Assembly (NCBI GenBank): GCA_050123235.1
Contig: JASFHL010000006.1
Location: forward strand, 1,707 to 65,706
Reading direction: 5' to 3'
Length of the DNA stretch: 64,000 nt
Source of the DNA: Candidatus Woesebacteria bacterium
GTDB taxonomy: Bacteria; Patescibacteriota; Microgenomatia; UBA1400; PJMF01
The notes under the pieces were generated by a model. The model had not been told where the DNA came from, made no database searches, and saw only the letters and a program-made list of their open reading frames with translations. The number at the start of each line of letters is the position of its first letter. Within the stretch, counting starts at the first letter, position 1. The position numbers and the translations under genes were made by a program. Below are positions 1 to 64,000 of the stretch, piece after piece.

Positions 1-1111
1 GACTTTAGTTAATGCTGAAAGATTTATTACCCCTGAACTAAAAAAACATGAAGAAATTATTCTCTTGGCTGAAGAAAAAACTCAAAACATAGAATATCAG
101 ATTTTTTTAGATTTGATTGAAAAAATTTTAAAAAAAGTAAGTCAAGTTAAAAAAGCCGCTGAGCAAATTGCACTCTTAGATTATCTGCTTAATTTTGCCA
201 ACTTAGCAGAAAAACATCAATACTGTAAACCTAAACTTAACAATAATGGGAAATTAATAATCAGAGAGGGCAGACATCCAGTGGTGGAATCACTGGAAAA
301 AGAAAAACAATTTATCCCCAATGATAGTTATTTGAATCAAAAAGAAAATCAACTTTTGCTGATTACTGGCCCTAATATGGCAGGAAAATCTGTTTATATT
401 CGTCAAGTTGCGCTGATTGCTTTAATGGCTCATCTAGGCAGTTATGTCCCAGCTACAAAAGCTAATATTTGCCTTTTGGATAAAATTTTCGTGCGTAGTG
501 GCGCTAGTGACATGATTAGTGCAGGTTTATCTACTTTCATGTTGGAAATGGTGGAAGCAGCTTATATCTTAAATCATGCTACAAATGATAGCTTGATTAT
601 TATGGATGAAATCGGTCGTGGCACTAGCACTTATGATGGTATTAGCATTGCTTGGTCTATTGCACAATACCTAGTAAGTAAAAAAAGTAAACAGGCCAAA
701 ACTCTTTTTGCTACTCATTATCATGAACTTCAAGAATTGGCCACTAAATTCCCCAAAAAAATAAAAAACTTTCATCTTAAAATTGCCGAATACAATAATG
801 AGCCAATCTTTCTACACCAAGTAACTCCAGGTGGAGCTTCTCACAGTTTTGGCATAGCTGTAGCTAAATTAGCTGGTATTCCCGAAGAAGTAAGCAGTAA
901 TGCAAAACAGATTCTGCAGAAAATGGAGGCTAAACAAAGTTTTAAAGCTAAGTTAAAGCAAAGTAAAGCAAAATTAAGAGTAAAAACTCAAAAAAAATCA
1001 GAGTTGATAGATTTAATAAAAAGTATCAATATAGAACAGATGACTCCATTGAAAGCTTTAAATACCTTAGCAGAGATAATTAATAAAACAGAGAATAATG
1101 CCGAAAATTAA
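1..1111 (+). CDS. mutS: DNA mismatch repair protein MutS, C-terminal part (5' end lies upstream of window)
   Basis: Frame is open from nt 2. Walker A GPNMAGKS and DEIGRGTSTYDG motifs, then a THYHEL segment (MutS domain V). Confidence 0.9.
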   Translation, partial: TLVNAERFITPELKKHEEIILLAEEKTQNIEYQIFLDLIEKILKKVSQVKKAAEQIALLDYLLNFANLAEKHQYCKPKLNNNGKLIIREGRHPVVESLEKEKQFIPNDSYLNQKENQLLLITGPNMAGKSVYIRQVALIALMAHLGSYVPATKANICLLDKIFVRSGASDMISAGLSTFMLEMVEAAYILNHATNDSLIIMDEIGRGTSTYDGISIAWSIAQYLVSKKSKQAKTLFATHYHELQELATKFPKKIKNFHLKIAEYNNEPIFLHQVTPGGASHSFGIAVAKLAGIPEEVSSNAKQILQKMEAKQSFKAKLKQSKAKLRVKTQKKSELIDLIKSINIEQMTPLKALNTLAEIINKTENNAEN

Positions 1112-2807
1112 AATTCTATCTGAAGAACTACAAAATAAGATTGCTGCTGGTGAGGTAATTGAGCGTCCAGCGTCAGTGGTTAAAGAGCTAGTTGAGAACT
1201 CACTTGATGCTGGAGCTGATTCAATTAAAATCTTACTGGAAAATAGTGGTTTGAAAAGAATTGTAGTAGCTGATAATGGTTTAGGAATGGATAAGACAGA
1301 TTTAGAACTAGCAACTTTGGCTCATAGCACTAGTAAATTGGAAAAAACAGAAGATCTATTAGCGATTCAGTCTTTAGGTTTTAGGGGAGAAGCTTTGGCT
1401 AGTATCAGTCAAATTAGCCAGCTTAATATCAAAAGTAAAACTGATGAAGCTGAATTTGGTTCTGAATTAGAAAATTATGGGGGAAAAATTCAAACTCTAA
1501 AGCCAGTAGCTAGTACTACAGGTACTACAGTGATTGTTGAAAACTTATTTTACAGTGTACCAGTGAGAAAAAAATTTTTGAAATCTCTTGCTACTGAACT
1601 GAGAAAAGTCATACAGATAGTTAGTTATTTTGCTTTAGCTCATGCTGATAAGAGATTTTTTCTCTCTCATAATGGAAAAACTGTTTTGGACCTTCCTCCT
1701 CAGAGTATTGAGCTGAGGATCAGTAATTTATTAGGTAGAGCAACTTTTCTAAATTTGATCCCTCTAAGTAATAATGACCCTTACTTTTCCATATCAGGTT
1801 TTATTTCTAAACCACAAATTGCTAGAAAATCTCGTAGAAAACAATTTTTCTTTGTCAATCAACGGCCAATTAAAAACAAAATTTTTTCTGCTGTGATCAA
1901 GCAAAGTTATAGTGATCTATTGGAAAAAACAGTTTATCCACCATTTATTATTTTTCTAAAATCTCCTTTTGAAAACGTTGATGTAAATATCCATCCTAGA
2001 AAAGAAGAAGTTAAATTTCTAGATGATCAAAATCTTATTGACTTGACAAAAAAAACCATTCAGCAAACTTTAGAGCAGGCGAATTTAAGTTTCCAAAACA
2101 ATGCCCATCACTTTATTTATCAAACACAACAAACACAAAAAAGACAATACAAACTTAAAGATCATAATCAGCTATCTGTCACTAAAAAACTATTGAAAAA
2201 AAATCTAAAACCTTGGCTTAATCAAGGAAAGGAGCAAGATATAGAGATTAGTCAAATTAATGGATTATATCTAGTTCAAGAAACTGCCACTGGCTTAATC
2301 ATCATTGATCAACATGCAGCTCATGAACGAATCTTATACGAGGAATTAAGTGACAGTTTTAAAAAACAATCTCTAGCGAAAATTAAACTCAGTAAAACTA
2401 TTCTTCTAGAGCTTTCTGTCACAGAAGCTGAACTTCTGAAAGAAAATCTTGAAAAATTTAGAAACTTAGCCTTTGAGATTGATCATTTTTATGAAAATAC
2501 TTTTAAAGTAACAGCTATACCCAAAATTTTACAAAAAAGGAATATCAGTAAAATCATTAATGAATTATTAGACGATATCGCTCAAAATAGAGAACTTGAG
2601 ACCATTGACTTACAGAGTAAAAAACTAATTAAATATTTAGCTTGCCGCAGCGCTATCAAAGCTGGCGATTATCTGAACCAGGCAGAAAGAAAAAAGTTGA
2701 TTGCTGAATTAAAAAAAACAAAATCACCTTATACCTGTCCTCATGGCAGACCTGCTTTTATTGAAATTAGCTTTGAGGAACTAGCAAAGATGTTTAGCAG
2801 AACTTAA
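1098..2807 (+). CDS. mutL: DNA mismatch repair protein MutL
   Basis: N-terminal GHKL ATPase signature: AAGEVIERPASVVKELVENSLDAGA. Start overlaps mutS stop. Confidence 0.9.
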   Translation: MPKIKILSEELQNKIAAGEVIERPASVVKELVENSLDAGADSIKILLENSGLKRIVVADNGLGMDKTDLELATLAHSTSKLEKTEDLLAIQSLGFRGEALASISQISQLNIKSKTDEAEFGSELENYGGKIQTLKPVASTTGTTVIVENLFYSVPVRKKFLKSLATELRKVIQIVSYFALAHADKRFFLSHNGKTVLDLPPQSIELRISNLLGRATFLNLIPLSNNDPYFSISGFISKPQIARKSRRKQFFFVNQRPIKNKIFSAVIKQSYSDLLEKTVYPPFIIFLKSPFENVDVNIHPRKEEVKFLDDQNLIDLTKKTIQQTLEQANLSFQNNAHHFIYQTQQTQKRQYKLKDHNQLSVTKKLLKKNLKPWLNQGKEQDIEISQINGLYLVQETATGLIIIDQHAAHERILYEELSDSFKKQSLAKIKLSKTILLELSVTEAELLKENLEKFRNLAFEIDHFYENTFKVTAIPKILQKRNISKIINELLDDIAQNRELETIDLQSKKLIKYLACRSAIKAGDYLNQAERKKLIAELKKTKSPYTCPHGRPAFIEISFEELAKMFSRT

Positions 2808-4444
2808 TATAATTTTTCCAAATACTCCTTCATCATCCTTTGAGCGCCAAATTGTCCAGCTAAGGAAACTGACTTCTTCATCATTTTTAGCCACTGTTCA
2901 GGAACTCCTACAGCGTTTCTGTCATAAAAAACTGGAATTATTTTTCCTTCCAGTTTTTCATACAAGTCATCGCTAACCCGTTTGCTGTCAATCATCCAAC
3001 CGGTTTCTGCCCAATCCACTTCATTAGCCCAACCATCATCCACAGTAGCTTGCAAAACTCCATTGGAGATGGCTTTCATCCCTGAGGTACCACAAGCTTC
3101 TTTACCCCACTCAGGAATATTTAGCCAAAGGTCTGAACCTTTGACCAATTTATTAGCTATATCTAGATTATAGTCAGGAATAAAAATGGCAGAACCAGCT
3201 AATTCTCTAGCCATCTGTTTAATAATTTTTTGTAGACGAATTTTGCCAGCAGAATCTAATAAATGAGCTTTACCTGATATTAGAAGCTGAACCGGCTTTT
3301 CTTGATTTTTAAGAACTGATCTTAGTCTTTCTAGATCCCGAAAAATAGCATCCAGTCTTTTATAGCCAGCGATTCTTTTAGCCCAAGTAATAACTAGTTG
3401 CTTTTCATCATAGCTAAAACCTGTATGCTTTAAAACAAAATCAGCTAACTCTTTCTTTTTTTTCAAATGAACGTGCCATAATTCATCAGTTTTTAGATTT
3501 GCCTGCCTAACTTCCTGATCTTGCCAGGTAGGCAAGTGAACTCCGTTTGTAACATTAACCCAGTCATAACTAGGCCAACGCTCCTTTGAAAGCTTGGTAT
3601 GCAGTTTACTAACACCATTAGCTCTTCTTGATTTCCTCAAGGCAAAATCAGTCATAGAAAAATACTTTTCTTCACTTTCTGCTGTAACACCAGGTTCCAA
3701 TAATTGATCTAACTCTATTCCCATTCTTTCGGCATAATAGGCTGCATATCTTTTCAAAAGAGTTAAATTAATATTATTATTGCCAGCTGCTACTAAGGTA
3801 TGATTGGTATAAACAGTTTTATCTTTAATTAATTGACTGGCTTCGGTGTAACTCAAACCATGATCATTCATAGATTCCCTAGTCAATTGCCAATGAATAA
3901 AAGCGGGTCTGCCTTCGTTAATATGAAAAACAGCTGGATGAATACCTAAGATTTTGAGCAACTTAATTCCGCCCATACCTAAAATGAATTGTTGTTTTAA
4001 AACACTTTCCTCAGTGCCGGCATAAAGTGTGTGAGTAATGCTTCGCTCTGAAAGTTGATTTTGATCAGTATCTGTATCCAAGAGATAAAGTGTTACTTGA
4101 TCACTAATAGTTTTTTTCCAAACTCTAGCCCAGATGGCTAATTCAGTAAGATGTATTCTTACAAAAACTGGTTGATTATCTAAATAAACATGTTCTAAAC
4201 CAGCAGACAAAGGATCAAAGTCCATATCTTTTTCCTCTTGCATACCTTGATCATTAATAAACTGAATAGCGCGTTCCCCTCGATATAACAAGCCAATAGC
4301 TACTAAAGGTAAACTTAAATCAACAGCTGCTTTGAGCGTATCCCCAGCTAAGACCCCTAAACCACCAGCATAAAGCGGTAGATTGCTCTGAAGACCATAT
4401 TCAGCACAAAAATAGGCAATTGGGTTTTGAGGGGTGATTTTCAT
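2804..4444 (-). CDS. alpha-glucan (glycogen/maltodextrin) phosphorylase, GT35 family, short form
   Basis: N-terminal AYFCAEYGL...YAGGLGVLAGD and C-terminal EACGTSGMK motifs typical of GT35 phosphorylases. Confidence 0.8.
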   Translation of the reverse strand: MKITPQNPIAYFCAEYGLQSNLPLYAGGLGVLAGDTLKAAVDLSLPLVAIGLLYRGERAIQFINDQGMQEEKDMDFDPLSAGLEHVYLDNQPVFVRIHLTELAIWARVWKKTISDQVTLYLLDTDTDQNQLSERSITHTLYAGTEESVLKQQFILGMGGIKLLKILGIHPAVFHINEGRPAFIHWQLTRESMNDHGLSYTEASQLIKDKTVYTNHTLVAAGNNNINLTLLKRYAAYYAERMGIELDQLLEPGVTAESEEKYFSMTDFALRKSRRANGVSKLHTKLSKERWPSYDWVNVTNGVHLPTWQDQEVRQANLKTDELWHVHLKKKKELADFVLKHTGFSYDEKQLVITWAKRIAGYKRLDAIFRDLERLRSVLKNQEKPVQLLISGKAHLLDSAGKIRLQKIIKQMARELAGSAIFIPDYNLDIANKLVKGSDLWLNIPEWGKEACGTSGMKAISNGVLQATVDDGWANEVDWAETGWMIDSKRVSDDLYEKLEGKIIPVFYDRNAVGVPEQWLKMMKKSVSLAGQFGAQRMMKEYLEKLY

Positions 4445-4515
4445 AGTAATAATTAAACTATTAATAGATGATTTTTATCAAGTAGGGAAGTTTATATTTA
4501 AAATATAAACTTAAT

Positions 4516-4962
4516 TTAACGAATAAAAAAGGCTGTTTTGAAAAAGTAATTTACAGATTTACCTTCCGTTTTTTGTTCATAAGCTTCTATAACATCAACT
4601 TGAGTATTTCTAACAGAGATAGATCTTAAACGAAAAAAATGATTATCTAGATAAGCCATTTTAAATATATCTTTAGATAAGGGTTTCCAAATTTCTAAAT
4701 AATAAATTTGAGTAAAACCTTTTTCTTTTGCCTGCTCTAAAATTAACCACAGTTCTTTCAAATCTGATATATGCTCTTTTGCAAAAGGCTTATCACCATA
4801 TTCAGCTTTTAATTGGCCTAGTAAAAAATTAGTTTTAATAGGTGATAAAGGTGGTTTATCGTTTAGATCTGGATCCTCTCCTGCCGAACCATATCTATAT
4901 CCACCACTTCCTTCTATCGAAGAGGGGAATTGTTCATCAGAGCTTTTGAAAAACATAATCAA
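4516..4962 (-). CDS. hypothetical protein
   Basis: ORF packed in a co-directional gene run; no recognisable motif. Confidence 0.4.
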   Translation of the reverse strand: MIMFFKSSDEQFPSSIEGSGGYRYGSAGEDPDLNDKPPLSPIKTNFLLGQLKAEYGDKPFAKEHISDLKELWLILEQAKEKGFTQIYYLEIWKPLSKDIFKMAYLDNHFFRLRSISVRNTQVDVIEAYEQKTEGKSVNYFFKTAFFIR

Positions 4963-4966
4963 TTTC

Positions 4967-5848
4967 CTACATTTTCTTTTTATTTTTTAATTCATCCCAT
5001 GATAACAAAATTGGCACTGCTGTGAAAGTGCTAGAGTAAGTACCAGTTATAGCACCAATTAAGAGAGCAATTGCAAACCAGCGGATTGTCTCTCCTCCCA
5101 AGATTACTAGAGCTAGAAGCATCAAAATAATGGTTACACTGTTGTTAATAGAACGAGCTAGAGTTTCTAAAACTGCCACATTGGCTATGGTTTCTAGATT
5201 TTCTTTGTGATGTCTTTTTCGTAATTCTCTAATACGATCAAAAACCACGATAGTATCGTGAATTGAAAAAGACAAAGTAGTCAAAACAGCTGTCACAAAT
5301 AAGACGTCAACTTCTACTTTGAAAAAGTAGCCTAGCAAGCTAAAACTCCCTAATAAAATCAAAGAATCATGAAACATGGCTAAAATAGCACTTAGTCCAA
5401 ATTTTAATTCATCAAATTGGCGCCAAACGTAAATTGTAATAAAAATGGATAAAATCAAAACAGCAGCGAGTGTTTTGACTAATAATTCTTTTCCTAAAGT
5501 TGGGCCAACTGTTTCAAAACGTATTTCTTCAAGCTCAGCATAACTTTCAACTATTTTTGTCAAAACTTGCTCTTTTTGTTCTTGTTTAATAGCTTTGCCT
5601 CTAAGAATGAATTGGTTAAAACCAGAACGTTGAACACTACTGATTGTGTAAATTTCATTAAGTTTATTTTCTAATTCTTCTTGTTTTAAAATAATTTCAT
5701 CATTGCTTTTCAATCTTAATTCCAATAAAGAGCCACCAGTAAAATCAATCGAAGGTTTTAAACCGAAAAAAATTAAAGATAAAATTCCTGGTATAAGGAA
5801 AAATAGAGAAACGGCAAAATAGAATTTCTTAAAACGCATTAAATTCAT
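4967..5848 (-). CDS. secF: protein translocase subunit SecF
   Basis: Multi-TM protein with a SecF-like C-terminal region (FVTAVLTTLSFSIHDTIVVFDRIRE). Immediately follows secD. Confidence 0.85.
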   Translation of the reverse strand: MNLMRFKKFYFAVSLFFLIPGILSLIFFGLKPSIDFTGGSLLELRLKSNDEIILKQEELENKLNEIYTISSVQRSGFNQFILRGKAIKQEQKEQVLTKIVESYAELEEIRFETVGPTLGKELLVKTLAAVLILSIFITIYVWRQFDELKFGLSAILAMFHDSLILLGSFSLLGYFFKVEVDVLFVTAVLTTLSFSIHDTIVVFDRIRELRKRHHKENLETIANVAVLETLARSINNSVTIILMLLALVILGGETIRWFAIALLIGAITGTYSSTFTAVPILLSWDELKNKKKM

Positions 5849-7314
5849 GAATTTGAGCTCTCCTCAATTAGTTTTTTAGCTAAAATAGGCATCAAGATTC
5901 TCATTAAAGTACGAGTGACCACAATGCCTGTAAATAAACTGATAATCACACCTATTAATAGAGTAATCCCAAAGCCTCTCACTAAACCGCTGCTGTTTAA
6001 AAAACGAAAATTAAGAGGATTAATTAGTACTAAAGCAGTTAAAATGGTGGCTAAATTGGCATCTTTAATACTATCCCAGGCTCTACCAAAACCTAATTCT
6101 AATGCCCGATCAGCTGCCTGACCCACTCGCAATTCTTCTTTCATTCTTTCAAAAATTAAAATATTGGCATCAACAGCCATACCAATAGTTAGAATCAAAC
6201 CTGCTATGCCAGGCAAAGTTAAAGTCACTCCCAATACTTTATAAGTAGCGATGGAAAGAATTGCATAAATCAATAAAGCAAGATCAGCGACTAAACCTTT
6301 CCAGCCATAATAAAGCAGCATAAATAACATTACTAAACTTAAACCAATCACTCCGGCTCTAATACTTTGCTTAACAGATAATTCCCCTAGGCTAGCTCCA
6401 ATTGTTCTTTGTTCCAAAACTTCAACTGGCACTGGCATAGCTCCAGCATTAAGCTGGATGGACAATTCTTTAGCTTGATTTAAATCAAAATTGCCAGAAA
6501 TAACTGCTACTCCATCAAGAATAGCCGTATTGATTCGAGGAGTGGTCACTGGCACATCATCAATGAAGATGGCTAGAACTTCACCAACATTCTCAGAGGT
6601 AATCTTAGCAAATAGTTCTTTGCCTTGATCATTAAATTCCATCATCACCACAGGTTCACCTGTTTGAGGATCAAATTGTGCTTGCGCCTTTTTTAATTCT
6701 TTACCTGTTAACTCAGTTTTTTCAAAATTTTCAAAAAAATTAAGTTTTGTTTTAAGCAATTCTGCTGAATCTGAAGCCTGACTTGCTGACGCTGAAGCTT
6801 TTGCTTCTGAATCAAACTCTGACTCTTCTTTTCTTAGCTCAAGAGCTGTACTTTTTTCTAATCTAAAATCTAGTTGAGCAGTCTTACCGACTAAGCTTAG
6901 AGCTTGATTGGGATCATCTACTCCAGCTAATTCAACTATAATACGATAATCATCTTCTCCAGCTTTGGCAGTTTGCACCACTGGTTCGTTAATGCCATAC
7001 AAGTCAACTCTTTTCAAAATTATATTTTTGGCAGATTCAAGTGCTGTTTCTCTATTAATTTCTTCTATCTCTGACATATCAGCTTTAAGAATTACTTGCA
7101 TACCTCCTTGAATATCCAAACCTTTTTTCAAAATAAATTCCTTATGGATATATTTACCAAATAGAAAAAATTTTATTTGTGGAAGCTCAATTTGTTTTTT
7201 AAACTCTTTATCTAAAAAATTAAAATTTAAAACAAACTGAGCTGGCAACGCAATATAGAGTGAAACAATTGTCAAGACAATGATTAAAACTAAAACACGA
7301 AATGATTTTTTCAT
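5845..7314 (-). CDS. secD: protein translocase subunit SecD
   Basis: GLDIQGGMQVILKAD motif. Periplasmic domain followed by a 6-TM C-terminus; overlaps secF. Confidence 0.85.
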   Translation of the reverse strand: MKKSFRVLVLIIVLTIVSLYIALPAQFVLNFNFLDKEFKKQIELPQIKFFLFGKYIHKEFILKKGLDIQGGMQVILKADMSEIEEINRETALESAKNIILKRVDLYGINEPVVQTAKAGEDDYRIIVELAGVDDPNQALSLVGKTAQLDFRLEKSTALELRKEESEFDSEAKASASASQASDSAELLKTKLNFFENFEKTELTGKELKKAQAQFDPQTGEPVVMMEFNDQGKELFAKITSENVGEVLAIFIDDVPVTTPRINTAILDGVAVISGNFDLNQAKELSIQLNAGAMPVPVEVLEQRTIGASLGELSVKQSIRAGVIGLSLVMLFMLLYYGWKGLVADLALLIYAILSIATYKVLGVTLTLPGIAGLILTIGMAVDANILIFERMKEELRVGQAADRALELGFGRAWDSIKDANLATILTALVLINPLNFRFLNSSGLVRGFGITLLIGVIISLFTGIVVTRTLMRILMPILAKKLIEESSNS

Positions 7315-7316
7315 TT

Positions 7317-7916
7317 TTATTTAAGGGGTAACTTTCTTTCTGCAAATTCATCTTCATCACCAATAATCATAATACGAGTGCTATATAAAATATCCATGAT
7401 AAAAGGATCACGCCTAGTTTTTCTAAACTCAAATTCATCATGGCTAAAAACAGCATAATTGATCTCTCGCTCAAGCTTTTTCTCTTGTTCTTTAATCAGT
7501 TGTTCTAACTCTGGCAAAACAACATCACCAATTACTAAAATATCTACTTCATCCTTCATAGGTCTTAAACCACGAGTAAATTTTCCAGAAAACATCACAA
7601 ATTCTAGTGAACCTAACTTTCTTCTCATCCTTCTAAGCTTTTTACCTAAACCAGTGCTCTTAGCTACCATCTGCTGCAGTTCTTGGAAATACAAATATCT
7701 TTTATTTAAAAAATAATAAAGCCTATTGCCTCTTTCTTCACTTTTCAAAATTCCGCAATCAAGCATTCTGTCTAATTCTCTTCTAACAGCATTGATTTCT
7801 TCTTTAACCAACCTCGTTACTTGTCTCACATAAAACATTTCTTCAGCGTTTTGAAAGAAAAGTTCCATCATTTTTACTCTGACTCTAGAGATCATGAAAT
7901 CTTTGAGACTAGTCAT
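7317..7916 (-). CDS. winged-helix / minimal nucleotidyltransferase (Pol-beta superfamily) domain protein
   Basis: C-terminal FSGKFTRG...DEVDILVIGD resembles the GS-x-RG...DiDilV nucleotidyltransferase motif. N-terminus is HTH-like. Confidence 0.4.
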   Translation of the reverse strand: MTSLKDFMISRVRVKMMELFFQNAEEMFYVRQVTRLVKEEINAVRRELDRMLDCGILKSEERGNRLYYFLNKRYLYFQELQQMVAKSTGLGKKLRRMRRKLGSLEFVMFSGKFTRGLRPMKDEVDILVIGDVVLPELEQLIKEQEKKLEREINYAVFSHDEFEFRKTRRDPFIMDILYSTRIMIIGDEDEFAERKLPLK

Positions 7917-7989
7917 AGCAATCCCTCTAAAAAAGATTAGTTTTTGTACTCAGATTGTAAGAAGAGATTTAAAAAATAGCAAGAGTAAA

Positions 7990-9219
7990 TTAATAAACTA
8001 CTTCATTATCTTTTGGCAAAATCGAAATCCAAGTTAAACCTCTTGCTAATTCAATGTCATTGCCTTTTTTATCAAGAAATTTTAATTCTGATTCGCGTTC
8101 TTCCTTGGACCAGACTGCTTCAATTGCTTCTCCATTTTTAAAAATTAAAGCTTTGCCTGTGCCAATAGTGCCATAAAGAACATGCTTTTTCTCATTAATA
8201 GGACCTTTTTCTGTGGTCAAAATCACAATCACATTACTGGCAGCAACTTGTTTATTATTATTATGATCTTTATGAGGCTGTCCAGCCATACTTCTTAGAT
8301 AAGCATTAGTTTCCAAGTCATAATCCCATTGGACAGTATAATCACCGCCAATACCATTATCCCAAAATTGATAGGAAACTTTTTTGACATCTCCAGCTTC
8401 TCCTGGTTCTTCTTCAAAAACCCACCCTTCATAACCTTCTTTCCAGTCAGTGCCACCGACTGTCTTTCTGCCAATCGTTCGTTCTGGTGAAATATTAGTC
8501 CATTCTCTTTTTTCAGCTACCTTCCACAACCTTTCAGTAGAAGTAACTCCAGTATGTTCAGTAGCCACATCTTTACTTAGACGATTATAATCTTTGTAAT
8601 AAGTAGGATAACCAAGCGTAAAACCTAAGTTCATGTCATTGTTTAAATTCCAACCATATTCTCTAATCTGACCTAAAGCATCACTAGGACCGGCAACATT
8701 AGCTCCACCCACGTGAACATACATTGGCTCATTAAAACCAGAGGCATAATCAATAAAATAGGTTCTAGCACTACGCACTGGAGCAATCATTACATCATGA
8801 GATTGAGCATCGCAATAATAAATCAACATAAAACGAGTTACCCCACCTTCGGCCACAGCTTCAAAAGCAATATCAACATTTGAAACACCAGATTGAGGCC
8901 TGGCATCAGGATGATTTTCTACCATCACTGCTAAAGGTCTTCTTTTTTGCCATGCCTCTTGCTCTATATCAGTAAAATATTTACCATTCAAGGGGCAAAC
9001 CTTGTCTTTAGGAGCATTAGGATCTATTTCAAGTAAAGTGGCTAAAGGCTCAGCTTCTATGCCTTCATCTTCTACTGGGCCAGTAACTGGCCTAGTGGTT
9101 TCTGGGCCAGCAAAAAAAGATAAAGCTGTAAAAGAAGTTAAAGCTGATACTATATATAAGACTAAAGCTAAAATTAAATTTTTTTTCTGCATTAATATCC
9201 TTTCACAAATTCTTGACAA
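7990..9219 (-). CDS. secreted DUF3048 (YerB-like) family protein
   Basis: N-terminal TM/signal, then RRPLAVMVENHPDARPQSGVSNVDIAFEAVAEGGVTRF and APVRSARTYFIDYA. Match to DUF3048 is from memory. Confidence 0.55.
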   Translation of the reverse strand: MSRICERILMQKKNLILALVLYIVSALTSFTALSFFAGPETTRPVTGPVEDEGIEAEPLATLLEIDPNAPKDKVCPLNGKYFTDIEQEAWQKRRPLAVMVENHPDARPQSGVSNVDIAFEAVAEGGVTRFMLIYYCDAQSHDVMIAPVRSARTYFIDYASGFNEPMYVHVGGANVAGPSDALGQIREYGWNLNNDMNLGFTLGYPTYYKDYNRLSKDVATEHTGVTSTERLWKVAEKREWTNISPERTIGRKTVGGTDWKEGYEGWVFEEEPGEAGDVKKVSYQFWDNGIGGDYTVQWDYDLETNAYLRSMAGQPHKDHNNNKQVAASNVIVILTTEKGPINEKKHVLYGTIGTGKALIFKNGEAIEAVWSKEERESELKFLDKKGNDIELARGLTWISILPKDNEVVY

Positions 9220-9287
9220 GTATTATTTTTACCATAAATAATTTAAATTAGGAATTCTTAAAATAAAATCATCAAGATCAAGCTTTT

Positions 9288-9554
9288 TTATAGATAAAAC
9301 TTAATAATCAACAAAATGATAACTGTGATAGCAGTAACTAAGATTGTTTTTCTTAAATCTTGATAGATCAACTTAATATCAAAACCAAAAATTTTATTTA
9401 AACTAGCAGTCATTTGCTGACTGCTTTTGTCCGCTGATCCGTTATTTAAGTTCCTTTCTTTTTGTCTATTATCTAACAAAGTAGCTGCTTTGGCTACTAG
9501 CTTTCTTTTTTTACTAATCTTCTGTTTTTGTCGTCTGGTTCTCTTTTTAGCCAT
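9288..9554 (-). CDS. small tail-anchored hypothetical protein
   Basis: Basic N-terminus and a C-terminal TM helix. Overlaps rseP start. Confidence 0.3.
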   Translation of the reverse strand: MAKKRTRRQKQKISKKRKLVAKAATLLDNRQKERNLNNGSADKSSQQMTASLNKIFGFDIKLIYQDLRKTILVTAITVIILLIIKFYL

Positions 9555-10713
9555 TGAAAATTCCCCAAATATCTTTAATCGTCACTAAGATTAATAAGGC
9601 AAATAATAAGGCAAAACCACCATAATTGGCAAAGTTCTCAATTTTCTCTATTCGTTTTTTACCTAGCATTTTTTCTAAAAAAATAAATAGTGCTCTACCT
9701 CCATCTAGAGCAGGAATAGGTAAAAGATTCATAATTGCTAAGTTGATAGAGAGCATGGCTGAAAAAGTTAAAATTGAAACCCAACCGCTGGCAGCCAAAT
9801 CTACTTTATGAGCTTGGTGAACAATCCCAACCGGCCCAGCTATATCTTGAGGAATTCCAGCTCCAAGAAAAATGTCAAGCAACATTTTAGACAAAAACAT
9901 AATAATCATTGCTCCCATCATCACAGCTTCTGTTAAACCATAGAAAATCCCTCTAAATGGTCTTTCTAAAATAGGATAAAATTTAAAATAAGCCTCAGCA
10001 AAGACAATTCCCATTGAACCTTGCCCTTCAGGTGTTTCTTCTATTGTTCTTAAATAAACATCAAATTCTTGATTAGCATCCTCACAACTAAGTTCATAAC
10101 AAGGACCACTAGTAACAAGAGTAACTCTATTGCCCCGATATTTATCAATTACCTCTGCAGCTTCAGTAATATTATTTATCGAATGAAACTCATCTCCAAA
10201 CTTAATAGCCTTGATATTCACATTAGTTGGTAAATTAGCTTGAGCAGCAGGAGTATCTGGCATAACCTGTTCTATTCTAGCTTGTCCTTCCAAAAAAACA
10301 GGAATACCTATAAAGGAAAAAATAATTGAAAAAGCTAGCACTCCATATAAAAAATTAATAATTGGTCCTGCTAAAATTACAGCAATTCTTTGTTTCTTTG
10401 ATTTTTCATAAAAAGCAGAACCATTTTTTTTAATCAGAAGTTGTTTTTTACTTAATTTCTTTTTTAACTGTTTTTCTTTTTTTTCTTCCTGCTTTGGGCC
10501 ATCTTCCCCTTCTAATCTGACAAAGCCTCCAAAAGGAATAGCATTTAAAGTAAAAGCAGTCCCTTTCCATTCAAATAATTTAAGTAGTTTTGGGGGATAA
10601 CCAAAGCCAAACTCTTCGACATTAATCTTGTTTTTTTTTGCAAGTAAAAAATGACCCAGCTCGTGGATCATAATTAAAAAAGAAATTATGAAAATAACAA
10701 TTAAAATGGACAT
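9547..10713 (-). CDS. rseP: RIP zinc metalloprotease RseP (site-2 protease, M50)
   Basis: HELGH zinc motif in TM1, a PDZ-like middle region and a C-terminal LPIPALDGG motif. Confidence 0.85.
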   Translation of the reverse strand: MSILIVIFIISFLIMIHELGHFLLAKKNKINVEEFGFGYPPKLLKLFEWKGTAFTLNAIPFGGFVRLEGEDGPKQEEKKEKQLKKKLSKKQLLIKKNGSAFYEKSKKQRIAVILAGPIINFLYGVLAFSIIFSFIGIPVFLEGQARIEQVMPDTPAAQANLPTNVNIKAIKFGDEFHSINNITEAAEVIDKYRGNRVTLVTSGPCYELSCEDANQEFDVYLRTIEETPEGQGSMGIVFAEAYFKFYPILERPFRGIFYGLTEAVMMGAMIIMFLSKMLLDIFLGAGIPQDIAGPVGIVHQAHKVDLAASGWVSILTFSAMLSINLAIMNLLPIPALDGGRALFIFLEKMLGKKRIEKIENFANYGGFALLFALLILVTIKDIWGIFNG

Positions 10714-11267
10714 TAGATAGTAAGTAGTTCCTTTTCCTTCTTTTTAGCAATCTCTTCAAGTTGCTCCATATATTCTTTAAAAGACTTTTCCATATCTTCA
10801 AGATCCCTTTCAATATCATCCTCACTTATCCCAGTTCCTCCTTTTTGATCTTCAATTTGCTTTTTTATTTCAGTTCTAACTGATCTGAGCATTGTTTTAG
10901 CATTTTCAATCTTTTGTTGTAAAGTTTTAACCATCTCTTTACGTCTCTCTTCAGTCAATTGTGGCACAACAATTCTAATTTTATCTCCATCAACCACTGG
11001 ATTAAGATTTAAATCAGAGCTATTAATTGCTTTTTCTAAATCTGCAATAATATTTTTATCCCAAGGGGTAATTACTAAAAGATTGGCATCAGGTATGCTG
11101 ACATTAGCTAATTCAGGAATTTTCATTTTACTGCCATAAACTTCAACCACTACAGGATCTAATAACTGTACTGAAGCTTTGCCTGTTCTCAAACTGGCAA
11201 TGTCTTTCTTAACATGCGTTAAAACTTTTTCTGCTTTTTGTCCAAGAAGGGTTTGATCATATGGCAT
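10713..11267 (-). CDS. frr: ribosome recycling factor
   Basis: LRTGKASVQLLDPVVVEVYG...ITPWDKN signature. Size fits (184 aa). Confidence 0.9.
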   Translation of the reverse strand: MPYDQTLLGQKAEKVLTHVKKDIASLRTGKASVQLLDPVVVEVYGSKMKIPELANVSIPDANLLVITPWDKNIIADLEKAINSSDLNLNPVVDGDKIRIVVPQLTEERRKEMVKTLQQKIENAKTMLRSVRTEIKKQIEDQKGGTGISEDDIERDLEDMEKSFKEYMEQLEEIAKKKEKELLTI

Positions 11268-12187
11268 ATATCAGTAATTCTACCAAAATAAAACAAAATC
11301 TACTATACTCTCCACAAATGCAAATAAAAACATTTCTCAGAACTTTAATCAAAACTTTCACTACTCCTGAATACTATTTAGAAATTATTAAAAAACCAAT
11401 TAGTTTTTCATTCATATTTTTTTTACTTAGCTTTTTTATTTTTGGAATTATTTCAGCTATCAAATTTAATTATTTTATTTTGCCAAAATTGGAAAATCAT
11501 TTAATCACTACTCAAGAAGAAATCATTCAACATTACCCCAGCGAACTTATTATCAATTGGGATGGAGACAAATTATCAATCAACCAAGATGAGGATCTAG
11601 ATATAGATTATCCTAGTTTTGTAAATAAAGAAATTCTGACTTTAGCACCCCAGTTGGCAAGTATTAGTAAAAAAGAATTAGCAGAAACCGATATAGAAAA
11701 CTTAGATCAAAATTTTTTACTGATCTTCAGTTCTGATTATCTTTTTCTTAATCAAGATAATAAATGGCAAAGCATCGAATTAAAGACACTACCTTTATTC
11801 CAAGAAAAATTTCAAATTAGACAAGATAATTTGCCAGAGATATTGAGTCAAATCCAATCAAGCTTAGAAAAGATATTTTCTATGTTAAAAAAGTTTTCTT
11901 ATCTGCTTATTCCTAGCATTCTCATTATTTCCAGAATTTGGATTATAGTTTTGGATTGCTTTTTTATCTTTATATTTGGCAAAATCGTTGGCTTAAAACT
12001 AGCTTATAAAAAAATCTTTCAATGGGGCCTGCATATTGTAGTCATTGCTGAATTTATCAATCAAGTTAGCAAAGTTATTTATAAAAATCTAACTTTACCA
12101 ATGTTTTCACTGGCTTTTTGGGGAATTTTTCTTTACCTATTTTTTAATTTAAGAAAAAAACTCAGCTCTAAGCTTACAGTAGAATAA
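11261..12187 (+). CDS. hypothetical polytopic membrane protein
   Basis: Several predicted TM helices; no motif recognised. Confidence 0.45.
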   Translation: MAYISNSTKIKQNLLYSPQMQIKTFLRTLIKTFTTPEYYLEIIKKPISFSFIFFLLSFFIFGIISAIKFNYFILPKLENHLITTQEEIIQHYPSELIINWDGDKLSINQDEDLDIDYPSFVNKEILTLAPQLASISKKELAETDIENLDQNFLLIFSSDYLFLNQDNKWQSIELKTLPLFQEKFQIRQDNLPEILSQIQSSLEKIFSMLKKFSYLLIPSILIISRIWIIVLDCFFIFIFGKIVGLKLAYKKIFQWGLHIVVIAEFINQVSKVIYKNLTLPMFSLAFWGIFLYLFFNLRKKLSSKLTVE

Positions 12188-12194
12188 AAACTAT

Positions 12195-12779
12195 TCAGTT
12201 GGCAGCCAAATAATCTTTTAATTTTCTTAAAGCCTTAGCCCGATGACTAAGTTTATTTTTAATTTTTAATCCCATCTGAGCTAAAGTTTTTTGATAACCC
12301 TCAGGAATAAAAATTGCATCATAGCCAAAACCCTCGCTTCCTAATTCTTGCTTACTAATTTTTCCTGACATCTCTCCTTGGAAATATTTGGCTTCTGCTT
12401 TTTTAGGATCATATAGACAAATTACAGTCACAAAACTAGCTTGACGCTTTTTAAGATCCTTTGTTTTTCTCAACAATGCTTGATTGCGTTCACTATCATT
12501 ACCTTCAAACCAACGATGAGAATTCACCCCTGGAAAGCCATGCAAAGCCTTTATTTTCAAACCCGTATCATCAGCTATTGTCACTAGGCCTGTCAATTCA
12601 GCAAAAGTTTTGGCTTTAAGTAAAGCATTACCATTAAGAGTTTTAGCAGTCTCTGCTACTTCCAAGGAATCAGATTGAGGAAATTCAGTTGGAGAACGTA
12701 AAGTAATAGGTAAATCCGCTAAAATTGATTTTACCTCTGTTAACTTGCCTTGATTATTGCTGGCAAAAAGAATATCCAC
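12195..12779 (-). CDS. rdgB: non-canonical purine NTP pyrophosphatase (RdgB/HAM1)
   Basis: ASNNQGKLTEVKSIL, DDTGLKIKALHGFPGVNSHRW and GFGYDAIFIP motifs. Confidence 0.85.
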   Translation of the reverse strand: MDILFASNNQGKLTEVKSILADLPITLRSPTEFPQSDSLEVAETAKTLNGNALLKAKTFAELTGLVTIADDTGLKIKALHGFPGVNSHRWFEGNDSERNQALLRKTKDLKKRQASFVTVICLYDPKKAEAKYFQGEMSGKISKQELGSEGFGYDAIFIPEGYQKTLAQMGLKIKNKLSHRAKALRKLKDYLAAN

Positions 12780-12781
12780 AA

Positions 12782-13078
12782 TTAAGACTTAGCTTCCCCC
12801 ATACCTTTCATCAGACCTCCCAAACCACCAGTCATAGATTGCAATTTTTTAGCTGCTAATTCTTGAGATTGTTTGATCGCTTTATTAAGCACTTTAACTG
12901 CATCTTGGCTAGTTACTCCTTGAACTGAAAATTGTTTTATTTCTTGTGCTCCAGAAATTTCAACTACAATATCACCTTCTTCAATTCTAATTATTTCAGC
13001 AGCTAAATCTTGTTGCATTTTTTTAGCTTGTTTTCTCAAATTATTTAGATCGCCAAGTGCTTTAAATGGGTTTGCCAT
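12782..13078 (-). CDS. ybaB: nucleoid-associated protein YbaB/EbfC
   Basis: 98-aa protein directly downstream of dnaX (conserved dnaX-ybaB synteny). LRKQAKKMQQDL...VEISG pattern. Confidence 0.85.
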   Translation of the reverse strand: MANPFKALGDLNNLRKQAKKMQQDLAAEIIRIEEGDIVVEISGAQEIKQFSVQGVTSQDAVKVLNKAIKQSQELAAKKLQSMTGGLGGLMKGMGEAKS

Positions 13079-13115
13079 ATTAACTCCTTCTATATTAGAT
13101 AATAATTAAATTTTA

Positions 13116-14672
13116 CTACATCAATACTTCTTCGGCTAGCTCAGCTAAATCATTTTTTTCAAAATCCGCAATTTTAGTCTCTGAAGCAGTTTTTATTAAA
13201 TTAAATTCAAACTGAACTCTTTCTCCAAATAACTTTTCGCTACAAGCCTCAATTACTGATAAAAATCTTGGTTCCTGTAGCTGTTCCTGATGAAATTTAT
13301 AATAAACATTGATCAAAGCTTTGCCATTGGAATTAGCATCAGGTTTGCCAGAACGTAGTAAAGCTGCTAAAGCTGAATTTTCATTAGCAACCATTTCCAG
13401 AAATTCTTCCCAACGATCAAAAAGTAAGTGGCTAATTTGAGAAACAGAGGAAGATACGACTTTTTCAGTTTTATTATCTTTTTTTGAAAATGATTCTTTT
13501 TTTAATGTTGTATTTTGGGCTCTGAGCTGCTTTTTGCTTTTCACTTCAGGAGAACTTTTAGACTTCTTCTTACCTTCATCTCCTGCTTGTTTTTTTGATT
13601 TAAAAATCAATTCCAAAAGAGCTATTTCCAAACTTAAAAAAGGAATAGGCGAGCTTGTCTGTAAATCAATTTTTAACAAATAATTAAGTAAAAATAGTGC
13701 CACTTCTTGTTTAAGAAAAGCTTGACCTTTTTTAACTCCTAAGCTCTGCATTAAACTTGAGTGTAAAAAATCAAAAAGAGTTCTATAAAAAAACTTCTGA
13801 TCAGTGTTAGCTAACCTTAATTCTTCAATCAAGCTTGCTAGTTTTGATTCATCTTTAGCTAAAACAGCTTCAATCAAATTAATTACTTTGAGTTCATAGG
13901 AAATACCAAAAACTTTTTCCACATTTTTTTTGCTAAGTTGATTGTTGATAGTAGCTAATTCCAAAAGCTTAACAGCATCTCTAAAACTACCGTCAGCTCT
14001 TTTTGCTAATAAATCTACGGCTTCTTGTTCAAAACTCACATTTTCGGATTTTAAGACTCTAATTAAACAGTGTTCAATTTCTTGAAGAGTAGCTTTTCTA
14101 AAATTCAAAAGCGTGCAGCGAGAAACAACGGTTGACGGAATTTTATGTAGCTCTGTAGTAGCCAAAATAAAAATACTATGCTGTGGTGGTTCTTCAAGCA
14201 GCTTGAGTAGAGCATTAAAAGCTTCATTAGTCAACATATGAGCTTCATCCAGAATATAAACTGACATTTTAGCTCCTTGAGGTGGCAAGCTAACTCTTTC
14301 TTTTAAAGCTCGAATATCATCAATTCCTCGATTGCTAGCGGCATCCATTTCTTGAACTACATACGAGCTACCCTCAAAAATTTTTTGAGCTAAATCAGTT
14401 TTATTACTGGCTTCACTCAAGGCTATGGTTTTTACTTTTTTACCTTTAAAAAACAAATAATCAACTTGAGCTTCATTTTTCTTTTCGTTGAGAATAGCAG
14501 CAATAATCCTGGCAGTAGAAGTTTTACCCGTTCCCTTAGGACCAGCAAATAACATCACCTGTGGCAACTTGCCACTTTGCAACATCTTCAAAAGACTTTC
14601 TCTAATATTAGTCAGATCAAGATCTTTGATTTTTTTTGGTCGGTGTTTACGATACCAAGACATATAAATCAA
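13116..14672 (-). CDS. dnaX: DNA polymerase III subunit gamma/tau
   Basis: YRKHRP N-terminus, Walker A GPKGTGKTS, SRC motif. Confidence 0.9.
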   Translation of the reverse strand: MIYMSWYRKHRPKKIKDLDLTNIRESLLKMLQSGKLPQVMLFAGPKGTGKTSTARIIAAILNEKKNEAQVDYLFFKGKKVKTIALSEASNKTDLAQKIFEGSSYVVQEMDAASNRGIDDIRALKERVSLPPQGAKMSVYILDEAHMLTNEAFNALLKLLEEPPQHSIFILATTELHKIPSTVVSRCTLLNFRKATLQEIEHCLIRVLKSENVSFEQEAVDLLAKRADGSFRDAVKLLELATINNQLSKKNVEKVFGISYELKVINLIEAVLAKDESKLASLIEELRLANTDQKFFYRTLFDFLHSSLMQSLGVKKGQAFLKQEVALFLLNYLLKIDLQTSSPIPFLSLEIALLELIFKSKKQAGDEGKKKSKSSPEVKSKKQLRAQNTTLKKESFSKKDNKTEKVVSSSVSQISHLLFDRWEEFLEMVANENSALAALLRSGKPDANSNGKALINVYYKFHQEQLQEPRFLSVIEACSEKLFGERVQFEFNLIKTASETKIADFEKNDLAELAEEVLM

Positions 14673-15058
14673 TCATGATGATAACCCATCAAATGCATTA
14701 AGCCGTGTTTCAAATAAAAGCATATCTGATCATCAACCATTTTGCCATAGCGTTTTGCTGTTTTCACAGCTTCAGGGAAACTAATAAAAATATCACCTAG
14801 ATGAATCAATTGATCTTTTGGCTGAGGAAAATTGTCTAATTTTTTATTTTTGAACATAGGAAAAGACAATACGTCAGTTGCTCCTTTACGTTTGAGTTTA
14901 CTTTCATTAAGCAGTTTCATTTTTCTCTGTCCAACTACTGCCACATCGATCTCTACATTGTCGAGCTTGTTTTCCTTGAGCAAATCTTGTGCAGCCATCT
15001 TAATTTTTTTTCTATCAACTAAGTATCTAGAACCTACTAGTAAATTTATTTTAATCAT
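14669..15058 (-). CDS. ybeY: rRNA maturation endoribonuclease YbeY
   Basis: C-terminal H-x3-H-x5-H zinc motif (KHGLMHLMGYHHD). Confidence 0.8.
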   Translation of the reverse strand: MIKINLLVGSRYLVDRKKIKMAAQDLLKENKLDNVEIDVAVVGQRKMKLLNESKLKRKGATDVLSFPMFKNKKLDNFPQPKDQLIHLGDIFISFPEAVKTAKRYGKMVDDQICFYLKHGLMHLMGYHHD

Positions 15059-15093
15059 AGTAATGATTTTATTAAACTAATTTGAAGAGTTAA

Positions 15094-16608
15094 TTAATTA
15101 GAGTTATTGAGCTGTTTAACTGCACCTATAAATAAAATGTCATTATTATCTTTATTTAAAATTAAGAAAACAAAAGCTTTATTTACCTCCAACTCAAAAG
15201 CTTGATCAGTTTTAAATTCTTTGGTCGATGCTCCTAAAACCTGTTCCATTTCGGCATCAGTGACAGCAGTATTATCTGCTCCAGCTTCATCTATCTCTAT
15301 CAAGCTTTGGTGCATGACATTAGTCAAGGCTAGCTTTTTATCAGTCAGTTTTTTAAAATCCGCTTTTGAAGAAAAAGCTAGCTTAAGTCCAAGGGTTTCC
15401 AGAGCTTCTTTTAATTCTGTTTGATAACTGATATTAAATTTTGGTAAAGAAAAACTACCTTCTGTCTTAGCAAAATTTTCTAGCCAAGTATCTAAATTAC
15501 TTTGATTCAATTCAGAAAGAAAATCTTCTAGAGTATTTTTAGGTAAAAAGATATAAAGATTGAGATTTTTGTTTTTACCTAAAGGCAAAGCAACTGCCTG
15601 AAAAGCAGAGCTATCCAAATACATAAAGTCTTCTCTATACTGATTCATAAATGGAATCTTCTGACTTGAACCATCAACAGCAGTAAAATCTTTCTCTTGA
15701 TTAAGCTTTTTATCAAAACCATAAGTCCACAAGCCCTTAAAGGCAACAAGATTAGCCACATAAACTTGAGTGTCAGTTGCAGCTTGCACCTCTAGCTGAC
15801 TAGCATTTTCAGCTCCTAAACTTTCTTTTCTCCAGGCATCAATAGTTTTAACAGCATTTGGTCCAGCAAAATCAAGATTTTCAGCTTTAGCACCATAATA
15901 TTGTCTATTTGCTTCCAAAAACTCAGCCTTGAAATCAGCACCTTGCTGTGCCCAAACCGCATTAGCCAAATTTATTTTTATCTCTGGATCAGCGTTTTGA
16001 ATAAAGGCGATCAACTTAGCACTACCTTGATTAAGCTGAGTTAAGTCCATGCCTTTGATATTCAATCCTTCAGCAATTTCATCTTGAGTTTGATTGTTAG
16101 CACCGTTATTGAGCATTGAGAGAACCAGTGCGATGCTAGAAGGAGAAATAAAAACATTTTGATCTTGTTTTAAGGTAAGAACTTTAAAAAGATTAAGACC
16201 AAAAGAATTAAAAGCCAAGGGGAGATCACGAGTCTCTTGGTATTGTTTTTTATCATAAGTCACTTCTTTGGGTGTCGGCAAAACCGGAGGAATAGCTACA
16301 CTTTTATCAACTTGCTTACTTTTCCAGTCTTGATAGACATTCCAAGCTGCGAAGCAAAGAATAGCTAGTACAGCTAATAAAGCTACTATAGATATTAACT
16401 TGAAGACTGTTGGCTGTTGATCATTCTGTTGATTTATTTTTGCTTTCAAATCTGAGGCTTGAGGAGGTGGTTGAGTAGGGGGGCTAGGATCAGCTACAGG
16501 AAAAGTTTGATCTACATTATCATTGACAGCACTCATAGTTGGTGGAAGCTGACTTTGCTTAGCTACAGGCTGTTGTTTGGCATTAAAAACTGTATTTTCT
16601 TCTGACAT
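15094..16608 (-). CDS. membrane-anchored serpin-domain protein
   Basis: Pro/Gln-rich N-terminus plus one TM helix, then a serpin core (NLVAFKGLW; hinge EAGADNTAVTDA; C-terminal FVFLILNKDNNDILFIGAV). Confidence 0.7.
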   Translation of the reverse strand: MSEENTVFNAKQQPVAKQSQLPPTMSAVNDNVDQTFPVADPSPPTQPPPQASDLKAKINQQNDQQPTVFKLISIVALLAVLAILCFAAWNVYQDWKSKQVDKSVAIPPVLPTPKEVTYDKKQYQETRDLPLAFNSFGLNLFKVLTLKQDQNVFISPSSIALVLSMLNNGANNQTQDEIAEGLNIKGMDLTQLNQGSAKLIAFIQNADPEIKINLANAVWAQQGADFKAEFLEANRQYYGAKAENLDFAGPNAVKTIDAWRKESLGAENASQLEVQAATDTQVYVANLVAFKGLWTYGFDKKLNQEKDFTAVDGSSQKIPFMNQYREDFMYLDSSAFQAVALPLGKNKNLNLYIFLPKNTLEDFLSELNQSNLDTWLENFAKTEGSFSLPKFNISYQTELKEALETLGLKLAFSSKADFKKLTDKKLALTNVMHQSLIEIDEAGADNTAVTDAEMEQVLGASTKEFKTDQAFELEVNKAFVFLILNKDNNDILFIGAVKQLNNSN

Positions 16609-16668
16609 AAATCTATCCTAGCAGATTTTAACTCGAAGGTGAAAGCGGAAAAAATTGTCAAAGCTTTC

Positions 16669-16956
16669 TTAGACCACTGTCTGAACTTCTTTGGCTTTAA
16701 CTAGTTTTAAAAATTCCTCAAAATCAATCTCGAATCTCTCCAGAACTACCTTTAATCTTTTAGTAGTTTTTGCTGAATCAGCTTGTCCTTCTTTAGATAG
16801 CTCATGAAGCGAACTTAAAAGCTCAGTTAGTTTTACTTTAGCTTTCGCAGCCAACTCCATCAGAGCAGCTAAAACTGCAAAATCTTGCTCTGTCAATTGA
16901 TCTGCTACTGGTTCTACTTCAGCTGGATTGATATTTTTTAAAGTTTCATCTGTCAT
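16669..16956 (-). CDS. hypothetical small acidic protein
   Basis: ORF only. Confidence 0.3.
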   Translation of the reverse strand: MTDETLKNINPAEVEPVADQLTEQDFAVLAALMELAAKAKVKLTELLSSLHELSKEGQADSAKTTKRLKVVLERFEIDFEEFLKLVKAKEVQTVV

Positions 16957-16989
16957 GTTTTAATTCTTAATTAATAATTGAATAAAATT

Positions 16990-17925
16990 TTAAGCTTTAG
17001 CCAAAGCGCTTGTTTCAGATTTTCTCTTCCAATTTAAATCTATCACCCCTAGCGGCACTTCATCATTTGGATCATCTACAAAAAACAAAATAACTTTACC
17101 ACGGCTTTTTGGACTCCAAATTTTTCCCTCTCTAATCACTTCAGGAGAGCCACCAAACTGTTTTTTCACCCACTGGGCTGGACCAGCATCAGCAACCACT
17201 CCCACAACTGCTAATTCTTCATTAGGGTTAATTACTATCATTTTGCGAAATTTATACCAAGGTTTTAACTCTTTATAATTAGTATTCCAATCTGGTAAAT
17301 ACAAAGTCTGTACAGCAAAATAATATTTTTCTCTTTGAATATCTTGCTCAGTTAATTCCATATTTTGACTAAACCAACCAAAAGCTCCTCTATTTTCAGC
17401 TAAGCCTGCTTCCAAATAAGCATCATGCTGAGCCAAAGTATCTGTGGGAAATCTTTTTAAATGTTGCTCTCCTCCCATAATCCCAATGCTATGATTAAGC
17501 CTATGACTGTCAAGCTCAGCAGTGACCTCAAACCCCAAAATATCATTTAATTGTTGTTCCAAATAAAGTTCATCTTCTTTTGCTAAGTGTCCAGCCTCTA
17601 TATTAACAAAGCTAATCATTTTATTAATCACCTCTTGATGTTCTTCTTCATTCAATTGAGCAAGACTTTTATCTCCTGTTTCCTCCTCTACTAGCTGAAT
17701 TTGTTCTTCTATCTGAGCTTCAACTGGTTGGCTAACAATCACCTGCCCAGCAAGAGAAACTGCAGCCATCAATTGTTGAGTCAAATCTTTGAGATCTTCC
17801 AATTCCAAGGAGTTTTTTTTCAACCAAACTGATAATTCTTGATGTTTATCCAAAAAATTTTGTTTAATTTTTTGATAAGAAGATTGAACTTTATTTGACT
17901 GGGCAGTTTTTTTGACAGTAGTCAT
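16990..17925 (-). CDS. hypothetical protein (C-terminus weakly RlpA/DPBB-like)
   Basis: Start/stop coupled to gltX. C-terminal MIVINPNEELAVVGVVADAGP is vaguely like the RlpA VtNl.NGrsvvVrInDRGP segment. Confidence 0.4.
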   Translation of the reverse strand: MTTVKKTAQSNKVQSSYQKIKQNFLDKHQELSVWLKKNSLELEDLKDLTQQLMAAVSLAGQVIVSQPVEAQIEEQIQLVEEETGDKSLAQLNEEEHQEVINKMISFVNIEAGHLAKEDELYLEQQLNDILGFEVTAELDSHRLNHSIGIMGGEQHLKRFPTDTLAQHDAYLEAGLAENRGAFGWFSQNMELTEQDIQREKYYFAVQTLYLPDWNTNYKELKPWYKFRKMIVINPNEELAVVGVVADAGPAQWVKKQFGGSPEVIREGKIWSPKSRGKVILFFVDDPNDEVPLGVIDLNWKRKSETSALAKA

Positions 17926-19454
17926 TATTGTGTTTTTAAAAATCTAATTGCAGTCTCAATTCTACTAAAACTTTTGTCTTTTCCCAGAACCTCCATCAAC
18001 TCATACAAAGGTGGCGTAAATTTTCTAGCAGTAATAGCAGAACGCAAAGACATAAACAGGTCTTTATGTTTAAAATCAAAATCATCGGCACATTTTCTAA
18101 TTGTCGCCTCCCAAGTTTCTGGATTATAGTCGGTTAAATTCTCTAGTCTTTCTTTTACAGCTATTAAAATTTCAATTATTGTTTGTTTATCATGACCTTG
18201 TAATAAGTCTTCTAAATCATAAACTAATTTATTTAAATAATAAAAATCTAGTAGATCATGAAGTTCTGAAAAAACTTTCAGTCTTTCTTGAGCTAAAGCT
18301 AAAGCATTTTTAAAAAAATCTGCATCTTTTGCTATCCATTCTAAAATTCTTTTAGCCCCATCAATAATTTTCTCATCTGAGCCTTTTCCAGCTACCCATT
18401 CAGCCCAAGATTGAATTTCTTTGAACAAAAGATCTAACTCCTTTTTCCTAATATAAATTCCATTTAACCAATTCAATTTTTTAGTATCAAAGATAGGGCC
18501 AGTAATATTAAGCTGCTCCCACTCAAAGATCTCCATCATTTCTTCCTTAGTGAAAATTTCTCTTTGATCAGCAGGCTTCCATAATAAAAGAGCTAAAAAA
18601 TTTAACAAAGCATCTGCTAAGTAACCCTGCTCACGATACCACCATAATGAAGTATTCCCCTTTCTTTTTGATAATTTAGATCTATCTGGATTTCTCAAAA
18701 CAGGGGTATGAAGCATTACTGGTGGCTGCCAGCCAAAGTATTCATAAAGTAAAATATGTTTGGGAGCACTAGGTAACCACTCTTCACCACGTTTCATATG
18801 AGTAATTTCCATCAAGTGATCATCAACTACCACTGCTAGATGATAAGTTGGAAAAGCGTCAGATTTTAGTAAAACTTGATCATCCACAATATTACTATCA
18901 AATTCTACTTCACCTCGCAAAACATCATGAACAATAATTTTCTGATCATCTGGAACTTTAAGTCTAATCACAGCTTTTTCCCCTTTGCTCAAATGTTCTT
19001 CAACTTCCTTCTTAGTTAAAGATCGACATTTTCTATCATACTTTGGTGGAATACCCTCTTTTTGTTGTTGCTTTCTCATCTTAGCCAAACGCTCTGCTGA
19101 ACAAAAACAATAATAAGCTTTATCTTTATCAATTAATTCTTGAGCGTATTTTTGATAAATAGCCAATCTTTCTGATTGACGATAAGGAGCATATGGACCA
19201 CCTACTTTAGGACTCTCATCAGGATTTAATGCTAACCAATCTAAGGCTTCATGAATTGTCTCTTCACTGCCTTCAACATAGCGTTTTCTATCTGTATCTT
19301 CTATTCTAAGAATAAATTTCCCTTGATAACGACGGGCAAAAACCCAATTAAATAAAACTTGAAAAGCAGTTCCCACATGAGGATAACCCGTTGGGGAAGG
19401 AGCTTCCCGAGTTCTAACTTTGCCAATTAATTTTTTATTTCTTGTATCTAGCAT
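17925..19454 (-). CDS. gltX: glutamate--tRNA ligase
   Basis: PSPTGYPHVGTA (HIGH-class) and KLSKRKG (KMSKS) motifs. Confidence 0.9.
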   Translation of the reverse strand: MLDTRNKKLIGKVRTREAPSPTGYPHVGTAFQVLFNWVFARRYQGKFILRIEDTDRKRYVEGSEETIHEALDWLALNPDESPKVGGPYAPYRQSERLAIYQKYAQELIDKDKAYYCFCSAERLAKMRKQQQKEGIPPKYDRKCRSLTKKEVEEHLSKGEKAVIRLKVPDDQKIIVHDVLRGEVEFDSNIVDDQVLLKSDAFPTYHLAVVVDDHLMEITHMKRGEEWLPSAPKHILLYEYFGWQPPVMLHTPVLRNPDRSKLSKRKGNTSLWWYREQGYLADALLNFLALLLWKPADQREIFTKEEMMEIFEWEQLNITGPIFDTKKLNWLNGIYIRKKELDLLFKEIQSWAEWVAGKGSDEKIIDGAKRILEWIAKDADFFKNALALAQERLKVFSELHDLLDFYYLNKLVYDLEDLLQGHDKQTIIEILIAVKERLENLTDYNPETWEATIRKCADDFDFKHKDLFMSLRSAITARKFTPPLYELMEVLGKDKSFSRIETAIRFLKTQ

Positions 19455-19460
19455 ATTAAT

Positions 19461-20537
19461 TTAATCAGCCACAACTCTTGGATCTAGAGCAGGCACATAG
19501 CCTAAGAAAGCATCATCGCCTTCAAAAACAAAAATGGGTTGTAAGTATTCTTGCTCTACAAAAGAATCAAAATAAGCTAAGTAAACATTTCTAATCACAG
19601 CTTCTTCCAATTTTTGATCACTTAAAGTAAAACCCTCCCCAGCTTGTAATAATTTCCAGGCCTCCTGAGGACTTCTTAAAGGATAAGTTTCAACTGTCAA
19701 GTAATCAATTGCCTGGTAATTATACTCCATCTGTAAAATAGCATCGTTTCCTCTTAAAACACCGGTAATGATAGCCGTAATTGTTCCTTTATACCCCCCA
19801 GGGGTATACATTCTAAATTCACCATCAATAGGATAGCGGTTAAGATCAACTTTCACAAAATCTGCATCCGACAAAGACACAGCTTCTTCCAATTCTGAGC
19901 CTAATGATTTCAAATAACTAATATCACCTGAACTAGTAGCCACATCTTCTGGTAACAAATTAGCTGATCTTAAAAAAGTTTTTAGCAAATTAACTGATTC
20001 AAAGTCATCTGGCAAATTTTTATTCAAAATTAAATCTGGTCTAGACAAATAATCAGTTTTAAAAACAAAATGCATATTTTGAATATCCAAATCAAAAGTA
20101 GATTCCAAAGGTTCTGATCTAGTCCAACGATAAGTTCTTTCATCTAAAACTTGAGGTTCAAAAACAAAATTGTATATCTGAGCCACTCTTCTTGCTTCTT
20201 GATCTGCTAACAAGCTAGGAGCGGACTTTAGAGCTAAAAATACCTTGGCTCTATCACCAAATGAAGGAAAACTAGCTGTTGCTAATTCTAAACGATATGA
20301 TTTTGGCACTTGATCTGGATCCTGTTCGGGAAAGACAATGGCTGGTAGTTTCCCAAAACCCATAGTCGGAGGGGGGGGTGGTTCTGGATGTATAGCTTTC
20401 CAAAAAGAAATAAAAGCAGATAAAAACATTCTGCCCACAATTAAAACAACTAAAGTGATAATGCTAAATTTGATAGTTTGTCTACCAATTCTAGCTACAT
20501 TGGTTAAAGTTGGGGCAGAAGAATCAGTAGCTGGCAT
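19461..20537 (-). CDS. hypothetical N-terminally anchored extracytoplasmic protein
   Basis: One N-terminal TM followed by a PPPPP linker. Contains a G8/C8 homopolymer in the coding sequence. Confidence 0.4.
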   Translation of the reverse strand: MPATDSSAPTLTNVARIGRQTIKFSIITLVVLIVGRMFLSAFISFWKAIHPEPPPPPTMGFGKLPAIVFPEQDPDQVPKSYRLELATASFPSFGDRAKVFLALKSAPSLLADQEARRVAQIYNFVFEPQVLDERTYRWTRSEPLESTFDLDIQNMHFVFKTDYLSRPDLILNKNLPDDFESVNLLKTFLRSANLLPEDVATSSGDISYLKSLGSELEEAVSLSDADFVKVDLNRYPIDGEFRMYTPGGYKGTITAIITGVLRGNDAILQMEYNYQAIDYLTVETYPLRSPQEAWKLLQAGEGFTLSDQKLEEAVIRNVYLAYFDSFVEQEYLQPIFVFEGDDAFLGYVPALDPRVVAD

Positions 20538-20668
20538 AGGATATGGAATTTATTATTTCAAGAATTATCATAGCTTATTTTTGCCTCAACAGTAAAGTTT
20601 TGTCTGTACTAATCTTATTTTATAATGCTTTATTAAAAAGATTGTTCAAAAAACTAAAAATTAAAGAA

Positions 20669-21613
20669 TTAACTAATTTCCTCCCAATGGTAATTTTTAA
20701 AAACCCAATCAATAATTTCTTTTGTTTCTCTGTAGCGGTCTTGACTATTCATTAGAACAATTAAAATTTGATGATTATCTCTTTCCAATAAAGTAATTAA
20801 TACTTGGCCTGCCCATGGAGTAGTGCCAGTTTTTAAACCTCTTACGCCTTCTTCACTGCCCAGTAGATCATTAGTGTTATAAAGATAATGCTTGATCCGT
20901 CCAGTAGTATCAGTGACTATAATTTTTTTCTGTTCTACCAATTCTTTTAAAAATGTGTTTTTCAAAAACTCACGACTAATAATAGCTAAATCAAAGGCAG
21001 TGCTTTGGTGATTCTGATCATCTAAGCCAGAAGGATTGGTAAATCTAGTATTTTCTAGATGCAAAGCTTCCGCCATCTGGTTCATTTCCAAAACAAAACC
21101 AGCATAACCTAAGGGATGATTACTAGCTAAAACAAAGGCAGCATCATTGGCTGAAGCAACTAGTAAGCCAGTCAAGAGTTCTTTAACAGCAATTTGTTCT
21201 TTAAGTCTTAAACCCATGGTATTTCCTTGAGTAAAAGCTTCTTTATTAACAACTAGGGTGCGATTATCAGGATATGTTTTGGCAGCTACTAAGGCAGTCA
21301 TTAGTTTGGTAGTTGAAGCAGGGTAGCGCAAGCTACGAGCTTCTTTTTCTAACAGAATAGCTGAAGATGCTAAGTCTATGACCAAATAACTTTGGGCAGT
21401 CAGTTGGGCTAGTTGATTGTCCTGAATAGCTAATTCCGTGGAATTGCTAGCAGTTCTCACGGCCACTGGTGATGGTTTAATTAAATCAAGAGTGATTTCT
21501 TGACTTAATTGGCTTTGAGAATCAACTTCTTGTCCATAGACTACAGACTGAACTAAAAAAAATAAACAAATAAAAAGAATAGTTAAATACTGATCAAAGC
21601 GTAATTTTGGCAC
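20669..21613 (-). CDS. D-alanyl-D-alanine carboxypeptidase (S11, PBP5-like)
   Basis: Signal peptide and an SxxK active-site motif (ASTTKLMT). Confidence 0.75.
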   Translation of the reverse strand: MPKLRFDQYLTILFICLFFLVQSVVYGQEVDSQSQLSQEITLDLIKPSPVAVRTASNSTELAIQDNQLAQLTAQSYLVIDLASSAILLEKEARSLRYPASTTKLMTALVAAKTYPDNRTLVVNKEAFTQGNTMGLRLKEQIAVKELLTGLLVASANDAAFVLASNHPLGYAGFVLEMNQMAEALHLENTRFTNPSGLDDQNHQSTAFDLAIISREFLKNTFLKELVEQKKIIVTDTTGRIKHYLYNTNDLLGSEEGVRGLKTGTTPWAGQVLITLLERDNHQILIVLMNSQDRYRETKEIIDWVFKNYHWEEIS

Positions 21614-21661
21614 AAATATTATTCTATAGAAAAATTTAATAAGAAGTAAGATGCTTATAGA

Positions 21662-23536
21662 TTAAATTTTTATCAATTCTGGCTTTTCCAATTTTAAAAA
21701 ATCCTTCATTGACATCACTACCGAGCGATCATGGCGACCAACATTGAAAGCCATAGTTTTTTCTTTAGCTAAATCAGAATCTAAATAGGTTTTAAGCTGT
21801 ATGCTAGAACCAAAAGGTGGAATGGCACCAATTTCTAAAGCTGTTCTTTCTTTAACCTCTTCTTTTGAGGCCATAGTTAATTTACTTTCATTAAAATATT
21901 TTTTCAAAAGTTTAAAATCAGCCTTTTTATTTCCCGCTAAAACAAATAAAACATATTTTTTATTTTTATCTTTACCTAATCTTAAAACTAAAGCCTTAGC
22001 ACCTTGATGTGCAGCTGTTCCTCTAATTTTGGCTGCTTCTTCACTGGTATAAACAGGTTCATGAGCAAAATATTGATAATCAGCGCCACTGTTTTGTAAT
22101 TTATTGACAATAAAATCATGTGGACTTTGGCTCTCTACAGCAACAGCGATACCTAATTCATCAAGTTGATCAGCTTCCACTACGCTTGGCGCTGACATCA
22201 CGGCTGTGCGTCCAGTTGAGGTCATTGGGAAGGCAATCACTTCTTTTAATGAACTTTCTCCTGCCAATAACATCACTAAACGATCAATACCTAAAGCAAT
22301 GCCACCATGAGGAGGAGTCCCAAGTTCAAAAGCTTTGAGCATATGGCCAATACTATCTTCTATTTCTTGATCACTATAACCCATTATTTTAAAAGTAGAT
22401 TTAAGTAGTTCTGCTGTATGAGCGCGGATACTACCGCCACCTGCTTCATAGCCATTACAGACCAAGTCATACTGAGCAGTGATGATTTTATCAATATTAC
22501 GGCCTGCTAGATGATCCTCTATATGCTCTGGCAACGGGCTACTAAAAGGGTTATGAGTGAAAGTCCAGCCACTCTTGCCATCTTGTACTTCAGCAGCATC
22601 TTCTTTATCTACTTTTTTAAAAAAAGGAAAATTTACTACCCAAGCAAATGCTAAAACACCTTTCTTTTTTTCTTTTTCTGTTCTGAGATCAAATTTATCA
22701 TCCCCATATTTTTTAAGGGCATCTTGATAATTAATGACTGGAAAAGTCTCATCTTTGAGTTTGCCACCAACTGCTTTGATAGCAGTCTTGACCAATTCTT
22801 CTACTACTTGCATCACTTCCTCTTGACTAGCAAAGCTTAGCTCTAAATCAAACTGAGTAAACTCAAAACCTCTGTCAGATCTTAAATCCTCATCACGAAT
22901 ACAACGAGCAACTTGGAAATATCTTTCCAGCCCTGCAGTCATTAATAGCTGTTTATATTGTTGAGGGCTTTGAGGTAAAGCATAAAACTTACCCAGCTGA
23001 AAACGAGAAGGGACAATAAAGTCTCTAGCACCTTCTTTGGTTGATTTAGTTAAGATTGGTGTTTCAACTTCTACAAAATCTTGCTTGAACAAATGCTCCC
23101 TTAAAGCCCTAATAAATTCTGACCTCAGACGCATAATCTTTTGCATTCTATCTCGTCTCAAATCTAGATAGCGGTATTTCAATCTCACTTCTTCACCGAT
23201 TTCCTTACCATCACCGTCAAGAGAAATTGGCAAATCAATTGATTTGTTCAAAATCTTGTAACTTTCAAGTTCCAGCTCAACTTTACCGGTAGCAATCTTT
23301 TCATTAAAGTTAGCCTTATCTCGTTGTTTGACTATGCCAATCACCTCTACCACAGATTCAACTGTTAAATCTCTTAATTGATTATCGACTCCCACGCATT
23401 GAATGAACCCTGTTCTATCCCTTAAATCAATGAAAGTAACTTTACCATGATCACGTTTACTATTCACCCAGCCTTGGAGCTTAATCTTTTTACCAACAGA
23501 TTTGGGGGCATGGTGGATGAGTGTGCGTGTCTGCAT
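21662..23536 (-). CDS. aspS: aspartate--tRNA ligase lacking the GAD insertion domain, fused to a C-terminal YbaK/ProX-like deacylase domain
   Basis: Bacterial-type motifs QSPQQYKQLLM, FEFTQFDLELSF, GGGSIR and GIALGIDRL. Only ~135 aa lie between motifs 2 and 3. About 160 aa follow the usual end with KALVLRL...IGAIPPFG...VGRHDRSVVMS, which is YbaK-like. Confidence 0.85.
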   Translation of the reverse strand: MQTRTLIHHAPKSVGKKIKLQGWVNSKRDHGKVTFIDLRDRTGFIQCVGVDNQLRDLTVESVVEVIGIVKQRDKANFNEKIATGKVELELESYKILNKSIDLPISLDGDGKEIGEEVRLKYRYLDLRRDRMQKIMRLRSEFIRALREHLFKQDFVEVETPILTKSTKEGARDFIVPSRFQLGKFYALPQSPQQYKQLLMTAGLERYFQVARCIRDEDLRSDRGFEFTQFDLELSFASQEEVMQVVEELVKTAIKAVGGKLKDETFPVINYQDALKKYGDDKFDLRTEKEKKKGVLAFAWVVNFPFFKKVDKEDAAEVQDGKSGWTFTHNPFSSPLPEHIEDHLAGRNIDKIITAQYDLVCNGYEAGGGSIRAHTAELLKSTFKIMGYSDQEIEDSIGHMLKAFELGTPPHGGIALGIDRLVMLLAGESSLKEVIAFPMTSTGRTAVMSAPSVVEADQLDELGIAVAVESQSPHDFIVNKLQNSGADYQYFAHEPVYTSEEAAKIRGTAAHQGAKALVLRLGKDKNKKYVLFVLAGNKKADFKLLKKYFNESKLTMASKEEVKERTALEIGAIPPFGSSIQLKTYLDSDLAKEKTMAFNVGRHDRSVVMSMKDFLKLEKPELIKI

Positions 23537-23593
23537 GAAGAGTATTATAGTCGAAAGCAGTCGCTTTCTTCAAGGAAAAACTAAGTATAATTT

Positions 23594-25108
23594 TCAGTGA
23601 TTAGCCATCTTAGCTTCAAATGGCATATTAACTGTATATTCTGGTTTAAATCTATCTACTTCCGCGTGTCTTCTATCTTCATCATTTATCGCAATACTTC
23701 CTAGAATCAATTGTCCTTCTACTACTTGAGGAAAATAACGGGCATTATAAACGTCAACATTTTTTATTCTATAAACAACTTCTGGATTTTTTAAATCTAT
23801 TGCCACTAAAACATCATAATTTAAAGTAGCACCTTCCTGATGATTTGCTCTTACTACAATTAAATCTTGTCTGCCGAGTCTAATATAACTAGGAGACGAT
23901 AAAAAATTAACTCCATAAGCTGTCAAATCAGCAACTGGCTGCCAGCTGGCATCTTCTGCAGCTGAAGTAGCAAGATATAGCCTCTCGCCGTCAGCTTTTA
24001 TGATTTGATGATTCGGAGTAATACAAAAATTAGAGTTATGTCTACATGCTAAACCATCACTGCCTTCTTCTCGAAGAATGCTGAATTCACCTGTTCTTGG
24101 ATCAAGTTCAATTTGAGCTTGCCTAATACGGCCATCTTGATCACCTGCTGTAATTCCTTCATCAGTATGCATTTTTGTTCTCAAATTCCCATCTTCAACT
24201 CTAAATTGAGATTTTACTCTACTAGAAGAAATAGATTCATAAGTCAAACAAGTAAGTTGATAAGTATTCTCTGTGCCTGGTACCAGAGTGAGACTAAAAC
24301 GATCGCCATAAGGATCAGTATAACCCGGGAGAGCTTCTTCAACCATAATTACTGGTTCAGAGATAGTACGGGAACCATCCTCATTAGTTTTGATGCTTAT
24401 GGCTTCAATTTGATCGCTGGGTACTCCATTGCTCACAATATGTCTTTTATAAACTATGAAAACAATATCTGTTGTAATTCTGCTAGAAAGAATAGGATTA
24501 TCAATAGCTTCATAGTTATATGCATCTCTGTATACCCATGGAGCAATTACCTCATGATTGGCTACTGATCCATCAGTATTATATGCTACCCAATATAAAC
24601 CGCGACCATCATCTGGCCAAACAAAGCCACTTTCTCCAAGATAGGCAATAGAAGAAAGTCCAGCTGCTGTAGACTGTTCTATCCAATTTAAAACGTAAAT
24701 TGGCACTTGATAACCTAGTTCTCTTTCTAAGATTACTACTCTTCCAAGTTCATCATTATCAAAGACAGCCCTCTCCAAAAACATTTCACCTACAATACCC
24801 CAGTTAGTATCCATAGTCCTACTAACAACTGTCGCTCCTGCAGCAGAACTTGCCTGAACATGATCAACACTAAGCCATAAATTATCAGGCTCTTTAGGTG
24901 GTAAATCAGCATGACCTGTTTGAACAAATAATTCTTTATATGGTTCTGGTGAGGAAGTACTTTCTAGTGAAGAGGTCTCTTGAGCAGTAGCTTCTTCGCC
25001 TGGGAATAGTCTCCTCCCTGTAACTAGTGCTCCAACCATGGAAGCTGTTCCTTTAAGCCATTCTCTTCTGTTCAAAGGTTTTCTTAAAAAAGACTTTTCT
25101 TCAGACAT
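23594..25108 (-). CDS. hypothetical secreted protein with twin-arginine (Tat) signal
   Basis: N-terminal NRREWLKGTASMVGALVTG. Confidence 0.5.
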   Translation of the reverse strand: MSEEKSFLRKPLNRREWLKGTASMVGALVTGRRLFPGEEATAQETSSLESTSSPEPYKELFVQTGHADLPPKEPDNLWLSVDHVQASSAAGATVVSRTMDTNWGIVGEMFLERAVFDNDELGRVVILERELGYQVPIYVLNWIEQSTAAGLSSIAYLGESGFVWPDDGRGLYWVAYNTDGSVANHEVIAPWVYRDAYNYEAIDNPILSSRITTDIVFIVYKRHIVSNGVPSDQIEAISIKTNEDGSRTISEPVIMVEEALPGYTDPYGDRFSLTLVPGTENTYQLTCLTYESISSSRVKSQFRVEDGNLRTKMHTDEGITAGDQDGRIRQAQIELDPRTGEFSILREEGSDGLACRHNSNFCITPNHQIIKADGERLYLATSAAEDASWQPVADLTAYGVNFLSSPSYIRLGRQDLIVVRANHQEGATLNYDVLVAIDLKNPEVVYRIKNVDVYNARYFPQVVEGQLILGSIAINDEDRRHAEVDRFKPEYTVNMPFEAKMANH

Positions 25109-25380
25109 AGATTACTATTATAACTTATAACTTTCTAATTAATTAAAAACAATTACTAAATCTGGAGATACTAGATTAAAATTATAGCAGCAACTGTAGC
25201 CACTCATCCAAAATTCATTTAAGAATCTGCACTTGCTTTTTTGATATGGATATGTGATCATATTTTTTTAATGATAAAAATTAGTTGTTGGCACGTCACC
25301 CGTTATCAAATGGTCATCTTCTCTAAGAGAAGAGTGGGGGCGTGATTTATCATTAAATTTAAAAAATAACTAAAAAACGA

Positions 25381-25405
25381 CCCCGCAAAAAAAGCGGGGC
25401 TTTTT
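25381..25405. terminator. intrinsic terminator hairpin (CCCCGC-A7-GCGGGG + T5) flanked by A- and T-tracts, potentially bidirectional
   Basis: Perfect 6-bp GC stem with a 7-nt loop followed by TTTTT. An A-tract precedes it. Confidence 0.6.
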
Positions 25406-25504
25406 GATTTTAAGAAGTAATTATTAATTAGTAAGCGGAATTTTATAGCAAACTGTTTAAAAAAATTACTTAAAGCAGCTATAAAAATTCTGAAAGGAGG
25501 CGAA

Positions 25505-25717
25505 ATGTCACCCGTCAGGCCAACCCTCAGCAGCTCCAATCTAAAGACCTTATATTATCTGGCCTTAAACTGTTGCAAAGGGCAGAATCAAAGGCCCAGT
25601 TTATTTGAATATAAACAAGATCAAAGTAGCTTTGAAAGGGTGATGATTGCCATCAATAAAGCTAAGCGTAAGAATAGTTATTTTAAAAACTACGCCAATG
25701 CGATGATGAAAGAATAA
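25505..25717 (+). CDS. small ORF (70 aa) with strong Shine-Dalgarno; product unknown
   Basis: AAAGGAGG lies 5 nt before the ATG. No homology recognised; may instead lie within an ncRNA. Confidence 0.25.
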   Translation: MSPVRPTLSSSNLKTLYYLALNCCKGQNQRPSLFEYKQDQSSFERVMIAINKAKRKNSYFKNYANAMMKE

Positions 25718-25899
25718 AAAGTGATGGGTTCACTCAGCTCATTCAAGATGCAATGAGCTGAGTAAAGTTATCATTGCGTTGTGCTAATGGGCGCTTCCTT
25801 TCGATTGGTAAAGCAGACAACCCTCCGGGGGCATTTTTCCCAGCTCTTAAAAAACACAACCCTTTAGTAAAAAATCATAGTCTCTGCTAAAATTTAATT

Positions 25900-27147
25900 A
25901 TGTCAAGACAATCCTTCATTCGCTACTTAGTAGTAATCCTCATCACCACTGCCATCATTGCTCCCTTAAGCATTCTTTTATCTAAAAAAATTGATTTCAA
26001 TCAAGCTGATCCCTTCACCAACCCTTTTGTAGACCAAGCAAAACAAAAAGAGCTACCACTGCTACAATATTCCATCCCTAATCTAAAAAAAAGAGCCTAT
26101 TACCCCAGTCAAATTAAAATTGAAAGCTTAATTGACGAATTTGAAGAATACAATGCCTATCTTTTTTCCTATACGACCATGAATAAAAAAATGACTGGCC
26201 AGCTCAATATCCCACACACTGCTTATACTAAAAATAAATCAGCAGTGATTATCATGCTACGCGGTTATGTACCCAAAGAAATTTACCAATCTGGAGTTGG
26301 TACTAAAAATGCAGCTGCTGTTTTGGCTAAAAATGGCTACATTACTTTGGCGCCTGATTTTTTTGGTTTTGGAGACAGTGCTGAAGAACCAGAAGATAGC
26401 TGGGAGGGGAGATTTATCAAACCCATTAATGTGATCGAATTAGTTGAAACAGTTAAACAAAATCCTAAAATCAAAATCCCTGAAGACTTAGCTGCGACTG
26501 ATACTGCTAAAGAAAGTGTAAAAACTGATAGTGAGACAGAAGCTGAGCAAGAAGAAGACGAATCAGAAAAAACAGGACCTAGCATTAAACTTGATCCTCA
26601 GAAAATTGGTATTTGGGCTCATAGTAATGGCGGACAAATCGCGCTCACTACTCTGGAAGTTCTATCAGAAGAGATCCCGACTACTCTCTGGGCACCGGTG
26701 ACAGCACCTTTTCCTTATTCAATCTTGTTCTTCAGCGATGAAGTAGAAGACGAGGGCAAAGAAAGCCGAGCTTGGGTAGCTTTATTTGAAAAAGATTATG
26801 ATGTTTTTGATTTCAGCCTCACTCAGCACCTTGATAAGCTCACTGGACCATTACAAATCCATCATGGCACTAGTGATGATGCAGCTTTAATTGCTTGGTC
26901 GGATGAATTTGTAAGCAAAATTAAAAAAGAAAACCAAAGACGAAAAGAATTATCAGCAGAATCAAAAATGCAAAATTCCGATTCTAAGCAAAAAGAAAAA
27001 ACAGATGAAGATCAAGAAGAGATAGAACTTCCTCTAAATCAAATCCAGGTTACTTACCATCGTTATCCTGGGGCTAATCATAATCTACAACCAGCTTGGG
27101 ATACGGCCGTAAAAAGAGATTTGGACTTTTTTGCAGAAAATTTATAA
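25900..27147 (+). CDS. membrane-anchored alpha/beta-hydrolase (S9 / dienelactone-hydrolase-like)
   Basis: N-terminal TM. GxSxG nucleophile elbow GIWAHSNGGQIA, with downstream D and H candidates. Confidence 0.6.
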   Translation: MSRQSFIRYLVVILITTAIIAPLSILLSKKIDFNQADPFTNPFVDQAKQKELPLLQYSIPNLKKRAYYPSQIKIESLIDEFEEYNAYLFSYTTMNKKMTGQLNIPHTAYTKNKSAVIIMLRGYVPKEIYQSGVGTKNAAAVLAKNGYITLAPDFFGFGDSAEEPEDSWEGRFIKPINVIELVETVKQNPKIKIPEDLAATDTAKESVKTDSETEAEQEEDESEKTGPSIKLDPQKIGIWAHSNGGQIALTTLEVLSEEIPTTLWAPVTAPFPYSILFFSDEVEDEGKESRAWVALFEKDYDVFDFSLTQHLDKLTGPLQIHHGTSDDAALIAWSDEFVSKIKKENQRRKELSAESKMQNSDSKQKEKTDEDQEEIELPLNQIQVTYHRYPGANHNLQPAWDTAVKRDLDFFAENL

Positions 27148-27153
27148 ATAGCT

Positions 27154-28266
27154 CTATTGGCTCTTTTCCCCATCATTTATCAAAACCGTTCCTTGCCTAA
27201 GATTCTCGATGCGTTCAATCTTTCTTTCCATTTGTTTACTTCTAGTAGTAGTCAGTTTTTCAAAACCAGTTTTTAAGGTATCGATAGATCTACCAAATTT
27301 GCTAAATTCATCTTTAAAGCGTCGCCATTCTTTGACAAAATCATCAACATATTTAACCACTTCCTTAAGCTTATCTCCAATCATAAAATTGCGATAACTC
27401 TCAATTACTGTTCTAGCTACAATCAAAAAAGTAAAAGGAGAAACAATCAGCACTCGTTTAGCAATCGCTGCATCTACAATATCTGGAAATTTTTGATTAA
27501 TAAAAGAAAAAACCATTTCATTGGGCACAAAAAGAATTGCATAATCTAAAGTGTCTTGTTCTGGATCAATATATGCTGCCACTTTATCAATCTTAGTTTT
27601 TAAATCTTTGCTAAACTGCTTGAGATGGCTGGCTTTAGCTGATTTAGTTTCTGCCAGACTCATTTTCTGAATCTCTTGATAGGGGAATTTGACATCAACC
27701 GGCACATTGCGTTTATTAGGTAAGAGCAAAGTAATATCGGGCTTTAAAGCTGAAGAACCTAATTTAGCTTGCCTCAAATAATGAGTGCCTTCTACTAAAC
27801 CATTGCTGACTAATAGATCTTCAATAATACGCTCTCCCCATTCACCTCGTTGTTGATTATTGGATAAAACCGTAGCTAACTGATGGGTAGACACTTTTAA
27901 ATCCTCAGCTAAACGTCTGTGTTGTTCCAAAGAAGTACTCAGTTCACTGAATTTTTTGACTCGATCTTTTTCTAAAAGCCTGATTTCTTCTTGTCGGCTG
28001 TTTAAATCTTGCTGGAGCTGCTTAACTAATTTTTCAAAAACCTTTTGTTTATTTTCTAAATCAGTTTTAATTGTTTCCTTTTCACTAGCTAAAATTTCCT
28101 TACTCTGCTTGGCGATTTTATTAGCACTCATGCCAAAAACTTGATTAATCATATCTTCCAGTTTATCAGTAGGCTTTTGCTCAAACATCAACTTTTTGAG
28201 TAGAAAATAGAGGCTCAAAAAACCGAGCACAATAGTAAATAAAATTAAAATTAAATCAATAGACAT
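27154..28266 (-). CDS. rmuC: DNA recombination protein RmuC
   Basis: N-terminal TM, long coiled coil, then GEWGERIIEDLL (the RmuC GxWGE signature). Confidence 0.75.
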   Translation of the reverse strand: MSIDLILILFTIVLGFLSLYFLLKKLMFEQKPTDKLEDMINQVFGMSANKIAKQSKEILASEKETIKTDLENKQKVFEKLVKQLQQDLNSRQEEIRLLEKDRVKKFSELSTSLEQHRRLAEDLKVSTHQLATVLSNNQQRGEWGERIIEDLLVSNGLVEGTHYLRQAKLGSSALKPDITLLLPNKRNVPVDVKFPYQEIQKMSLAETKSAKASHLKQFSKDLKTKIDKVAAYIDPEQDTLDYAILFVPNEMVFSFINQKFPDIVDAAIAKRVLIVSPFTFLIVARTVIESYRNFMIGDKLKEVVKYVDDFVKEWRRFKDEFSKFGRSIDTLKTGFEKLTTTRSKQMERKIERIENLRQGTVLINDGEKSQ

Positions 28267-28319
28267 AAGTTAAAGATAGTATACTGAGATAGTGTCTACT
28301 TGTCAGTTTTAATTTAACT

Positions 28320-28787
28320 ATGAGCAAAGCCCGATCCCGCCTTAGATTGAAACAAAAAAAAAGAACCACCACTAGAGCTGGTTCTAGGTTAAAAAAAATT
28401 AATAAAAAAAGAATATCAATAGATGCATCGATTTTTAAACGATATATACAGCATCTACCCACACTATTTGTATCTTTGCCTTTTTTTTATGCTAGTGGCT
28501 ATATTTTGACAAAAATCTATCCTAGTGAAATCAAAAATTTATTGCTCAGTAATGCCTATTTGCCATTACAAATAACTGTTTTTTTAGCTAACTTTTTCTT
28601 TTTTAGTTTTTTAACTCTGAAAACTAGAAGAGGCTTATTAGTTAGCCTCTGCATCAGTACTTTTTTATTTTTAAAATTGGAAAAAGTAATCATTGATTAC
28701 ATTTTAGTTTCATCTATTTTGTTATTTTTTGTTATAATTGAATTAATTTTAACTTACTTAGAAAAAAATAATGCAAACTTCAAGTAA
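28320..28787 (+). CDS. hypothetical membrane protein with basic N-terminus
   Basis: ORF with several TM helices. Confidence 0.35.
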   Translation: MSKARSRLRLKQKKRTTTRAGSRLKKINKKRISIDASIFKRYIQHLPTLFVSLPFFYASGYILTKIYPSEIKNLLLSNAYLPLQITVFLANFFFFSFLTLKTRRGLLVSLCISTFLFLKLEKVIIDYILVSSILLFFVIIELILTYLEKNNANFK

Positions 28788-29133
28788 AAAACTCGCAAGG
28801 CAAACTAAAACTGAAATCTCAAGTCAATTAATTTCCCTAATCTCTGATCTCCAACACCCAGCAGAAATTGAACAATTTATTCAAGACTTTTTTACCGAAA
28901 CTGAAATTATAGTTTTTGCCAAAAGACTATCAATTGCTTATCTACTCTCTCAAGGCAAGTCCTATCAAGAAATCAAGGATGAGCTTAAAGTTTCCAGTGC
29001 CACCATCTCAGCTGTAGCAGAAATTAAAGATAAAAAAGGCATTAAACTAGCTATGAAAAAAATAAAAGCAGATCAAAAATATCAGCAGCAGGCTGAGAAG
29101 ATTTGGAGGGTGGTAAAAAAGTTTAGGAATTAA
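28771..29133 (+). CDS. TrpR-like YerC/YecD family DNA-binding protein
   Basis: AKRLSIAYLLSQGKSYQEIKDELKVSSATISAV helix-turn-helix, typical of the YerC/YecD family. Confidence 0.55.
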   Translation: MQTSSKKLARQTKTEISSQLISLISDLQHPAEIEQFIQDFFTETEIIVFAKRLSIAYLLSQGKSYQEIKDELKVSSATISAVAEIKDKKGIKLAMKKIKADQKYQQQAEKIWRVVKKFRN

Positions 29134-29195
29134 GGTTTAGGATTACAGAGATATAGATAATAAAATCACAAAAAAAACAAAGATATAGTAATTTA

Positions 29196-29357
29196 TTACT
29201 GCCAAGGATTTTCATCATTTACAGGTACACTGAGAATGACATAGCCGCAATAATTACATTTTTTACCATTTTCTATCTGCTGCATATTTCCAATCTCACA
29301 TCGAGGACAGTTTCCTGATTTTTCTGTAGTTGGTTCCTCTTCTTTTCTAGTAATCAT
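29196..29357 (-). CDS. unannotated small zinc-ribbon protein (53 aa)
   Basis: Translation MITRKEEEPTTEKSGNCPRCEIGNMQQIENGKKCNYCGYVILSVPVNDENPWQ contains a CPRC...CNYC pair. Confidence 0.35.
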   Translation of the reverse strand: MITRKEEEPTTEKSGNCPRCEIGNMQQIENGKKCNYCGYVILSVPVNDENPWQ

Positions 29358-29477
29358 TTTGAAATCCTTTTAAAAATTTATTAATCAGTCTAATTATAGC
29401 AAATTAGCTTAATTTTTCAAAAAAGATAAAATTTTGCTATCAGTTTGCACAAAAATAAAACTACAGCCAAAACAAAG

Positions 29478-29505
29478 CTGACTATTCCTTCAAAATTGCT
29501 ATAAT
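29478..29505 (+). promoter_or_regulatory. sigma70-like promoter for metG (CTGACT-N16-TATAAT), -10 only 6 nt from ATG, implying a leaderless mRNA
   Basis: Read directly from the sequence upstream of the 29512 ATG. Confidence 0.35.
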
Positions 29506-29511
29506 ACTCCC

Positions 29512-30987
29512 ATGTCTGATCAATATTTCTATCTCACCACCACCTTACCGTATGTCAATGCTTCACCACATATTGGTTTTGGTTTAGAAATTACTGAAGC
29601 TGATGTGATTGCCAGATATATGATGATGAAACTTGGTGAAAGAAATGTGTTTTTCAATACTGGGACTGATGAACATGGGCAAAAAATCTATCAAAAAGCA
29701 ATGGAGGCAAAATTAGATCCTCAAAAATATTGTGATCAATATGCAGCTAAATTCGCTGATCTAAAAAAACAGCTCAATCTTAAATACAATCATTTTATTA
29801 GAACCACTGAGCAGCATCACGTTAAAGCTGCTCAAGAGTTTTGGCGTCGTTGTCAAAAAAATGCTGATATTTACAAAAAACTTTATAAAATAAAATACTG
29901 TGTTGGCTGTGAGTTAGAAAAAACTGACAGTGAGCTGCTTGATGGTAAATGCCAGTTACACCCTAATCGTGACTTAGAAATTAGAGAAGAGGAAAATTAT
30001 TTTTTTAGATTTTCAAAATATCAACAAGCTTTATTAGATCTTTATCAACAACAACCTCATTTTGTCAAACCAGTAAGCAAGATGAAAGAAATTATTAGTT
30101 TTGTAAAACAAGGTCTGCAAGACTTCAGTATTTCTAGATTAAAATCAAAAATGCCTTGGGGCATCCCAGTACCAGGAGATAAAGAACATGTGATGTATGT
30201 TTGGTTCGATGCCTTGATTAACTATATTTCTACTATTGGCTGGCCAGATGATACTGATAGTTTTAGAAAATATTGGCCAGGTTTGCCAGAATCAGAAACA
30301 CTAGCACCAGAAAAAATTTCTTGCATTCAACTAGCTGGTAAAGATAATCTTCGCCAGCAATCGGCCATGTGGCAAGCAATGTTACTCTCAGCTGGCTTGC
30401 CAACTACCCAGCAAATTTTAATTAATGGCTTTATTAGCATTGATGGTCAAAAAATGAGTAAATCTTTGGGTAATGTCATCTCCCCAAAACAAATGGTGGA
30501 GCGTTATGGGACTGATGCCACTAGATATCTTTTAATTTCATTAGGTGCTTTTAGCAGTGATATGGATGTTAATTGGGATAAGTTTGATAACAAATACACT
30601 GCTGATTTGACAAATGGCTTAGGTAACTTATGTTCCAGAGTGGCTAAGATGTGTGAGAAGGCGGGAATCGGATCAGTGGAGGCAAAAATCAAACTTAACG
30701 CTAATTATGAACAGGCTATGACTAATTTTGAACTTAATGATGCTCTAAGTGAAACTATGCTTTTAATTAGTAAAGAAGATCAATTTCTCAGTGAAGCTAA
30801 GCCATGGCAATTAGCGGGTGAAGATCAGGCCTTAATATTAGCTAATTCTGCTACTAATATCCTCACTATCGCTCATCATCTCCAGCCTTTTATGCCAGAA
30901 ACAGCTCAAAAAATCTTAGATCACTTTAACAAGAAAAAAATAGTTGCACTTAAAGCACTTTTTCCTAGATTAAAGCAATCTAAATAA
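29512..30987 (+). CDS. metG: methionine--tRNA ligase
   Basis: HIGF (HIGH-class) and KMSKSLGN motifs. Zn-knuckle cysteines present. Confidence 0.9.
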   Translation: MSDQYFYLTTTLPYVNASPHIGFGLEITEADVIARYMMMKLGERNVFFNTGTDEHGQKIYQKAMEAKLDPQKYCDQYAAKFADLKKQLNLKYNHFIRTTEQHHVKAAQEFWRRCQKNADIYKKLYKIKYCVGCELEKTDSELLDGKCQLHPNRDLEIREEENYFFRFSKYQQALLDLYQQQPHFVKPVSKMKEIISFVKQGLQDFSISRLKSKMPWGIPVPGDKEHVMYVWFDALINYISTIGWPDDTDSFRKYWPGLPESETLAPEKISCIQLAGKDNLRQQSAMWQAMLLSAGLPTTQQILINGFISIDGQKMSKSLGNVISPKQMVERYGTDATRYLLISLGAFSSDMDVNWDKFDNKYTADLTNGLGNLCSRVAKMCEKAGIGSVEAKIKLNANYEQAMTNFELNDALSETMLLISKEDQFLSEAKPWQLAGEDQALILANSATNILTIAHHLQPFMPETAQKILDHFNKKKIVALKALFPRLKQSK

Positions 30988-31820
30988 TGCAAATTATTGA
31001 TACTCACTGCCACTACAACTTAGAACCATTGTATTCTGGTCAAGTTGCTCATTTTAAACTAAACCCCGACCATGCTCTAAGAAAAATGACTTGGCAAGAT
31101 CACTGGCGAAAAGCTAAAAAAAAAGGCGTAGTTAAATCTATTGTAGTTGGATCTGATCTTAATTCTAGTGACAAGGCTCTTGAAATCGCCAGCCAAGATA
31201 AAAATCTATATGCTGCCATTGGGCTTCACCCCCACGAGGCCAGCCTAGAGAGGCAAATTGATTTGGATCAAAAATTAAAAAAAATGGTTCTTAATTCTAA
31301 TGTAATTGCTATTGGTGAAACTGGGCTAGATTATTTTCATTTACAAAAAAATAGGACAAAAATTATTAAAAAGCAAGAAGATTTATTTATCAAACAAATT
31401 GAACTAGCTAATGAATTAAAACTCTCTCTAATTATTCATTGTCGCGATAGAGAAAAAAAGGCTTATCAAGATTTACTAGCCATTCTCAAAGCTCATACTC
31501 CTGAAAAAAGCTTTATCCTTCATTGTATTTCTGGATCATTAGATTATATTAAACAAGCTCTATCAATGGGCGCTTATTTGGGTGTAGCAGCTAATGTGAC
31601 TTACAAAAATGCAAACTCAATTAGAGAAATTGTCAAATATAGCCCCAATGATCGTTTATTAATAGAAACAGATGCTCCATATTTAGCACCTGAAAAATTT
31701 AGAGCCCAAGTGTGCGAGCCATGGATGATTGTTGAAACAGCTAAATTCTTACAAATTGAGTTTAAAATTGAGCCAGAGCAACTTTATAGTAATTCTATTA
31801 AGGCGTTCAGTTTAGTTTGA
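30987..31820 (+). CDS. tatD: TatD family metal-dependent hydrolase/DNase
   Basis: IDTHCH N-terminus and GETGLDY motif. Conserved metG-tatD synteny. Confidence 0.85.
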   Translation: MQIIDTHCHYNLEPLYSGQVAHFKLNPDHALRKMTWQDHWRKAKKKGVVKSIVVGSDLNSSDKALEIASQDKNLYAAIGLHPHEASLERQIDLDQKLKKMVLNSNVIAIGETGLDYFHLQKNRTKIIKKQEDLFIKQIELANELKLSLIIHCRDREKKAYQDLLAILKAHTPEKSFILHCISGSLDYIKQALSMGAYLGVAANVTYKNANSIREIVKYSPNDRLLIETDAPYLAPEKFRAQVCEPWMIVETAKFLQIEFKIEPEQLYSNSIKAFSLV

Positions 31821-31913
31821 TAAGCTTAATTTTGATTCGACTCCAAAATTCATCTATAGTAAATATAACTTTATCCTAAGTAAGATATAATAAATTAAGC
31901 TTATCAAACTAAA
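31811..31913. repeat. 21-bp perfect inverted repeat (31811-31831 / 31893-31913) enclosing a 61-nt loop, spanning the tatD stop codon and ending 3 nt before the next ATG
   Basis: Arm tttagtttgataagcttaatt and its exact reverse complement aattaagcttatcaaactaaa. Confidence 0.6.
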
Positions 31914-31916
31914 CTT

Positions 31917-33413
31917 ATGATTAAACGATATTTCCGCCGTCATCCGATCCGCACTCAACGCGCATTAGAAATCATACCAGGATTTTTTTCTTGGTCTTTA
32001 ATTTTATTTCCTATCTGGGGATCATTCCTTATTCCCACTGTTGTAGCATATTATGTGATCACTTTTGCTGTTTATTGGCTTTATCGCTCTGCTATCTTAG
32101 CTATTTTATCAATCATTGCTCATTTTAAAATTCAAGCTTCCAAAAAATTTGATTGGATTGCTGATCTTAAACAGAGTTATCCTAAAACTTGGGATAGTAT
32201 TCAGCATCTAATTATTATTCCTACTTACCGAGAACCAGAAAGTACTTTAGAAAAAACTTTGGATGCTCTTACCCGACAGTCTTATCCTCGGAAAAATATC
32301 CATATTATGATTTCGTTTGAAGAAAGAGAAGGAGCTGAAGGTAAGGACAAAGCAAAATATCTTAAAAACAAGTTTAAAAACAAATTTGGCAATTTGTGGA
32401 CTACTTTTCATCCTGATATCAAAGGGGAAGTAAAAGGAAAATCATCTAATACCTGTTGGGGTGCTAAAAGAGCTAAAGAATTGTTGATTGATAAAGCAAA
32501 ATTTCCAATTGAAAAAACCACCATTACCAGTGAAGATGCAGATGCTCGTTTCCATCATCATTATTTTGCTAATCTAAGCTATGAATTCTTATCACAAAAA
32601 AACCCACATAATAAAGTCTGGCAAGGAGGCATTGTTTTTTACAATAATATCTGGCAAGTTCCAGCTCCAATCCGGGTGATGGCTTCAATTTTCTCAGTTA
32701 CCCAAATTTATATTTTGATGAGAAAAGATCGTTTGATTAATTTTTCCACCTATTCTACTAGCCTCAAACACGTAGTGGAAATTGGTTATTGGGATACCGA
32801 TGTTATTCCCGAAGATTACCGCTTCTTTTTCAAATCTTATTTTGCCAAAAAAGGCCAATTTGATGTTGAACCGATCTTTTTACCAATCAATGCTGATGCA
32901 GCTGAAGCTAAAGGCACTTTCAGAGCTTTTAAAAATCAATATGAACAGCTTAAACGTTGGGCTTGGGGAGTAAGCGATGATGCTTATATAATTAGGCAGT
33001 ATATTTTAACTGAAGGTATTCCTTTTTGGGATAAAACTGTCAGAGTTCTAAAAGTAATTGAAGATCACTTTTTATGGCCAGTCAATTGGTTTGCCATTAC
33101 TATCTCAGCAACTCTGCCACCATTACTGAATGATAAGTTTAATCGCACCATTTTGGGTAAAACTCTACCACAGGTAACTTCAGCTTTACTCACAATGTCT
33201 TTGCTCTCTATGGTGGTAGTCTTTTTGATAGATGCTAGGAACAGACCTCCTCGACCCAACAAATACAACCCACTTTCCTATATTTTTCAACCTTTAGAAT
33301 TTTTAATGTTGCCAATTATTGGCTTTTTCTTTTCTGCATTGCCAGGGCTTGATGCTCACACTAGGTTGATGTTGGGAAAATATATTGAATATAAAGTGAC
33401 GGAGAAGGTTTAA
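31917..33413 (+). CDS. family-2 glycosyltransferase, polytopic membrane protein
   Basis: IIIPTYREPESTLEKTLDALTRQSYP GT-A motif; multiple TM helices. Confidence 0.6.
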   Translation: MIKRYFRRHPIRTQRALEIIPGFFSWSLILFPIWGSFLIPTVVAYYVITFAVYWLYRSAILAILSIIAHFKIQASKKFDWIADLKQSYPKTWDSIQHLIIIPTYREPESTLEKTLDALTRQSYPRKNIHIMISFEEREGAEGKDKAKYLKNKFKNKFGNLWTTFHPDIKGEVKGKSSNTCWGAKRAKELLIDKAKFPIEKTTITSEDADARFHHHYFANLSYEFLSQKNPHNKVWQGGIVFYNNIWQVPAPIRVMASIFSVTQIYILMRKDRLINFSTYSTSLKHVVEIGYWDTDVIPEDYRFFFKSYFAKKGQFDVEPIFLPINADAAEAKGTFRAFKNQYEQLKRWAWGVSDDAYIIRQYILTEGIPFWDKTVRVLKVIEDHFLWPVNWFAITISATLPPLLNDKFNRTILGKTLPQVTSALLTMSLLSMVVVFLIDARNRPPRPNKYNPLSYIFQPLEFLMLPIIGFFFSALPGLDAHTRLMLGKYIEYKVTEKV

Positions 33414-33514
33414 AAAATTGCCACTAAAGTTTTGATATGTAAAATAAGAAATTAAATCATTATTTTCTTCTAATTAATCTAGCAATCACAAACAAAAACA
33501 GCTAAAATGATTTT

Positions 33515-35185
33515 ATGCTCAAATTTTTGAAAAAAGTTGATAAGACTCTTGACAGAGAAATTCCTTTATTTTTATTAATACTACTTTTGATTATTTTACG
33601 ATTACCAAATTTTTTTGAACCTTATTGGTATGGCGATGAAGCTATTTATCTCACTATTGGTAATGCTCTGCGTTTTGGCGAAAAACTATATACGGATATT
33701 ATTGATCATAAAACTCCAATTATTTATTTTCTGGCAAAAGTACCTAATCAACTTAGTTTTAGATTTCTTAATCTTTTATGGACGGCTCTTGCTACGGTTT
33801 CTTTTTATTTTTTAGCAAAAAAAATATTTAAAAAAAAATCATTATCTTTTTTTAGCACTCTTATTTTTGTCCTGCTAACTAGTTTACCTTGGTTTGAAGG
33901 TTATATCCCTAATGGTGAGTTATTTGTAATTGGTTTTGTTATGGCTGGAGCATACTTACTTAGTAACACTAATTATTTCAATAATTTCCTTAAAGGCAAA
34001 ATAATTAAAACAAAACAACTTGTCCAATCAAAAAAATCAGCAAGTAAAAAAAATCAGCGATCTCTTTTCACTTTAATCAAAAACAAAAAAGAAGAATTAT
34101 TAATTTTTATAGCTGGCTGTTTTTTTGCTTTAGCTATTTTAACTAAAGTACCAGCTTTACTAGACTTTGCGGCTTTTATGGCAATTGCCTGGTTCAGTTT
34201 AGTAAATACTTTCTCTTTTTCACCAAAAAAACTTAAAAACTGGAAAAAACAACTCTTACCACAATTAAAAAAATTTTTCATTCTTCTAGCCGGAGTGCTC
34301 ACTCCTATTTTACTTTCAGTCATTTATTTTGCTAGCAAAGGCTCAGCTAAAGATTATTTAGATTTTGGTTTACTTTATAACTTTAGATATGCCAGCTCCT
34401 GGCAATTAAATTTTACTAACCCAGTGCTTATTTTTGCTTTTAGTTTAAAAGGCAAACTTATTTTACTCAGCTTATTGTTTTTCTTACTTAGTTTTGCTAA
34501 AAAATTAATCACTCCCAAAGCTCAACTTTTGATAGCTTGGTTTGCGCTGTCTCTGTTTGCCAGCCTTTTGTCAAATCGACCATATCCCCATTATTTTTTA
34601 CAAATCATGCCAGCCTTTTCTTTACTAATTATTTATTTACTTTATTCTCTGCTCAAAATCTATCAGACAAAGAAAAAATCATTAGTAAATATTGTGGAAA
34701 TTAGCTTAGCTAGTTTATTAATCTTAATTGCTTTTGCTAGCATGAAGCTGCTGAAATTAGGTCTCCATCCTGTAAAAACTTATTATCAAAATTTCTATTT
34801 ATATGCCACTAGAAAACTTTCAGAAGAAGATTATTATCAAAGCTTTAACAATTTGATGAGAGACAATTACAAAGCTAGCAAAATTATTCAAGACAAAGCT
34901 GAGAAAAGAATTTTCATTTGGGGTAACAACCCAATGCTCTATGCTCATTCAAAAACTATTCCTACTGGTCGCTTTACGGTAGCCTTTCACATTAAAGATT
35001 TTAACGCTTACCGTGAAACCATGGATGGAATTAAAAAACATCAACCTAAGATCATAGTTGTCATGAAAGACGAACAAGACCCTTTTCCAGAATTTTATCG
35101 CTATCTATACCGTTTCTACAAACTTAAGTATAATTTAGAGTATATGTTTATTTTTGAAAAAGTAGATCAACCGGAATCAAAATGA
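33515..35185 (+). CDS. GT-C fold glycosyltransferase (ArnT/PMT-like), polytopic membrane protein
   Basis: About 12 predicted TM helices. YWYGDEAIY first-loop acidic motif typical of GT-C/ArnT-like enzymes. Confidence 0.5.
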   Translation: MLKFLKKVDKTLDREIPLFLLILLLIILRLPNFFEPYWYGDEAIYLTIGNALRFGEKLYTDIIDHKTPIIYFLAKVPNQLSFRFLNLLWTALATVSFYFLAKKIFKKKSLSFFSTLIFVLLTSLPWFEGYIPNGELFVIGFVMAGAYLLSNTNYFNNFLKGKIIKTKQLVQSKKSASKKNQRSLFTLIKNKKEELLIFIAGCFFALAILTKVPALLDFAAFMAIAWFSLVNTFSFSPKKLKNWKKQLLPQLKKFFILLAGVLTPILLSVIYFASKGSAKDYLDFGLLYNFRYASSWQLNFTNPVLIFAFSLKGKLILLSLLFFLLSFAKKLITPKAQLLIAWFALSLFASLLSNRPYPHYFLQIMPAFSLLIIYLLYSLLKIYQTKKKSLVNIVEISLASLLILIAFASMKLLKLGLHPVKTYYQNFYLYATRKLSEEDYYQSFNNLMRDNYKASKIIQDKAEKRIFIWGNNPMLYAHSKTIPTGRFTVAFHIKDFNAYRETMDGIKKHQPKIIVVMKDEQDPFPEFYRYLYRFYKLKYNLEYMFIFEKVDQPESK

Positions 35186-35553
35186 GCTCAAAAAACCACG
35201 TGAGAAAAAACAGACTAGCAAAAACTATTCCTCAATTTATTAAAACACCAATCCTCCTTAGTTTTTCTTTAACTATTATTTTGCTAATAGTTTGTTTAGC
35301 TTTTTATCCTAAATTACAAGCAGAAATTCCATTTTTCTATTCAGTGGCAGAACCCCAGAAACAGCTAGCTCATAAAAATTTTATTTTTCTTTTTCCAAGT
35401 CTATCACTTATTTTTAATTTAGTGGCTTTAATTTTAATCAAAGTTTTTTCCCAATTAGAAAAAATAATTGTCAAGTTTTTCGTTTTTATGAATCTAGTTT
35501 TCCAGATTATAATAGCTATGTTAGTATTTAGATTAATCTTAATTATCGGCTAG
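35182..35553 (+). CDS. small 3-4-TM membrane protein (possibly GtrA-like flippase accessory)
   Basis: Size and topology only. Overlaps neighbours. Confidence 0.35.
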   Translation: MSSKNHVRKNRLAKTIPQFIKTPILLSFSLTIILLIVCLAFYPKLQAEIPFFYSVAEPQKQLAHKNFIFLFPSLSLIFNLVALILIKVFSQLEKIIVKFFVFMNLVFQIIIAMLVFRLILIIG

Positions 35554-35555
35554 CT

Positions 35556-36623
35556 ATGATAGCTTTTTTACTCAGCACCGTTATTGCTCTTTTTCTAGCT
35601 CCAGTGATTATCAAAATTTATAGCAGGCAAGATTGGATCGATGATCCCCGAAAAAGTAAACATGTTAAAAAAACTCATCAAGAACCTGTCCCAAGAGGAG
35701 GAGGAATAGTTATTTTTATAGCTATTTTGATTGCTGCATTGCTACTTTTACAAATTGATAAATATTTAATTGCCATTCTTCTTGGAGCATTAATTTTGAC
35801 TATTGTTGGCACTTTAGATGATATTTTGAATTTACATCCTGTGATTAGATTAGTTGCTGGTTTGATAGCTGCTTTACTGGTAGTCGGATCTGGTATTGGT
35901 ATTGCTTATGTTAGCCATCCTTTTACAGAAGGAGTGATTCATCTTAACCAAGCTCAAATTAGTCTTTTCCTTTTTAATAAAGTACGAACAATCTGGATTT
36001 TAGCTGATATTTTTGCCTTAATCTTTATTGTCTGGAACATGAATATTATTAATTGGTCAAAAGGAGTGGATGGACAATTACCTGGCTTTGTGAGCATGGC
36101 TGCGATTTTTATTGGAATCCTTTCTTACCGTTTTGTTGATGATCCTACTCAATTTAACACTGCCAATCTCAGTTTTATTGTGGCAGGTGCATTTTTTGGT
36201 TTTTTATTTTGGAATTGGTATCCACAAAAAATAATGCCAGGTTATGGTGCAGGTTCTCTAGCTGGCTATTTTCTCAGCATTCTCAGTATTTTATCTGGTG
36301 CTAAAGTTGCTACTACTTTAATGGTTCTTGCTATCCCTACTGCAGACGGTATTTTTACTATTTTAAGAAGAATCCTAGCTGGTAAATCACCTTTATGGGG
36401 AGATCGTGGTCATTTACATCACAAGCTGATGGATGTTCTTGGTTGGGGACGACGCAGAATAGCTGTCTTTTACTGGATGAGCAGCTTATTAATGGGTATA
36501 CTATCACTATATTTACAAACAAAGGCTAAGATCTTTGCTATTTTACTGGCATTAACTTTTGTTTTTAGCTTTCATATTTGGGTTAAAATTAAAAGTAAAA
36601 ATAAACAGTATTTAATTAATTAA
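35556..36623 (+). CDS. polyprenyl-phosphate sugar-1-phosphate transferase (WecA/MraY family)
   Basis: LDDILNLHP, NMNIINWSKGVDGQ and GDRGHLHHKL motifs. Confidence 0.75.
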   Translation: MIAFLLSTVIALFLAPVIIKIYSRQDWIDDPRKSKHVKKTHQEPVPRGGGIVIFIAILIAALLLLQIDKYLIAILLGALILTIVGTLDDILNLHPVIRLVAGLIAALLVVGSGIGIAYVSHPFTEGVIHLNQAQISLFLFNKVRTIWILADIFALIFIVWNMNIINWSKGVDGQLPGFVSMAAIFIGILSYRFVDDPTQFNTANLSFIVAGAFFGFLFWNWYPQKIMPGYGAGSLAGYFLSILSILSGAKVATTLMVLAIPTADGIFTILRRILAGKSPLWGDRGHLHHKLMDVLGWGRRRIAVFYWMSSLLMGILSLYLQTKAKIFAILLALTFVFSFHIWVKIKSKNKQYLIN

Positions 36624-36630
36624 AATCAAT

Positions 36631-37596
36631 ATGAAGTTCCAAAAATTTCACATTCTATATCTGATTCTTAAATCAGCTCGTCCTAGACAATGGATCAAAA
36701 ATGTAGCTCTTTTTGCACCTTTGGTCTTTTCTGGCTTTTTCTTTTATACCCCAGAAGATGGTATACCTTACTTTTTCACCATTCTTTATGCTTCAATAAT
36801 TTTTTGTATTCTCACTTCAGCTATTTATATTATCAATGACATTATTGATTTAAAAGCAGATCGCAAACATCCTTTTAAGAAAAAAAGACCAATCGCTTCA
36901 GGTGAATTACCAGTGCCAGTGGCTAGTTTTACTGCTATTTCTAGTTTAATTCTGGTGCTTTTTTTATCAATGGGCTTACCGTTTTTCTTTAAATTAATGA
37001 TTTTCTTTTATTTCATCCTGCAATTACTTTATGCCAAAAAAACCAAGCACATTCCTATCTTGGATGTGATTTCTATAGCCACTGGCTTTCTAATCAGAAT
37101 TTATGCTGGAGCTGTGGTGGTGAGTAACTTGCATATGAGTGTTTGGTTTTTATTAACAGTAGTTTCAGCATCACTGTTTTTGGCAGTAGGTAAACGACAA
37201 AGTGAACGAACTCTTCTTAGCAAAGAAAATTTGGGCTACACCAGGAAAACTCTTAGACATTATAGCCAGCGATTATTAGATCAGTATACTGGCATGTTTG
37301 CTAATGCCACTTGGCTAAGTTATTCTTTGTTTGCTTTCCAAAATAATACATCAAATATGACCCCTGCTTATGAGAGGTTTCCCGAATTATATGTGCTCCT
37401 ACCTAGAGCTTTGCAATCACAAAAACTATTGATGTTGACTATTCCTTTTGTGATTTTTGGAGTGATGCGTTATTTACAACTGATTTATGAAGAAAATCAT
37501 GGTGAATCTCCAGAATTAGTTCTACTAAGAGATAAAACTTTATTAACTACTGTTTTCAGTTTTGGCATTGCTGTGATGCTAATTATTTATTTATGA
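36631..37596 (+). CDS. UbiA-family decaprenyl-phosphate phosphoribosyltransferase-like prenyltransferase
   Basis: WIKNVALFAPLVFSG and NDIIDLKAD (NDxxDxxxD) motifs, as in DPPR synthases. Confidence 0.65.
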   Translation: MKFQKFHILYLILKSARPRQWIKNVALFAPLVFSGFFFYTPEDGIPYFFTILYASIIFCILTSAIYIINDIIDLKADRKHPFKKKRPIASGELPVPVASFTAISSLILVLFLSMGLPFFFKLMIFFYFILQLLYAKKTKHIPILDVISIATGFLIRIYAGAVVVSNLHMSVWFLLTVVSASLFLAVGKRQSERTLLSKENLGYTRKTLRHYSQRLLDQYTGMFANATWLSYSLFAFQNNTSNMTPAYERFPELYVLLPRALQSQKLLMLTIPFVIFGVMRYLQLIYEENHGESPELVLLRDKTLLTTVFSFGIAVMLIIYL

Positions 37597-37782
37597 AAAG
37601 ATGAATTGTCTGGTAAAAAACCTCAACCAAGTTCTATAAGCTACTAGCAATACTCCTTAAAACCATCATTTTGATACAATTAATTTTTAATATATAATAA
37701 GTATGTATTAATGAATGTTTTTTTAATTAATCAATACAAACTATTAATAAAAACTGCCAGCCCCCAAAAAATATAAATTTTT

Positions 37783-38679
37783 ATGAAAGAAAGAGGTTTA
37801 GAAATAAAAACCCTATTTGATTGTTTAGAGTATATTCAAGAAGCAAATCTTGAGAGAATTCAGAGCTTAGATCAAGCTGTTGCTTGGTTATTAAGCATCG
37901 CATTTAAATATATAAGCCATATTGAAAAAACTGATGAAAAAATAGCCAAAGAAATGATTCTCCATAAAATAGTTCATACTGGAGAAACAATGGAAGCCAT
38001 GTATGATATTTTATCTAGAGAAGATGCTTTAGATGAATATTTTGAAGCAGCTATGCTAGCTATTATTAGTCATGATGTGGGCAGATTTCCTCAAGTTGCA
38101 AAACACAAGATTATTTCTGATGATAAATCAAGATTTGACCATGCTCAAGCAAGCCATGCAATTCTGACAGGGGAATGGTCAGAACTTATAGCCCCTGTTC
38201 CTTTTGCCAATCATCCAGCTTTTGATGACATAGCTACAGCAATTTTAGAACATAGTAAGTTTAAACCAGCCGTGGAGAGCTTATTAGTCGCATTAGTGAG
38301 AGATGCTGATAAATTAGCTATCTTAAGAGGAATCGTTGAATTCAGTGATCGATTCAAAATGCTTAGGCCGCAATTAACAGAGGCTAGTGAAAGTATAAGT
38401 AGAACTGTAATTGAAAGCTTTTTGGATCCACAATGTGCCACAGTAGTAAACGGAGATGTAGTGACTATAGCTGATGATTTGATAGCAAAATTGGCATTTA
38501 TTTTTGATATTAATTTGCAAGCTACTAAAGATATTTTAGTTGAAGAAGGAATTCTAGATCAAATCATAGCTAAAATTATTGAAGCAGCAGATTTAGATGA
38601 ACTAATAGCAAACAGAATTAGACAAAGAGTAGCTGATTGGAAGAAAGCAGAGCTGCCAACGAAAGACTGGGAGAGTTAA
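37783..38679 (+). CDS. HD-domain phosphohydrolase-like protein
   Basis: H...HDVGR and distal D/H motifs. Confidence 0.45.
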   Translation: MKERGLEIKTLFDCLEYIQEANLERIQSLDQAVAWLLSIAFKYISHIEKTDEKIAKEMILHKIVHTGETMEAMYDILSREDALDEYFEAAMLAIISHDVGRFPQVAKHKIISDDKSRFDHAQASHAILTGEWSELIAPVPFANHPAFDDIATAILEHSKFKPAVESLLVALVRDADKLAILRGIVEFSDRFKMLRPQLTEASESISRTVIESFLDPQCATVVNGDVVTIADDLIAKLAFIFDINLQATKDILVEEGILDQIIAKIIEAADLDELIANRIRQRVADWKKAELPTKDWES

Positions 38680-38757
38680 GAGATTTGTTGAGCTGGCCTA
38701 AAGATTGTTGATCTTAAGCTGATGTGAAAATTATTGCTAAAAATACAATACTCCTGT

Positions 38758-39342
38758 TTATTCCTCATAAACTCCTGATTTTCTTAAAAATTTAGTCACT
38801 TCCTCCATAGGCAAACCATGAGTAAAAGCAGTGAAAGAGCCACTGATGCTTGCCACTAAGGCCGCGCCAGCTGGGTAGGCTGGGCAAAAGGCCGCTGACC
38901 AAGCTAAAACTGGCTCATTTTGAACATAAGTTTCTATTTCTTCTTCTGTTAAAGGGCGAAACTTTATTTTAATTTTTTTAGTAGTGGCGAAATCAATTTT
39001 ATTTTTTTGATCAAGATAAGCAAAACCCGTATAAGTAAAGAGTTGATTGCCAGATAGAGCTTTGAGCATTTCCCTAGCCTCATCTAAATCACTAGGTTTT
39101 TCCATAATCTTATCTTTGAAAACACAAAAAGTATCTGCTGCCATCACAATTGCTTGAGGGTGTTTTTGAGCGACAAATTCAGCCTTAGCACGAGCGATCT
39201 TTTTTGCCCTAAGCGAAACATTTTTAGCTTGGATAGCCTGCTCATCAATCTCTGCAGGCATGACTTTGAAAGCTAAGTTTAAAGTTTTGAGAATTGCTTG
39301 CCGCTGTTTGGATTGGGAGGCTAGGATGATGTTGGCTTGCAT
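38758..39342 (-). CDS. maf: Maf-like nucleoside-triphosphate pyrophosphatase
   Basis: ILASQSKQR N-terminus; full-length Maf fold signature. Confidence 0.85.
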   Translation of the reverse strand: MQANIILASQSKQRQAILKTLNLAFKVMPAEIDEQAIQAKNVSLRAKKIARAKAEFVAQKHPQAIVMAADTFCVFKDKIMEKPSDLDEAREMLKALSGNQLFTYTGFAYLDQKNKIDFATTKKIKIKFRPLTEEEIETYVQNEPVLAWSAAFCPAYPAGAALVASISGSFTAFTHGLPMEEVTKFLRKSGVYEE

Positions 39343-39361
39343 TTTTTAATTATTTTGATCA

Positions 39362-39619
39362 TCAATAATCTTTACCCATTACTCCTGAGTCTGGAACTTG
39401 ATGTCCGTCTTTTCTAGGCCTTGGCTCACCAAGAGCCTCTTCTAAATTACTAAATTCTTCGGCCAGATCAGCTCGCACTTGAGAATCTAATTTGTCAGGT
39501 GCACCATCAAATCTATTATTCTTAAGCCATCTTCTCAAATTTCTCCACCTTACTATCATCAGTGCCCGCGCCCGACTTTTTTGATCTTCAGTTATTTTCA
39601 AAGCTTCGCTTTCACCCAT
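39362..39619 (-). CDS. hypothetical protein
   Basis: ORF only. Confidence 0.3.
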   Translation of the reverse strand: MGESEALKITEDQKSRARALMIVRWRNLRRWLKNNRFDGAPDKLDSQVRADLAEEFSNLEEALGEPRPRKDGHQVPDSGVMGKDY

Positions 39620-39656
39620 ATTACCCTTTCTTGTTACTAACTAAGAAAAAACCATT

Positions 39657-40538
39657 TTAGCAAAAATTTGCTTGGATAACAGCCTTCAAATCCTGTTTCA
39701 GCTCTGGCTTATCTTTAGCCACCATCAGATTAGCCTTTAACCAGCCTGATAAATTACCTCCATCTAAATAAGTCCCTTGAGGGGTAAATACTAGCACTTC
39801 ATCTGTTTTAATTAAATTTAGCAAAGAATCAGTGATCAAAACTTCTTTAACTCTAGCATTGGGTTTTTGTTGTTCAATAATATTAAAAATTTGTGGAGTA
39901 AAAACATATTTACTAATATTAACTAAATTTGATGGTGCTTGACCCGAAGCTGGTTTTTCTATCAAAGCAGTTAGATAATTAAAACCTTCTCTGTTTTCAA
40001 CTTTAGCTACCCCATAGCGATGTAAATCTTTTTCTTTTTTTTCAATACAAGTCATTAAAGCTGCTGTATGACTCATTTTAAAACAATTAATCATTCTTGA
40101 AGTTTCAGAAGAGCCATCAGCATTATAAATAAAATCATCACCCATAAAAACTAAAAAAGCATCTTCATTTTTAACATGTTCTTTAGCTAATAAAACAGGT
40201 ATGGCTGTACCGTATTCATCATCGTCACTTTGTTTAACAAAATGGAACTTTGCTTTTTAATGAAGTGTTTTAATTTTTTTATAAAGATGCAGTTTTTGTC
40301 TTTTTTTTAAATAATGAAACAAACGTTTATTTTCTCTATAAAAATGCAGAATTTGATAATTATGTTTACTAATCACAAAAATAATTTCTTCAATGCCTGC
40401 TTTAACACAATCTTCTACCACATAATCGATCAAAGGCCTATTCAAAACTGGTAACATTTCTTTCTGAATGCTTTTAGTAATAGGGAGCATCCTGCTACCA
40501 AAACCAGCTGCTGCTATGACTGCTTTTTTAATTTTCAT
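39657..40538 (-). pseudogene. UTP--glucose-1-phosphate uridylyltransferase (GalU)-like gene interrupted by one in-frame TAA (plus 40257-40259)
   Basis: N-terminal part KAVIAAAGFGSRMLPITKSIQKEMLPV and C-terminal part GDDFIY... are in the same frame. The 111 nt between them also encode GalU-like sequence (GTAIPVLLAKEHVKNEDAFLVF). Confidence 0.6.
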
Positions 40539-40549
40539 ATAAATCTATT

Positions 40550-41890
40550 TTACAGACCTCTTACCAAGATCGCATCAACTACTCGTTTTACAGCTGTCAT
40601 ATAAGTAGCCATTCTGCCATCAACTTGATGTTTTTCCTTTGTCTGCCACATTTCAGCAAAAGCCTTTTCCATCATTGGTTTGAGTCTATCTAAAACTTCT
40701 TTTTTAGTCCAATAGAAACTTTGCAGGTTCTGCACCCATTCAAAATATGAAACAGTTACTCCGCCTGCATTAGCCAAAATATCGGGAACAACTAAAATAT
40801 CCTTTTTAGCTAAAATCTGATCAGCTTCAGGAGTAAGCGGGCCATTGGCTAATTCAATAATAGCCTTAGCTTTGATTTTGTTAGCATTTTCTTTAGTAAT
40901 TACATTTTCCAAAGCAGCTGGTACTAAAATATCAACATCTAATTCCAAGAGTTCTTGGTTACTAATTTGTTTACCATTATTTAGATCACACTTTTCATGA
41001 GAACAAAGACAATTTGCCACTTTGCCTTTTTTTTGTTTGCAATCTAAAGTTTTTTGAGGAGCTAATCCCTGCTCCACATAAACTCCTCCTTTAGAATCTG
41101 AAACAGCCACCACTTTGTAGCCCAAATCATCAGCGTGTTTGGCAAACCAAAAACCCACATTACCAAAACCTTGGATAGCAATACTGACGTCTTTTTTACG
41201 TTTAATTCCCAATGCTTGTACTAGTGCTTCCAAAATATAAACTCCACCTAGACCAGTGGCTTCTTCACGCCCTTCAGAGCCACCTAGTGTCAGTGGTTTA
41301 CCAGTGAAAGTAGCCCAAGGATTAACTTGCAAGCTAGAAGCGCAGCAACAGCCACATTTTTCTTCTGCACAGGGCTTTGTTTTTCTAATTTTTTGATATT
41401 CATCTACCATCCAAGCCATGATTTGACCATTGGTATTGACGTCTGGAGCTGGCACATCTACCCAAGGACCTATATTATTAGCAATAAAACAAGCATAAGC
41501 GCGACTCAATCTCTCTAATTCAGTTTCGCTTAATTTTTTAGGATCAACGATCACACCTCCCTTACCGCCACCATAGGGGATACCAGTAACTGCGCATTTC
41601 CAAGTCATCCAAGTTGACAAGGCCTTAACTTCGTCTATAGTCACATTGGGATGATAACGAATACCACCCTTATAAGGACCACGAGCATTATTATGTTGGG
41701 AGCGATAAGCTTTAAATTTTTTTGTCTTGCCATTATCCATCTTAACTTCCAGCTCAGTCTCTAATAATTTTTCAGGTTCTTTTAATTTTTTAATTGCTCG
41801 CTCAAATTTTTTCTTATCTTGGTATTGGGGCTTAAGTAATTTGGCAACAGCCTCTAGTTGTTTAATAGCGTTGGCATGTAGATTTGACAT
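40550..41890 (-). CDS. gdhA: NAD(P)-glutamate dehydrogenase with two cysteine-rich insertions
   Basis: KGGIRYHP and GIPYGGGKGG motifs. Insertions KPCAEEKCGCCCASS and DCKQKKGKVANCLCSHEKCD. Confidence 0.9.
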   Translation of the reverse strand: MSNLHANAIKQLEAVAKLLKPQYQDKKKFERAIKKLKEPEKLLETELEVKMDNGKTKKFKAYRSQHNNARGPYKGGIRYHPNVTIDEVKALSTWMTWKCAVTGIPYGGGKGGVIVDPKKLSETELERLSRAYACFIANNIGPWVDVPAPDVNTNGQIMAWMVDEYQKIRKTKPCAEEKCGCCCASSLQVNPWATFTGKPLTLGGSEGREEATGLGGVYILEALVQALGIKRKKDVSIAIQGFGNVGFWFAKHADDLGYKVVAVSDSKGGVYVEQGLAPQKTLDCKQKKGKVANCLCSHEKCDLNNGKQISNQELLELDVDILVPAALENVITKENANKIKAKAIIELANGPLTPEADQILAKKDILVVPDILANAGGVTVSYFEWVQNLQSFYWTKKEVLDRLKPMMEKAFAEMWQTKEKHQVDGRMATYMTAVKRVVDAILVRGL

Positions 41891-41996
41891 CAGATTCCTT
41901 TAATTAGACTGCTAGTAATATCAAGAAGAACTTTAGTTAATTATCTCCTGTTCGTCTTTGTTCTTAGGCAGGATCTTCTGCAATAAAATTAAATCT

Positions 41997-42030
41997 AGTA
42001 TACCCCCGGGGGGTATGTGAGTCAAGCTTC
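41997..42030 (-). promoter_or_regulatory. gdhA promoter TTGACT-N17-TATACT with the ATACCCCC-G-GGGGGTAT palindrome (CsoR/RcnR-type operator) in the spacer
   Basis: Reverse complement of plus 41995-42027 reads gcTTGACTcacataccccccgggggTATACT. Palindrome at plus 42002-42018. Confidence 0.5.
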
Positions 42031-42043
42031 GAATCAAAACAGA

Positions 42044-43813
42044 TTATTTCACTGTCACACTCTTAGCAAGATTTCTTGGTTTATCAGGATCAGCTCCTAA
42101 ACCAATTGCTAAAAAGTAAGCTAAAAGTTGTCCAACGATCACATTGGCGATCACAGTTAGCTCTTGCCAATCTGGCGTTTTAATCAGCTTGTCAAATTCT
42201 GTGGCTTTGAAAGAACTAATACCAATAGTTCTAGCTCCCCTAGCCTTAAGTTCAGTGACACTCGAAAGTAATTCTGCTTTTAAATGATCATTGCTAGCTA
42301 AAGCAAAACAGGGAGTTCCATTTTTAACCAAACTAATCACTCCATGCTTCAGCTCACTAGCAGCGAAAGCTTCTGCATGAAGATAACTGCTTTCTTTGAT
42401 CTTTAAGGCAAATTCTAAAGCACCAGCATAATTTTCCTTTTTGCCAATCACGTAAATGTGATCTTCATCTAGAAGTGTCTTAGCTAGCTTGATCACTTTT
42501 TTTTCTAATTCTTCAGTTAACCATTTTTTAAGATCTTGTCCGACTTTTTTAAGCCTTTTTTGAGCTGCAGGGTATTGACCAGCTACAGCTTGACTTAATA
42601 AATAAATAGTAGCCAATTGGGCTGTGAAAGCTTTGGTGGAAACTACAGCAATTTCTGGTCCAGCACCAACTGATAAAACATAATCAGCTAATCTCTCTAA
42701 AGTTGATCCTCTAGCATTGATCACTGCCAATAATTTAGCTCCTTTTTCTTTGGCTCGTCTACTGGCAATTAAGGTGTCCGCTGTTTCACCGCTTTGAGAA
42801 ATAGCAATCACTAAAGTGTTTTTATCACAAAATTGAGCAAAGCTTTCAAATTCGTGGGCATGAAAGGCTAGGGCTTCGACTCCTACTTGAGCAAAATAAT
42901 AAGTTGAAAGCAGACAACAATGATAAGCAGTGCCACAGGCTAATAAGATTACTTTTTTATTTTTCTTGATTTGTTTGGCAATGCTTAATATTTCTTCTTT
43001 ATTAATCAAAGCTGTTCTGGGAATTGTTTCTTTTTGCTCAAAGATTTCTTTAATTAAAAAATGAGGAAAATTACCTTTTTCAGCAGTTTCTTCATCCCAA
43101 TCAATTTGCTCAATGCGGAGCTTTTTTTCTTTGCCTGAATCGAGTGAATAGAGTTTAATGCCAGTTTCTGATAAAACAATGCCTTCTCTGTCTTTTAGAT
43201 AAATTACTCTATTTGTGTGCTTCAATAAAGCAGTCACGTCAGAAGCTAAATAGTATCTATCTTGCCCTACTCCGACTATTAATGGCGAACCATCTCTACA
43301 GGCGATGATTTGTTTTGATTCTATATCAAAAATAACGATGGCATTGGAACCAGCAATAATATTGAAACTCTCAAAAACTGCCTTAACTACATCCAAAGTC
43401 TTCTTTTTTTCTTCAATCAAGTGAGCAATTACTTCAGTATCTGTTTCTGATTGAAAATGGTGTTTTTTCTTCTTAAGTTGAGATTTTAGTTCTTGGTAGT
43501 TTTCAACAATACCATTGTGTACAACAGCCACCTTTCCCGAGCCATCTAAATGCGGATGAGCATTTTCATCAGTTACTCCACCATGTGTAGCCCAACGGGT
43601 ATGACCAATTGCCATTGAACTAGCTGGTAAAGAAACCCTTGCCTCGCCAATTTTGCCAACATGTTTTTCAAGTTTTATTTTGTCTGACTTACTTGGTTTA
43701 ACTGCCACACCCCATGAATCATAACCACGATATTCGAGTTTTTTCAAACCTTCCAAAACAGTCTCAGCCGCTTGTTTTTTTTCATCATTGATTACAGCAA
43801 AAATTCCACACAT
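42044..43813 (-). CDS. glmS: glutamine--fructose-6-phosphate aminotransferase
   Basis: MCGIF N-terminal nucleophile; two SIS domains. Confidence 0.95.
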   Translation of the reverse strand: MCGIFAVINDEKKQAAETVLEGLKKLEYRGYDSWGVAVKPSKSDKIKLEKHVGKIGEARVSLPASSMAIGHTRWATHGGVTDENAHPHLDGSGKVAVVHNGIVENYQELKSQLKKKKHHFQSETDTEVIAHLIEEKKKTLDVVKAVFESFNIIAGSNAIVIFDIESKQIIACRDGSPLIVGVGQDRYYLASDVTALLKHTNRVIYLKDREGIVLSETGIKLYSLDSGKEKKLRIEQIDWDEETAEKGNFPHFLIKEIFEQKETIPRTALINKEEILSIAKQIKKNKKVILLACGTAYHCCLLSTYYFAQVGVEALAFHAHEFESFAQFCDKNTLVIAISQSGETADTLIASRRAKEKGAKLLAVINARGSTLERLADYVLSVGAGPEIAVVSTKAFTAQLATIYLLSQAVAGQYPAAQKRLKKVGQDLKKWLTEELEKKVIKLAKTLLDEDHIYVIGKKENYAGALEFALKIKESSYLHAEAFAASELKHGVISLVKNGTPCFALASNDHLKAELLSSVTELKARGARTIGISSFKATEFDKLIKTPDWQELTVIANVIVGQLLAYFLAIGLGADPDKPRNLAKSVTVK

Positions 43814-43815
43814 AG

Positions 43816-45021
43816 TTATTGATTAATATTTTTTTTAATTATTGAACCTGGCTCTATCACTGCCTCATTTTTAATTATCACTCCGGGCATGGTACTAGAC
43901 TGAACTCCAACTTTAACATTATGCCCCATGATCACTCCTAAATTTTTTCTTTTGCTATCTGTTTTTTTAGCTTTAACAACAGTTTTGACAGTAGCTCTAT
44001 CTAATCTCCTATTGGCAGAAATAAAACCTGCCCCTATTCTCACTCCCTGACCCAAGACAGAATCTCCAATAAAACCACTATGACAATGAGCATCAGTCAT
44101 CAAAATGCTATTAGCCACATCAGCAAAGCGTTGAACTTCTGCTCTATCTTCTAGTACAGAACCTTTACGCAAGATGCAATGTTGACCAACTACAGCCTTT
44201 TTACCTATATAAGCCGGACCTTCAACAATAGCATAATCAGCAACAATTGCTTCAGGACCAATATAGACATCACCCTTAATCAAGGCTGTCGGAGATATTT
44301 TAGCTTGTTTAGAGATTGAAAATTTGAACTTTTGAAATAGCTCATTTTTAAGATCCAATAAATGCCAAGGGTATTTAAGAGAAGCTGGAGTTTTTTCAAA
44401 CTTAGCAACCTTAACTTCATGTTTTTGCATATAGTTATTCAAAGCAGTTTCCAAAAGATACTCTTCGGCTGGCAAAGATGACATGTAATTTAGAAAATCT
44501 CTATTTAATAGATAAATGCCAATAATTCGATACGGATTTTTTATTTTCTGCTGTGGTTTTTCAATCAAAGAAATTGCTTTAACTCCCTCAATAGAGACAA
44601 CACCATAAATTTTTGGATTGTCAGTTGCTGTAGCAGCCAAAGCGGAAGAACTATTCAAATTAATCATTTTTTGTAAATAATCAGCTGCATTGACTTGACT
44701 GGCATTCATCACAAAAAAATGCTCATCGAGTAAATCTTTGGCAGCCAAAATAGCGTCAGCCATTCCTCGAGCTTCTTTTTGAATAGCAATTTCCAGTTTT
44801 TCAAAATTTTGAACATAATCTTTTAACAAAGATTTAGTCCTTGAGTTTGACTGATTTACTACTACTACCACTTTTTTTATTTTAGCTTCGATTAAAGAAT
44901 CTAAAGTCCAATAAAGTATTGGTTTGCCCATTAACACAGTTTCAACTTTGCTTTCTTTTATTGAAAAAGGAAAAAATCTGGAAGATTTGCCGGCGGCTAA
45001 TAAAACTGCTTGCTTTGGCAT
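43816..45021 (-). CDS. bifunctional sugar-1-phosphate nucleotidyltransferase / left-handed-beta-helix acetyltransferase (GlmU-like)
   Basis: LAAGKSSRF nucleotidyltransferase motif and C-terminal hexapeptide repeats. Adjacent to glmS. Confidence 0.6.
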   Translation of the reverse strand: MPKQAVLLAAGKSSRFFPFSIKESKVETVLMGKPILYWTLDSLIEAKIKKVVVVVNQSNSRTKSLLKDYVQNFEKLEIAIQKEARGMADAILAAKDLLDEHFFVMNASQVNAADYLQKMINLNSSSALAATATDNPKIYGVVSIEGVKAISLIEKPQQKIKNPYRIIGIYLLNRDFLNYMSSLPAEEYLLETALNNYMQKHEVKVAKFEKTPASLKYPWHLLDLKNELFQKFKFSISKQAKISPTALIKGDVYIGPEAIVADYAIVEGPAYIGKKAVVGQHCILRKGSVLEDRAEVQRFADVANSILMTDAHCHSGFIGDSVLGQGVRIGAGFISANRRLDRATVKTVVKAKKTDSKRKNLGVIMGHNVKVGVQSSTMPGVIIKNEAVIEPGSIIKKNINQ

Positions 45022-45037
45022 AAAAATTTAATTTTTT

Positions 45038-45694
45038 TTATAAAAAATTATTCAATTGCATCATATCATGAATACAATAATTAGCTTTTTTTGATTTTTT
45101 GGAAAATAAAACTCCAATACCTCCTTGCTCCTGACCAATTTGACAATCTTTTTCCCAATTATCTCCCACGTAAAGACACTCCTCAGCTTTAAGTTTAAAT
45201 TTTTTCCAAGCCCGCTCATAATATTTGATGCTTGGTTTCATCACTTTCATCTCATCAGAATTAAATATTAAATCAAATCTATCTTTTAAATTAAACTTAT
45301 TCAATTTGAGATCAGTTAGTCTTTGACTGCCCTCAGTGATGAGTATTTTTAAGACAGACAAATCTTGTTCCAAAAACCGCCTGCTTCCTTTAGTAAGACT
45401 GAGCTTTGCTGCCACTTCATCTTCAAGTATTCTAACTGCATCAGGAATAAAACTTTTATCTAAGTTTAACTTACCCAGCGTTTGAGCAAGCGAATATTCA
45501 AAAGAGCGTTCTTTTGGGTTTTTAGAAAATTTAAGTTTTTTGACAGTTACGCGCCATTGTTTGAAAATTATTTCTTCATCAAAAGATAGTTTTTGAGCAA
45601 GAAAATCAATTGCTTTTTTATAGGCAGCTTGGGAAATATTAGCTGTATTGACTAGAGTATTATCTAAATCAAAAAAAATTGCTTTAATTCTCAT
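45038..45694 (-). CDS. HAD-superfamily hydrolase
   Basis: FFDLDNTLV motif I; downstream GDN motif. Confidence 0.7.
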   Translation of the reverse strand: MRIKAIFFDLDNTLVNTANISQAAYKKAIDFLAQKLSFDEEIIFKQWRVTVKKLKFSKNPKERSFEYSLAQTLGKLNLDKSFIPDAVRILEDEVAAKLSLTKGSRRFLEQDLSVLKILITEGSQRLTDLKLNKFNLKDRFDLIFNSDEMKVMKPSIKYYERAWKKFKLKAEECLYVGDNWEKDCQIGQEQGGIGVLFSKKSKKANYCIHDMMQLNNFL

Positions 45695-46710
45695 GGGTTT
45701 ACGATTTTGACTAATACTTTAGCTAATTTATAGGCATCATGACGTAATAAAGTTCTAATAACAGTATCACTTTTATTTTGTTGAATCAGAGACTTAGAAA
45801 GTAACTTTGCTTTGATAATCTGGCTTTGCTCCAAATTAACTAAATCATCTCTTATCGGAAACTCTTTGCAGCGAGCATATCTTGCAGCTAAATCTGCTGG
45901 CATCTGCTCAGAATTTAAAATAACTATATCTGGTCTTCTGCCACAGTATCTGATCACTTCTGTTAGGTGATCCTTGGCAGTCATTTTATGTGTCTGCGCA
46001 TAATGCGTCATCAGATTGACAATATAAACAAACTTTCCTTTATTCTCTTTCAGAGCTGCTTTGAAACCTTTGGGCAAAGCATTAACCAAAAGACTAGCAT
46101 ATAAATCACCTGGTCCTAAAATAATCATATCTGCCGATTCGATGGCTGCAGCTGCTTTTTTATAAATCTGACTCTTTGGTTCAAGTTCTATTTTAGTAAT
46201 TCTCTTACCTCCATAACGACTATCATCTAAAGTGTGTTCGCCAATATTAATAGTCCCATCTTGGTAATGAATCTTCAAACTAGTGTCTTTTTCTGTAATC
46301 GGATAAACTCGGCCATTAATTCTAAAGATACGAGCAGCTGTTTCTATTGCTTGAGCAGGAGAATTACTTAAATATTCAAGAGCAGTTAAGATCAGATTGC
46401 CCAGATTATGTCCTTTAAGACCATTGCCTTTATTAAAACGATAAAGTAATAAGTTTCTGATATCTTCCTGATATCGGCCATCAGCTAAAGCGGCCAAACA
46501 CTGTCTCAAATCACCGACTGCTAAAAAACCAAATTCATCACGCAATCTGCCAGTCGATCCACCTGAATCAAAAACCGCCACAATGGCAGTTAGATCAAGC
46601 TTTGCCTCATTCTTAAGCCCTGAGAGAACCACTGAAGTGCCTGTTCCTCCACCAATGACTACTACTTTCTTTTTACGAACTTTTTTTACCATACCAGACA
46701 AGTATAGCAA
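45691..46710 (-). CDS. YvcK / gluconeogenesis-factor (CofD-like, UPF0052) family protein
   Basis: VVIGGGTGTSVVLSGLK and FDSGGSTGRLRDEFG motifs. Confidence 0.75.
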   Translation of the reverse strand: MLYLSGMVKKVRKKKVVVIGGGTGTSVVLSGLKNEAKLDLTAIVAVFDSGGSTGRLRDEFGFLAVGDLRQCLAALADGRYQEDIRNLLLYRFNKGNGLKGHNLGNLILTALEYLSNSPAQAIETAARIFRINGRVYPITEKDTSLKIHYQDGTINIGEHTLDDSRYGGKRITKIELEPKSQIYKKAAAAIESADMIILGPGDLYASLLVNALPKGFKAALKENKGKFVYIVNLMTHYAQTHKMTAKDHLTEVIRYCGRRPDIVILNSEQMPADLAARYARCKEFPIRDDLVNLEQSQIIKAKLLSKSLIQQNKSDTVIRTLLRHDAYKLAKVLVKIVNP

Positions 46711-46736
46711 ATTTTAAAAAAAAAGGAGATGTGAAC

Positions 46737-47795
46737 TCAGCTTTCTAGCCAAGCTTCTGCATCTAAGGCTGCGCTACAACCTTGACCAGCTGCAGTAATG
46801 GCTTGTTTATAACGCAAATCAACAACATCGCCTGCAGCAAACACGCCTTCTACTGAAGTCATGCTGGGGTAATCAACTAGACCATTTTTATTTAAAGCTT
46901 GTTTAGCTTTTTCTAAACCAGCTTTGGAAAGACTTAAGCGGGTGATCAAATATTTTTTTTCATCCATTTCTAGCTGTCCTGCAAAAATCTCAGTCACTGG
47001 TCGATGGCCGATGGCCAAAAAGACTCCATCTGCTGTCAATTTTTGTATTTTGCCATTTATTTTAATTTTTATTTTTTCAACTTTATCTTGACCCAGCACT
47101 TCTTTAAGATTGCTATTCCATAAAACCTCAATCTTAGGATGCTTAAGAACTCGATCTTGCATAATTTTGCTGGCTCTAAATCTATCTCTGCGATGAATAA
47201 TATGAACTTCTTTGGCAAACTTAGTTAAAGCCAAAGCATCTTCCATAGCAGTATCACCCCCACCCACTACATAGACTTTTTTGTCTTTATAAAAGGCAGC
47301 GTCACAAACAGCACAAGTGCTAAGACCTCTACCTAAAAATTTTTGTTCTCCTGGAATACCTAACATGATCGAAGTAGCTCCAGTGCAAACAATCACTGCC
47401 TCGGGTTCAATGTCATGCTTTTTCTTTTTTATTTTAGCAGTCAAAGCTAGGATTTTTTCAGACTTAGCTTTTTTATAAAAATCATAAGCTGTACTTTCTG
47501 GTAAGCTAGTCCAAAGTTTGAAAGGTCTTTTTTTAAAATCAACAGCTGTCACTAGTTGGTCAACAATTTGAGTTTCAAAATGTTCTGCTTGCTGACGTAA
47601 GCTCATCATGAATTCAGGACCTTGAATTCCTTTAGGAAAGCCAGGAAAATTTTCAAGTTCAGTGGTATACATTAGTTGACCACCGCTTTCGAGGCCAGTG
47701 AAAAGTATGGGTTTCAGTTTTGCGCGAGCTGCATAAATAGCGGCTGTGTAGCCAGCAGGCCCAGAACCGATGATTGCCAATTTTGTTTTGATCAT
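46737..47795 (-). CDS. trxB: thioredoxin-disulfide reductase
   Basis: GSGPAGYTAA FAD motif and CAVCD redox centre. Confidence 0.85.
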   Translation of the reverse strand: MIKTKLAIIGSGPAGYTAAIYAARAKLKPILFTGLESGGQLMYTTELENFPGFPKGIQGPEFMMSLRQQAEHFETQIVDQLVTAVDFKKRPFKLWTSLPESTAYDFYKKAKSEKILALTAKIKKKKHDIEPEAVIVCTGATSIMLGIPGEQKFLGRGLSTCAVCDAAFYKDKKVYVVGGGDTAMEDALALTKFAKEVHIIHRRDRFRASKIMQDRVLKHPKIEVLWNSNLKEVLGQDKVEKIKIKINGKIQKLTADGVFLAIGHRPVTEIFAGQLEMDEKKYLITRLSLSKAGLEKAKQALNKNGLVDYPSMTSVEGVFAAGDVVDLRYKQAITAAGQGCSAALDAEAWLES

Positions 47796-47826
47796 AAGAT
47801 TAATTTATTAGTTAAAGTATTTGAGT

Positions 47827-48003
47827 GAATCTCTAAAATATTATTATATATAAATCTTGCACACGTTCGCTGCAACATTTTATTTTTGTTTTAGATACAA
47901 GGCTCACTCGGTGAAGCTCGGTAGTAGATGAATTGCTAGCTCGAATCTAGCCAGACCTCGCTTCAACGGTAAAGATTTATATATAATAATATTTTAGAGA
48001 TTC
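47827..48003. repeat. perfect 32-bp inverted repeat (47827-47858 / 47972-48003) enclosing a 113-nt GC-richer core between trxA and trxB; the core is copy C of the 3'-UTR repeat family
   Basis: Arm gaatctctaaaatattattatatataaatctt and its exact reverse complement. Confidence 0.6.
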
Positions 48004-48033
48004 TAATCAAAGCACTAACTAATTAAACATTTA

Positions 48034-48381
48034 TTAATCTAAAACTCCCTCAATCATGGCTTTTAAGCCGGCTTCACCTGGAAAACCTACTTGTCGTTTT
48101 ACTTCTTTGATCTTTTTTCCATCAGCTTCAAAAATAATAACAGTAGGAATACTCATCACACCATATTCTTTAGCAGTAGTTTGATTTTCATCAACATTGA
48201 CTTTAACAATCATAATTTTATCTTTATATTCATCAGCTAATTTATCAATGATAGGGGCTGCCATTTGACAAGGCCCACACCAATCAGCATAAAAATCAAC
48301 CATTACTGGCTTGCCTGCTTTTTGAATACTTTGTTTAAAGTTATCATCATTTAGATGAGCTGCGCCTTTTTTGTCTGCCAT
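48034..48381 (-). CDS. trxA: thioredoxin
   Basis: WCGPC active site. Confidence 0.9.
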   Translation of the reverse strand: MADKKGAAHLNDDNFKQSIQKAGKPVMVDFYADWCGPCQMAAPIIDKLADEYKDKIMIVKVNVDENQTTAKEYGVMSIPTVIIFEADGKKIKEVKRQVGFPGEAGLKAMIEGVLD

Positions 48382-48410
48382 AAATCTCCTTTACAAAAAT
48401 TTATAAATCT

Positions 48411-48704
48411 TTAATATCTAAAAATCTCTTTTAAAATTTGATCTAGTTGTTTTATATTTCGTTCCTTGGAACAACGACTTGCTTCATTGCTTAGCAAATC
48501 TCTAGCCACTCTACCTAAAGAATTACGAGCTGCAATTACTTGTCTCACAATATCAATGCACATTCTTTCATCTTCATACATTTTAATCAAGCCGTCGATT
48601 TGACCTCTAATTCTTCTCAGTTGCTGAGCAACTTTGTCTTCTGTTTTATCTTTAGAGATTATAGAAATTTTTTTTAATTTTTTGTTTCGCTTTACTCGTG
48701 ACAT
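48411..48704 (-). CDS. CsoR/RcnR/FrmR-family (DUF156) metal/redox-sensing transcriptional repressor
   Basis: 97-aa protein with LRRIRGQIDGLIKMYEDERMCIDIVRQV...RC. The sensor positions read Cys...Asn...Cys rather than Cys-His-Cys. Confidence 0.7.
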   Translation of the reverse strand: MSRVKRNKKLKKISIISKDKTEDKVAQQLRRIRGQIDGLIKMYEDERMCIDIVRQVIAARNSLGRVARDLLSNEASRCSKERNIKQLDQILKEIFRY

Positions 48705-48709
48705 ATTAT

Positions 48710-48742
48710 TTTAATATACCCCCTGGGGGTATGTTAAGTCAA
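48710..48742 (-). promoter_or_regulatory. promoter of the CsoR-family gene, TTGACT-N18-TATATT, with the ATACCCCC-T-GGGGGTAT operator overlapping spacer and -10; -10 is ~8 nt from the ATG (leaderless)
   Basis: Reverse complement of plus 48705-48742 reads TTGACTtaacatacccccagggggTATATTaaaataat, followed by ATG. Confidence 0.5.
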
Positions 48743-48755
48743 GTAGATCTTTCTA

Positions 48756-50603
48756 TCAATTTTTGATTTGATTCTGTAATTTAACAATTAATTCCAACAG
48801 ATCATTTAATCTGGTCTCCTCTTCTTCTGTTTTTTTTAATTTTTTATCAAGTTCTTCAATTTGAGCATTGATTTTGTTGATTTTTCTTCTGATTAATTCT
48901 TTTTTTAATAAATTAAAAACTCGATTCCATTCTTGATCAACTTTTAATTGATCCAATAAATCAAGATATTTGGGATTTAAATAAAAGTCAAACAGTTTTT
49001 CTTTTAAATCTTCAGCTAGAGTGTGAGCAAACTTATCTAAAACAAAATCAGTTTTAAAACTAATTATTTTTTTAATAATTTGCTGAGCACCTAATAAACT
49101 AAGCTCAAAATCTTTTAACAAGCAAGCTCTATCTTTAACTTTGCTTTGATCAGAGCGCAGTAACAAAAAAAATAAATACCTTTCTAGTTCTAATAGACTC
49201 TCACTTTCTCCTTCTGCTTTTTTTTGTGACGGTCTCCTGGCAATTTTACTGACAACGCTCTTTTTTTGTTTCTTAGATATTATTTTAAGATTAGCGCTAA
49301 TCCTAGTCATATCCTTCATCACTACCGCCTGTTTAACATTTAAAGCTTTAGCTAATTTAGCTAAATAATAATCTTGCTCAACTGCATGTTTAATCTTAAA
49401 TAAAACTGCTGCTAATTCATCCATAATTTTTCTTTTCCCTTCTGGCTTTTGGGGATCATGTTTATTTAAAACTACCCGTAGTAAAAACTCATAAATAGAG
49501 ATTGATTGTTTAGCTTTTTTACGCCAAAGGGATGCTTCAACGCTAGCTAGTTCATCAACATCTTTGTATTTTTTCCTATTGCTAACTTTTTTATTATCAG
49601 AATTATCATTTAAATCAATGATCCGTAACTCCAAACGACTGTCTTTTATTAAATCAATTGCTCTTCTACTAGCTTCAATGCCAGCATTATCAGTATCAAG
49701 ACAAAGCAAAACTTTATCAGCTACTCTTTCAAACAATTTAATTTGCTCTTTTGTTAAGGCTGAACCCTTAATTGCCACAATGTGATTGACATGAGCTTGT
49801 ACTGAAGAAATGACATCAAATTCCCCTTCACAAACAATTACTTCCTGTTTCTTCTTAATTTCGCGAAATAATTCACTAAAACCATAGAGCATCTGAGATT
49901 TATGATAGAGTAAAGTTTCAGGAGTGTTAATATATTTGGCCTCCTTAGCTGCTTTATCAAGTAAACGACCTGAAAAGCCAACAACTATACCTCGGTGATT
50001 TTTAAGAGGGAAAACTACTCTGGAACGAAAACGATCATAATAGCGACCAGTTTTGGTTTTGATGATTAAACCTGTTTTGAAAATTTCTTCCAAACTAAAT
50101 TTCTTTTTATGATGCAAATACTTGATCAAACCATCCCAACTATCCAGAGCAAATCCTAATTGAAATAATTTAATTGAATCTTGAGTAATACTTCTTTCTT
50201 TCAAATATGCTCTAGCTTTCTCTCCTCTTTGATGTTTAGTGAGTATATAGTGGTAATATTCTTTAGCTAAATTTAAAATTGCTAACAATCGTTCGCGTTC
50301 TTCATCATTACTGGAGCGCTTAAATTCTTTTAACTTAATGCCAGCCCGATCAGCTAATTGTTTCAAAGCTTCCAAAAAAGTCATGCCATCATATCTCTCC
50401 AAAAATTCGATCACATCACCACTTGCTCCACAACCAAAGCAACGAAAACGCTGAATATCTTCACTGACAAAGAAACTGGGAGTTTTTTCATTATGAAAGG
50501 GACAAAGGCCCTTATAACTACTACCTGCAGCTTTCAATTCCAAACGCTCAACAATAATATCAACAATATTATTAGCATCCTTGACTGTTTGGACTTGGGA
50601 CAT
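48756..50603 (-). CDS. dnaG: DNA primase
   Basis: CPFHNEKTPSF zinc finger and a Toprim domain. Confidence 0.9.
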   Translation of the reverse strand: MSQVQTVKDANNIVDIIVERLELKAAGSSYKGLCPFHNEKTPSFFVSEDIQRFRCFGCGASGDVIEFLERYDGMTFLEALKQLADRAGIKLKEFKRSSNDEERERLLAILNLAKEYYHYILTKHQRGEKARAYLKERSITQDSIKLFQLGFALDSWDGLIKYLHHKKKFSLEEIFKTGLIIKTKTGRYYDRFRSRVVFPLKNHRGIVVGFSGRLLDKAAKEAKYINTPETLLYHKSQMLYGFSELFREIKKKQEVIVCEGEFDVISSVQAHVNHIVAIKGSALTKEQIKLFERVADKVLLCLDTDNAGIEASRRAIDLIKDSRLELRIIDLNDNSDNKKVSNRKKYKDVDELASVEASLWRKKAKQSISIYEFLLRVVLNKHDPQKPEGKRKIMDELAAVLFKIKHAVEQDYYLAKLAKALNVKQAVVMKDMTRISANLKIISKKQKKSVVSKIARRPSQKKAEGESESLLELERYLFFLLLRSDQSKVKDRACLLKDFELSLLGAQQIIKKIISFKTDFVLDKFAHTLAEDLKEKLFDFYLNPKYLDLLDQLKVDQEWNRVFNLLKKELIRRKINKINAQIEELDKKLKKTEEEETRLNDLLELIVKLQNQIKN

Positions 50604-50695
50604 ATTAGGGCTATTTTAACAGACGTCTAGAACATTACTATAGATAAATAAGACAGTAGGACTTCTCTCCAAATTGTGTTTATAATGTAAATCAT

Positions 50696-51124
50696 ATGCC
50701 AGAAAGTAAAAAAACAGAAAAAAAAAGAGAACATATCAAGAGCCCTTTCAGCATCTACTTTAATATGCTTAGTGAGATTGATAAGGGAGCGAGGTATTCC
50801 AAAGAATATGGGTCTATTCTTATCTTAGGTCTAGTAGAAGAGATTGGAGAAATGGCTAGAGCTTACCTCGCAGAACATGGACGTAAAAAAACAAATATAG
50901 CGGCTCAACTGGATGAAACCTATCAACAGGAATTAGGTGACATTCTATTAGTGATTCTAAGATTTGCCAGAATTAAAAAAATTAATTTACATGACAGAAT
51001 CATGTATTCGATGAAAAAAATTCAAAAAAGAAAAGCCCAACCTAAAGGAGCAAAAAAATTAAAAGTTTCTCTAAGCGATGCCAAGACCAAAAAAGTAAAA
51101 ACAAAGAAAAATCAAACTCCTTAA
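50696..51124 (+). CDS. MazG-like nucleotide pyrophosphohydrolase with lysine-rich C-terminal tail
   Basis: EExGE-like EEIGEMARAY and ELGDILLVILRFA helices. Confidence 0.5.
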   Translation: MPESKKTEKKREHIKSPFSIYFNMLSEIDKGARYSKEYGSILILGLVEEIGEMARAYLAEHGRKKTNIAAQLDETYQQELGDILLVILRFARIKKINLHDRIMYSMKKIQKRKAQPKGAKKLKVSLSDAKTKKVKTKKNQTP

Positions 51125-51192
51125 GCTAAATCTCTAAATCTTCCACCAGGGTTATACTTAAGAATTACTGCTAAATAAAAAAAGAGTTCTAG

Positions 51193-51612
51193 CTATTTAT
51201 CCTTCCTCCCCAAACGTCTTTCAACCATCACACATCTATCGTGCACTACTTCGATTTGATTTTTTTGACAAAAGCTAATTGCTTTTTCACTCTCACTACC
51301 TGGCTGCAACCAAACTTTTTTTATACCTAGCTTTTTAACTTCTGTTAATACTCGCTCTGTAACAGCTGGTGGCACTACAAAAATCACCATTTCAATTTTG
51401 TCTTTGACATCACTTAGATGAGCGTAAACTTTTTGCCCTAAAATTTTTTTTTCTTTTAAATTAATAGGGATAACATTAAAACCAGCATCAGTGAGGTCTT
51501 TTAAAATTTTATAACCATATTTTTCAGGGTTAGCGGAGGCCCCAACTAGGGCGAAAATCTTCTTTTTTAGCATTTTGTTCCTCTTTCCATTTTTCCGTAC
51601 GTTTTGTTTCAA
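51193..51612 (-). CDS. CoA-binding domain protein (YccU-like)
   Basis: IFALVGASANPEKYGYKILKDL motif. Likely true start at an internal Met near 51573. Confidence 0.65.
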   Translation of the reverse strand: MKQNVRKNGKRNKMLKKKIFALVGASANPEKYGYKILKDLTDAGFNVIPINLKEKKILGQKVYAHLSDVKDKIEMVIFVVPPAVTERVLTEVKKLGIKKVWLQPGSESEKAISFCQKNQIEVVHDRCVMVERRLGRKDK

Positions 51613-52027
51613 GGATCTCTTCTAACAATCCTCCAAAATTTGGTTTTTTTCTCACTTGTATTACGTGACGGATATAATCTTGTGTTATTTGAAGACACTC
51701 TATAGCTAAAAGAGCTTCACAATTCAAATGATTGGCAAAATAATCAACAAGAATTCTAGCGTGGTTTCGATTGATTGTAATGTGATAATACCAGCTAAGC
51801 TCTGCTTGATTTGGGTAAAAACCATCTTCTTGCAATCCAGGATCACAAATAGGGCAAAGGGCCAATAGTTCTTCTAATCCATCAACATTAAAACGAGGTC
51901 TATCATACTTCTCATTAAGTTCTCGTCTTTGTTCATCAGGAAGATCATGCCACATTTCCATACCAAAAATATGCGGATATTTACGATTTTCTTTCATTTC
52001 TGAATCACTTGAAATTTCTCTCTCCAT
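51530..52027 (-). CDS. hypothetical protein
   Basis: ORF with a CPICD motif. Its 3' end overlaps the next ORF. Confidence 0.35.
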   Translation of the reverse strand: MEREISSDSEMKENRKYPHIFGMEMWHDLPDEQRRELNEKYDRPRFNVDGLEELLALCPICDPGLQEDGFYPNQAELSWYYHITINRNHARILVDYFANHLNCEALLAIECLQITQDYIRHVIQVRKKPNFGGLLEEILETKRTEKWKEEQNAKKEDFRPSWGLR

Positions 52028-52088
52028 AATAAAATTGCTCCTTTTAATTAATGCTATACTAACAATTATAATATCAACTTAAGAAAAT

Positions 52089-53261
52089 ATGAACTCAAAA
52101 AAATCAATTTATCTAGACTATGCTGCCACCACCCCTGTTGATCCCAGAGTAATAAAAGCTATGCTGCCTTATTTTAATAAAAAATTTGCTAATGCTGCTA
52201 CTATCTATAAACTAGGATTGGAAGCTAAAAAAGCAGTTGAAGACAGTCGCAGGCTTATGGCTGAAGCTCTGGGCGCAGTAAATAAAGAAGTTTTCTTTAC
52301 CAGCAGTGCTACTGAAAGCAATAATACAGTGCTAAAAGGGATTGCTTTTGCTAATAAAGATAAGGGCAATCACATTATCATTTCTGAAATTGAGCATGAC
52401 TGTATTCTCAATAGCGCTAAGTGGCTAAAAAAACAAGGTTTTAAAATCACTAGACTGAAAGTAGATGATCGTTATGGCCGCATTCATCCAAAATCTGTGG
52501 CAAAAGCTATCACTGATGAGACTATCTTAGTCTCTATTCTTCATGCTAATAATGAAATTGGTACTATTCAAGATATTGCCAAAATTGGACAAATCTGCAG
52601 ACAAAAAGGAGTGTATTTTCATACTGATGCTGCTCAAAGTTTTGCCAAAATACCAATTAATATCAAGGAAATGAACATTGATCTGCTAACTGCCTCTGCC
52701 CACAAAATCTATGGTCCAAAAGGAGTAGCGCTACTCTATATAAAACAGGGAGTAGCAATTGAACCACTATTGCATGGAGGTGGTCAAGAATCTAATATGC
52801 GTTCTTCTACTAGCAATACCGCAGCCATTGTCGGCTTTGCCAAAGCCACTGAGCTTTGTTTAGCAGAGATGGAAAAAGAATCTAAAAGACTGACTAAACT
52901 GCGTGACAAAGTGATTAAAACTGTTTTATCTAAAATTCCAGAGACTAGTTTAAATGGCCATCCCACTGAGAGATTAGCTAACAATATTAATCTTTCCTTT
53001 TCCTTTGTGGAAGGGGAGTCGATTATTTTGTTACTAGATGCAGCTGGCATCTCGGCGTCGACTGGCTCTGCCTGTTCATCCAAGAACTTAGAGCCTTCAC
53101 ATGTTTTAAAATCCTGTGGCATTAAAGCTGAAAAAATTCATGGCTCATTAAGGCTGAGTCTTGGTCGCTGGACTAATGAAAAAGACATTGATTATTTGTT
53201 AAAAACTTTGCCTGCTATTATCAAAAAACTTAGAAAAGTCTCACCTTTTAGAAAAAAATAA
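52089..53261 (+). CDS. iscS: cysteine desulfurase
   Basis: LDYAATTP N-terminus, SAHKIYGPKG PLP-lysine motif, C-terminal SSGSAC. Confidence 0.9.
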   Translation: MNSKKSIYLDYAATTPVDPRVIKAMLPYFNKKFANAATIYKLGLEAKKAVEDSRRLMAEALGAVNKEVFFTSSATESNNTVLKGIAFANKDKGNHIIISEIEHDCILNSAKWLKKQGFKITRLKVDDRYGRIHPKSVAKAITDETILVSILHANNEIGTIQDIAKIGQICRQKGVYFHTDAAQSFAKIPINIKEMNIDLLTASAHKIYGPKGVALLYIKQGVAIEPLLHGGGQESNMRSSTSNTAAIVGFAKATELCLAEMEKESKRLTKLRDKVIKTVLSKIPETSLNGHPTERLANNINLSFSFVEGESIILLLDAAGISASTGSACSSKNLEPSHVLKSCGIKAEKIHGSLRLSLGRWTNEKDIDYLLKTLPAIIKKLRKVSPFRKK

Positions 53262-53264
53262 TAT

Positions 53265-53786
53265 TTGTATTATGAGAAAATTTTTATGTACACAAAAAAA
53301 GTAATGCAGCATTTTCAAAATCCTAAAAATACAGGTAAATTAAAAAATCCTGATGGAATCGGCAAAGTGGGCAATATTGTCTGTGGAGATGTAATGCATC
53401 TTTATATTAAAGTGGGAAAAAATAAAAAAAATGATAATATTCTGAAAGATATTAAATTTGAGACTTTTGGTTGTGCTGCAGCCATTGCAACGAGTAGTAT
53501 CATCACCGACTTAGCCAAAGGGCAAACTTTGGAGCAAGCTTTAAAAATAAATAAAAATAAGGTTGTGGACTCATTGGGTGGTTTGCCACCAGTAAAAGTG
53601 CATTGCTCAATCTTAGCAGTTGATGCTCTTAGTGAAGCTATTTATGATTATTTGAAAAAAAATAAAAAAGCAATTCCTGCAGACTTAAAAAAAAGACACC
53701 TGCGAATTCAAAAAGAAAAAAAACTCATCAAAGAAAAATATCGTGAATGGACAGAAGGGCAAGAAAAAACCCTAACAAATGAATAG
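53265..53786 (+). CDS. iscU: Fe-S cluster assembly scaffold IscU/NifU with extended basic C-terminus
   Basis: GxVxCGD and FGCAAAIATSS cysteine ligand motifs. Confidence 0.85.
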   Translation: MYYEKIFMYTKKVMQHFQNPKNTGKLKNPDGIGKVGNIVCGDVMHLYIKVGKNKKNDNILKDIKFETFGCAAAIATSSIITDLAKGQTLEQALKINKNKVVDSLGGLPPVKVHCSILAVDALSEAIYDYLKKNKKAIPADLKKRHLRIQKEKKLIKEKYREWTEGQEKTLTNE

Positions 53787-53860
53787 GCTGGATAGTTTCC
53801 ATCAATCAATATACTACCGAGCTTCATGGAATGAGCCTCACTCTATGACGATCTTTATCC
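53787..53860 (+). repeat. 3'-UTR repeat family copy A, with invariant 14-mer ACTACCGAGCTTCA at 53814-53827
   Basis: Alignable over ~70 nt with copies at 55925-56000 and the reverse complement of 47859-47971. Confidence 0.45.
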
Positions 53861-54545
53861 TTGACCCATCTAACTGGGCTTTTTCACCACTAGTGGATTT
53901 AATTTGCACCATGTATTGATTATTGCCAGCAGTTAAAGCCAAAGCTGGAGAACTTTTCCAAGTTGAACTGCTAGTATTATGAAAAATTTCTGAATTATGA
54001 AAGATATGACCTGTAGTTTTATTAATTAATCTAGCATGCACCTCACCACCAATGATTGATAAAGCTGCCTGAAGTTCGATATTTTTGACTTTGGGATAAT
54101 TACTACTATTAATATATGCGACTGCTGAACTCATATCAGTCCATTCTCGGCTGGTAGTACTGCCTGTGCCTAAATAAACAAAATATTCTTTGACAGCGGG
54201 TTGAGCAGAACTTTGGGGAATAGTGCTTTTAGCTGCGGGTTTTTTTTCTAAAGCAGTAATTCTAGATTTTAAATCTTGTATTTCAGCTGCCAAACTAGCA
54301 ATGCTGGCTTTATTTTCCTGAACCTGTGTGTCTATTGAAGAACTTTTCTCTTCGCCTAAAGTAGAATCAGCAAGTAAACTTGAATCTTCTGTATCTGTTT
54401 CTGAAGAACTACCAAGAATCTTTTCTAGGTTTTGGTTAAATTGCTTAAGTTTTTGTGAAGTAGATAAAGAAAAAATCCACAAAGCTATTAAGTTAGCAAT
54501 TATAAATAAAGTAAATAAAAAAATTAATTTAGAAAATTTGGGCAT
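53838..54545 (-). CDS. hypothetical secreted/anchored protein with coiled-coil
   Basis: N-terminal TM/signal; no recognisable motif. Confidence 0.4.
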   Translation of the reverse strand: MPKFSKLIFLFTLFIIANLIALWIFSLSTSQKLKQFNQNLEKILGSSSETDTEDSSLLADSTLGEEKSSSIDTQVQENKASIASLAAEIQDLKSRITALEKKPAAKSTIPQSSAQPAVKEYFVYLGTGSTTSREWTDMSSAVAYINSSNYPKVKNIELQAALSIIGGEVHARLINKTTGHIFHNSEIFHNTSSSTWKSSPALALTAGNNQYMVQIKSTSGEKAQLDGSRIKIVIE

Positions 54546-54630
54546 TCAAATTAAGTATAGCAGAGATGCTCATTGCTATGCTAAATAAAATAAAGATATT
54601 GACAAATTTAAAACAGTTATAGGAATAAAA

Positions 54631-55176
54631 TTACCAAATTTTAGCTTTACTTCCTGCTTTGGGCCTTTTGTGAGCGGCTATTCTAGTTTGGGGAAAATCC
54701 ATTTTATCTCCACCTTCTCCTTGAAGACGACGTCTGCGTCTCCTCCTCTCTATTTTAGGCTTCTTTTTTGGTTTTTTTACTTTTCTTTCTTCTAGCCCCG
54801 AATCAGTACCTAAATCAGCCTCAGTTTCTTCTACTTTGACATCAGTAATCTTATCTCCATCCATCACACATTTAAAAGTTAGGCCATTGACAGAAAAAGT
54901 CTGAATAACTTCACTGCCTTCTAACTTCGAGTCTGGGAAAATGTTTGCTCTACGCAATTTGCCAAAAACATTGGGAGTATTATCACTTGGTTCATTGAGT
55001 ATAGCTATTAGTCCCTCCTTAGCTTCTTCTTCCTCAAGTAAAACTTTTGCTCCTAAGTTGGCTAGCTGATCAGTTAAGTTGTCTAATGCTTCCGGCTCCT
55101 CTGCTATCACAATTTTTTCCAACATAATTCCTCCTAAAAGTCTAATAATTATTATCACTCTAGCAAAAAGTATCAA
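54631..55176 (-). CDS. hypothetical protein with arginine-rich C-terminal tail
   Basis: ORF with an RRRRRR basic stretch. Start probably at an internal Met. Confidence 0.3.
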   Translation of the reverse strand: MILFARVIIIIRLLGGIMLEKIVIAEEPEALDNLTDQLANLGAKVLLEEEEAKEGLIAILNEPSDNTPNVFGKLRRANIFPDSKLEGSEVIQTFSVNGLTFKCVMDGDKITDVKVEETEADLGTDSGLEERKVKKPKKKPKIERRRRRRRLQGEGGDKMDFPQTRIAAHKRPKAGSKAKIW

Positions 55177-55283
55177 AGAAAACTAGCACTGAAACAAAAA
55201 AAATAGACTTTAGTAAACAATTGTACTTTTTCAATAACTTTAATATACTGCTCATATAAACTTATTAATTAAATCCAAAACAG

Positions 55284-55907
55284 ATGTTAAAAACAATTTT
55301 GCCAACTAAATTATTTAAAATAGTCATTATTACGCTATTTCTTAGCTGTTTAGCAGTTTTCCTATGGTGGAAACAAAGTAATTTAAATTCCAAGTTTAAA
55401 CTAAACTTAGATCAAGCAGCAGTTATTAAAGAGATTCAGGAATTAAATAAATTAGAAACAGCCTCTTTTAACATTGAAAAAATCATTGATGCTGGTACAG
55501 ATGCTAATCAATTTAAAGAATTTTTATTTGGTGATCGTATTTTATTAATCGCCCATGGCAGAGTAGTTGCCGGTATTGATTTGTCTAAAATTGAAGGAAA
55601 AGATATCCAGATTAATGAAGAAAGCAAAGAATTGAAAATCAAACTAGCTGCCCCTCAAATATTTCACACTATTATTGATAATGAAAAAACTAAAGTCTAC
55701 GACAGAAAAAAAGGCATTTTAACTAAAGGTCAAAAAGATCTTGAGGCTCAAGCACGCCAAGCTGCAGAGGAAAGCATCCAAGAGGCTGCTTGTGAAGCTG
55801 ATATCCTAGATATTGCAGCTACCAGCGCAGAAAAACAACTGATTATTCTTTTTAAGGCATTGGGTTTTGAATCAGTAATTATTAAAATTGAGAAAGGAAA
55901 CTGTTAG
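55284..55907 (+). CDS. DUF4230-like membrane-anchored protein
   Basis: N-terminal TM. RVVAGIDLSKIEG...KVYD pattern recalled for DUF4230. Confidence 0.45.
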   Translation: MLKTILPTKLFKIVIITLFLSCLAVFLWWKQSNLNSKFKLNLDQAAVIKEIQELNKLETASFNIEKIIDAGTDANQFKEFLFGDRILLIAHGRVVAGIDLSKIEGKDIQINEESKELKIKLAAPQIFHTIIDNEKTKVYDRKKGILTKGQKDLEAQARQAAEESIQEAACEADILDIAATSAEKQLIILFKALGFESVIIKIEKGNC

Positions 55908-55924
55908 TGAGTTCACTACACAAC

Positions 55925-56000
55925 AATTTTAGAGCGTTGAAGTGGAGTCTGGTTGGATTTAAATTGGCAATAAATACACTACCGAGCTTCAGCGAATCAA
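55925..56000 (+). repeat. 3'-UTR repeat family copy B, with 14-mer at 55978-55991 and flanking 8-bp stem CGTTGAAG/CTTCAGCG
   Basis: See copy A. Lies between convergent genes. Confidence 0.45.
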
Positions 56001-56003
56001 AAT

Positions 56004-56855
56004 CTATTTATACTCCACAAAGTATTTAATATTAGCGTTTGCTTTTAGCTCCTCCAACCAAGTTTGAAATTCTTCACTTAGTTTTTGTTGTTTGATTTGT
56101 TCTGTGACTGTGCTTCTTAACTCTGCTTCTTCAGTAGCTTCAGTCACTTCCGGCAGATATTCTTTATTGTCTTCCAAATATTGATCAATATCTTCGTCAG
56201 TTATTTGAACTTTATCTGCAAGCAACTTTTCAATTAGTTTTTGTAGTTTAACATTTCTTATTAGTTCATCCTTACTCATTCCCTGCAATTCCAAAAACTG
56301 ATCTAAACTAAAACCTTGTGAAGAAAAATTTTCTTCCAACTTAACAAGTTCAGCATCCATTTCTTCTTGAGAAATAGAAACATTAAGTTTGCTAGATTCT
56401 TGGAAAATAAGAGTTTCCAAAACTAAAGAATCCATAATTTGTTTACCATAACGTTGCTCGGATCTCGACACTACTGAAAATCTACTAATTGGCTGACCAT
56501 TAATTAAAGCCACTACCAACAGACCTTTGAAAAAATAAATGCCTACAGCCAAAATTAAAAGCGCTGCAAATCCAAAAAATTTTCTTCTAGACATTTGCTT
56601 AATATTATTAATGAACGAAAGAACTGTTTTCGCTGTAGTTTTAATAATTTCTACATTTCTAACTGTAGCTACAATATTTTGATCTTTTTCTTTTTTAACT
56701 GTCTTCTCAGTAGCTGCTCTTTTTTTGGTAATTTTTTTACTCACTTTACTAACAGTTTTTCTTTTAGCAGTAGCCTTTGATTGAGAGCCTTTTTTAACTG
56801 CTGTAGTTGTTTGTCTTTTGGAAGTCTTTGATGCTTTTTTTGCCATAATGTGCAA
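56004..56855 (-). CDS. hypothetical basic N-terminus/TM protein with SurA-N-like chaperone region
   Basis: Lysine-rich N-terminus, one TM, helical domain. Family assignment weak. Confidence 0.4.
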   Translation of the reverse strand: MHIMAKKASKTSKRQTTTAVKKGSQSKATAKRKTVSKVSKKITKKRAATEKTVKKEKDQNIVATVRNVEIIKTTAKTVLSFINNIKQMSRRKFFGFAALLILAVGIYFFKGLLVVALINGQPISRFSVVSRSEQRYGKQIMDSLVLETLIFQESSKLNVSISQEEMDAELVKLEENFSSQGFSLDQFLELQGMSKDELIRNVKLQKLIEKLLADKVQITDEDIDQYLEDNKEYLPEVTEATEEAELRSTVTEQIKQQKLSEEFQTWLEELKANANIKYFVEYK

Positions 56856-56979
56856 AGTATATCATAAATAAGTCTTAATGAAACTGGAAAAATATAGTAT
56901 AAATGAAAATCTAAATAAGCTGTTTTTGCAGATTTAGCATTATAGTTATCTAGCCATTGATATGGCTATAGTTTATAGC

Positions 56980-57612
56980 TCAGGATTTAAAATCATTTAA
57001 TAAAGCAATAACTTCTTCATCGCTAACTTGTCCGAATTCTTGATAATAAGAACCAATAGCACCTTTAAAAAACCATGGTTCTTCTAAACTGATCAGTTCA
57101 TCAACATTTTTTCTTAAATCTGCGGCAGTATCTTTAGGCAATACAGGCACAGCAATCACAATTTTTTTTGGTTTTTGTTTTTTAATATCCAAAATAGCTG
57201 CTTTGATAGTCAGACCTGTGGCAATACCATCATCAACAATGATGGCAACTTTGTTTGTGGCTGATAGACGCTTCTTTTCAGCTAAATAAACTTTACTTCT
57301 TCTGATTGCTTCTTGCTGTTCTTTTTTTACTTCTTTTTTAAGCCAATCCTGATTTATTATCTTGCGCTCGGCTTCATTGCAGACTAAACTACCACCTTCA
57401 GCCAAAGCACAAATTGCATATTCAGCTGAACTAGGATGCCCTATTTTACGCGGGATGATTAAATCTAGGGGAGCCTTTAACTGTCTAGCTATTTCAACAC
57501 CCAAGACTATTCCACCACGAGGTAAAGAGTACAAAACTACATCTTGGTTTTTATATTTCAATAAAGCTTGAGCTAGTTTTTTAGCAGCTTCAAGACGGTT
57601 TTTAAACTGCAT
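56980..57612 (-). CDS. predicted phosphoribosyltransferase
   Basis: VAIIVDDGIATGLT PRPP-binding motif. Confidence 0.7.
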   Translation of the reverse strand: MQFKNRLEAAKKLAQALLKYKNQDVVLYSLPRGGIVLGVEIARQLKAPLDLIIPRKIGHPSSAEYAICALAEGGSLVCNEAERKIINQDWLKKEVKKEQQEAIRRSKVYLAEKKRLSATNKVAIIVDDGIATGLTIKAAILDIKKQKPKKIVIAVPVLPKDTAADLRKNVDELISLEEPWFFKGAIGSYYQEFGQVSDEEVIALLNDFKS

Positions 57613-57724
57613 GTATTTAGCATAACATATCTTGATTCATCATACTAAATAATAGACAACTATATTAAAGTTTATTATAATAGCAAGCTGTAGATCAAAA
57701 AACTCAACTTAAACTAATTATTTC

Positions 57725-58603
57725 ATGACAGTAGAAAATCCTTTATCTTCTTTATTATTCAAAGAAAAACAAAAAAATATTCTAATTTTCTTATTAGTTT
57801 ATCTAATATTAGTGGGTCCGATTATAGGCTGTTCATCTACAACAGAAGCAGCTGCTGTAGAAACAAAACTAACTCGCTGGACAGTTTTAACTCCACAGCC
57901 ACCAGATATTATTCCTACGTATAATAATCCTTATGCTGATCTTATCAGTTTAGAACCTTGGATAGAGAATGGAGGGCCAGTTCTGCTTGAATATCAAGGT
58001 AAAAAATATCCTATTCTTAGTTTAAATCTAGAAGCTGCTACTGCTGTTAATGGTTGGCAAGATGTAATTCATATTTTTGATATTGGCCAAAATAACTGTT
58101 TTGCAGATGCTCTAATTAGAATTGGCTGTTTAAACGAAGTGCTCACAGAAGGACACTGGTTAAATCCAGATTCTGTTGATTATATTCTCAGAAGATATTT
58201 CACAGAAGTGGCTACTATTGATACTTCAAAAATTACTCCAGAAATGGCAGAGGCGACCTTTAATTTTTATCAAACAGAAAAAGGTGGTTTTTACTTTGCC
58301 AGCACTGATCCCGGTTTAGCCGCTCCTGTTAATGAGCTTATTGTGCAACTAATTGAGCTAGGTGATAAGTATGGCCCTACGCTAGTCACATACAATGTAC
58401 AAACTGAAGCTGCAGTTTACCCTTTATATCATATGAGTTATGTACCAGGAAATTTGGCTGAAGAAACTTACAACGACTATGCTTTTTATGAAAAAATCCT
58501 CATGGATCCGATTCTAATCAATGTGTTAAAACATTGCTTGGAAAATGAAATAGAAGGTAAAAGAGCTAATTTAAGTATTACTGTGTGGAAGCCGAACTAC
58601 TGA
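57725..58603 (+). CDS. hypothetical lipoprotein
   Basis: Signal peptide with an IIGC lipobox. Confidence 0.4.
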   Translation: MTVENPLSSLLFKEKQKNILIFLLVYLILVGPIIGCSSTTEAAAVETKLTRWTVLTPQPPDIIPTYNNPYADLISLEPWIENGGPVLLEYQGKKYPILSLNLEAATAVNGWQDVIHIFDIGQNNCFADALIRIGCLNEVLTEGHWLNPDSVDYILRRYFTEVATIDTSKITPEMAEATFNFYQTEKGGFYFASTDPGLAAPVNELIVQLIELGDKYGPTLVTYNVQTEAAVYPLYHMSYVPGNLAEETYNDYAFYEKILMDPILINVLKHCLENEIEGKRANLSITVWKPNY

Positions 58604-58670
58604 CTTAAAAAAATATTTATTAGTTTTTTATATATTACTGCTTTCTTTGCTCTAAAACAAATTTTCTTAT

Positions 58671-59147
58671 TTAGTTTAAAAGCACTATTGCTAAATTTAG
58701 GATGCTAGCAAAACTGACCCAGAGTAGATAAGGAATCAACAAGTAGCTTGCTGATTTATTAAGAAGAAAAAATCTTCTAATTGTAAGCACAATCAAAAAC
58801 CATAAAAGTATAATTTCCAGGAAAGCAAGCCCTGGTAGCTGTAGACCAAAAAAAATGATGGACCATAAAAAATTGAAAAATAATTGTAATAAAAAAATTA
58901 TTTTTGCTTTCTTTAAAAATTTTTTTTTAGACTTTCCTTGCCAAACTAAATAAAAAGCTAAACCCATCATCAAATACAAGCTTATCCAGACAGGAGCAAA
59001 TATCCAATCAGGTGGGTTAAAAAAGGGTTTGTTTAAGTCAAAATACCAAGTCCTGACACTACTACTGGTAAAAAAAGAAGCCAATAAACCGGCTAGCTGA
59101 GGTAATAATAAAGCGATGATTAATTTTTGCCAATAGATTTTTTTCAT
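58671..59147 (-). CDS. tspO: tryptophan-rich sensory protein TspO/MBR
   Basis: FFNPPDWIFAPVWISLYLMMGLAFYLVW five-TM signature. Confidence 0.8.
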   Translation of the reverse strand: MKKIYWQKLIIALLLPQLAGLLASFFTSSSVRTWYFDLNKPFFNPPDWIFAPVWISLYLMMGLAFYLVWQGKSKKKFLKKAKIIFLLQLFFNFLWSIIFFGLQLPGLAFLEIILLWFLIVLTIRRFFLLNKSASYLLIPYLLWVSFASILNLAIVLLN

Positions 59148-59290
59148 AAAAATTGGGATTTACTCATTTAATCACAACTTAGAGTAATAAGACAACTCTA
59201 CTGATGAATTCTTCTACGAGAGTTATTCCTCGGAAGAATGGACTAGTCGATTCATCGACTTGATAGAAAAAATGTTCAAGTAGCTAAAAT

Positions 59291-59323
59291 ATGCGGGTTA
59301 GCGCCAGCCCGCATGTTTTTTTT
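59291..59323. terminator. intrinsic terminator ATGCGGG-loop-CCCGCAT + T8 (AUUUU on the other strand), directly downstream of the isochorismatase-family gene
   Basis: 7-bp GC-rich stem, 10-nt loop, then a T8 run. Confidence 0.6.
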
Positions 59324-59330
59324 CATTAAT

Positions 59331-59948
59331 CTAGTTAGTCCAAATTTTTAAAATTTTATCCAATGCTAGTACATCTCCAAAATAGCGTTGAATATTTTTA
59401 AGAGATATACGATGTGATTCCTGACTATTAGAAGCCACACATTCTTGAGGCACCACTACAAAATAACCCTTATGATAAGCATTGCGTATAGTTGTTTCTA
59501 CACATGCGTTAGTTTTCACTCCAACTACAATCAAGCTTTTAATTCTTTTTTTCTTCAAATATGAATCAAGCTCTGTATTATGAAAGCTACAATAATTATG
59601 CTTAACTACTATCTTGTCTTTTTTTGCTGGTAAAACCCCCACCATTTTTGTACCTTCAGTACCTTCTAGAACACAAACATTTTTTTCTTGTTTCTCTTTT
59701 TTACTAAACCTATATCTGCCCACCTCATTTCTATATTTAAGACCATCAATCATTTGAGTGAAGATTATGGGAGTGTTTTTTTGACGAGCAACTGATACTA
59801 ATTTGCGGATTGGCCTCAGTATAGCTTGCATGCTAGCGATATTTTGACCAGATTTAGCTAATTTACCATCATCGTCAATAAAGTCCTTTTGTAAATCAAT
59901 AACTAGAACAGCAGTATGTTTAGGATTTAGGATGTTTTGCAATTGCAT
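59331..59948 (-). CDS. isochorismatase-family cysteine hydrolase
   Basis: AVLVIDLQKDF and VVGVKTNACVETT (catalytic Cys) motifs. Confidence 0.8.
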   Translation of the reverse strand: MQLQNILNPKHTAVLVIDLQKDFIDDDGKLAKSGQNIASMQAILRPIRKLVSVARQKNTPIIFTQMIDGLKYRNEVGRYRFSKKEKQEKNVCVLEGTEGTKMVGVLPAKKDKIVVKHNYCSFHNTELDSYLKKKRIKSLIVVGVKTNACVETTIRNAYHKGYFVVVPQECVASNSQESHRISLKNIQRYFGDVLALDKILKIWTN

Positions 59949-59964
59949 ATTCTTTTACTTACTG

Positions 59965-60049
59965 CGGAAGGGGTGGGATTCGAACCCACGAGGTCCCGAA
60001 AGACTCCGGTTTTCGAAACCGGTGCAATAGACCGCTATGCGACCCTTCC
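59965..60049 (-). tRNA. tRNA-Ser (anticodon CGA), class II with long variable arm
   Basis: Reverse complement folds with acceptor GGAAGGG/CCCUUCC, anticodon arm CCGGU-UUCGAAA-ACCGG and T-arm GUGGG-UUCGAAU-CCCAC. CCA is not encoded. Confidence 0.85.
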
Positions 60050-60062
60050 TCTTCTCCTTTTA

Positions 60063-60701
60063 TTATACCTTTTTTATGGAATGTTCATTGAGATGCATGA
60101 TTAAATCAGCAATTGTTTTCAAAGTTAAAAAAAATAATAGTGGACCATTACCTTCAGCCACCTGCCCAAAAATAATAATGATGTGCATCGGAATTATGCG
60201 AGCATAGGGTTCAAACATTACCTTAGCAATATTTTTCTTTTGTTCTTGATCTTCAGTTTTATTAGTAAAATAAGAAAAAAGGTGATTAAGAAAAAACATT
60301 GCTAAAACAGACAAACCAGCGCTTATTTTAATAAACAGTAAAGATGGAAAAATAAAAATTAGATAAACAAAGTGAAAAAAACCATAATGAAAAAGAAAGA
60401 AAAATGCTATAGTTCTTTTTGTTTCTGCATTGGGTTCAATCTTTTTGCCATTAAGCAGAACCCTATCGGTGGTGAAATACTTTAAATTGATAATTTTAAA
60501 AAATTGAAAAATACCAATAATTACGCTCTGTCCCCAATAGACAAAAAGCAAATCTCCCAAGCTCCATCTTTGATAAAGGGCGATAACTATAGTGACAATA
60601 TTGACTAATAACAAAGCCAAAGTGGAAGGATGGAATAATGAAGCCAATAGATTTCTATTAGCTTGAAGACGAATTGCGCTAGAGTGGTATTGTAATTTCA
60701 T
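60063..60701 (-). CDS. hypothetical polytopic membrane protein
   Basis: ORF with multiple TM helices, flanked by the two tRNAs. Confidence 0.35.
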   Translation of the reverse strand: MKLQYHSSAIRLQANRNLLASLFHPSTLALLLVNIVTIVIALYQRWSLGDLLFVYWGQSVIIGIFQFFKIINLKYFTTDRVLLNGKKIEPNAETKRTIAFFFLFHYGFFHFVYLIFIFPSLLFIKISAGLSVLAMFFLNHLFSYFTNKTEDQEQKKNIAKVMFEPYARIIPMHIIIIFGQVAEGNGPLLFFLTLKTIADLIMHLNEHSIKKV

Positions 60702-60715
60702 AAAATAAAAAAAGA

Positions 60716-60792
60716 TGGTGCACCCGACACGATTCGAACGTGCGACCTACAGTTCCGCAAACTGTTGCTCTATCCAGCTGAGCTACGGGTGC
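60716..60792 (-). tRNA. tRNA-Arg (anticodon reads GCG), CCA encoded
   Basis: Reverse complement is GCACCCGUAGCUCAGCUGGAUAGAGC..ACAGU-UUGCGGA-ACUGU..GUUCGAAUC..CGGGUGCACCA. The 5' half is nearly identical to E. coli tRNA-Arg. Confidence 0.85.
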
Positions 60793-60963
60793 TTAAAAAA
60801 AAGATTTGTCGCAAAATCTGCGCTTTAGCTTGGGGGTTAAAACAACAAGACCCTGCGACAAATCTAATATATTGTAATCTGGAGGAAAGATTAAGACAAG
60901 TTTATTCGCCTTTTTAAAAATATCCAAAAATGCAGTTTATTGCGGAATTTTTATCCGCAAGAA

Positions 60964-61416
60964 TCATTGAGCCTCTTCTTTACTAAACAATCCTACTAGC
61001 TCCGTACTTTCTAAGACATGCCCTTCCATGGCTTTTTTTAAATCTGCTTTTTCTGCTTCATTATCTAAGTCTAAAACTGTATCAAGAGCAAAAAGTTTAA
61101 AAAAATAGCGATGGGTGCCAGAAGGAGGACATGGGCCACCATAATCAGTTTTAAAAAAGCTATTCACACCAGCCACAGCAGCTTTAGGTGTAGTATTTTC
61201 TTCAATCTTAGCTACCTGAGGAATATTCCACAGCAACCAATGCACCCAATCTCCTGCTGGGGCATCAGGATCATCAACTATTAAAGCTAAACTTAGAGTT
61301 CCTTCTGGAATCCCTGATATTTCTAAAGGTGGGCTGATATTTTCACCCTTACAGCTATATTTTGGAGGAATTTGACCATTATGAATAAAAGCTGGGCTAG
61401 TAAGAGTCAGAGGCAT
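60964..61416 (-). CDS. YbhB/YbcL PEBP-family protein
   Basis: IVDDPDAPAG...WVHWLLWNIP PEBP signature. Confidence 0.8.
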   Translation of the reverse strand: MPLTLTSPAFIHNGQIPPKYSCKGENISPPLEISGIPEGTLSLALIVDDPDAPAGDWVHWLLWNIPQVAKIEENTTPKAAVAGVNSFFKTDYGGPCPPSGTHRYFFKLFALDTVLDLDNEAEKADLKKAMEGHVLESTELVGLFSKEEAQ

Positions 61417-61477
61417 ATTGATCCTTCAATACTTTTTACTAATTTCATTTTAGCAAAAAAAAATGTAAATTATCTAT

Positions 61478-61744
61478 ATGAAAAGAGGCCCTGTTATTTT
61501 CAATCAAGCAGAAACTAATTTAATTTTGCAATCCTTGGCAACTAATACAGAAAACCAGCTACTGATTAGTAAATTACAAGCCACGTTACAAGCAGAAACA
61601 GACAGCAACTATCTTTTACTAAGTGAAGAAGAATTAGAACTAATCATTGATAATTTACCTGCCCCGACTGCCAATCAAGATCCTAATTTAAATAGTTTAA
61701 GACAAAATATCCAAACTCAGCTCAGTAATTTGCGGAACAATTAA
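61478..61744 (+). CDS. hypothetical small protein
   Basis: ORF only. 3' end overlaps dgkA on the opposite strand. Confidence 0.25.
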   Translation: MKRGPVIFNQAETNLILQSLATNTENQLLISKLQATLQAETDSNYLLLSEEELELIIDNLPAPTANQDPNLNSLRQNIQTQLSNLRNN

Positions 61745-62114
61745 AAAGTGCTAATATTTTAGGCAAAAAGATAGCCAGGCCAATCATCGCCGCTGCAATC
61801 GCCACTACTAAAACTGCTCCAGCAGCTGCATCTCTAGCTCTGGTAGTAGAAGAATAAGATAAGTTTAATTCATCACGTAGAGTATTAGCCAATTCTTCCA
61901 CTGCTGTGTTTACTAGCTCAGCAGCCCAAACTATGGCAATTAAAATTAATACTATAAACCAATCATATTTAGAAATAGAAAAAAATAGACCAGCCTCCAG
62001 TACCAAAATAGTCATCACTCCGTGAAACTTCATATTTCTCTCTTTAAAACCAGAAACTATCCCTCGAAAGGCATAGATAAAAGCTTTGAAAAACTTTTTT
62101 GTCTTTTTACGCAT
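61722..62114 (-). CDS. dgkA: diacylglycerol kinase / undecaprenol kinase (DgkA family)
   Basis: Three TM helices and the AAELVNTAVEELANT catalytic-helix motif. Confidence 0.7.
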   Translation of the reverse strand: MRKKTKKFFKAFIYAFRGIVSGFKERNMKFHGVMTILVLEAGLFFSISKYDWFIVLILIAIVWAAELVNTAVEELANTLRDELNLSYSSTTRARDAAAGAVLVVAIAAAMIGLAIFLPKILALFNCSANY

Positions 62115-62154
62115 AATAAGCCCTATTTCAAAATTGAACTTACTACATTATAGA

Positions 62155-64000
62155 TCAAAATAAACCCAATTGACTACTTTCTTTTTTCTTTTTTTGTTGC
62201 CATTTTTTTATTCTAATTAATGTTTCATCTTCCAGTTCTATAAAATCATCATTGGTAAAATAATTTTTAAAAGAAGAAACTTGACTTTGTTTTTTATTTC
62301 TTTTTTCAGTATTGATTAAATAAAGTCCTTTTTTAGCTCGTGTCATGGCTACATAAAGCAATCTTTTTTCTTCTGCTAATGCTGCTTTATCTTTTAATTT
62401 TTTGGAAAAAGGAATTAGACCTTCTTCAAAGCCACAAATAAAAACATAATCAAATTCTAAACCTTTAGCTGCATGCATTGTCAGTAAAGTAACTTTATCA
62501 ACATTTTTATCATAGTAGTCATGTTCTTTTAGAGAATCAAGAAAATTGATGAATTTCAATAAAGACTTTTCTTCTTGGTCAAAAGCAGTTACTATTGATT
62601 TAAATTCATAGAGATTCTTTATTTTTTTGACTTTGCTGGCTGATTTTTCTTCAAGATTAAATTTACTGATAATCAAATCAACTAAAGCTGCTAAAGAAAA
62701 TTTACCTTCACCAATATTTTTCTTAAATTGGAGTTCAATTGTTGCTAAATTTGCTAAAAAGTCAGCTAATAAAGTTGCTTGTTTTTTACTTAATAATTTC
62801 TGATTAATGATTTTTCCTGCTGATTTATGAATAGAAAAATTAAGATCTTGAGCTAGTTGTCTGATTTTAGTGACTGTTTTTTTACTGAGTGCTGAATATT
62901 TTGACTCTAGTAAATTGTTAAATAGTTCTTCTCTATCAATCTGCTCAACCTCTTGACTGTTTAAAAACCTCAAAAAATCAGTAATGAACTTAATTTCTGA
63001 CTTCTCATATAAAGATCTGCCACCTACTATTTGATAAGGAATCCCTGACTCATCAAATTTATTTTCCAAAGCGTGACTCAAACCATGAATACGGTAAATA
63101 ACTGCAAAATCAGCAAATCTAGCTTGCTGCTCACTAGCCTGAAGTTCACTTGCCTCCTGAAAATCAAGGCCACCAACTTTTTGGCTGATGCTTTTTAAAA
63201 TCCATTTTGCTTCACTATATTCATCATAGGTTTTAATTAGCTTTACTTCACTAACAATTTTCTGTTTAGCTTGTAATTTTAGTTTCTTTTTAAATAAAGA
63301 TTGACTTAAATTTAAAATCTCTGGGCCAGAACGATAATTATCTTGTAAATTAATTTCTTGAAAATTTGGAAAATCTATTTTAAATTGATCAAAAGCATGA
63401 GCATTAGCGCCTCTGAAGGAATAAATCGCCTGCCTAGGATCACCAATCACTACTAAATTATTTTCTTTATTAATTAATGATTTAATAAGCTGATATTGAA
63501 TATTATTAGTATCTTGATATTCATCAATTAATAAGTAGCGATATTTTTTTCTTAGCTTATGCAACTGTGCTGATGCTAGCTGTTGATTTTTATTTTTATC
63601 AGCATCAGAATTAAGAATTTCTAAAAAATTTACTAACAGATCATCAAAGTCTAAGAGTTTTCTATTTTCTAATTCAGCTTGATAACTCTTAATTAATTTG
63701 TTTATCACTGGCTCAAGATCGGCTTCATTTAAACTTAAATTTTTCCAACGAGAAATTAACAAAGATAACTCTTTTGCAGAGAATCTGCTGAAATCCTGAC
63801 TTAATCTTTGATTTTGCACAATCTCTTTAATTAATAGGACTCTATTTTTTTTAGAAATTAAAGATAAAGGTTGATCTGTTGTGCTTAAAAAGCGATGGGC
63901 TAAAGCATGGAAAGTGGTAACTAAAGGTAAATTTTTTTTAACTATAGAAAGTTGCCTCAACCTATCTTGAATCTCTAAAGCTGCTTTTTTAGTAAAAGTT
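62155..64000 (-). CDS. UvrD/PcrA/Rep-family ATP-dependent DNA helicase, C-terminal part (N-terminus beyond window end)
   Basis: DEYQDTN (motif II), TFHALAH (motif III) and VAMTRAK (motif VI). ORF runs open to the window edge. Confidence 0.85.
   Translation of the reverse strand, partial: TFTKKAALEIQDRLRQLSIVKKNLPLVTTFHALAHRFLSTTDQPLSLISKKNRVLLIKEIVQNQRLSQDFSRFSAKELSLLISRWKNLSLNEADLEPVINKLIKSYQAELENRKLLDFDDLLVNFLEILNSDADKNKNQQLASAQLHKLRKKYRYLLIDEYQDTNNIQYQLIKSLINKENNLVVIGDPRQAIYSFRGANAHAFDQFKIDFPNFQEINLQDNYRSGPEILNLSQSLFKKKLKLQAKQKIVSEVKLIKTYDEYSEAKWILKSISQKVGGLDFQEASELQASEQQARFADFAVIYRIHGLSHALENKFDESGIPYQIVGGRSLYEKSEIKFITDFLRFLNSQEVEQIDREELFNNLLESKYSALSKKTVTKIRQLAQDLNFSIHKSAGKIINQKLLSKKQATLLADFLANLATIELQFKKNIGEGKFSLAALVDLIISKFNLEEKSASKVKKIKNLYEFKSIVTAFDQEEKSLLKFINFLDSLKEHDYYDKNVDKVTLLTMHAAKGLEFDYVFICGFEEGLIPFSKKLKDKAALAEEKRLLYVAMTRAKKGLYLINTEKRNKKQSQVSSFKNYFTNDDFIELEDETLIRIKKWQQKKKKESSQLGLF

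Follow-up and report, generated by a model that had tools for sequence, protein, structure and literature searches.

The described systems closest to the locus reported here are built on regulators of the CsoR superfamily. CsoR proteins that sense Cu(I) are recognised by a Cys-His-Cys ligand set and by adjacent copA/copZ, and a Tyr beside the first Cys of CsoR is part of a second-shell allosteric network. RcnR and InrS (H-C-H-H/C) and FrmR (P2-C-H-x) are recognised by an N-terminal His3 or Pro2 together with a His at position Y. In sensors of the CstR type, persulfides or oxidants create di- to tetrasulfide bridges between protomers, upon which the DNA is let go. The fingerprint x-C-x-C is the mark of persulfide or oxidant sensors, and in SpCstR position Y is held by an Asn 'wedge' residue, N55 (PMC8643695). 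The operator of Streptomyces lividans CsoR has been defined experimentally as TAC-N9-GTA and takes up two tetramers (PMC3902906). Outside this superfamily, the glutamate dehydrogenase (GDH) GDHa of Plasmodium falciparum was proposed as an NADPH source for antioxidant reductases (PMC3163627).

Here we describe a locus of a Candidatus Woesebacteria bacterium in which a CsoR-family regulator appears to govern thioredoxin, thioredoxin reductase and a GDH from two copies of one operator. The window, that is, the whole 64,000-nucleotide stretch of DNA that was analysed, contains the following features.

40550 to 41890, minus strand: gdh, predicted glutamate dehydrogenase of the hexameric type (446 aa; PF02812 and PF00208)
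41997 to 42025, minus strand: putative gdh promoter, TTGACT-N17-TATACT, its spacer filled by the operator and with a leader of about 100 nt to the ATG
42000 to 42016, no strand assigned: candidate operator O-gdh, ATACCCCCGGGGGGTAT on the plus strand, a TAC-N9-GTA palindrome with G/C tract and an exact match to the pattern
42044 to 46710, minus strand: four genes between trxB and gdh, encoding a CofD-like protein, ORFs of 218 aa and 401 aa, and GlmS
46737 to 47795, minus strand: trxB, thioredoxin reductase with CAVC and HRRDRFR motifs (TIGR01292, 357 bits, above cutoff)
48034 to 48381, minus strand: trxA, thioredoxin with a WCGPC motif (TIGR01068, 119 bits, above cutoff)
48411 to 48704, minus strand: predicted CsoR-family repressor gene (97 aa; fingerprint x-C49-E74-C78; PF02583, 63.2 bits)
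48713 to 48742, minus strand: putative csoR-like/trxA/trxB promoter, TTGACT-N18-TATATT, containing O-csoRL
48716 to 48732, no strand assigned: candidate operator O-csoRL, ATACCCCCTGGGGGTAT on the plus strand, the second exact copy of the palindrome

The gdh promoter reads as the initial annotation, made from the DNA letters, had proposed. On the minus strand the hexamers TTGACT (42025 to 42020) and TATACT (42002 to 41997) enclose a 17-nt spacer, CACATACCCCCCGGGGG, and the palindrome ATACCCCC-N-GGGGGTAT at 42000 to 42016 runs with its final 3 bases into the -10 hexamer. The same annotation had noticed a second copy that differed in the centre base alone; indeed, both copies are exact, and the centre base on the gene strand is C at gdh and A at the csoR-like gene. 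Two exact copies thus stand against 0 expected for the window, both lie within sigma-70-like promoters, and 100 shuffles of the window gave no match to the pattern. The sigma-70-type promoter consensus by itself was found 34 times against 30.5 expected, no significant excess for so AT-rich a window, and the argument is therefore carried by the operator and not by the hexamers. O-csoRL lies 12 nt upstream of the PF02583 (CsoR/RcnR family) gene, whose mRNA is probably leaderless, judging by an ATG about 8 nt past the -10 hexamer. An Rfam search of 39.5-49.5 kb, the gdh leader of about 100 nt included, returned no RNA family and no known riboswitch. A third, operator-like site was also found.

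19791 to 19807, no strand assigned: ATACCCC-CCA-GGGGTAT, inside the coding ORF 19461 to 20537 and 337 nt upstream of gltX

Followed into two relatives, this site showed no conservation; its status is uncertain and we did not add it to the regulon.

The palindrome agrees with the consensus of the S. lividans CsoR operator, ATATACCCCTNAGGGGTATAT, and with the TAC-N9-GTA rule (PMC3902906), and it is also similar to the S. mitis cst operator (PMC8643695). A TAC-N9-GTA pseudopalindrome with a G/C tract in the regulator's own promoter is one mark of the CsoR/RcnR superfamily, and the comparison supports both palindromes as predicted binding sites, hence operators, of the adjacent CsoR-family protein. 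We then scanned related loci totalling 722,519 nt, with some redundancy among them, and found 62 sites with at most one mismatch, every one upstream of a csoR-like gene or of gdh. Of 59 related loci, 57 have such a site before their csoR-like gene and the remaining two a TAC-N9-GTA variant; the promoter-operator consensus of the relatives is cTTGACA-N4-ATACCCC-N3-GGGGTAT.

Gene order in the relatives points in the same direction. The csoR-like gene has trxA and trxB as neighbours throughout, and the usual order in Patescibacteria is dnaG, csoR-like, trxA, trxB, (malic enzyme), gdh, rpoD, with a single operator before csoR-like. The order from csoR-like to gdh recurs in the 29 related loci that have gdh and are not redundant; the malic enzyme is part of 13 of them. 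In most relatives gdh directly follows trxB or the malic enzyme, which supports co-transcription of gdh with csoR-like, trxA and trxB as the normal state. Where unrelated genes intervene, gdh has an operator of its own in four of five cases (the window and loci L082, L085 and L087, which share the upstream architecture of the window's gdh), as against none of 25 contiguous loci (Fisher p = 1.8e-4). The two copies of promoter and operator in L082 hardly differ across about 28 nt. The exception is L096, where unrelated genes stand between trxB and gdh yet there is no second operator; its genes overlap or lie a few bases apart, so gdh may still be co-transcribed there. The four intervening genes of the window are likewise on the same strand and tightly packed. 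They encode the CofD-like protein (PF01933), a 218-aa protein that is HAD-like by reading of its sequence, a 401-aa protein that on the same kind of reading resembles a sugar-nucleotidyltransferase, and GlmS (SIS and GATase domains). Transcription from the upstream promoter may run on into gdh here too, in which case the second operator would only tune expression. Taken together, operator conservation, gene order and the separate gdh operator support the small regulon of the trx operon and gdh that had been suggested for the window.

The gdh product has both ELFV domains (PF02812, 2.3e-57; PF00208, 2e-80), aligns to the GDH chain 1gtm with E = 3.5e-125, and keeps the catalytic GGGKGG motif, whose K110, G107-G108 and G112 do not vary across the alignment and whose G111 hardly does. 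Its AF2 model (pLDDT 94) has TM-scores of 0.89/0.95 to the Thermococcus profundus GDH (8xcp), and domains, Lys motif and fold are thus those of a hexameric ELFV glutamate dehydrogenase. The NCBIfam equivalog cutoff for GdhA_Arch was not reached (513 vs 750 bits); by sequence the enzyme is placed in a divergent clade, and its glutamate specificity is predicted. The closest solved GDH, 1gtm, has the same beta2 loop, VVAVSDSKGG, and the enzyme that matches best by structure, that of T. profundus, was solved with NADP; the paper on that enzyme, searched for residues contacting the NADP 2'-phosphate, states none. We infer that the enzyme uses NADP(H) as coenzyme and runs in the glutamate-oxidising direction. 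On the reductase side, TrxB has HRRDRFR, the motif for the 2'-phosphate of NADPH in low-Mr thioredoxin reductases.

The GDH differs from its solved relatives in two cysteine-rich segments.

40988 to 41041, minus strand: Cys4 module, residues 284-301, C-K-x8-C-x-C-x4-C, in the beta2-beta3 excursion of the Rossmann fold
41333 to 41371, minus strand: insertion 1, residues 174-186 (CAEEKCGCCCASS), with five Cys, missing from all 120 closest homologues

The nine extra cysteines counted in the initial annotation are C174, C179, C181, C182 and C183 in the first segment and C284, C294, C296 and C301 in the second. The alignment with solved GDHs that it had recommended delimits both insertions: residue by residue, 1gtm, 1b3b and 1euz have neither, with gaps of 16 residues at the first site and 9 at the second, and the flanks are in frame and of high identity. 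The listed hexameric GDH chains have 405-440 aa against the 446 aa of the window GDH. A frameshift or alignment artefact is ruled out by these in-frame, highly conserved flanks and by an identical protein on two contigs in the database. Both insertions are thus real, except that C284 is a substitution in the helix preceding the second, and they are not modules of a kind. The first is unique among the 120 closest homologues: its site is a hypervariable loop whose length varies among them, PCAEEKCGCCCASS occurs in this organism only, and residues 175-185 are modelled as disordered (pLDDT <50). This CGCCC loop is probably a private, flexible surface insertion. The Cys4 module, on the other hand, is found in most close CPR GDHs and lies in model blocks of pLDDT 96-98; from its distribution it is read as a lineage-specific add-on of two Cys pairs. 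A YC-x4-C loop was also seen in cyanobacterial, Planctomycetota and Gammaproteobacteria GDHs among the matches listed in the contig scan of the GDH alignment, in which the matches listed were GDHs of 44-52% identity from many phyla.

The regulator matches PF02583 with 63.2 bits against a cutoff of 22.8. Among 120 homologues C49 and C78 are present in every one and E74 in 119, no other His or Cys is conserved, and the N-terminus is variable and gapped. Protomers of the superfamily have about 80-100 aa in three helices, the second with a Cys where it starts and another close to where it ends. The AF2 model of the regulator has this DUF156 fold (helices 18-44, 49-81 and 84-96), helix 2 beginning at C49 and having C78 near its far end, and its top 20 Foldseek matches in the PDB are all CsoR, CstR, InrS or FrmR. 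The N-terminal His3 or Pro2 and the His at Y that mark RcnR/InrS and FrmR are missing.

It is highly improbable that the palindromes have a structural role instead, as hairpin terminators of glmS and dnaG upstream or as copies of a dispersed repeat. Each does lie about 25-30 nt past a same-strand stop codon and could fold into a hairpin of 7 bp around a 3-nt loop. We rejected the terminator reading on ordinary folding energies (z = -1.2 and -0.9), the lack of a T-tract after the palindromes and a terminator scan that called neither site. Moreover, it is the sequence itself and not pairing alone that is kept, in about 50 divergent genomes and at a fixed distance from TTGACA, and the sites stand only before the csoR-like gene or gdh in related loci, which speaks against a repeat as well. 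If the palindromes are operators, the regulator could still be a genuine metal sensor, of Cu(I) or of Zn, Fe or Co through Cys-Glu-Cys, with trx and gdh as a metal-stress response and the GDH Cys loops as metal buffers. The family is annotated as metal-sensitive, the closest solved sequences are the Cu-CsoRs 4m1p and 2hh7, the operator is identical in type to theirs, and the CGCCC loop looks metallothionein-like when its sequence alone is read; Cu(I) binding is also still possible in CstR-type proteins (PMC8643695). Against this, E74 occupies the position of the allosterically essential Cu-ligand His (fingerprint x-C-E-C), the N-terminus is not His-rich, and the CGCCC loop is confined to one organism. 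Every NCBIfam metal-sensor model scored far under its cutoff (RicR 49 vs 175, FrmR 28.7 vs 133, RcnR 22.7 vs 138). Genes of the copA/copZ type are essentially absent from about 55 neighbourhoods, the search of 1,915 ORFs from about 60 related loci plus the window giving one P1B-ATPase-like ORF and one MxCxxC mini-ORF. We consider a metal sensor quite unlikely. Because of the two invariant Cys, the Glu in place of His and the near absence of copper genes, it is more probable that the regulator is switched by thiol oxidation or persulfide than that it senses copper. Of the redox or metal sensor suggested initially, it is thus the redox half that is favoured and the metal half that is weakened, by the missing Cu-ligand His.

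A further question is what ties gdh to the thioredoxin genes. Thioredoxin regulates enzymes such as chloroplast NADP-MDH, FBPase and G6PDH, and the GDH might likewise be a thioredoxin target, its Cys pairs serving as regulatory disulfides or as a Zn-thiolate switch that gates activity, with NADPH supply not the point. The prevalence of the Cys4 module in close CPR GDHs and its confident model would suit such a role. DSSP assigns C296 and C301 as single-residue beta-bridges in the model, and the excursion begins at the coenzyme-discriminating SDSK loop. The pairs 284/294 and 296/301 are found independently of each other in different lineages, a pattern that speaks more for two dithiol/disulfide pairs than for one site in need of all four ligands. 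Next to the coenzyme-binding loop, the module probably acts as a dithiol sensitive to redox state or as a Zn-thiolate element; our literature search turned up no paper in which such Cys motifs place a prokaryotic GDH under redox control. However, the Cys module is missing from 12 of the 29 comparison GDHs, and 11 of these 12 are demonstrably operon-linked. The linkage thus extends beyond the module and is not explained by it, and in 13 of the 29 loci the malic enzyme occupies the same slot. We regard a thioredoxin target as the reason for the linkage as unlikely. The initial annotation had found co-regulation coherent with the Cys insertions, and this idea is not supported on the same count, the first insertion being moreover a singleton. 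NADPH supply to TrxB would fit the linkage better.

Our preferred model, which we hold to be reasonably probable as a whole, is a dithiol CsoR-like repressor that acts on both operators and, on a thiol signal, allows joint induction of the trx genes and GDH for NADPH supply. In its reduced form the repressor would bind the TAC-N9-GTA G/C tract in both promoters; since the operator occupies the -35/-10 spacer, binding would block RNA polymerase at csoR-like/trxA/trxB, plus the genes that follow, and at gdh. Thiol oxidation or sulfane-sulfur stress would modify Cys49 and Cys78' across the subunit interface, as in CstR, and the modified repressor would leave the DNA. Thioredoxin, the NADPH-dependent thioredoxin reductase and GDH would then rise jointly, with malic enzyme added in many relatives. 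GDH would oxidise glutamate to give NADPH for TrxB, and reduced thioredoxin would reset the repressor. The second operator would have arisen when gdh, cut off from trxB by four unrelated genes, came to carry its own copy of the promoter-operator module. A broader reading is possible, and we offer it tentatively: that the stretch between dnaG and rpoD is an undescribed redox unit of Patescibacteria, made up of an x-C-E-C switch, thioredoxin, its reductase and NADPH generators (GDH alone or together with malic enzyme), in which GDH would be gated in many lineages by redox state or zinc through the two-pair Cys module. It would then be a minimal circuit of electron supply and sensing in organisms without most of central metabolism.

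A large part of bacterial diversity falls within the CPR/Patescibacteria, whose transcriptional regulation and oxidant handling are almost uncharted. Regulator, operator and predicted regulon form a concrete triplet that is widely conserved in them. If the model is true, an x-C-E-C sensor class would be added to the CsoR superfamily; we know of no other CsoR-family protein that controls a thioredoxin system, so this would be the first, and our search found no paper on a CsoR-family regulator of trx genes or on a trx-gdh operon in CPR. As far as we are aware, CPR organisms are thought to lack the oxidative pentose-phosphate pathway, and the trx-gdh unit would answer where NADPH for thiol repair comes from without it. 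For enzymologists, the Cys4 module of most close relatives is a new feature of GDH.

Compared with known systems, the regulator shares with the Cu(I)-CsoRs of Mycobacterium tuberculosis, Bacillus subtilis, S. lividans and Geobacillus the closest solved sequences, the operator type and the autoregulatory position, but it lacks their Cu-ligand His and the Tyr beside the first Cys, and copA/copZ are essentially absent nearby. With the CstRs of Staphylococcus aureus, Enterococcus faecalis and Streptococcus pneumoniae it shares the DUF156 fold, conserved Cys at X and Z, the absence of His from Y, a promoter overlapped by an ATACCC...GGGTAT operator and a regulator gene that adjoins the genes it is predicted to control; position Y is a near-invariant Glu, unlike the Asn of SpCstR (PMC8643695). 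CstR targets are genes of sulfide and persulfide detoxification (sulfurtransferases, persulfide dioxygenase, CoA-persulfide reductase), whereas here they would be trxA, trxB, gdh and sometimes malic enzyme, and the clade is found almost entirely in Patescibacteria, unlike CstR. The GDH resembles the archaeal-type hexameric enzymes of Pyrococcus, Thermococcus and Thermotoga in sequence (48-50% identity), fold (TM-score 0.89-0.96), catalytic motifs and beta2 coenzyme loop. SigR-RsrA of Streptomyces and Spx of Bacillus share the logic alone: an oxidisable sensor induces trxA/trxB and thioredoxin resets it. Their proteins, one an anti-sigma factor and the other an ArsC-like factor that binds RNAP, are unrelated to the regulator, and neither unit includes a dedicated NADPH-generating dehydrogenase, unlike the one proposed here. 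The idea that an NADP-GDH feeds thioredoxin and glutathione reductases is shared with P. falciparum GDHa, but that enzyme proved dispensable and has no genetic link to trx genes (PMC3163627), whereas here gdh and trx stand together in a conserved operon or regulon.

The window is part of a Candidatus Woesebacteria (Patescibacteria/CPR) genome: its GDH, its CsoR-family regulator and one neighbouring protein match NCBI proteins under that name at 100% identity. In the window, whose G+C content is 33.7%, the gdh gene encodes an enzyme sharing 48-50% identity with those of Pyrococcus, Thermococcus and Thermotoga, and a 153-nt gap separates it from the stop codon of glmS upstream. This gap contains a promoter with a palindrome, which recurs before a PF02583 gene followed on the same strand by trxA (WCGPC) and then trxB (CAVC):

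40550..41890, minus strand: gdh, 446 aa, both ELFV dehydrogenase domains found by profile search
Within the 153-nt gap upstream of gdh, read on the gene strand: gdh promoter, TTGACT-CACATACCCCCCGGGGG-TATACT
42000-42016: palindrome ATACCCCC-N-GGGGGTAT of the gdh promoter
48716-48732: second exact copy of the palindrome, inside TTGACT-N18-TATATT, 12 nt upstream of the 97-aa PF02583 (CsoR/RcnR family) gene

Given that the two copies differ at the centre base only and that no match was found in 100 dinucleotide-preserving shuffles, the initial annotation was correct to equate the palindrome at gdh with that at the CsoR-family promoter. Just downstream of gdh, a nucleotidyltransferase gene (PF00483; 39657-40538, minus strand), which looks like a UDP-glucose pyrophosphorylase, is broken near an A8 run (~40303-40311) into ORFs of 93 and 162 aa, which could reflect a frameshift, an error of sequencing or a pseudogene.

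The palindrome is a standard CsoR-family site. CsoR operators are defined by an inverted repeat, TAC-N9-GTA, that encloses G/C tracts, each site taking up two tetramers, and the Streptomyces lividans CsoR target reads ATATACCCCTNAGGGGTATAT (PMC3902906); in S. mitis, CstR binds the cst operator at ATATACCCTTATGGGGTATAT (PMC8643695). We retrieved and analysed 63 related loci, where ATACCCC-N3-GGGGTAT was found with at most one mismatch upstream of 57 of the 59 csoR-like genes that have upstream sequence. The remaining two (at loci L131 and L132) carry ATACTCCCCATGGGTAT, which is still compatible with TAC-N9-GTA. The aligned sites give the consensus cTTGACA-N4-ATACCCC-N3-GGGGTAT, the right arm extending into the -10 hexamer, and a minority use a second register, TTGAC-ATACCCC...GGGGTATATATACT. 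Across the 722,519 nt of related loci, which are partly redundant, all 62 sites precede either a csoR-like gene or gdh. We also considered whether the palindromes could be terminators or repeats, and rejected this reading since the stability of the hairpins is unremarkable (z = -1.2 and -0.9), neither palindrome is followed by a T-tract or was called by a terminator scan, and the sequence itself is kept among relatives, beyond pairing ability alone.

The common gene order in Patescibacteria is dnaG, csoR-like, trxA, trxB, (malic enzyme), gdh, rpoD. The cassette thus sits between dnaG and rpoD (dnaG at 48756-50603 in the window; loci L084-L139), which in other bacteria belong to the classical macromolecular-synthesis operon; no rpoD homologue was detected across the 64-kb window, and rpoD does not lie downstream of gdh here. 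Among the 29 non-redundant related loci with gdh, this gene directly follows trxB, or the malic-enzyme gene that follows trxB, in 25, and in none of these contiguous loci do the 350 nt before gdh contain anything resembling the operator, the best match having three mismatches. Where gdh is separated from trxB, however, it tends to carry an operator of its own. At locus L082, with three unrelated genes in between, an exact operator stands ~60 nt upstream of gdh, and the promoter that holds it is almost the same as the one of the csoR-like gene on that contig (cTTGACAATATACCCCTAGGGGGTATAC versus cTTGTCAATATACCCCTAGGGGGTATAC), and at L087, with four genes in between, an exact operator is found in the intergenic region ~200 nt upstream of gdh. 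The locus of the closest homologue (L085, 74% identity) has no csoR-like gene, trxA or trxB within 10 kb of gdh, and its gdh promoter, TTGACA-ACTATACCCCCCGGGAG-TATATT, has a single operator mismatch. The window is the fourth such case, with four same-strand genes (42044..46710) between trxB and gdh. The sole exception is L096, where a separated gdh lacks its own operator; as the extra genes there overlap or sit a few bases apart, through the start of gdh, a separate promoter would not be expected. An operator at gdh is therefore present in 4/5 separated cases versus 0/25 contiguous ones (Fisher p = 1.8e-4), and this comparison, our firmest result, strongly supports the view that gdh is a member of the csoR-like/trx regulon. 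The 'small regulon' of at least the trx operon and gdh proposed initially is thus a scattered version of an operon that is conserved widely.

In the ~790 kb examined, only one site is an orphan that precedes neither a csoR-like gene nor gdh, and it is the third site of the window:

19791-19807: ATACCCC-CCA-GGGGTAT, a perfect fit to the 7-3-7 core

This site is located inside a gene for a conserved hypothetical membrane protein (19461..20537), 337 nt upstream of gltX, and on the gene strand it has promoter-like hexamers, TTTAGA at the usual N4 distance and TATAAA after it. It encodes YTPGGY using rare codons (ACC represents 11.5% of Thr codons and GGG 7.9% of Gly codons; P ~5e-4 for the motif given the peptide), and homologous proteins have P-[EDAKQ]-G-Y at this position. 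The site is not kept in the two relatives examined, both of which keep the gltX synteny.

The profile match, the fold and the operator type all place the repressor in the CsoR/RcnR superfamily. Its AF2 model shows the three helices of a DUF156 protomer, helix 2 having C49 at its start and C78 close to its end, and the top 20 PDB structural matches are all CsoR, CstR, InrS or FrmR. Assignment to Cu-CsoR, RcnR/InrS or FrmR was rejected on their defining ligands, and every score against the curated NCBIfam sensor models was far under the cutoff. All of the 120 closest homologues have C49 and C78, and 119 of them have E74, which aligns with a copper-ligand His (H61 in the CsoR of M. tuberculosis; in that of Geobacillus, the first His of HANHC). 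No further His or Cys is conserved in this set and the N-terminus is variable, hence the fingerprints of RcnR/InrS and FrmR are absent. Proteins of the x-C-x-C type are persulfide or oxidant sensors whose two Cys cross-link between protomers, and copper-driven allostery is lost when the Y-position His is missing (PMC8643695). In the related loci the regulator has essentially no copper-efflux genes near it, and its partner genes are the disulfide-reducing system itself. Given its x-C-x-C class, the lost Y-position His and this gene context, the signal that we infer and favour is one in which the regulator would act as a thiol-oxidation or sulfane-sulfur switch, reset by thioredoxin. The regulator of the window also carries a 19-residue Lys/Arg-rich N-terminal extension (MSRVKRNKKLKKISIISKD; 48648-48704), modelled as disordered; most homologues lack it and are ~78 aa long. 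The ATG of its gene lies ~8 nt past the -10 hexamer, pointing to an mRNA without a leader.

Two cysteine-rich insertions had been described in the GDH at the outset. The second amounts to nine residues of loop that solved GDHs lack and, with a Cys substitution in the helix before it, yields C284-K-x8-C294-x-C296-x4-C301; most of the 120 closest GDH homologues have all four Cys, and five in total including the invariant C99. The four Cys behave as two modules (284/294 and 296/301): C284 and C294 alone are kept in short-loop CPR GDHs (e.g. P0047, P0059 and P0080; L099 and L138), and the YC-x4-C hairpin alone, equivalent to C296 and C301, is found in GDHs of cyanobacteria, Planctomycetota, Gammaproteobacteria and others. 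Of the best 150 cluster representatives (50% identity), 12 have four Cys, 12 the second pair only and 104 none. Such a module could be a purely structural four-ligand site; since the pairs occur independently, we favour two putative dithiol/disulfide elements, or a Zn-thiolate switch built from them. The AF2 model has a mean pLDDT of 94.1 (blocks over the second-insertion region, 96-98) and shows C296 and C301 as single-residue beta-bridges, which fits a closed hairpin. The module as a whole belongs to the excursion between beta2 and beta3 of the Rossmann fold, starting at the SDSK coenzyme loop. A conserved (A/P)(V/L)YC-x4-C loop occupies the position of the second Cys pair in cyanobacteria (L009, L015, L041, L057, L060, L063, L065, L072) and also in L008, L076 and L024, the phyla being cyanobacteria, Planctomycetota, Hydrogenedentes and some Gammaproteobacteria; it is in none of the solved GDHs aligned.

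The first insertion, PCAEEKCGCCCASS, falls in a loop varying from 0 to ~20 residues among close homologues, is modelled at pLDDT <50, and has cysteines carried by no other sequence among the 120 closest homologues. A frameshift or artefact was rejected as its origin because it is in frame and the identical full protein is recorded on two contigs in the database; it is probably real, and private to this organism. The Cys module is wholly missing from 12 of the 29 comparison GDHs, 11 of them demonstrably operon-linked and one a truncated ORF ending before the region. It cannot therefore be the reason for the linkage of gdh to trx, and the argument of the initial annotation, that co-regulation by a redox or metal sensor would suit these cysteines, is right only in part. 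GDHs without the module occur at 9/13 loci with a malic enzyme versus 3/16 without (one of the three being the truncated ORF), which may simply be phylogeny.

Why, then, GDH? The most economical reading is that the csoR-like/trx/gdh unit would bundle a thiol-reducing system with its own NADPH supply, which is the role we infer for the enzyme from gene content and sequence motifs. TrxB contains HRRDRFR, the motif with which NADPH-dependent low-Mr thioredoxin reductases bind the 2'-phosphate. At 13 of the 29 loci trxB and gdh flank a malic-enzyme gene, and malic enzyme and GDH are both dehydrogenases that can use abundant metabolites to regenerate NAD(P)H. In structure, the GDH comes closest to that of T. 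profundus, which was solved with NADP, and it shares the beta2 loop VVAVSDSKGG unchanged with 1gtm, the closest solved GDH. The malic enzyme in this slot is small, ~395 aa (L084 4568-5752, L086 8032-9225 and 11 further loci). TrxB of the window (46737-47795; 352 aa) contains two segments that the 310-aa TrxB of the related locus L081 lacks, one of ~28 aa following residue 96 and another of ~18 aa around residue 300, and a long form (354-363 aa) is present in most relatives.

Our literature search turned up no account of a CsoR-family protein that regulates thioredoxin genes, of the trx-gdh operon of CPR bacteria, or of the Cys module in GDH, and absence from the searched literature is no proof. 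Among known systems, CstR has the x-C-x-C fingerprint in common with our regulator; however, the gene context of CstR is not found at these loci, and the 'wedge' residue, Asn (N55) in SpCstR, is an almost invariant Glu in the present clade. Control of trx genes by SigR-RsrA or Spx follows the same logic, although the protein here is unrelated. For GDH as a supplier of NADPH there is an older analogy in Plasmodium GDHa, a proposed NADPH source for antioxidant reductases (PMC3163627).

Follow-up and report, generated by a model that had tools for sequence, protein, structure and literature searches.

The spacer between the trxA and trxB genes of this Candidatus Woesebacteria genome is occupied by a palindromic insert, whose perfect arms delimit a unit of 177 bp. 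As judged by comparison with the orthologous loci of six related genomes, this insert is specific to the lineage and has replaced the short, Shine-Dalgarno (SD)-bearing spacer of the relatives. It probably alters the expression of both trxA and trxB. Within the window (the whole stretch of DNA analyzed, 64,000 nucleotides), the trxA-trxB spacer extends from position 47796 to 48033 (238 bp), and a perfect 32-nt inverted repeat located inside it encloses a core of 113 nt. The features of the locus are as follows:

46737..47795, minus strand: trxB, encoding thioredoxin reductase (352 aa; Pfam match), intact and full-length in comparison with relatives
47797..47826, minus strand: outer imperfect 3' extension, which stops 1 nt short of the trxB AUG (...AUUAAUCU-U-AUG) and carries no SD sequence
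47827..47858, minus strand: trxB-proximal arm, GAATCTCTAAAATATTATTATATATAAATCTT, the 3' arm in the transcript and the exact reverse complement of its partner arm
47859..47971, minus strand: core (113 nt, 45% GC), located between both arms
47972..48003, minus strand: trxA-proximal arm, GAAUCUCUAAAAUAUUAUUAUAUAUAAAUCUU, the 5' arm in the operon transcript
48004..48036, minus strand: outer imperfect 5' extension of marginal significance, which reaches the trxA stop codon (AGAUUAAU...)
48034..48381, minus strand: trxA, encoding thioredoxin (115 aa; Pfam match), with the SD sequence AAGGAG upstream
48411-48704: gene of a CsoR-type repressor (PF02583), the apparent start of the operon

The inverted repeat between trxA and trxB is real and non-random. 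The arm found no match in any of 100 dinucleotide shuffles, with up to 3 mismatches permitted, and the longest perfect inverted repeats (loop of up to 400 nt) in 40 simulated 64-kb sequences (first-order Markov) measured 12-15 nt. The GC content of the arms is 12.5%, compared with 45% for the core and 34% for the window, and the trxB-proximal arm includes a TATAAT hexamer reading towards trxB. The fold z-score of the spacer (-8.8 to -9.1) is the most extreme among all intergenic spacers of the window. Its RNA has a predicted fold energy of -72.6 kcal/mol, and that of the arm duplex alone is -37.3 kcal/mol. The sequence-only reading of this DNA had described 32/32 arms at exactly these positions, around a GC-richer core of 113 nt in a 238-bp spacer between two co-directional genes of a putative operon; it had also held that such a match cannot be chance and that its transcript would fold into a very long stem-loop. 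The positions, base composition, gene arrangement and shuffling results bear this out, and the predicted energies agree with the stem-loop.

Using a repeat-finder, the arms could be extended outward to 55 nt at 82% identity. Compared with shuffled sequences, the outer flanks were equalled in 327 of 1000 cases by gapped alignment, and in 27 of 500 (sense) and 4 of 500 (antisense) by pairing energy. The entire spacer was therefore rejected as a single palindrome, the alignment of its outer flanks being not significant and their pairing energy marginal. Since the outer part is barely above chance, the solid feature is the 177-bp unit. It is possible that an older, decayed outer palindrome (total ~225 bp) reaches from the trxA stop codon to 1 nt before the trxB AUG. 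The combination of a perfect inner and a decayed outer arm is not predicted by simple transposon insertion. Derivation of the arm from the csoR-trxA leader (AAGATTTATA...GAGATT) was also considered and rejected, because the shuffle p value was ~0.05 and ~27 equally good windows are present in the 64 kb.

The csoR-like gene, trxA and trxB constitute one apparent operon, in which trxA and trxB are co-directional and both intact. Upstream of the CsoR-type gene lies an operator-like C5-A-G5 palindrome, which overlaps a -10-like TAAAAT. The usual promoter of this genome is of the TGnTAWAAT type, located 7-10 nt before the ATG. Neither this box nor an SD sequence is present before trxB. A 28-codon ORF ends in a TGA placed on the trxB ATG; it is the longest of 15 comparable ATGA cases, i.e. 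those without a real upstream gene overlapping the start, and with p at only ~0.07 it was discarded.

In the six related genomes trxA is located directly upstream of trxB, and the encoded proteins share 57-66% (TrxB) and 52-68% (TrxA) identity with those analyzed here. The orthologous trxA-trxB spacers comprise 24-33 bp, with SD sequences of the AAGGAAGG type, in five of the six relatives and ~70 bp in the sixth. The SD sequence is clear, and in three cases it reads AAGGAAGGTG. Since a short, SD-bearing spacer is found in five of the six, ~200 bp of the spacer studied here represent a lineage-specific insert that took its place. The sequence-only reading had proposed this very comparison of spacers, and the outcome speaks for insertion. 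A search for an empty site in a closer relative or a sister strain yielded none: exact-protein look-ups returned the same strain only, the identical TrxB being recorded for a 'Candidatus Woesebacteria' MAG, and the next TrxB relatives, which carry the names Pacebacteria, Paceibacterota or Patescibacteria, do not exceed 69% identity. Given that the closest TrxB relatives are just 57-69% identical, the insertion is polarized over a long evolutionary distance. A candidate remnant of the ancestral SD spacer within the core (CAGCGA...GTGTGC) was rejected as not significant against five relatives.

Part of the core recurs in the window. The three copies of a 68-nt repeat are distributed as follows:

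47900..47967, minus strand: copy C, inside the armed core, with the invariant ACTACCGAGCTTCA at 47912-47925
53771..53838, plus strand: copy A, armless, filling the 51-nt gap between convergent nifU-like and DUF4407-like genes
55936..56003, plus strand: copy B, armless, between convergent DUF4230 and SurA-like genes

The repeat in the core belongs to a genuine family of three members. Copies A, B and C share the invariant 14-mer as well as scattered invariant positions, at a pairwise identity of 54-71%, and they score 74-86 bits versus 12 bits for the next match (nhmmer profile, and covariance model without filters). With the profile and the covariance model, no further copies were found in the window or at the loci of the relatives. 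Copy A lacks the 5' third, and the end of the nifU coding sequence stands in its place. Each of the three copies is sense-oriented and located downstream of a gene. The presence of a repeat copy in the armed core had been noted in the sequence-only reading, and the location of copies A and B agrees with it.

The 68-nt repeat is not palindromic as a whole. The predicted fold of copy C is composed of (i) a stem P1, UGAAGC/GCUUCA (6 bp), (ii) a GA/GA internal loop, (iii) a stem P2, GGU/ACC (3 bp) and (iv) an inner hairpin:

47935..47951, minus strand: inner hairpin of the copy C fold, GCUAG-AUUCGAG-CUAGC (sense), with a 5-bp stem and a 7-nt loop

On the sense strand, copy B can form 13 of the 14 copy-C pairs, including five G-U pairs, versus 9 of 14 on the opposite strand, and copy A retains the inner hairpin only. 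This hairpin is kept across the copies through changes of G-C to A-U and G-U pairs, and its loop sequence is different in all three. The conservation of the fold was equalled in 339 of 500 shuffles, a comparison in which three sequences give no statistical power, and the core alone folds no better than shuffled sequences (z = 0.06). ARAGORN detected only tRNA-Ser and tRNA-Arg, both at ~60 kb, in the window and nothing at the trxA-trxB spacer. Rfam searches, at gathering thresholds and at E<=10, returned nothing for copies A, B and C or for the region 47700-48100. A tRNA-like identity or membership of a known RNA family was rejected on the basis of these ARAGORN and Rfam searches (the latter including the tRNA model, E<=10). 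The T-arm-like hairpin pointed out earlier (GCTAG-CTCGAAT-CTAGC) is thus present at 47935-47951 as a structure, its loop is unconserved, and its likeness to tRNA was not upheld.

A scan for perfect repeats revealed a second palindrome in the window:

31809..31915, plus strand: hairpin D, with perfect 24-nt arms and a 59-nt loop, at the junction of tatD and a GT2-glycosyltransferase gene

Hairpin D (arms at 31809-31832 and 31892-31915; z = -6.2) fills the 96-bp junction, and the JGI assembly contains the same 96-bp spacer at this site. Its 5' arm takes in the tatD stop codon together with the three codons before it. F274 closes the conserved TatD motif, and the arm sets in one codon later. A single nucleotide separates the 3' arm from the downstream ATG, and the two junctions end alike: …AAACT-T-ATG in hairpin D and …AATCT-T-ATG in the outer arm of the trx element. 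Neither hairpin D nor the idea of an invertible switch figured in the sequence-only reading.

Homology between the trx element and hairpin D, or between the outer arms and the D arms, was not established (17/1000, 502/1000 and 239/1000 shuffles). The loop of hairpin D, which shares GATTCGA...ATTCATCTA with the core, was rejected as a fourth core copy (47/1000 shuffles, no match to the covariance model). Perfect looped inverted repeats of at least 18 nt were absent from ~250 kb of other DNA, ~38 kb from the closest relatives. The genome therefore holds at least two independent spacer-filling perfect palindromes, of which D shows no detectable homology to the trx element, and it evidently tolerates or produces such inserts. 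Two independent palindromes point to a genome-specific process (insertion of a hairpin element or template-switch inverted duplication) rather than to one dedicated regulatory device.

The sequence-only reading had suggested that a MITE-like insertion brought in the core repeat, and had proposed looking for the arm elsewhere and for target-site duplications at its edges. This suggestion was not supported, since copies A and B are armless, the arm is single-copy in the DNA searched and no target-site duplication was found. A second copy of the arm was present neither in the 64-kb window nor in ~4 kb of additional flanking DNA, and the arm pattern gave 0 matches in the viral and metagenome contigs scanned. 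Target-site duplications were absent from the edges of the perfect arms (…GATTA on one side, ACTCA… on the other) and from those of the 55-nt extended arms. The one sequence found near both gene ends, ATTAAT, is trivially palindromic. The core pattern likewise gave 0 matches in metagenome or viral contigs; its absence from the metagenome contigs implies that the source genome itself is not contained in that collection. The whole spacer, compared by blastn with phages and plasmids, had no match. Genes for a transposase, recombinase, invertase, RNase III or Y1-transposase (RAYT) were not present in the Pfam lists of the window, which span ~1-35 kb and 38-64 kb.

From the armless copies A and B, the single-copy arm and the missing target-site duplication it follows that the core, rather than the arms, is what recurs. 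This architecture, with a repeated core and single-copy arms, is the reverse of that of a classical MITE and of the Correia element, in which the 26-bp arm is repeated (PMC2649163). The insert shares with MITE- and Correia-like elements the terminal inverted repeats around a short non-coding core and the empty site in relatives, and it lacks their target-site duplication. It shares with invertons the inverted repeats (32 nt) flanking a short segment (113 nt), and no invertase was seen in the annotated window. It departs from REP/BIME elements in its 68-nt repeat, in the number of copies (three) and in the lack of a RAYT-type gene in the Pfam lists. At the DNA level, the insert may have come from a non-autonomous palindromic element that inserted here, or from an inverted duplication made locally by template switching.

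An assembly artefact, i.e. a chimeric or hairpin mis-join that made the inverted repeat, is unlikely, and we assign it an extremely small probability. Metagenome and MDA assemblies can contain inverted-repeat chimeras. Moreover, the three assemblies may originate from overlapping read sets: the Logan contigs match the window at 100% identity across 37 kb, so their agreement is one of assemblers and not necessarily of samples. However, both flanks run into correctly oriented, intact genes, and a JGI contig from the same strain has a spacer of identical length (238 bp). Logan contig L036, which is 100% identical to the window, starts at position 47856, i.e. 30 nt (k-1) inside the arm; it contains trxB, 31 nt of flank and 30 nt of the arm, and then ends. 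In Logan contigs each 31-mer is present only once by construction (PMC12424806), and the break inside the arm is explained by the fact that a repeat of at least 31 nt must interrupt a k=31 graph at k-1. A short real spacer would let the contig continue into trxA. Owing to the same break, the k=31 assembly is blind to core orientation. Such perfect inverted repeats interrupt k=31 assemblies, and their orientation can be mis-assembled; they deserve a flag in MAG curation.

We tentatively favour, with a probability somewhat short of even, the following explanation, which is modelled by analogy with known elements: the palindromic insert is co-transcribed with the operon, and its 32-bp RNA duplex serves in the processing or stability of the mRNA, thereby uncoupling trxA from trxB. 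The sequence-only reading had named an RNase III processing site or attenuator among the candidate roles, and such a role would be the likeliest consequence of the stem. The insert would be transcribed within the csoR-like/trxA/trxB mRNA. Since a terminator scan of the spacer detected no terminator-like site, the read-through RNA should carry both arms and fold, and the transcript would then form a long hairpin with a 32-bp perfect duplex. A perfect duplex of this kind is a canonical substrate of the double-strand-specific RNase III, whose need for ~two helical turns is exceeded by 32 bp, and it would block 3' exonucleases. The predicted duplex may thus serve as an RNase III substrate, as a barrier to 3' exonucleases, or as both. 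Cleavage or blockage at the stem would part a stable, trxA-containing 5' segment from a trxB-containing 3' segment. The expected outcome is a lowered trxB:trxA ratio, as with the Correia elements of Neisseria (RNase III) and the REP hairpins of the E. coli mal operon. The absence of an RNase III gene from the annotated window (Pfam lists, ~1-35 kb and 38-64 kb) counts against the processing reading.

Several other explanations were weighed against this one. It is rather unlikely that the palindrome is neutral, i.e. a by-product of template switching during replication (inverted duplication or quasipalindrome correction) or a dead selfish insert, tolerated because it folds back on itself and with no meaningful effect on trxA/trxB expression. 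Such an origin is consistent with the unique arms, the lack of a target-site duplication and the fact that no transposase was seen; the perfect identity of the arms suggests that it was recent. Nothing comparable is present in the relatives, and hairpin D, which is unrelated in sequence and has its 5' arm right after the last conserved TatD residue, suggests a mutational process specific to this genome. However, the SD spacer is wholly gone and trxB is intact, so expression must go through or around the element, and in a cell with RNase III, an mRNA would hardly contain a 32-bp perfect RNA duplex without consequence. We find it improbable that the locus is an inverton, in which recombination between the 32-bp arms flips the 113-bp core and alters transcription into trxB (sense) or trxA (antisense). 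The anatomy fits, with perfect inverted repeats around an intergenic segment well below 300 bp, upstream of a gene. Homogenization by recombination could explain the perfect inner arm next to a decayed outer flank, and the k=31 Logan graph, which breaks at the arm, leaves the orientation of the core unfixed. On the other hand, a promoter consensus scan of the spacer found a single 9/12 site, which lies in an arm; the core has no convincing promoter, and none of the genomic TGnTAWAAT type was seen in it. The Pfam lists (~1-35 kb, 38-64 kb) contain no serine or tyrosine recombinase, and the arms of hairpin D are unrelated, so one invertase site consensus cannot cover both palindromes. In addition, the 238-bp spacer occurs in both full assemblies, which were compared by spacer length, and trxB, as a housekeeping gene, is an atypical target of phase variation.

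It seems quite improbable that the arms form a processing stalk, the cleavage of which frees a structured RNA of ~115 nt with the 68-nt motif, copies A and B being versions borne by 3'-UTRs. The conservation of the motif in three copies (invariant 14-mer, hairpin kept through pair changes), their sense orientation downstream of a gene in 3/3 cases and the wobble pairs favouring the sense strand are consistent with such an RNA. It is at odds with the absence of a stalk from copies A and B, the loss of the 5' third of the motif in copy A, the fold of the core alone (z = 0.06), the lack of covariation power and of an Rfam relative, and the absence of copies from the relatives and from the public collections scanned. 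We regard as very unlikely the proposal that both hairpins are a translational-coupling device replacing the lost SD sequence, and that the 68-nt core is a new 3'-UTR motif of redox/Fe-S genes (nifU, trxA). The 5' side of the stem would in that case contain or adjoin the upstream stop codon, and the terminating ribosome would melt the stem and expose or reach the downstream start; the genome is SD-poor and largely leaderless. A terminator or attenuator between trxA and trxB is highly unlikely. A very stable hairpin does lie directly after trxA, and copies A and B are also located at 3' gene ends. However, the terminator scan was empty, and the characteristics of an intrinsic terminator are missing: the stem has 12.5% GC, the loop of 113 nt is atypical, and no U-tract follows the stem (ACUCAAAUAC...). 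Elsewhere in the genome, at least one canonical terminator (~25382-25410) does combine a G+C-rich stem with a U-run, and trxB has no recognizable promoter of the usual type of this genome.

If the insert is processed as predicted by the favoured explanation (a co-transcribed processing or stability site), it would mean that an uncultivated lineage tunes its thioredoxin system post-transcriptionally, and would exemplify how an operon can survive the loss of a ribosome-binding site. The interest of the locus would rise if sequencing reads revealed inversion of the core, or if the stop-to-start geometry proved to be that of a coupling device. Genomes of the candidate phyla radiation are very small, and the usual view holds that they contain few repeats and little mobile DNA. 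A literature search found no paper on palindromic intergenic elements in the candidate phyla radiation or Patescibacteria.

Among the known systems, the Correia repeat enclosed elements (CREE, or nemis) of Neisseria are composed of a 26-bp inverted repeat around a core (~100-160 bp in total) and are intergenic (PMC2649163). They are co-transcribed, the hairpin formed by their arms in mRNA is cleaved or bound by RNase III, and the arms can supply -10-like hexamers (PMC2649163). They are present in ~120-250 copies per genome with common arms, duplicate their target and are often located between a promoter and a gene or inside an operon (PMC2649163). The trx element is likewise an intergenic inverted repeat with a core, and its co-transcription is predicted only. 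It differs from CREE in that its arm is single-copy in the searched DNA, it has no target duplication and its core recurs without arms; moreover, there is no sequence similarity, and the hosts belong to different phyla.

The REP/BIME and ERIC elements of enterobacteria are extragenic, are located at the 3' ends of genes and in operon spacers, and are co-transcribed. REP hairpins shield the upstream mRNA from 3' exonucleases and thereby set expression within operons, the paradigm being malE-malF. REPs are imperfect palindromes of 20-40 nt, occur in hundreds of copies and are linked to the RAYT transposase. Copies A and B lie between convergent gene ends, as do many REPs. Unlike REPs, the family described here is composed of three copies of a non-palindromic 68-nt motif with no RAYT seen, and the trx element has much larger arms (32 bp) and a 113-nt loop. 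The flanks of pre-16S and pre-23S rRNA are also long and complementary, and form duplexes of at least 20 bp that are processed by RNase III. As in these stalks, long complementary arms bracket a structured RNA, which at trx is a predicted fold only. In contrast to rRNA, the trx core comprises 113 nt, is not conserved outside this genome and lies inside a protein-coding operon.

An inverton is a regulatory segment bounded by inverted repeats, and over 75% of invertons are shorter than 300 bases (PMC11602134). The trx segment is similar in being shorter than 300 bp, intergenic, upstream of a gene and bounded by perfect inverted repeats; it differs in that the consensus scan placed no promoter in the core, no invertase is present in the annotated window and the downstream gene encodes a housekeeping redox enzyme. 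The trx element does not fully fit the known element classes, because the arm is single-copy in the searched DNA, no target duplication is present and the core is the repeated part. In its architecture and probable consequence, the trx element resembles the known intergenic palindromic elements, and it looks like an ordinary kind of palindromic insert that was previously uncatalogued.

A perfect palindrome, the second in the window, fills the junction between tatD and a gene encoding a GT2 glycosyltransferase:
31809-31915, plus strand: 24-nt arms (AGTTTAGTTTGATAAGCTTAATTT) separated by a 59-nt loop.

The 5′ arm contains the stop codon and the last three codons of tatD, while the ATG of the downstream gene lies 1 nt past the end of the 3′ arm. 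The sequence TATAAT is present in the loop, 25 nt ahead of this ATG. The predicted fold has a z-score of -6.2, and the palindrome shows no homology to the inverted-repeat element of the trxA-trxB spacer. As background to how perfect palindromes might arise or persist, the mismatch-repair proteins MutS and MutL are encoded in this genome, and so is RmuC (27154-28266); the loci are positions 193-4513 of L037, a Logan contig of the same strain, and 65-2807 of the window. Where the window is annotated, no genes of the SbcCD type were noticed.

The 68-nt core repeat, one copy of which is enclosed by the trxA-trxB inverted repeat, has its three copies within 8 kb (47900-56003), and the remaining 56 kb of the window contains no further copy. 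This clustering suggests that the repeat was not dispersed genome-wide but spread locally, by duplication or gene conversion. Two of the copies follow redox or Fe-S genes (nifU-like and trxA).

The trxA-trxB spacer also contains a short ORF running into trxB:
47792-47878, minus strand: 28-codon ORF (MLQRTCARFIYNNILEIHSNTLTNKLIL), which begins towards the 3′ end of the core, then crosses the trxB-proximal arm.

Its TGA overlaps the trxB ATG (ATGA). Among the 15 ATGA-start genes without a real upstream gene overlapping the start, this is the longest open frame of its kind (p only ~0.07). The ORF is not preceded by a Shine-Dalgarno (SD) sequence; its translation, should it occur, would open the stem and be coupled to that of trxB.

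Across the window, SD-like motifs precede only 10 of 61 genes. Many genes have instead an extended -10-type box (TGnTAWAAT, GCTATAAT or CTAAAAT) whose last base lies 7-10 nt upstream of the ATG, e.g. those starting at:
23536, minus strand
25108, minus strand
29512, plus strand
50696, plus strand
50603, minus strand
25900, plus strand

This pattern suggests that mRNAs of this Patescibacteria genome are predominantly leaderless.

The divergent spacer 25109-25899 (791 bp) has strong predicted structure (z = -5.7), matches no Rfam family, and contains:
~25382-25410: canonical terminator (CCCCGC-AAAAAAA-GCGGGG and a T-run)
~25506-25717: SD-led ORF of ~70 aa
25722-25773: imperfect 22-nt hairpin

Of the Logan contigs of the same strain, L038 starts within this spacer, at 25827, and L039 starts at 48516, inside the csoR-like gene. 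The window contains no repeat of at least 25 nt that explains these breaks; possible causes are further copies of the sequence in other parts of the genome or a local drop in coverage.

The csoR-like gene precedes trxA and trxB:
48411-48704, minus strand: CsoR/RcnR-family gene (PF02583)

The spacer 5′ of it (48705-48755, 51 bp) is also a fold outlier (z = -4.2). Within this spacer, the minus strand of 48705-48729 reads CCCCCAGGGGG, followed directly by TATATTAAAAT and then by the ATG. Since the C5/G5 palindrome found here overlaps the -10 box, it looks like an autoregulatory operator of a csoR-like/trxA/trxB operon.

Follow-up and report, generated by a model that had tools for sequence, protein, structure and literature searches.

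Among the described members of the CsoR/RcnR family, the systems closest to the locus analysed here are the copper-responsive CsoR proteins (BsCsoR, SlCsoR and GtCsoR; SSN cluster 1, fingerprint x-C-H-C), the persulfide-sensing CstR repressors (x-C-N-C) known from S. aureus, E. faecalis and S. pneumoniae, and TTHA1953, a CsoR-like regulator of sox genes in Thermus thermophilus. Binding to the S. lividans CsoR boxes depends on the TAC/GTA dyad, and mutating either R57 or Q81 of SlCsoR abolishes it as well (PMC3902906). Cys-Cys crosslinks arise in CstR, which also shows reactivity with H2O2 in vitro (PMC8643695), and disulfide-linked dimers of TTHA1953 lose DNA binding in vitro, Cu, Ni and Co being unable to release the DNA under reducing conditions (PMC10318464). 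According to a 2024 review, no H2O2-specific sensor of the CsoR family has been characterised, which limits the understanding of how oxidant specificity arises within this fold (PMC11672702).

The regulator described here, encoded in a 64-kb stretch of DNA from an ultra-small CPR bacterium (Woesebacteria) that was analysed as a whole (the window), appears on balance to be an oxidation switch built on two cysteines, which holds down the thioredoxin system together with putative suppliers of NAD(P)H. A thiol-oxidation sensor is the most likely assignment because the copper-ligand histidine has been lost, the CsoR operator has been kept, and the operon consists of genes for thioredoxin, thioredoxin reductase and dehydrogenases. 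The minus-strand order that had been proposed, with a CsoR-family repressor gene followed by trxA and trxB, was borne out by the ORF coordinates, which also place dnaG (48756-50603, minus strand) upstream as the first gene of the series. The regulator gene (48411..48704, minus strand; NCBI protein MGD9129577.1) encodes 97 aa with the fingerprint x-C49-E74-C78, and its stop codon is separated by 29 nt from trxA (48034..48381, minus strand), which has an AGGAG Shine-Dalgarno sequence and encodes a thioredoxin with the WCGPC motif (NCBIfam equivalog model TIGR01068, 119 bits, cut-off 96.8). The trxB gene (46737..47795, minus strand) encodes a low-Mr thioredoxin reductase with a CAVC active site (NCBIfam equivalog model TIGR01292, 357 bits, cut-off 343) that carries the NADPH-type motif HRRDRFR. 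On the 3' side of trxB, after a short gap, the window contains a cofD-like gene, a HAD gene, a nucleotidyltransferase gene and glmS, and a terminator scan found no predicted terminator between trxB and the cofD-like gene.

The spacer between trxA and trxB is filled by a long hairpin of 223 nt (47804..48026; MFE -72.6 kcal/mol, z = -9.1) with 55-nt arms, 30 nt of which form a perfect inverted copy. In relatives this spacer measures 14-118 nt, with one exception of 525 nt, and the hairpin is a lineage-specific insertion. Positions 46000-49500 gave no match in either an Rfam or a tRNA scan, so that the hairpin belongs to no RNA family known so far. Co-transcription of trxB with the upstream genes is uncertain in the window, because the hairpin sits between trxA and trxB.

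The regulator gene is preceded by the promoter that had been predicted, TTGACT-N18-TATATT, with the -35 hexamer at 48742-48737 and the -10 hexamer at 48718-48713 of the minus strand; 22 of the 24 relatives have TTGAC at the corresponding place. The palindrome expected over the spacer and the -10 likewise lies where it had been placed, at 48716-48732 (operator 1, ATACCCCC-N-GGGGGTAT, PWM score 33.3), as a TAC-N9-GTA dyad with C5 and G5 tracts and with its last bases forming the first bases of TATATT. Its interpretation as a CsoR-style operator also holds, given that the element matches the TAC-N9-GTA box experimentally defined in Streptomyces and is kept upstream of all 24 close orthologues examined, where it is present as a single conserved copy ahead of the operon and overlaps the -10 every time. 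The ATG at 48704 begins 8 nt past the -10 and has no Shine-Dalgarno sequence. In 17 of the 24 cases scored (the window plus relatives) a distance of 6-9 nt separates the -10 from the start codon, which stays fixed there although the length of the regulator's N-terminal tail varies, so that the transcript is probably leaderless, in agreement with the original prediction. It is very probable that the repressor and the predicted operator form a pair.

The operator motif is far commoner than chance would give: allowing up to three mismatches, three sites were detected in the 64 kb of the window, against 0.03 expected. With a PWM built from relatives only, these sites score 33.3, 32.5 and 30.6, and no other site in the window exceeds 6.4. 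Operator 2 (42000..42016, PWM score 32.5) is located between the glmS stop codon and gdh, inside the promoter TTGACT (42025-42020)-N17-TATACT (42002-41997); it is, like operator 1, a perfect copy of ATACCCCC-N-GGGGGTAT, and the two share the same promoter architecture. The gdh gene (40550..41890, minus strand), encoding glutamate dehydrogenase, lies about 4.8 kb from trxB in the window, and has an AAGGA Shine-Dalgarno sequence and a leader of roughly 100 nt. The view that nothing but trxA and trxB follows the regulator gene was accordingly incomplete, since gdh has this second operator and is the next gene of the operon in most relatives; that the displaced gdh of the window bears an operator of its own argues for its inclusion in the regulon. 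The third operator-grade site (ATACCCCCCAGGGGTAT, 19791..19807, PWM score 30.6) falls within a hypothetical gene that is conserved, some 340 nt ahead of gltX. An internal promoter at this site was considered and rejected: the flanking TTAGAA and TATAAA hexamers recur in relatives, but they are no evidence of a promoter because a conserved peptide, FRMY..YKG, dictates them.

A metagenome scan with the promoter-plus-operator pattern turned up a single close relative; its other hits were for the most part CsoR genes from further phyla (30-47% identity), and it added no regulon members; the promoter-operator architecture is therefore generic to the CsoR family. In a high-GC contig, an operator box was seen ahead of a trxB-like fragment too short for interpretation.

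Membership of the 97-aa protein in the CsoR/RcnR family, as first proposed, was confirmed by its match to Pfam PF02583, formerly DUF156 (E=3e-17, 63.2 bits, cut-off 22.8), and by ten family members in the PDB detected at E<=1e-3, the best being GtCsoR (4m1p). The family profile matched GtCsoR with 2e-13, and SpCstR and MtCsoR with 2e-12. In contrast, the NCBIfam models for RicR (48.8 bits, cut-off 175) and FrmR (28.7 bits, cut-off 133) fell below their cut-offs. Cys49 and Cys78 align to the CsoR cysteine pair, and are present, 29 residues apart, in all 120 family members compared, 108 of which have exactly two cysteines. The sensor reading Cys...Asn...Cys was off by one position, as it is Glu74 that aligns to His61 of the M. 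tuberculosis protein, to the GtCsoR histidine and to Asn55 of SpCstR; Glu74 is found in 119/120 members, and the neighbouring Asn73 is variable (N in 49, G in 46, S in 14). One close relative has Ala in place of the Glu. Histidine is absent altogether from 99/120 proteins, and none has Tyr before Cys49 (A, T, S, Q, G or V prevail at residue 48, with Met in the window), whereas nearly all C-H-C relatives have Tyr immediately before the first Cys, where it belongs to the second-shell network of Cu(I) sensors. R31, the second Arg of the RLXR motif, and Q55, the Gln of helix alpha2, which in our own mapping are the equivalents of SlCsoR R57 and Q81, are invariant (120/120), and the first Arg of that motif is replaced by Gln28. 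The N-terminus (MSRV...) differs among relatives, where the tail of 10-34 residues is not conserved. An AF2 monomer model gave one long helix with a pTM of 0.30, which is uninformative for an obligate oligomer, the family being characterised by three-helix bundles assembled into a dimer-of-dimers tetramer.

Searches retrieved over 100 close homologues, and those that carry a name come mostly from Patescibacteria; the C-E-C fingerprint is carried by at least 44 clusters at 50% identity. Databases name the regulator 'metal-sensitive'. In 24 related Patescibacteria loci, whose operon genes were identified by similarity to the proteins of the window and by Pfam, the order dnaG, regulator, trxA, trxB is conserved in 22-23; gdh is the next gene of the operon in about 20, and malic enzyme follows trxB in seven. 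TrxA is encoded beside the x-C-E-C regulator in 22/24 loci and copA, copZ or an HMA gene in none of the 24 (within 4 kb for copA and HMA), whereas among the Y-C-H-C relatives copA is present in 35/56 (35-37/56 for copA or HMA) and thioredoxin in 0/56. Neither rhodanese, persulfide dioxygenase, SQR, CoA-persulfide reductase nor TauE was found among the identified genes of the 24 operons. Distant x-C-E-C genes show the same association, given that all six informative ones precede genes for thiol-disulfide oxidoreductases, either thioredoxin with a TrxR-like gene or CcdA together with a thioredoxin-like gene. A ZIP transporter gene adjoins two of the distant x-C-E-C genes, and a cupredoxin gene also adjoins one of these.

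The original preference for a thiol or redox sensor remains the best reading, a copper sensor being unlikely given the missing His ligand, the missing Tyr and the absence of copA and copZ, but the assignment to the CstR type is not supported, since the wedge Asn and the genes for sulfurtransferases and persulfide detoxification are absent. Judged by the defining features of those two systems, as far as they can be read from the protein and its neighbours, the regulator is neither a CstR nor a copper CsoR, and its signal is probably thiol-based rather than metal-based.

We propose that the reduced, all-helical repressor would bind the TAC-N9-GTA operator that overlaps the spacer and the -10 hexamer of the regulator's promoter, blocking RNA polymerase and keeping transcription of regulator, trxA and trxB low, and that operator 2 would impose the same repression on gdh. 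The sensor would be the Cys49/Cys78 pair, with Glu74 at the position of the copper-ligand His and of the wedge Asn of Firmicute CstRs. The two cysteines are expected to face each other across the subunit interface, as the corresponding positions do in solved family members; because the monomer model is poor, homologues are the basis both for this presumed geometry (Cys49-Cys78') and for the role presumed for Glu74. Oxidation of the pair, for which disulfide stress, peroxide stress and reactive sulfur species are the candidates, may produce an intersubunit disulfide or a sulfur-bridged link, upon which the DNA would be released. General disulfide or peroxide stress and reactive sulfur seem about equally probable as the signal, and a carboxylate beside the thiol does not obviously favour reactivity with peroxide. 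Derepression would then supply more thioredoxin, more of the NADPH-type thioredoxin reductase and more of the dehydrogenases that may regenerate NAD(P)H, namely GDH in the window and, in relatives, GDH, malic enzyme or both. Once induced, the thioredoxin system would probably re-reduce the repressor, closing a homeostatic loop.

The palindromes could alternatively be terminator hairpins of dnaG and glmS, or repeated structural elements that are not protein sites, a reading suggested by the position of both intergenic copies 24-28 nt past a stop codon and by the 7-bp G+C stem that each could form. Termination was rejected in view of the absence of a U-tract after the palindromes, the absence of any call in the terminator scan and a folding energy that does not improve on shuffled versions (z = -0.9 and -1.3). 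Moreover, relatives keep the arms as sequence (ATACCCC/GGGGTAT) and not through compensatory changes, the palindrome keeps a fixed position relative to the -35 and -10 hexamers and matches the biochemically defined CsoR box, and CsoR genes of many phyla have the same element beside them, which makes a purely structural role hardly credible. If the palindromes are indeed operators, the protein that binds them might still sense a metal, with Cu(I) held by the two thiolates or Zn, Fe or Cd by a Cys2-Glu site, and with thioredoxin repairing metal-induced thiol damage. Such a Cys2-Glu site could in principle bind metal, the proteins nearest in sequence are genuine copper CsoRs, the box over the promoter is the one that copper CsoRs use, and the database naming and the ZIP and cupredoxin neighbours mentioned above point the same way. 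We nevertheless regard a metal sensor as improbable in view of the nearly universal replacement of the Cu-ligand His by Glu, the lack of the preceding Tyr and, in most members, of any His, the contrast with the C-H-C relatives in linkage to copA/HMA, and the failure to reach the RicR and FrmR cut-offs. In addition, CstR, which has the same Cys pair, does not respond to Cu in cells (PMC8643695).

More weight has to be given to a persulfide-specific sensor of the CstR type, in which reactive sulfur species would trans-persulfidate the Cys pair and thioredoxin would be induced to reduce protein persulfides. Sulfidic, anoxic habitats, home to many Patescibacteria, would suit such a sensor, and the family profile fits SpCstR as well as MtCsoR. 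The two-Cys x-C-x-C fingerprint resembles that of SSN clusters 3, 4 and 10, which have been assigned to persulfide sensing (PMC8643695), and S. aureus thioredoxin-like proteins are reported to reduce protein persulfides (PMC6196236). Chemistry alone cannot discriminate this explanation, because CstRs also react with H2O2 in vitro; what speaks against it is the invariant Glu in place of the defining wedge Asn of the Firmicute x-C-N-C CstRs, together with the content of the 24 operons, whose identified genes are trxA, trxB, malic enzyme and gdh, with no sulfide-detoxification genes. Persulfide specificity thus appears unlikely, although less so than metal sensing, and an oxidation switch acting on the Cys49/Cys78 pair is the reading that we prefer.

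The annotation that databases give to the x-C-E-C subfamily, as metal, copper or formaldehyde sensors, is probably wrong. The clade, with a defined operator and a His-to-Glu switch, offers a concrete and easily purified candidate for the missing H2O2-specific sensor of the family. No description of an x-C-E-C regulator of a thioredoxin operon was found in the literature searched. To our knowledge, hardly anything has been demonstrated about how the ultra-small, mostly uncultured CPR bacteria regulate transcription, and the literature searched contained no example; the conserved triplet of regulator, operator and regulon, with GDH or malic enzyme beside thioredoxin, provides a testable view of thiol redox balance in these organisms. 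Much more speculatively, and with considerable doubt, x-C-E-C proteins might form an oxidant-specific branch of the CsoR family in which Glu converted a copper site into a redox site, serving as the master thiol-redox regulator of many CPR/Patescibacteria that switches on, and is reset by, the module of thioredoxin, thioredoxin reductase and NAD(P)H supply.

Compared with copper CsoR, the regulator has the same fold family, conserved DNA-contact residues and the same operator type (ATACCCC-N3-GGGGTAT, with TAC-N9-GTA), placed, as there, over the promoter of an autoregulated and often leaderless regulator gene; it differs in the invariant Glu for His, in the lack of Tyr before the first Cys and of copZA, and in a predicted regulon made up of the thioredoxin system plus dehydrogenases. 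With CstR it shares a two-cysteine, probably non-metal design, and the intersubunit Cys-Cys crosslinking that ends DNA binding by CstR (PMC8643695) is the mechanism expected here, but Glu takes the place of the wedge Asn, genes for sulfurtransferases and persulfide detoxification are absent, and the family profile fits SpCstR no better than it fits copper CsoRs. TTHA1953 likewise has two Cys 29 residues apart; its operator is without a G/C tract, which is present here, and its targets are scattered sox genes instead of an adjacent trx operon. The Ni-Co sensors RcnR, InrS and NreA (H-C-H-H or H-C-H-C) use an N-terminal His ligand, whereas here the N-terminal tail is unconserved and most members lack His, and the FrmR pattern for formaldehyde (Pro2 N-terminus, Cys35, His60) is also not found in a protein that begins with MSRV. 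Thiol switches that control trxA/trxB are represented by RsrA-sigmaR in Streptomyces, Spx in Bacillus and OxyR, in which a cysteine sensor induces the thioredoxin system that in turn reduces the sensor, the same feedback that we propose here. These regulators, an anti-sigma factor, an RNA polymerase-binding activator and a LysR activator, belong to unrelated families, whereas the x-C-E-C regulator would reach the same end as a CsoR-fold repressor acting by promoter occlusion.

The genes were called on the minus strand in the order expected from the original prediction, namely the regulator (97-aa ORF, 48411-48704), trxA (48034-48381) and trxB (46737-47795), with dnaG (48756-50603) preceding them on the same strand, in a window of 34% G+C. 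As anticipated, the regulator aligns with DUF156-type proteins (Pfam PF02583, E=3e-17); it is 100% identical to MGD9129577.1, from a Candidatus Woesebacteria MAG. TrxA, with a WCGPC motif, and TrxB, with a CAVC active site and an HRRDRFR NADPH-type motif, both score above the NCBIfam equivalog cut-offs. Compared with the TIGR01292 model, which it matches in two separate stretches, TrxB carries a Lys-rich insertion of ~33 residues at residues 100-132 (window 47400-47498); the TrxB proteins of relatives are similar in length (~350 aa).

HMMER alignments to solved structures placed Cys49 and Cys78 on the Cys pair of CsoR, and Glu74, not Asn73, on Mtb His61, the GtCsoR His and the 'wedge' Asn55 of SpCstR. 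Among 120 homologues (60-100% identity), Cys49 and Cys78 were each present in 120 and Glu74 in 119; 99 were devoid of His, 108 had exactly two Cys, and a Tyr immediately before Cys49 was found in none of the 120. The fingerprint formed by Cys49, Glu74 and Cys78 is therefore x-C-E-C, and the Cys...Asn...Cys reading proposed before was off by one; residue 73 is variable (Asn in 49, Gly in 46 and Ser in 14 homologues).

The regulator promoter (minus strand) consists of TTGACT (48742-48737), 18 nt, TATATT (48718-48713) and 8 nt preceding the ATG, and the predicted palindrome, ATACCCCC-N-GGGGGTAT (operator 1, 48716-48732), does lie within it. A scan of GTDB species representatives gave 24 close relatives, all Patescibacteria, some of them mislabelled, and 56 more distant ones, and the same element was found directly upstream of the regulator gene in all 24 close loci, as one operator per locus heading the operon. 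In these loci the right half of ATACCCC-N3-GGGGTAT extends into the -10 (TAtatt). The palindrome is more than chance, since three operator-like sites were observed in the window against 0.03 expected (<=3 mismatches) and a weight matrix derived solely from relatives scored them at 33.3, 32.5 and 30.6, the next best score in 64 kb being 6.4. A TTGAC motif was present upstream in 22 of the 24 close loci, mostly 16-18 nt from the -10. No Shine-Dalgarno sequence was found before the regulator ORF; trxA has AGGAG and gdh has AAGGA. The window was scored together with those 23 relatives whose start could be identified (24 in total): the first in-frame start fell 6-9 nt past the -10 in 17 of them, while three others had it at 11 nt, one at 3 nt and three at 22-63 nt. 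The start keeps its place although the non-conserved N-terminal tail of the regulator spans 10 to 34 residues. The start codon is pinned to the expected transcription start, as a conserved leaderless mRNA predicts, consistent with the leaderless transcript suggested earlier.

Gene order dnaG, regulator, trxA, trxB is conserved in the close loci, with gdh further along in about 20 of the 24; a malic enzyme gene (PF00390 and PF03949) follows trxB in 7, lying between trxB and gdh in 5 of these. In the window gdh is located ~4.8 kb from trxB, separated by cofD-like, HAD, nucleotidyltransferase and glmS genes, and a second, perfect operator (42000-42016) was identified between the glmS stop codon and gdh, with a TTGACT-N17-TATACT promoter on the minus strand whose architecture matches that of operator 1. 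The displaced gdh has acquired its own promoter and operator copy, which we take as good evidence that gdh is part of the regulon. The assumption that trxA and trxB are the only downstream genes is incomplete, the regulon being larger and probably taking in gdh and, in relatives, malic enzyme.

The GDH itself has an insertion, PCAEEKCGCCCASS, at residues 173-186 (window 41333-41374) with five cysteines, including CGCCC, which among 15 aligned orthologues occurs only in this genome. At residues 284-301 (window 40988-41041) there is also a C-X9-C-X-C-X4-C motif, with all four Cys in 6 of the 15 orthologues and the first two in 10; this motif may form a knuckle that binds metal or responds to redox state, in an enzyme that shares its regulation with thioredoxin. 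Downstream of gdh (39657-40538) lies a gene resembling the NTP-transferase (GalU-like) that adjoins gdh in three related loci (L017, L018 and L023); it is broken into two ORFs, of 93 aa and 162 aa, that lie 111 nt apart, perhaps through a frameshift, decay to a pseudogene or misassembly. In loci L002, L007, L016, L021 and L022 the gene after gdh resembles, on inspection of its N-terminal sequence by eye, an rpoD-type sigma factor; if so, dnaG and rpoD of the classical macromolecular-synthesis cluster flank the redox operon.

The third operator-grade site, ATACCCCCCAGGGGTAT (19791-19807), is identical to the operators of related loci L007 and L021 and falls within the coding region of a conserved hypothetical gene on the minus strand (19461-20537), at ~340 nt upstream of gltX. 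There it encodes the peptide YTPGGY with the rare codons ACC and GGG GGG (P about 5e-4 for these codons given the peptide and the codon usage of this genome); relatives keep the peptide (usually YTPEGY), not the DNA motif, and the site is either an additional one particular to this lineage or coincidental. The 358-aa product has an N-terminal hydrophobic segment, no Pfam match and >800 Patescibacteria homologues (52-64% identity), with gltX directly downstream in all 3 contigs long enough to show it, and is a conserved CPR protein. The trxA-trxB spacer (47804-48026) is wholly filled by a 223-nt near-perfect hairpin, occurring once in the window, with 55-nt arms (30 nt a perfect inverted copy), a 113-nt G+C-richer centre and an MFE of -72.6 kcal/mol (z = -9.1). 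The trxB ATG begins 8 nt beyond the hairpin and lacks a Shine-Dalgarno sequence. No Rfam match was found for this hairpin, and it is absent from relatives, whose spacers measure 14-118 nt, a single one reaching 525 nt; its appearance suggests a MITE-like insertion.

Searched exhaustively with a profile, 1.84 billion representatives yielded 4113 proteins resembling the family; of the 149 best short ones 44 were C-E-C and 58 C-H-C, the top 40 or so being nearly all x-C-E-C. Of eight distant x-C-E-C representatives taken for context, two were on contigs too short to inform, and in the six others the gene precedes thiol-disulfide oxidoreductases. Thioredoxin was downstream in four, three of them also with a TrxR-like flavoprotein followed by ferredoxin, NUDIX, or GDH plus ferredoxin; in the other two the genes that followed encode a membrane protein of the CcdA/DsbD type and a thioredoxin-like protein, and a ZIP transporter gene lay upstream in both, one of them having a cupredoxin downstream as well. 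Operators of the distant lineages abut or overlap the ATG and are of the ATACCC...GGGTAT or ATACT-N7-AGTAT type, the latter, with a G-rich centre, preceding distant regulators L207, L208 and L215 and being closer to the RcnR type-1 site TACT-G6-N-AGTA than to CsoR TAC-N9-GTA. In a metagenome pattern scan, TTGAC-N-TACCCC-N3-GGGGTAT promoters, often with the ATG a few nt after the -10, preceded CsoR genes of many phyla; at its DNA end and in its promoter layout the system is therefore ordinary for the CsoR family, but not at its sensor end or in its regulon. On L123, a metagenome contig of 69% G+C and too short for interpretation, a CsoR-type box and a TTGAC -35 (338-363) lie right before a trxB-like N-terminal fragment.

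We propose that the reduced tetramer would sit on the operator over the -10 and repress its own gene, trxA and trxB, with gdh repressed in the same way through the second operator, and that oxidation of the Cys49/Cys78' pair would release the DNA, for which CstR and TTHA1953 provide precedents in the same fold. The induced module is coherent, comprising thioredoxin, an NADPH-type reductase and dehydrogenases able to regenerate reduced pyridine nucleotide, and thioredoxin probably re-reduces the repressor as feedback; this loop is an inference, as are the oxidant involved and the coenzymes preferred by GDH and malic enzyme.

As a very unlikely alternative, the palindrome could be a terminator hairpin. 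A metal sensor with a Cys2-Glu site, also unlikely, would agree with one of the database names of MGD9129577.1 ('metal-sensitive transcriptional regulator' or 'FrmR family'). The 56 more distant relatives, which come from Firmicutes and other phyla and share 35-50% identity, are C-H-C in 55 cases, with Tyr before the first Cys in 54 of these; within about 4 kb a P-type ATPase with a CPC motif (copA) was encoded in 35 of the 56 and an MxCxxC (HMA) protein in 37, versus none of the 24 x-C-E-C loci for either; conversely, TrxA was encoded in 22 and TrxB in 23 of the 24, versus none of the 56. A strictly persulfide-specific CstR-like sensor is a further, less likely alternative; CstR itself crosslinks with persulfides, tetrathionate and H2O2 (PMC8643695). 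The proposed system as a whole is well supported by comparative genomics and directly testable; the initial observation was largely correct and its interpretation right in outline.

No description of CsoR-family control of trx genes, or of this family in CPR bacteria, was found in the literature searched. In a published similarity network with 32,476 members of the family, clusters are assigned to the sensing of Cu, Ni/Co, formaldehyde and persulfide, clusters 6-9 being left uncharacterised, and none is tied to thioredoxin in the text (PMC8643695). At the DNA end, the operator is essentially the same as the Streptomyces lividans CsoR box (consensus ATATACCCCTNAGGGGTATAT; copZA sites contain TACCCCCTAGGGGTA), where binding was lost on exchange of any base of the TAC/GTA dyad and also on mutation of either R57 or Q81 (PMC3902906); by our own mapping the equivalents are R31 and Q55, both invariant. 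At the sensor end, the thiol/redox outline of the proposed CstR type remains the best reading, and the CstR label is not supported, with Glu74 rather than the wedge Asn at the Y position. The two Cys of TTHA1953 are 29 residues apart, the same spacing as in the regulator described here, and TTHA1953 loses DNA binding in its disulfide-linked form, whereas under reducing conditions none of Cu, Ni and Co frees it from DNA (PMC10318464).

Follow-up and report, generated by a model that had tools for sequence, protein, structure and literature searches.

The window, the whole stretch of 64 000 nt of DNA from an uncultured Candidatus Woesebacteria bacterium that was analysed, contains three intergenic segments that resemble one another, all situated in spacers at the ends of genes and within 8 kb of one another. 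Copy A fills the entire 51-nt spacer between the stop codon of iscU (TAG, 53784-53786) and that of a convergent ORF of 235 aa (53838-53840). Copy B lies between a DUF4230 gene (stop at 55907) and a convergent SurA_N-like gene (stop at 56004), and copy C lies in the 238-nt spacer between trxA and trxB. The length of this last spacer was the same in a JGI assembly, and a separate Logan assembly (L122) reproduced copies A and B without any difference. Coordinates of all features are listed in Table 1.

Homology among the three segments, as proposed in the first-pass annotation, was borne out by pairwise local alignments, which gave z scores of 12-15 that were equalled in none of 300 shuffles, with significant homology spanning 53-69 nt. 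In the repeat search, copies B and C shared 61 nt at 75 % identity and copies A and C shared 53 nt at 74 %. The three segments thus represent one short repeat module that is non-coding and some 60-70 nt long. The limits originally assigned to the copies overlap with this shared core but required trimming: copy A stops at 53838 rather than 53860, and the 41 nt at the 3' side of copy C are not shared. For copy A, homology is secure over 53786-53838 and a gapped alignment carries on to ATGAA at 53779. The ends of the copies vary in a modular fashion, with the TGAGCCT block missing in B, internal deletions in A and the extra 41 nt in C. The G+C content of the element is 43-52 %, compared with 10-30 % in typical spacers and 15 % in the inverted repeats that surround copy C.

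The most conserved part of the module is a 14-mer, ACTACCGAGCTTCA, which occurs exactly three times in the window, once in each copy and without a mismatch, as had been claimed. About 0.22 occurrences with up to two mismatches would be expected by chance and the observed count was reached in none of 100 shuffles. A run of 14 consecutive invariant columns is likewise non-random (run-length test, P about 5e-4). The 14-mer is non-palindromic and had no match in the full-text literature.

Table 1. Positions of the three repeat copies and of associated features in the window
Feature	Position	Strand	Description	Basis
Copy A	53779-53838	plus	CM score 52 bits	Repeat search and alignments
Copy B	55935-55995	plus	CM score 93 bits; without the 3' TGAGCCT block	
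Copy C, core	47900-47968	minus	Most complete copy, CM score 97 bits; 5' arm CGTTGAAGC, hairpin 1, CAAT, 14-mer, 3' GAGTGAGCCT	Repeat search and alignments
Copy C, specific 41-nt segment	47859-47899	minus	Between core and downstream arm; no counterpart in A or B	
Copy C, upstream inverted-repeat arm	47972-48026	minus	55 nt at 82 %	Repeat search
Copy C, downstream inverted-repeat arm	47804-47858	minus	Ends 8 nt before trxB ATG (47795)	
14-mer ACTACCGAGCTTCA, copy A	53813-53826	plus	Exact	
14-mer ACTACCGAGCTTCA, copy B	55978-55991	plus	Exact	
14-mer ACTACCGAGCTTCA, copy C	47912-47925	minus	Exact	
Hairpin 1, copy A	53787-53803		GCUGG-N7-CCAUC	
Hairpin 1, copy B	55952-55968		GUUGG-N7-UUGGC, four G-U pairs	
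Hairpin 1, copy C	47935-47951	minus	GCUAG-N7-CUAGC	RNAalifold
Alternative hairpin 2, copy A	53819-53839		Equivalent of hairpin 2 of copy C	
Alternative hairpin 2, copy B			Weak	
Alternative hairpin 2, copy C	47899-47919	minus	GAGCUUCAC-CGA-GUGAGCCUU; uses the 3' half of the 14-mer	

The first-pass annotation described these segments as a 3'-UTR repeat family, with each copy starting within about 20 nt of the upstream stop codon and lying in the orientation of the upstream gene. The distance holds for copy A, which overlaps the iscU stop codon, but copies B and C start 28 nt and 66 nt, respectively, after the stop. Orientation is informative for copy C only, because the genes flanking A and B are convergent and either strand is therefore sense to one neighbour. 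With orientation uninformative in two of three copies, and with covariation at the level of controls (see below), the 3'-UTR label is not established.

The proposed closing stem (TGAAG/CTTCA, termed P1) extends over nine positions in B and C, but in A is reduced to ATGAA/TTCAT with its 5' arm within the last codons of iscU. An internal hairpin (hairpin 1) can be drawn in all three copies, while an alternative downstream hairpin (hairpin 2) occupies the 3' half of the 14-mer and hence cannot coexist with P1. Across the stem and internal hairpin, 92 % of cells were paired on the strand chosen in the first-pass annotation versus 79.5 % on the other; for hairpin 1 alone, the figures were 93 % for the sense and 67 % for the antisense strand. 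A two-sided change (A-U to G-C) was present at one pair, and several pairs had become G-U. All non-Watson-Crick pairs in the proposed helices were G-U on one strand. With three sequences, covariation was not significant and did not exceed that of shuffle controls. Single-sequence folding produced z scores of only -1.2 to -1.5, and folding as single-stranded DNA was inconsistent (z scores: A, +0.5; B, -2.45; C, -0.06).

Copy C differs from the others in being enclosed by long inverted repeats. The inner 32 nt of the arms (47972-48003 and 47827-47858) are perfectly complementary by BLAST and bound a copy C unit of 177 nt, while the arms stretch to 55-62 nt if mismatches are allowed. The entire trxA-trxB spacer folds with -72.6 kcal/mol (z = -9.5). 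Immediately next to the perfect 32-nt repeats, no direct repeat indicative of a target-site duplication was detected. Farther out, where the long arms end, there is a direct repeat of 8 nt, TAATAAAT (48029-48036 and 47803-47810), which consists of A and T only, with an estimated chance probability of about 0.05-0.1. Inverted repeats were not found at copies A or B; the sequences flanking B, ATTTTAGAG and GAATCAAAAT, are similar to the outermost parts of the repeats of C, a likeness within the reach of chance.

A search for further copies, as proposed in the first-pass annotation, was run on about 73 kb of this genome (the window plus about 9 kb added by the Logan assemblies L121 and L122) and on about 160 kb from relatives, using nhmmer with --max and the covariance model with filters off. 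No fourth copy was detected in the former and no element in the latter. The nearest relatives, with TrxB identities of 67-69 %, keep the gene order dnaG-csoR-trxA-trxB, but their trxA-trxB spacers measure 42, 30 and 97 nt (L133, L136 and L139, respectively) versus 238 nt here; these spacers contain Shine-Dalgarno sequences and show no similarity to the element. Since the spacers of these syntenic relatives are short and free of the element, copy C with its inverted repeats is a derived, lineage-specific insertion. The element was also absent downstream of the DUF4230 and iscU orthologues in the relatives fetched, in which synteny around DUF4230 and iscS/iscU was not kept. Pattern searches of three public collections, none of which includes the source MAG, gave only chance matches with non-homologous flanks: seven in JGI metagenome contigs (CAAT-N6-14-mer), 113 in IMG/VR (14-mer alone) and six in GTDB representative genomes (14-mer plus NNGART). 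As far as can be seen, the element is restricted to this Candidatus Woesebacteria lineage.

Known classes of non-coding element were compared with the copies. At the gathering threshold, Rfam 15 identified only two tRNAs in the whole window, both away from the copies; at E values of up to 10, the regions around all copies had chance-level matches without meaningful overlap with the core, and 5S, SRP, 6S and ribozyme identities were therefore rejected. A tRNA-like origin was also rejected: ARAGORN was negative at the copies and 11 of 12 alignments to the two tRNAs of the window were at the level of shuffles, with a marginal result for copy A against tRNA-Arg (z of 2.9). The earlier view that the element is not a canonical intrinsic terminator was upheld, as T-runs and terminator-like sites were absent at every copy (47800-48030, 53787-53840 and 55908-56003). 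A polarity signal for a replication origin or terminus was discarded, the GC skew having no switch in the window.

The similarity might in principle reflect shared coding sequence, which the first-pass annotation had named as grounds for dismissing the repeat. Short ORFs do overlap copy C (47904-47966, 20 aa) and copy B (55907-56029, 40 aa), and one frame of both has LK..L..F.LAI..LPSF.E in common, as if the repeat were a small-peptide gene (..LAIxxLPSFxE) or the relic of a gene 3' end. However, copy A has two in-frame stops, every frame is stopped in at least one copy and a Shine-Dalgarno sequence is absent. Substitutions between B and C are commonest at first codon positions, and neither the fully conserved L-P-S-F codons nor the 14-mer contain any synonymous change. 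A phmmer search of 1.84 billion representative proteins returned only two spurious matches to repeat proteins. A coding origin is thus highly improbable.

The reading that we prefer, with a probability of roughly 45 %, is that the module represents a selfish or mobile intergenic repeat, small and non-autonomous, of the MITE, Correia or BOX kind, or the trimmed remains of one, which is co-transcribed with its neighbours. Among the roles suggested in the first-pass annotation (RNA stability or processing, a protein or sRNA binding site, or a REP- or MITE-like repeat), it is the mobile option that gains support, from the insertion at copy C and from the lack of the element downstream of orthologous iscU, DUF4230 and trxA genes in relatives. 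Repeats of the MITE, Correia, ERIC and BOX types persist only in places where an insertion does no damage, namely spacers at gene ends. Copies A and B may be older copies that were deleted down to the core between two stop codons. The 14-mer, adjacent to a hairpin whose stem is conserved while its sequence varies, could be the recognition site of an enzyme that copies or moves the element. The copies would be passively co-transcribed with iscU, DUF4230 and trxA-trxB and would form stem-loops in those RNAs; in copy C, a stem of roughly 55 bp would bring the trxA stop codon next to the trxB start and would offer a substrate for an RNase III-type enzyme. Some observations count against mobility. 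Three copies within 8 kb, with none in the other ~65 kb, fit local duplication equally well. Copies A and B lack inverted repeats, and target-site duplications are missing at the edges of the 32-nt repeats. The G-U-only departures from pairing on one strand are predicted by a functional RNA too. No transposase, integrase or RAYT gene was present among the window genes examined.

A cis-acting structured RNA in the 3'-UTRs of iscU and DUF4230 and in the trxA-trxB spacer, with a role in stabilisation, in processing or as a conformational switch, is possible but appears less likely. In such an RNA, P1 would close the structure around the internal hairpin, and the GCUUCA within the 14-mer would pair either in P1 or in a competing 3' hairpin. 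This design would account for the strand bias in pairing, the two-sided and G-U pair changes and the raised G+C content in an AT-rich genome, and the invariant block coincides with the strands common to the two mutually exclusive helices. All three sets of neighbouring genes, moreover, belong to or adjoin genes of Fe-S or thiol redox functions. Set against this are the control-level covariation, the weak folding of single sequences, the lack of an Rfam match, an orientation relative to genes that is informative for one copy only and the missing element at orthologous genes in every relative examined. A more specific version appears doubtful: an undescribed structured RNA of a Woesebacteria lineage, located in 3'-UTRs or operon spacers, in which the 14-mer, through GCUUCA, would toggle between the closing stem and the downstream hairpin, while the 55-bp stem would excise the trxA-trxB copy. 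It would control how stable Fe-S and thioredoxin mRNAs are, or how they are processed, in an organism whose sites of this kind are free of canonical terminators.

The long stem of copy C, with 32 perfect base pairs among ~55 and a fold z of -9.5, encloses a segment of 113 nt that could be a small RNA gene, cut from the trxA-trxB transcript in the style of rRNA precursors, with A and B as partial pseudo-copies or as pairing sites for this RNA or its antisense. A and B would be represented as reverse complements in the transcripts of the convergent genes, with 14 nt perfectly complementary to C, and the upstream arm contains a promoter-like TTGATT-N16-TATTAT. However, promoter-like matches were no commoner than in shuffles (36 versus 30), no known RNA family matches and the insertion is missing in relatives, which makes this proposal improbable. 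We give equally little credence to a role at the DNA level, with the 14-mer as a putative binding or recognition site, be it for a regulator, a nucleoid protein, a recombinase or another protein, or as an uptake or polar signal. The perfect retention of 14 nt while the flanks drift and the clustering of sites within 8 kb are in its favour, but the 14-mer lacks palindromic symmetry, its three sites are at gene ends with none in promoters, and the unbroken GC skew leaves a link to the origin or terminus unsupported. The adjacent 40-50 nt are also homologous, a flank for which a simple operator has no need.

Genomes of the Candidate Phyla Radiation (CPR) are tiny and nearly repeat-free and, to our knowledge, almost nothing is known about mobile non-coding DNA or RNA regulation in these bacteria; a literature query for MITEs in CPR turned up nothing on the topic. 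At present the element is a modest, well-defined curiosity resting on three copies. An insertion inside the conserved trxA-trxB junction shows that CPR genomes still gain selfish or regulatory non-coding DNA, and the locus offers a test case for how an operon tolerates or exploits a hairpin-forming insert of 177 nt. If the functional RNA reading were true, the element would represent a new lineage-specific regulatory motif.

Comparison with described repeat systems revealed partial likenesses to each. Integron attC sites also combine a gene 3' end, an imperfect hairpin, conserved ends, a variable centre and strand-specific folding, but the order of the core sites is reversed here (GTTGAAG is 5' and GCTTCA is 3', versus RYYYAAC...GTTRRRY), and this identity was rejected on that order. 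The neighbours (iscU, trxA/trxB and DUF4230) are also housekeeping genes rather than cassettes, and no integrase is present among the window genes examined. REP/BIME elements, which are mobilised by RAYT transposases and reach high copy numbers, are likewise found in operon spacers and where genes converge. Each joins an imperfect palindrome, also short, to an asymmetric motif that is conserved, and co-transcription places them in 3'-UTRs, in which they are able to stabilise the mRNA. The present element does not fit this class: the unit is 60-70 nt versus about 35 nt, without a conserved 5' GT[AG]G head and with no RAYT (Y1-transposase-like) gene seen in the window. BOX elements of Streptococcus pneumoniae (boxA, boxB and boxC) are similarly intergenic, form stem-loops and have a shared core with varying flank modules, comparable to the set of 5' arm, 3' TGAGCCT block, extra 41 nt and inverted repeats described here. 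They have no sequence relation to the present element, which has far fewer copies and whose modules do not demonstrably recur on their own. Correia elements (CREE/NEMIS) of Neisseria and ERIC/IRU elements of enterobacteria differ in having no sequence similarity to the element, in numbering hundreds of copies versus three known here, and in the host, here a CPR bacterium whose genome is very small; inverted repeats are also confined to one of the three copies here and no TA target duplication is seen. By description, however, the 177-nt unit of copy C is, like these elements, small, non-coding and bounded by long terminal inverted repeats. It lies between co-transcribed genes, is present or absent across related genomes and would fold as a long RNA hairpin, and RNase III cleaves long RNA hairpins of this type in Correia-containing transcripts.

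Three intergenic segments of the window were homologous and shared an identical 14-mer, ACTACCGAGCTTCA, as the first-pass annotation had proposed. The 14-mer occurred exactly three times in the window (Table), and allowing two mismatches added one unrelated site; at that tolerance chance matches averaged 0.22 in shuffled sequence, and the observed count was reached in 0 of 100 shuffles. A repeat search paired 47908–47968 of copy C (between trxA and trxB) with 55935–55995 of copy B (near the DUF4230 gene; 61 nt, 75 %), and 47900–47952 of copy C with 53786–53838 of copy A (near iscU; 53 nt, 74 %). Smith–Waterman alignments between copies gave z values of 12–15, with no equally good shuffle among 300. 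Of the columns common to all three copies, 31 of 60 were invariant. Permutation gave P about 5e-4 for 14 such columns in a row, so the 14-mer is under specific constraint. Copies A and B recurred unchanged in an independent Logan assembly and the 238-nt trxA–trxB spacer was found again in a JGI assembly; the repeat is therefore not an assembly artefact. It is real, non-coding and lineage-restricted.

Coordinates of the repeat copies and associated features
Feature	Copy	Position	Strand	Detail
Shared core	A	53779/53786-53838		
Shared core	B	55935-55995		
Shared core	C	47900-47968		
14-mer	A	53813-53826	plus	
14-mer	B	55978-55991	plus	
14-mer	C	47912-47925	minus	
Short ORF	B	55907-56029	plus	40 aa
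Short ORF	C	47904-47966	minus	20 aa
Inner arms of palindrome		47972-48003 with 47827-47858		32 nt, perfectly complementary
csoR-like gene		48411-48704		

The shared cores (Table) differ from the extents first described, and the final 41 nt of copy C as first drawn occurred in C alone. Copy A occupied the whole 51-nt spacer from the iscU TAG to the stop codon (TGA) of a convergent ORF of 235 aa. Copy B lay 28 nt past the stop of DUF4230 and 8 nt short of the stop of the SurA_N-like gene, these two genes being convergent, and copy C began 66 nt past the trxA stop. A start about 20 nt from the upstream stop therefore described A, not B or C. Since the genes on either side of A and of B converge, sharing the orientation of the upstream gene is automatic for both copies, and only copy C provides a real test. 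Copies A and B fell inside a lineage-specific block (50696–57612, dnaG to a phosphoribosyltransferase gene), with copy C 2.7 kb from its edge; the block carries MazG, a CoA-binding protein, iscS–iscU, two hypothetical genes, DUF4230 and SurA_N-like genes, where the syntenic relatives L133 and L136 have xseA/xseB, an RRM protein and a hypothetical gene instead.

No Rfam 15 family matched the copies, whether at the gathering threshold or with E relaxed to 10. ARAGORN detected no tRNA at the copies, and their similarity to the tRNAs of the window was near shuffle level (one marginal value in 12 comparisons). No terminator-like hairpin with a T-run was present, in agreement with the earlier view that the element is not a canonical terminator. 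Shared coding sequence did not explain the similarity: copy A contained in-frame stops, the LPSF codons beneath the 14-mer lacked synonymous variation, and the ORF over copy B had only two spurious repeat-protein matches among 1.84 billion representative proteins. The ORFs over copies C and B had the pattern LK..L..F.LAI..LPSF.E in common, in one frame; with stops in copy A and no real homologues, a peptide would be a highly improbable explanation.

Other features of the window were also recorded. A 182-nt spacer upstream of the ORF at 25900 (25718–25899; 40 % G+C, unusually rich) contained a 12-bp hairpin, ACTCAGCTCATT ... AATGAGCTGAGT (25732–25763), and a CCCTCCGGGGG tract, and had no Rfam match at the gathering threshold. 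In a 153-nt spacer, the perfect palindrome ATACCCCCGGGGGGTAT (42000–42016), which has a G/C core, looks like a CsoR/RcnR-type operator; the window also has a csoR-like gene (Table). A serpin (Pfam E=5e-84) and a D/K/N-type class II aminoacyl-tRNA synthetase that carries a YbaK-like tRNA_edit domain as a C-terminal fusion, listed with 15094–16608 and 21662–23536, are unusual for so small a genome. GC skew did not switch within the window.

No fourth copy was detected in the window and about 9 kb of additional contig by the 14-mer with three mismatches, by nhmmer --max or by the covariance model suggested in the first-pass annotation (filters off), which recovered A, B and C only; none was found across about 160 kb of relatives. 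JGI metagenome contigs, IMG/VR and GTDB representatives (source genome not included) gave only chance exact-pattern matches with unrelated flanks. The encoded proteins pointed to an uncultured Candidatus Woesebacteria MAG; the closest DUF4230 homologue had 55 % identity and the closest TrxB homologues 67–69 %. The element was absent beside DUF4230 orthologues in three lineages and iscU orthologues in two, where downstream neighbours were overlapping or unrelated. The order dnaG, csoR-like, trxA, trxB was retained in the closest relatives (L133–L139), whose trxA–trxB spacers (42 nt in L133, 30 nt in L136, 97 nt in L139) contained a Shine–Dalgarno sequence and no similarity to the element. These absences argue for a gain in the source lineage, not a conserved attribute of the 3' ends of these genes; on comparison of spacers, the insertion of copy C is demonstrably derived.

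The source spacer (238 nt, 47796–48033) approximated one giant palindrome, with 55–62 nt arms spanning trxA stop to trxB start around a 113-nt centre containing copy C (RNA fold −72.6 kcal/mol, z=−9.5). Without the 177-nt unit (32 + 113 + 32), about 61 nt remained, within the range of the relatives. Because a short AT hairpin in the L133 spacer, TTTTAACTA-N7-TAGTTAAAA, resembles the outer imperfect portion of the arms, the unit may plausibly have inserted into the loop of a hairpin that was already there. The perfect repeats had no target duplication at their edges; the 8-mer TAATAAAT, of A and T only, occurs on the outer side of both long arms and may be chance. The base of the stem brings together the trxA stop and trxB start codons, and trxB lacks the Shine–Dalgarno sequence carried by relatives (AAGGGAAGG or AAGGAG). 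The L139 spacer (710–806) contains the conventional hairpin CACCTGC-N13-GCAGGTG, whose loop region includes a T-run, indicating that relatives place ordinary stem-loops at this junction. Copy B is directly adjoined by ATTTTAGAG (55926–55934) and GAATCAAAAT (55994–56003), which resemble the outer ends of the perfect inverted repeats of C, GAATCTCTAAAAT / ATTTTAGAGATTC (47991–48003, 47827–47839), and may be a remnant of them or an AT-rich coincidence.

RNAalifold predicted hairpin 1 in all copies (GCUAG-N7-CUAGC in C, GUUGG-N7-UUGGC in B, GCUGG-N7-CCAUC in A) and a 3' hairpin 2 in A and C, in which GAGCUUCA of the 14-mer pairs with UGAGCCUY. The proposed closing stem TGAAG...CTTCA was recovered in B and C as nine positions, CGUUGAAGY/GCUUCANCG, competing with hairpin 2 for the same bases. 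On the strand carrying the 14-mer, 92 % of closing stem and hairpin 1 was paired vs 79.5 % on the opposite strand (pair counts), and 93 % vs 67 % for hairpin 1 alone; nearly all non-Watson–Crick pairs in both helices were G-U on that strand. This suggests, but does not prove, a strand-specific single-stranded fold, as RNA or ssDNA. A functional cis-acting RNA element would fit such a fold and is a minority possibility, the element being absent beside orthologues; a new regulatory RNA in which the competing stems act as alternative helices is doubtful. One pair changed on both sides, no covariation measure exceeded the shuffle control for three sequences, and single-sequence folding gave z of only −1.2 to −1.5. 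A small RNA processed from copy C and its strongly folding spacer is improbable, and so is a DNA-level protein site at the constrained 14-mer. G+C content was 43–52 % in the copies, 10–30 % in typical spacers and 15 % in the inverted-repeat arms.

The favoured reading (probability about 0.45) takes the element for a small selfish intergenic repeat, modular in build and specific to the lineage. Copy C still sits in a unit bounded by inverted repeats and inserted at an operon junction; A and B would be cores trimmed to the room between two stop codons. The 14-mer, next to a hairpin conserved in its stem but variable in sequence, would be the recognition site of a putative mobilising enzyme, and all copies, necessarily co-transcribed with their neighbours, would fold in RNA. 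Against a selfish repeat, however, copy number is low and clustered, A and B have no inverted repeats, a clear target duplication is missing, and no transposase was found among the genes examined in the 64-kb window. The repeat belongs to a known kind and not a new one; as a selfish repeat of modular build it would be comparable to MITEs and to Correia, ERIC and BOX elements.
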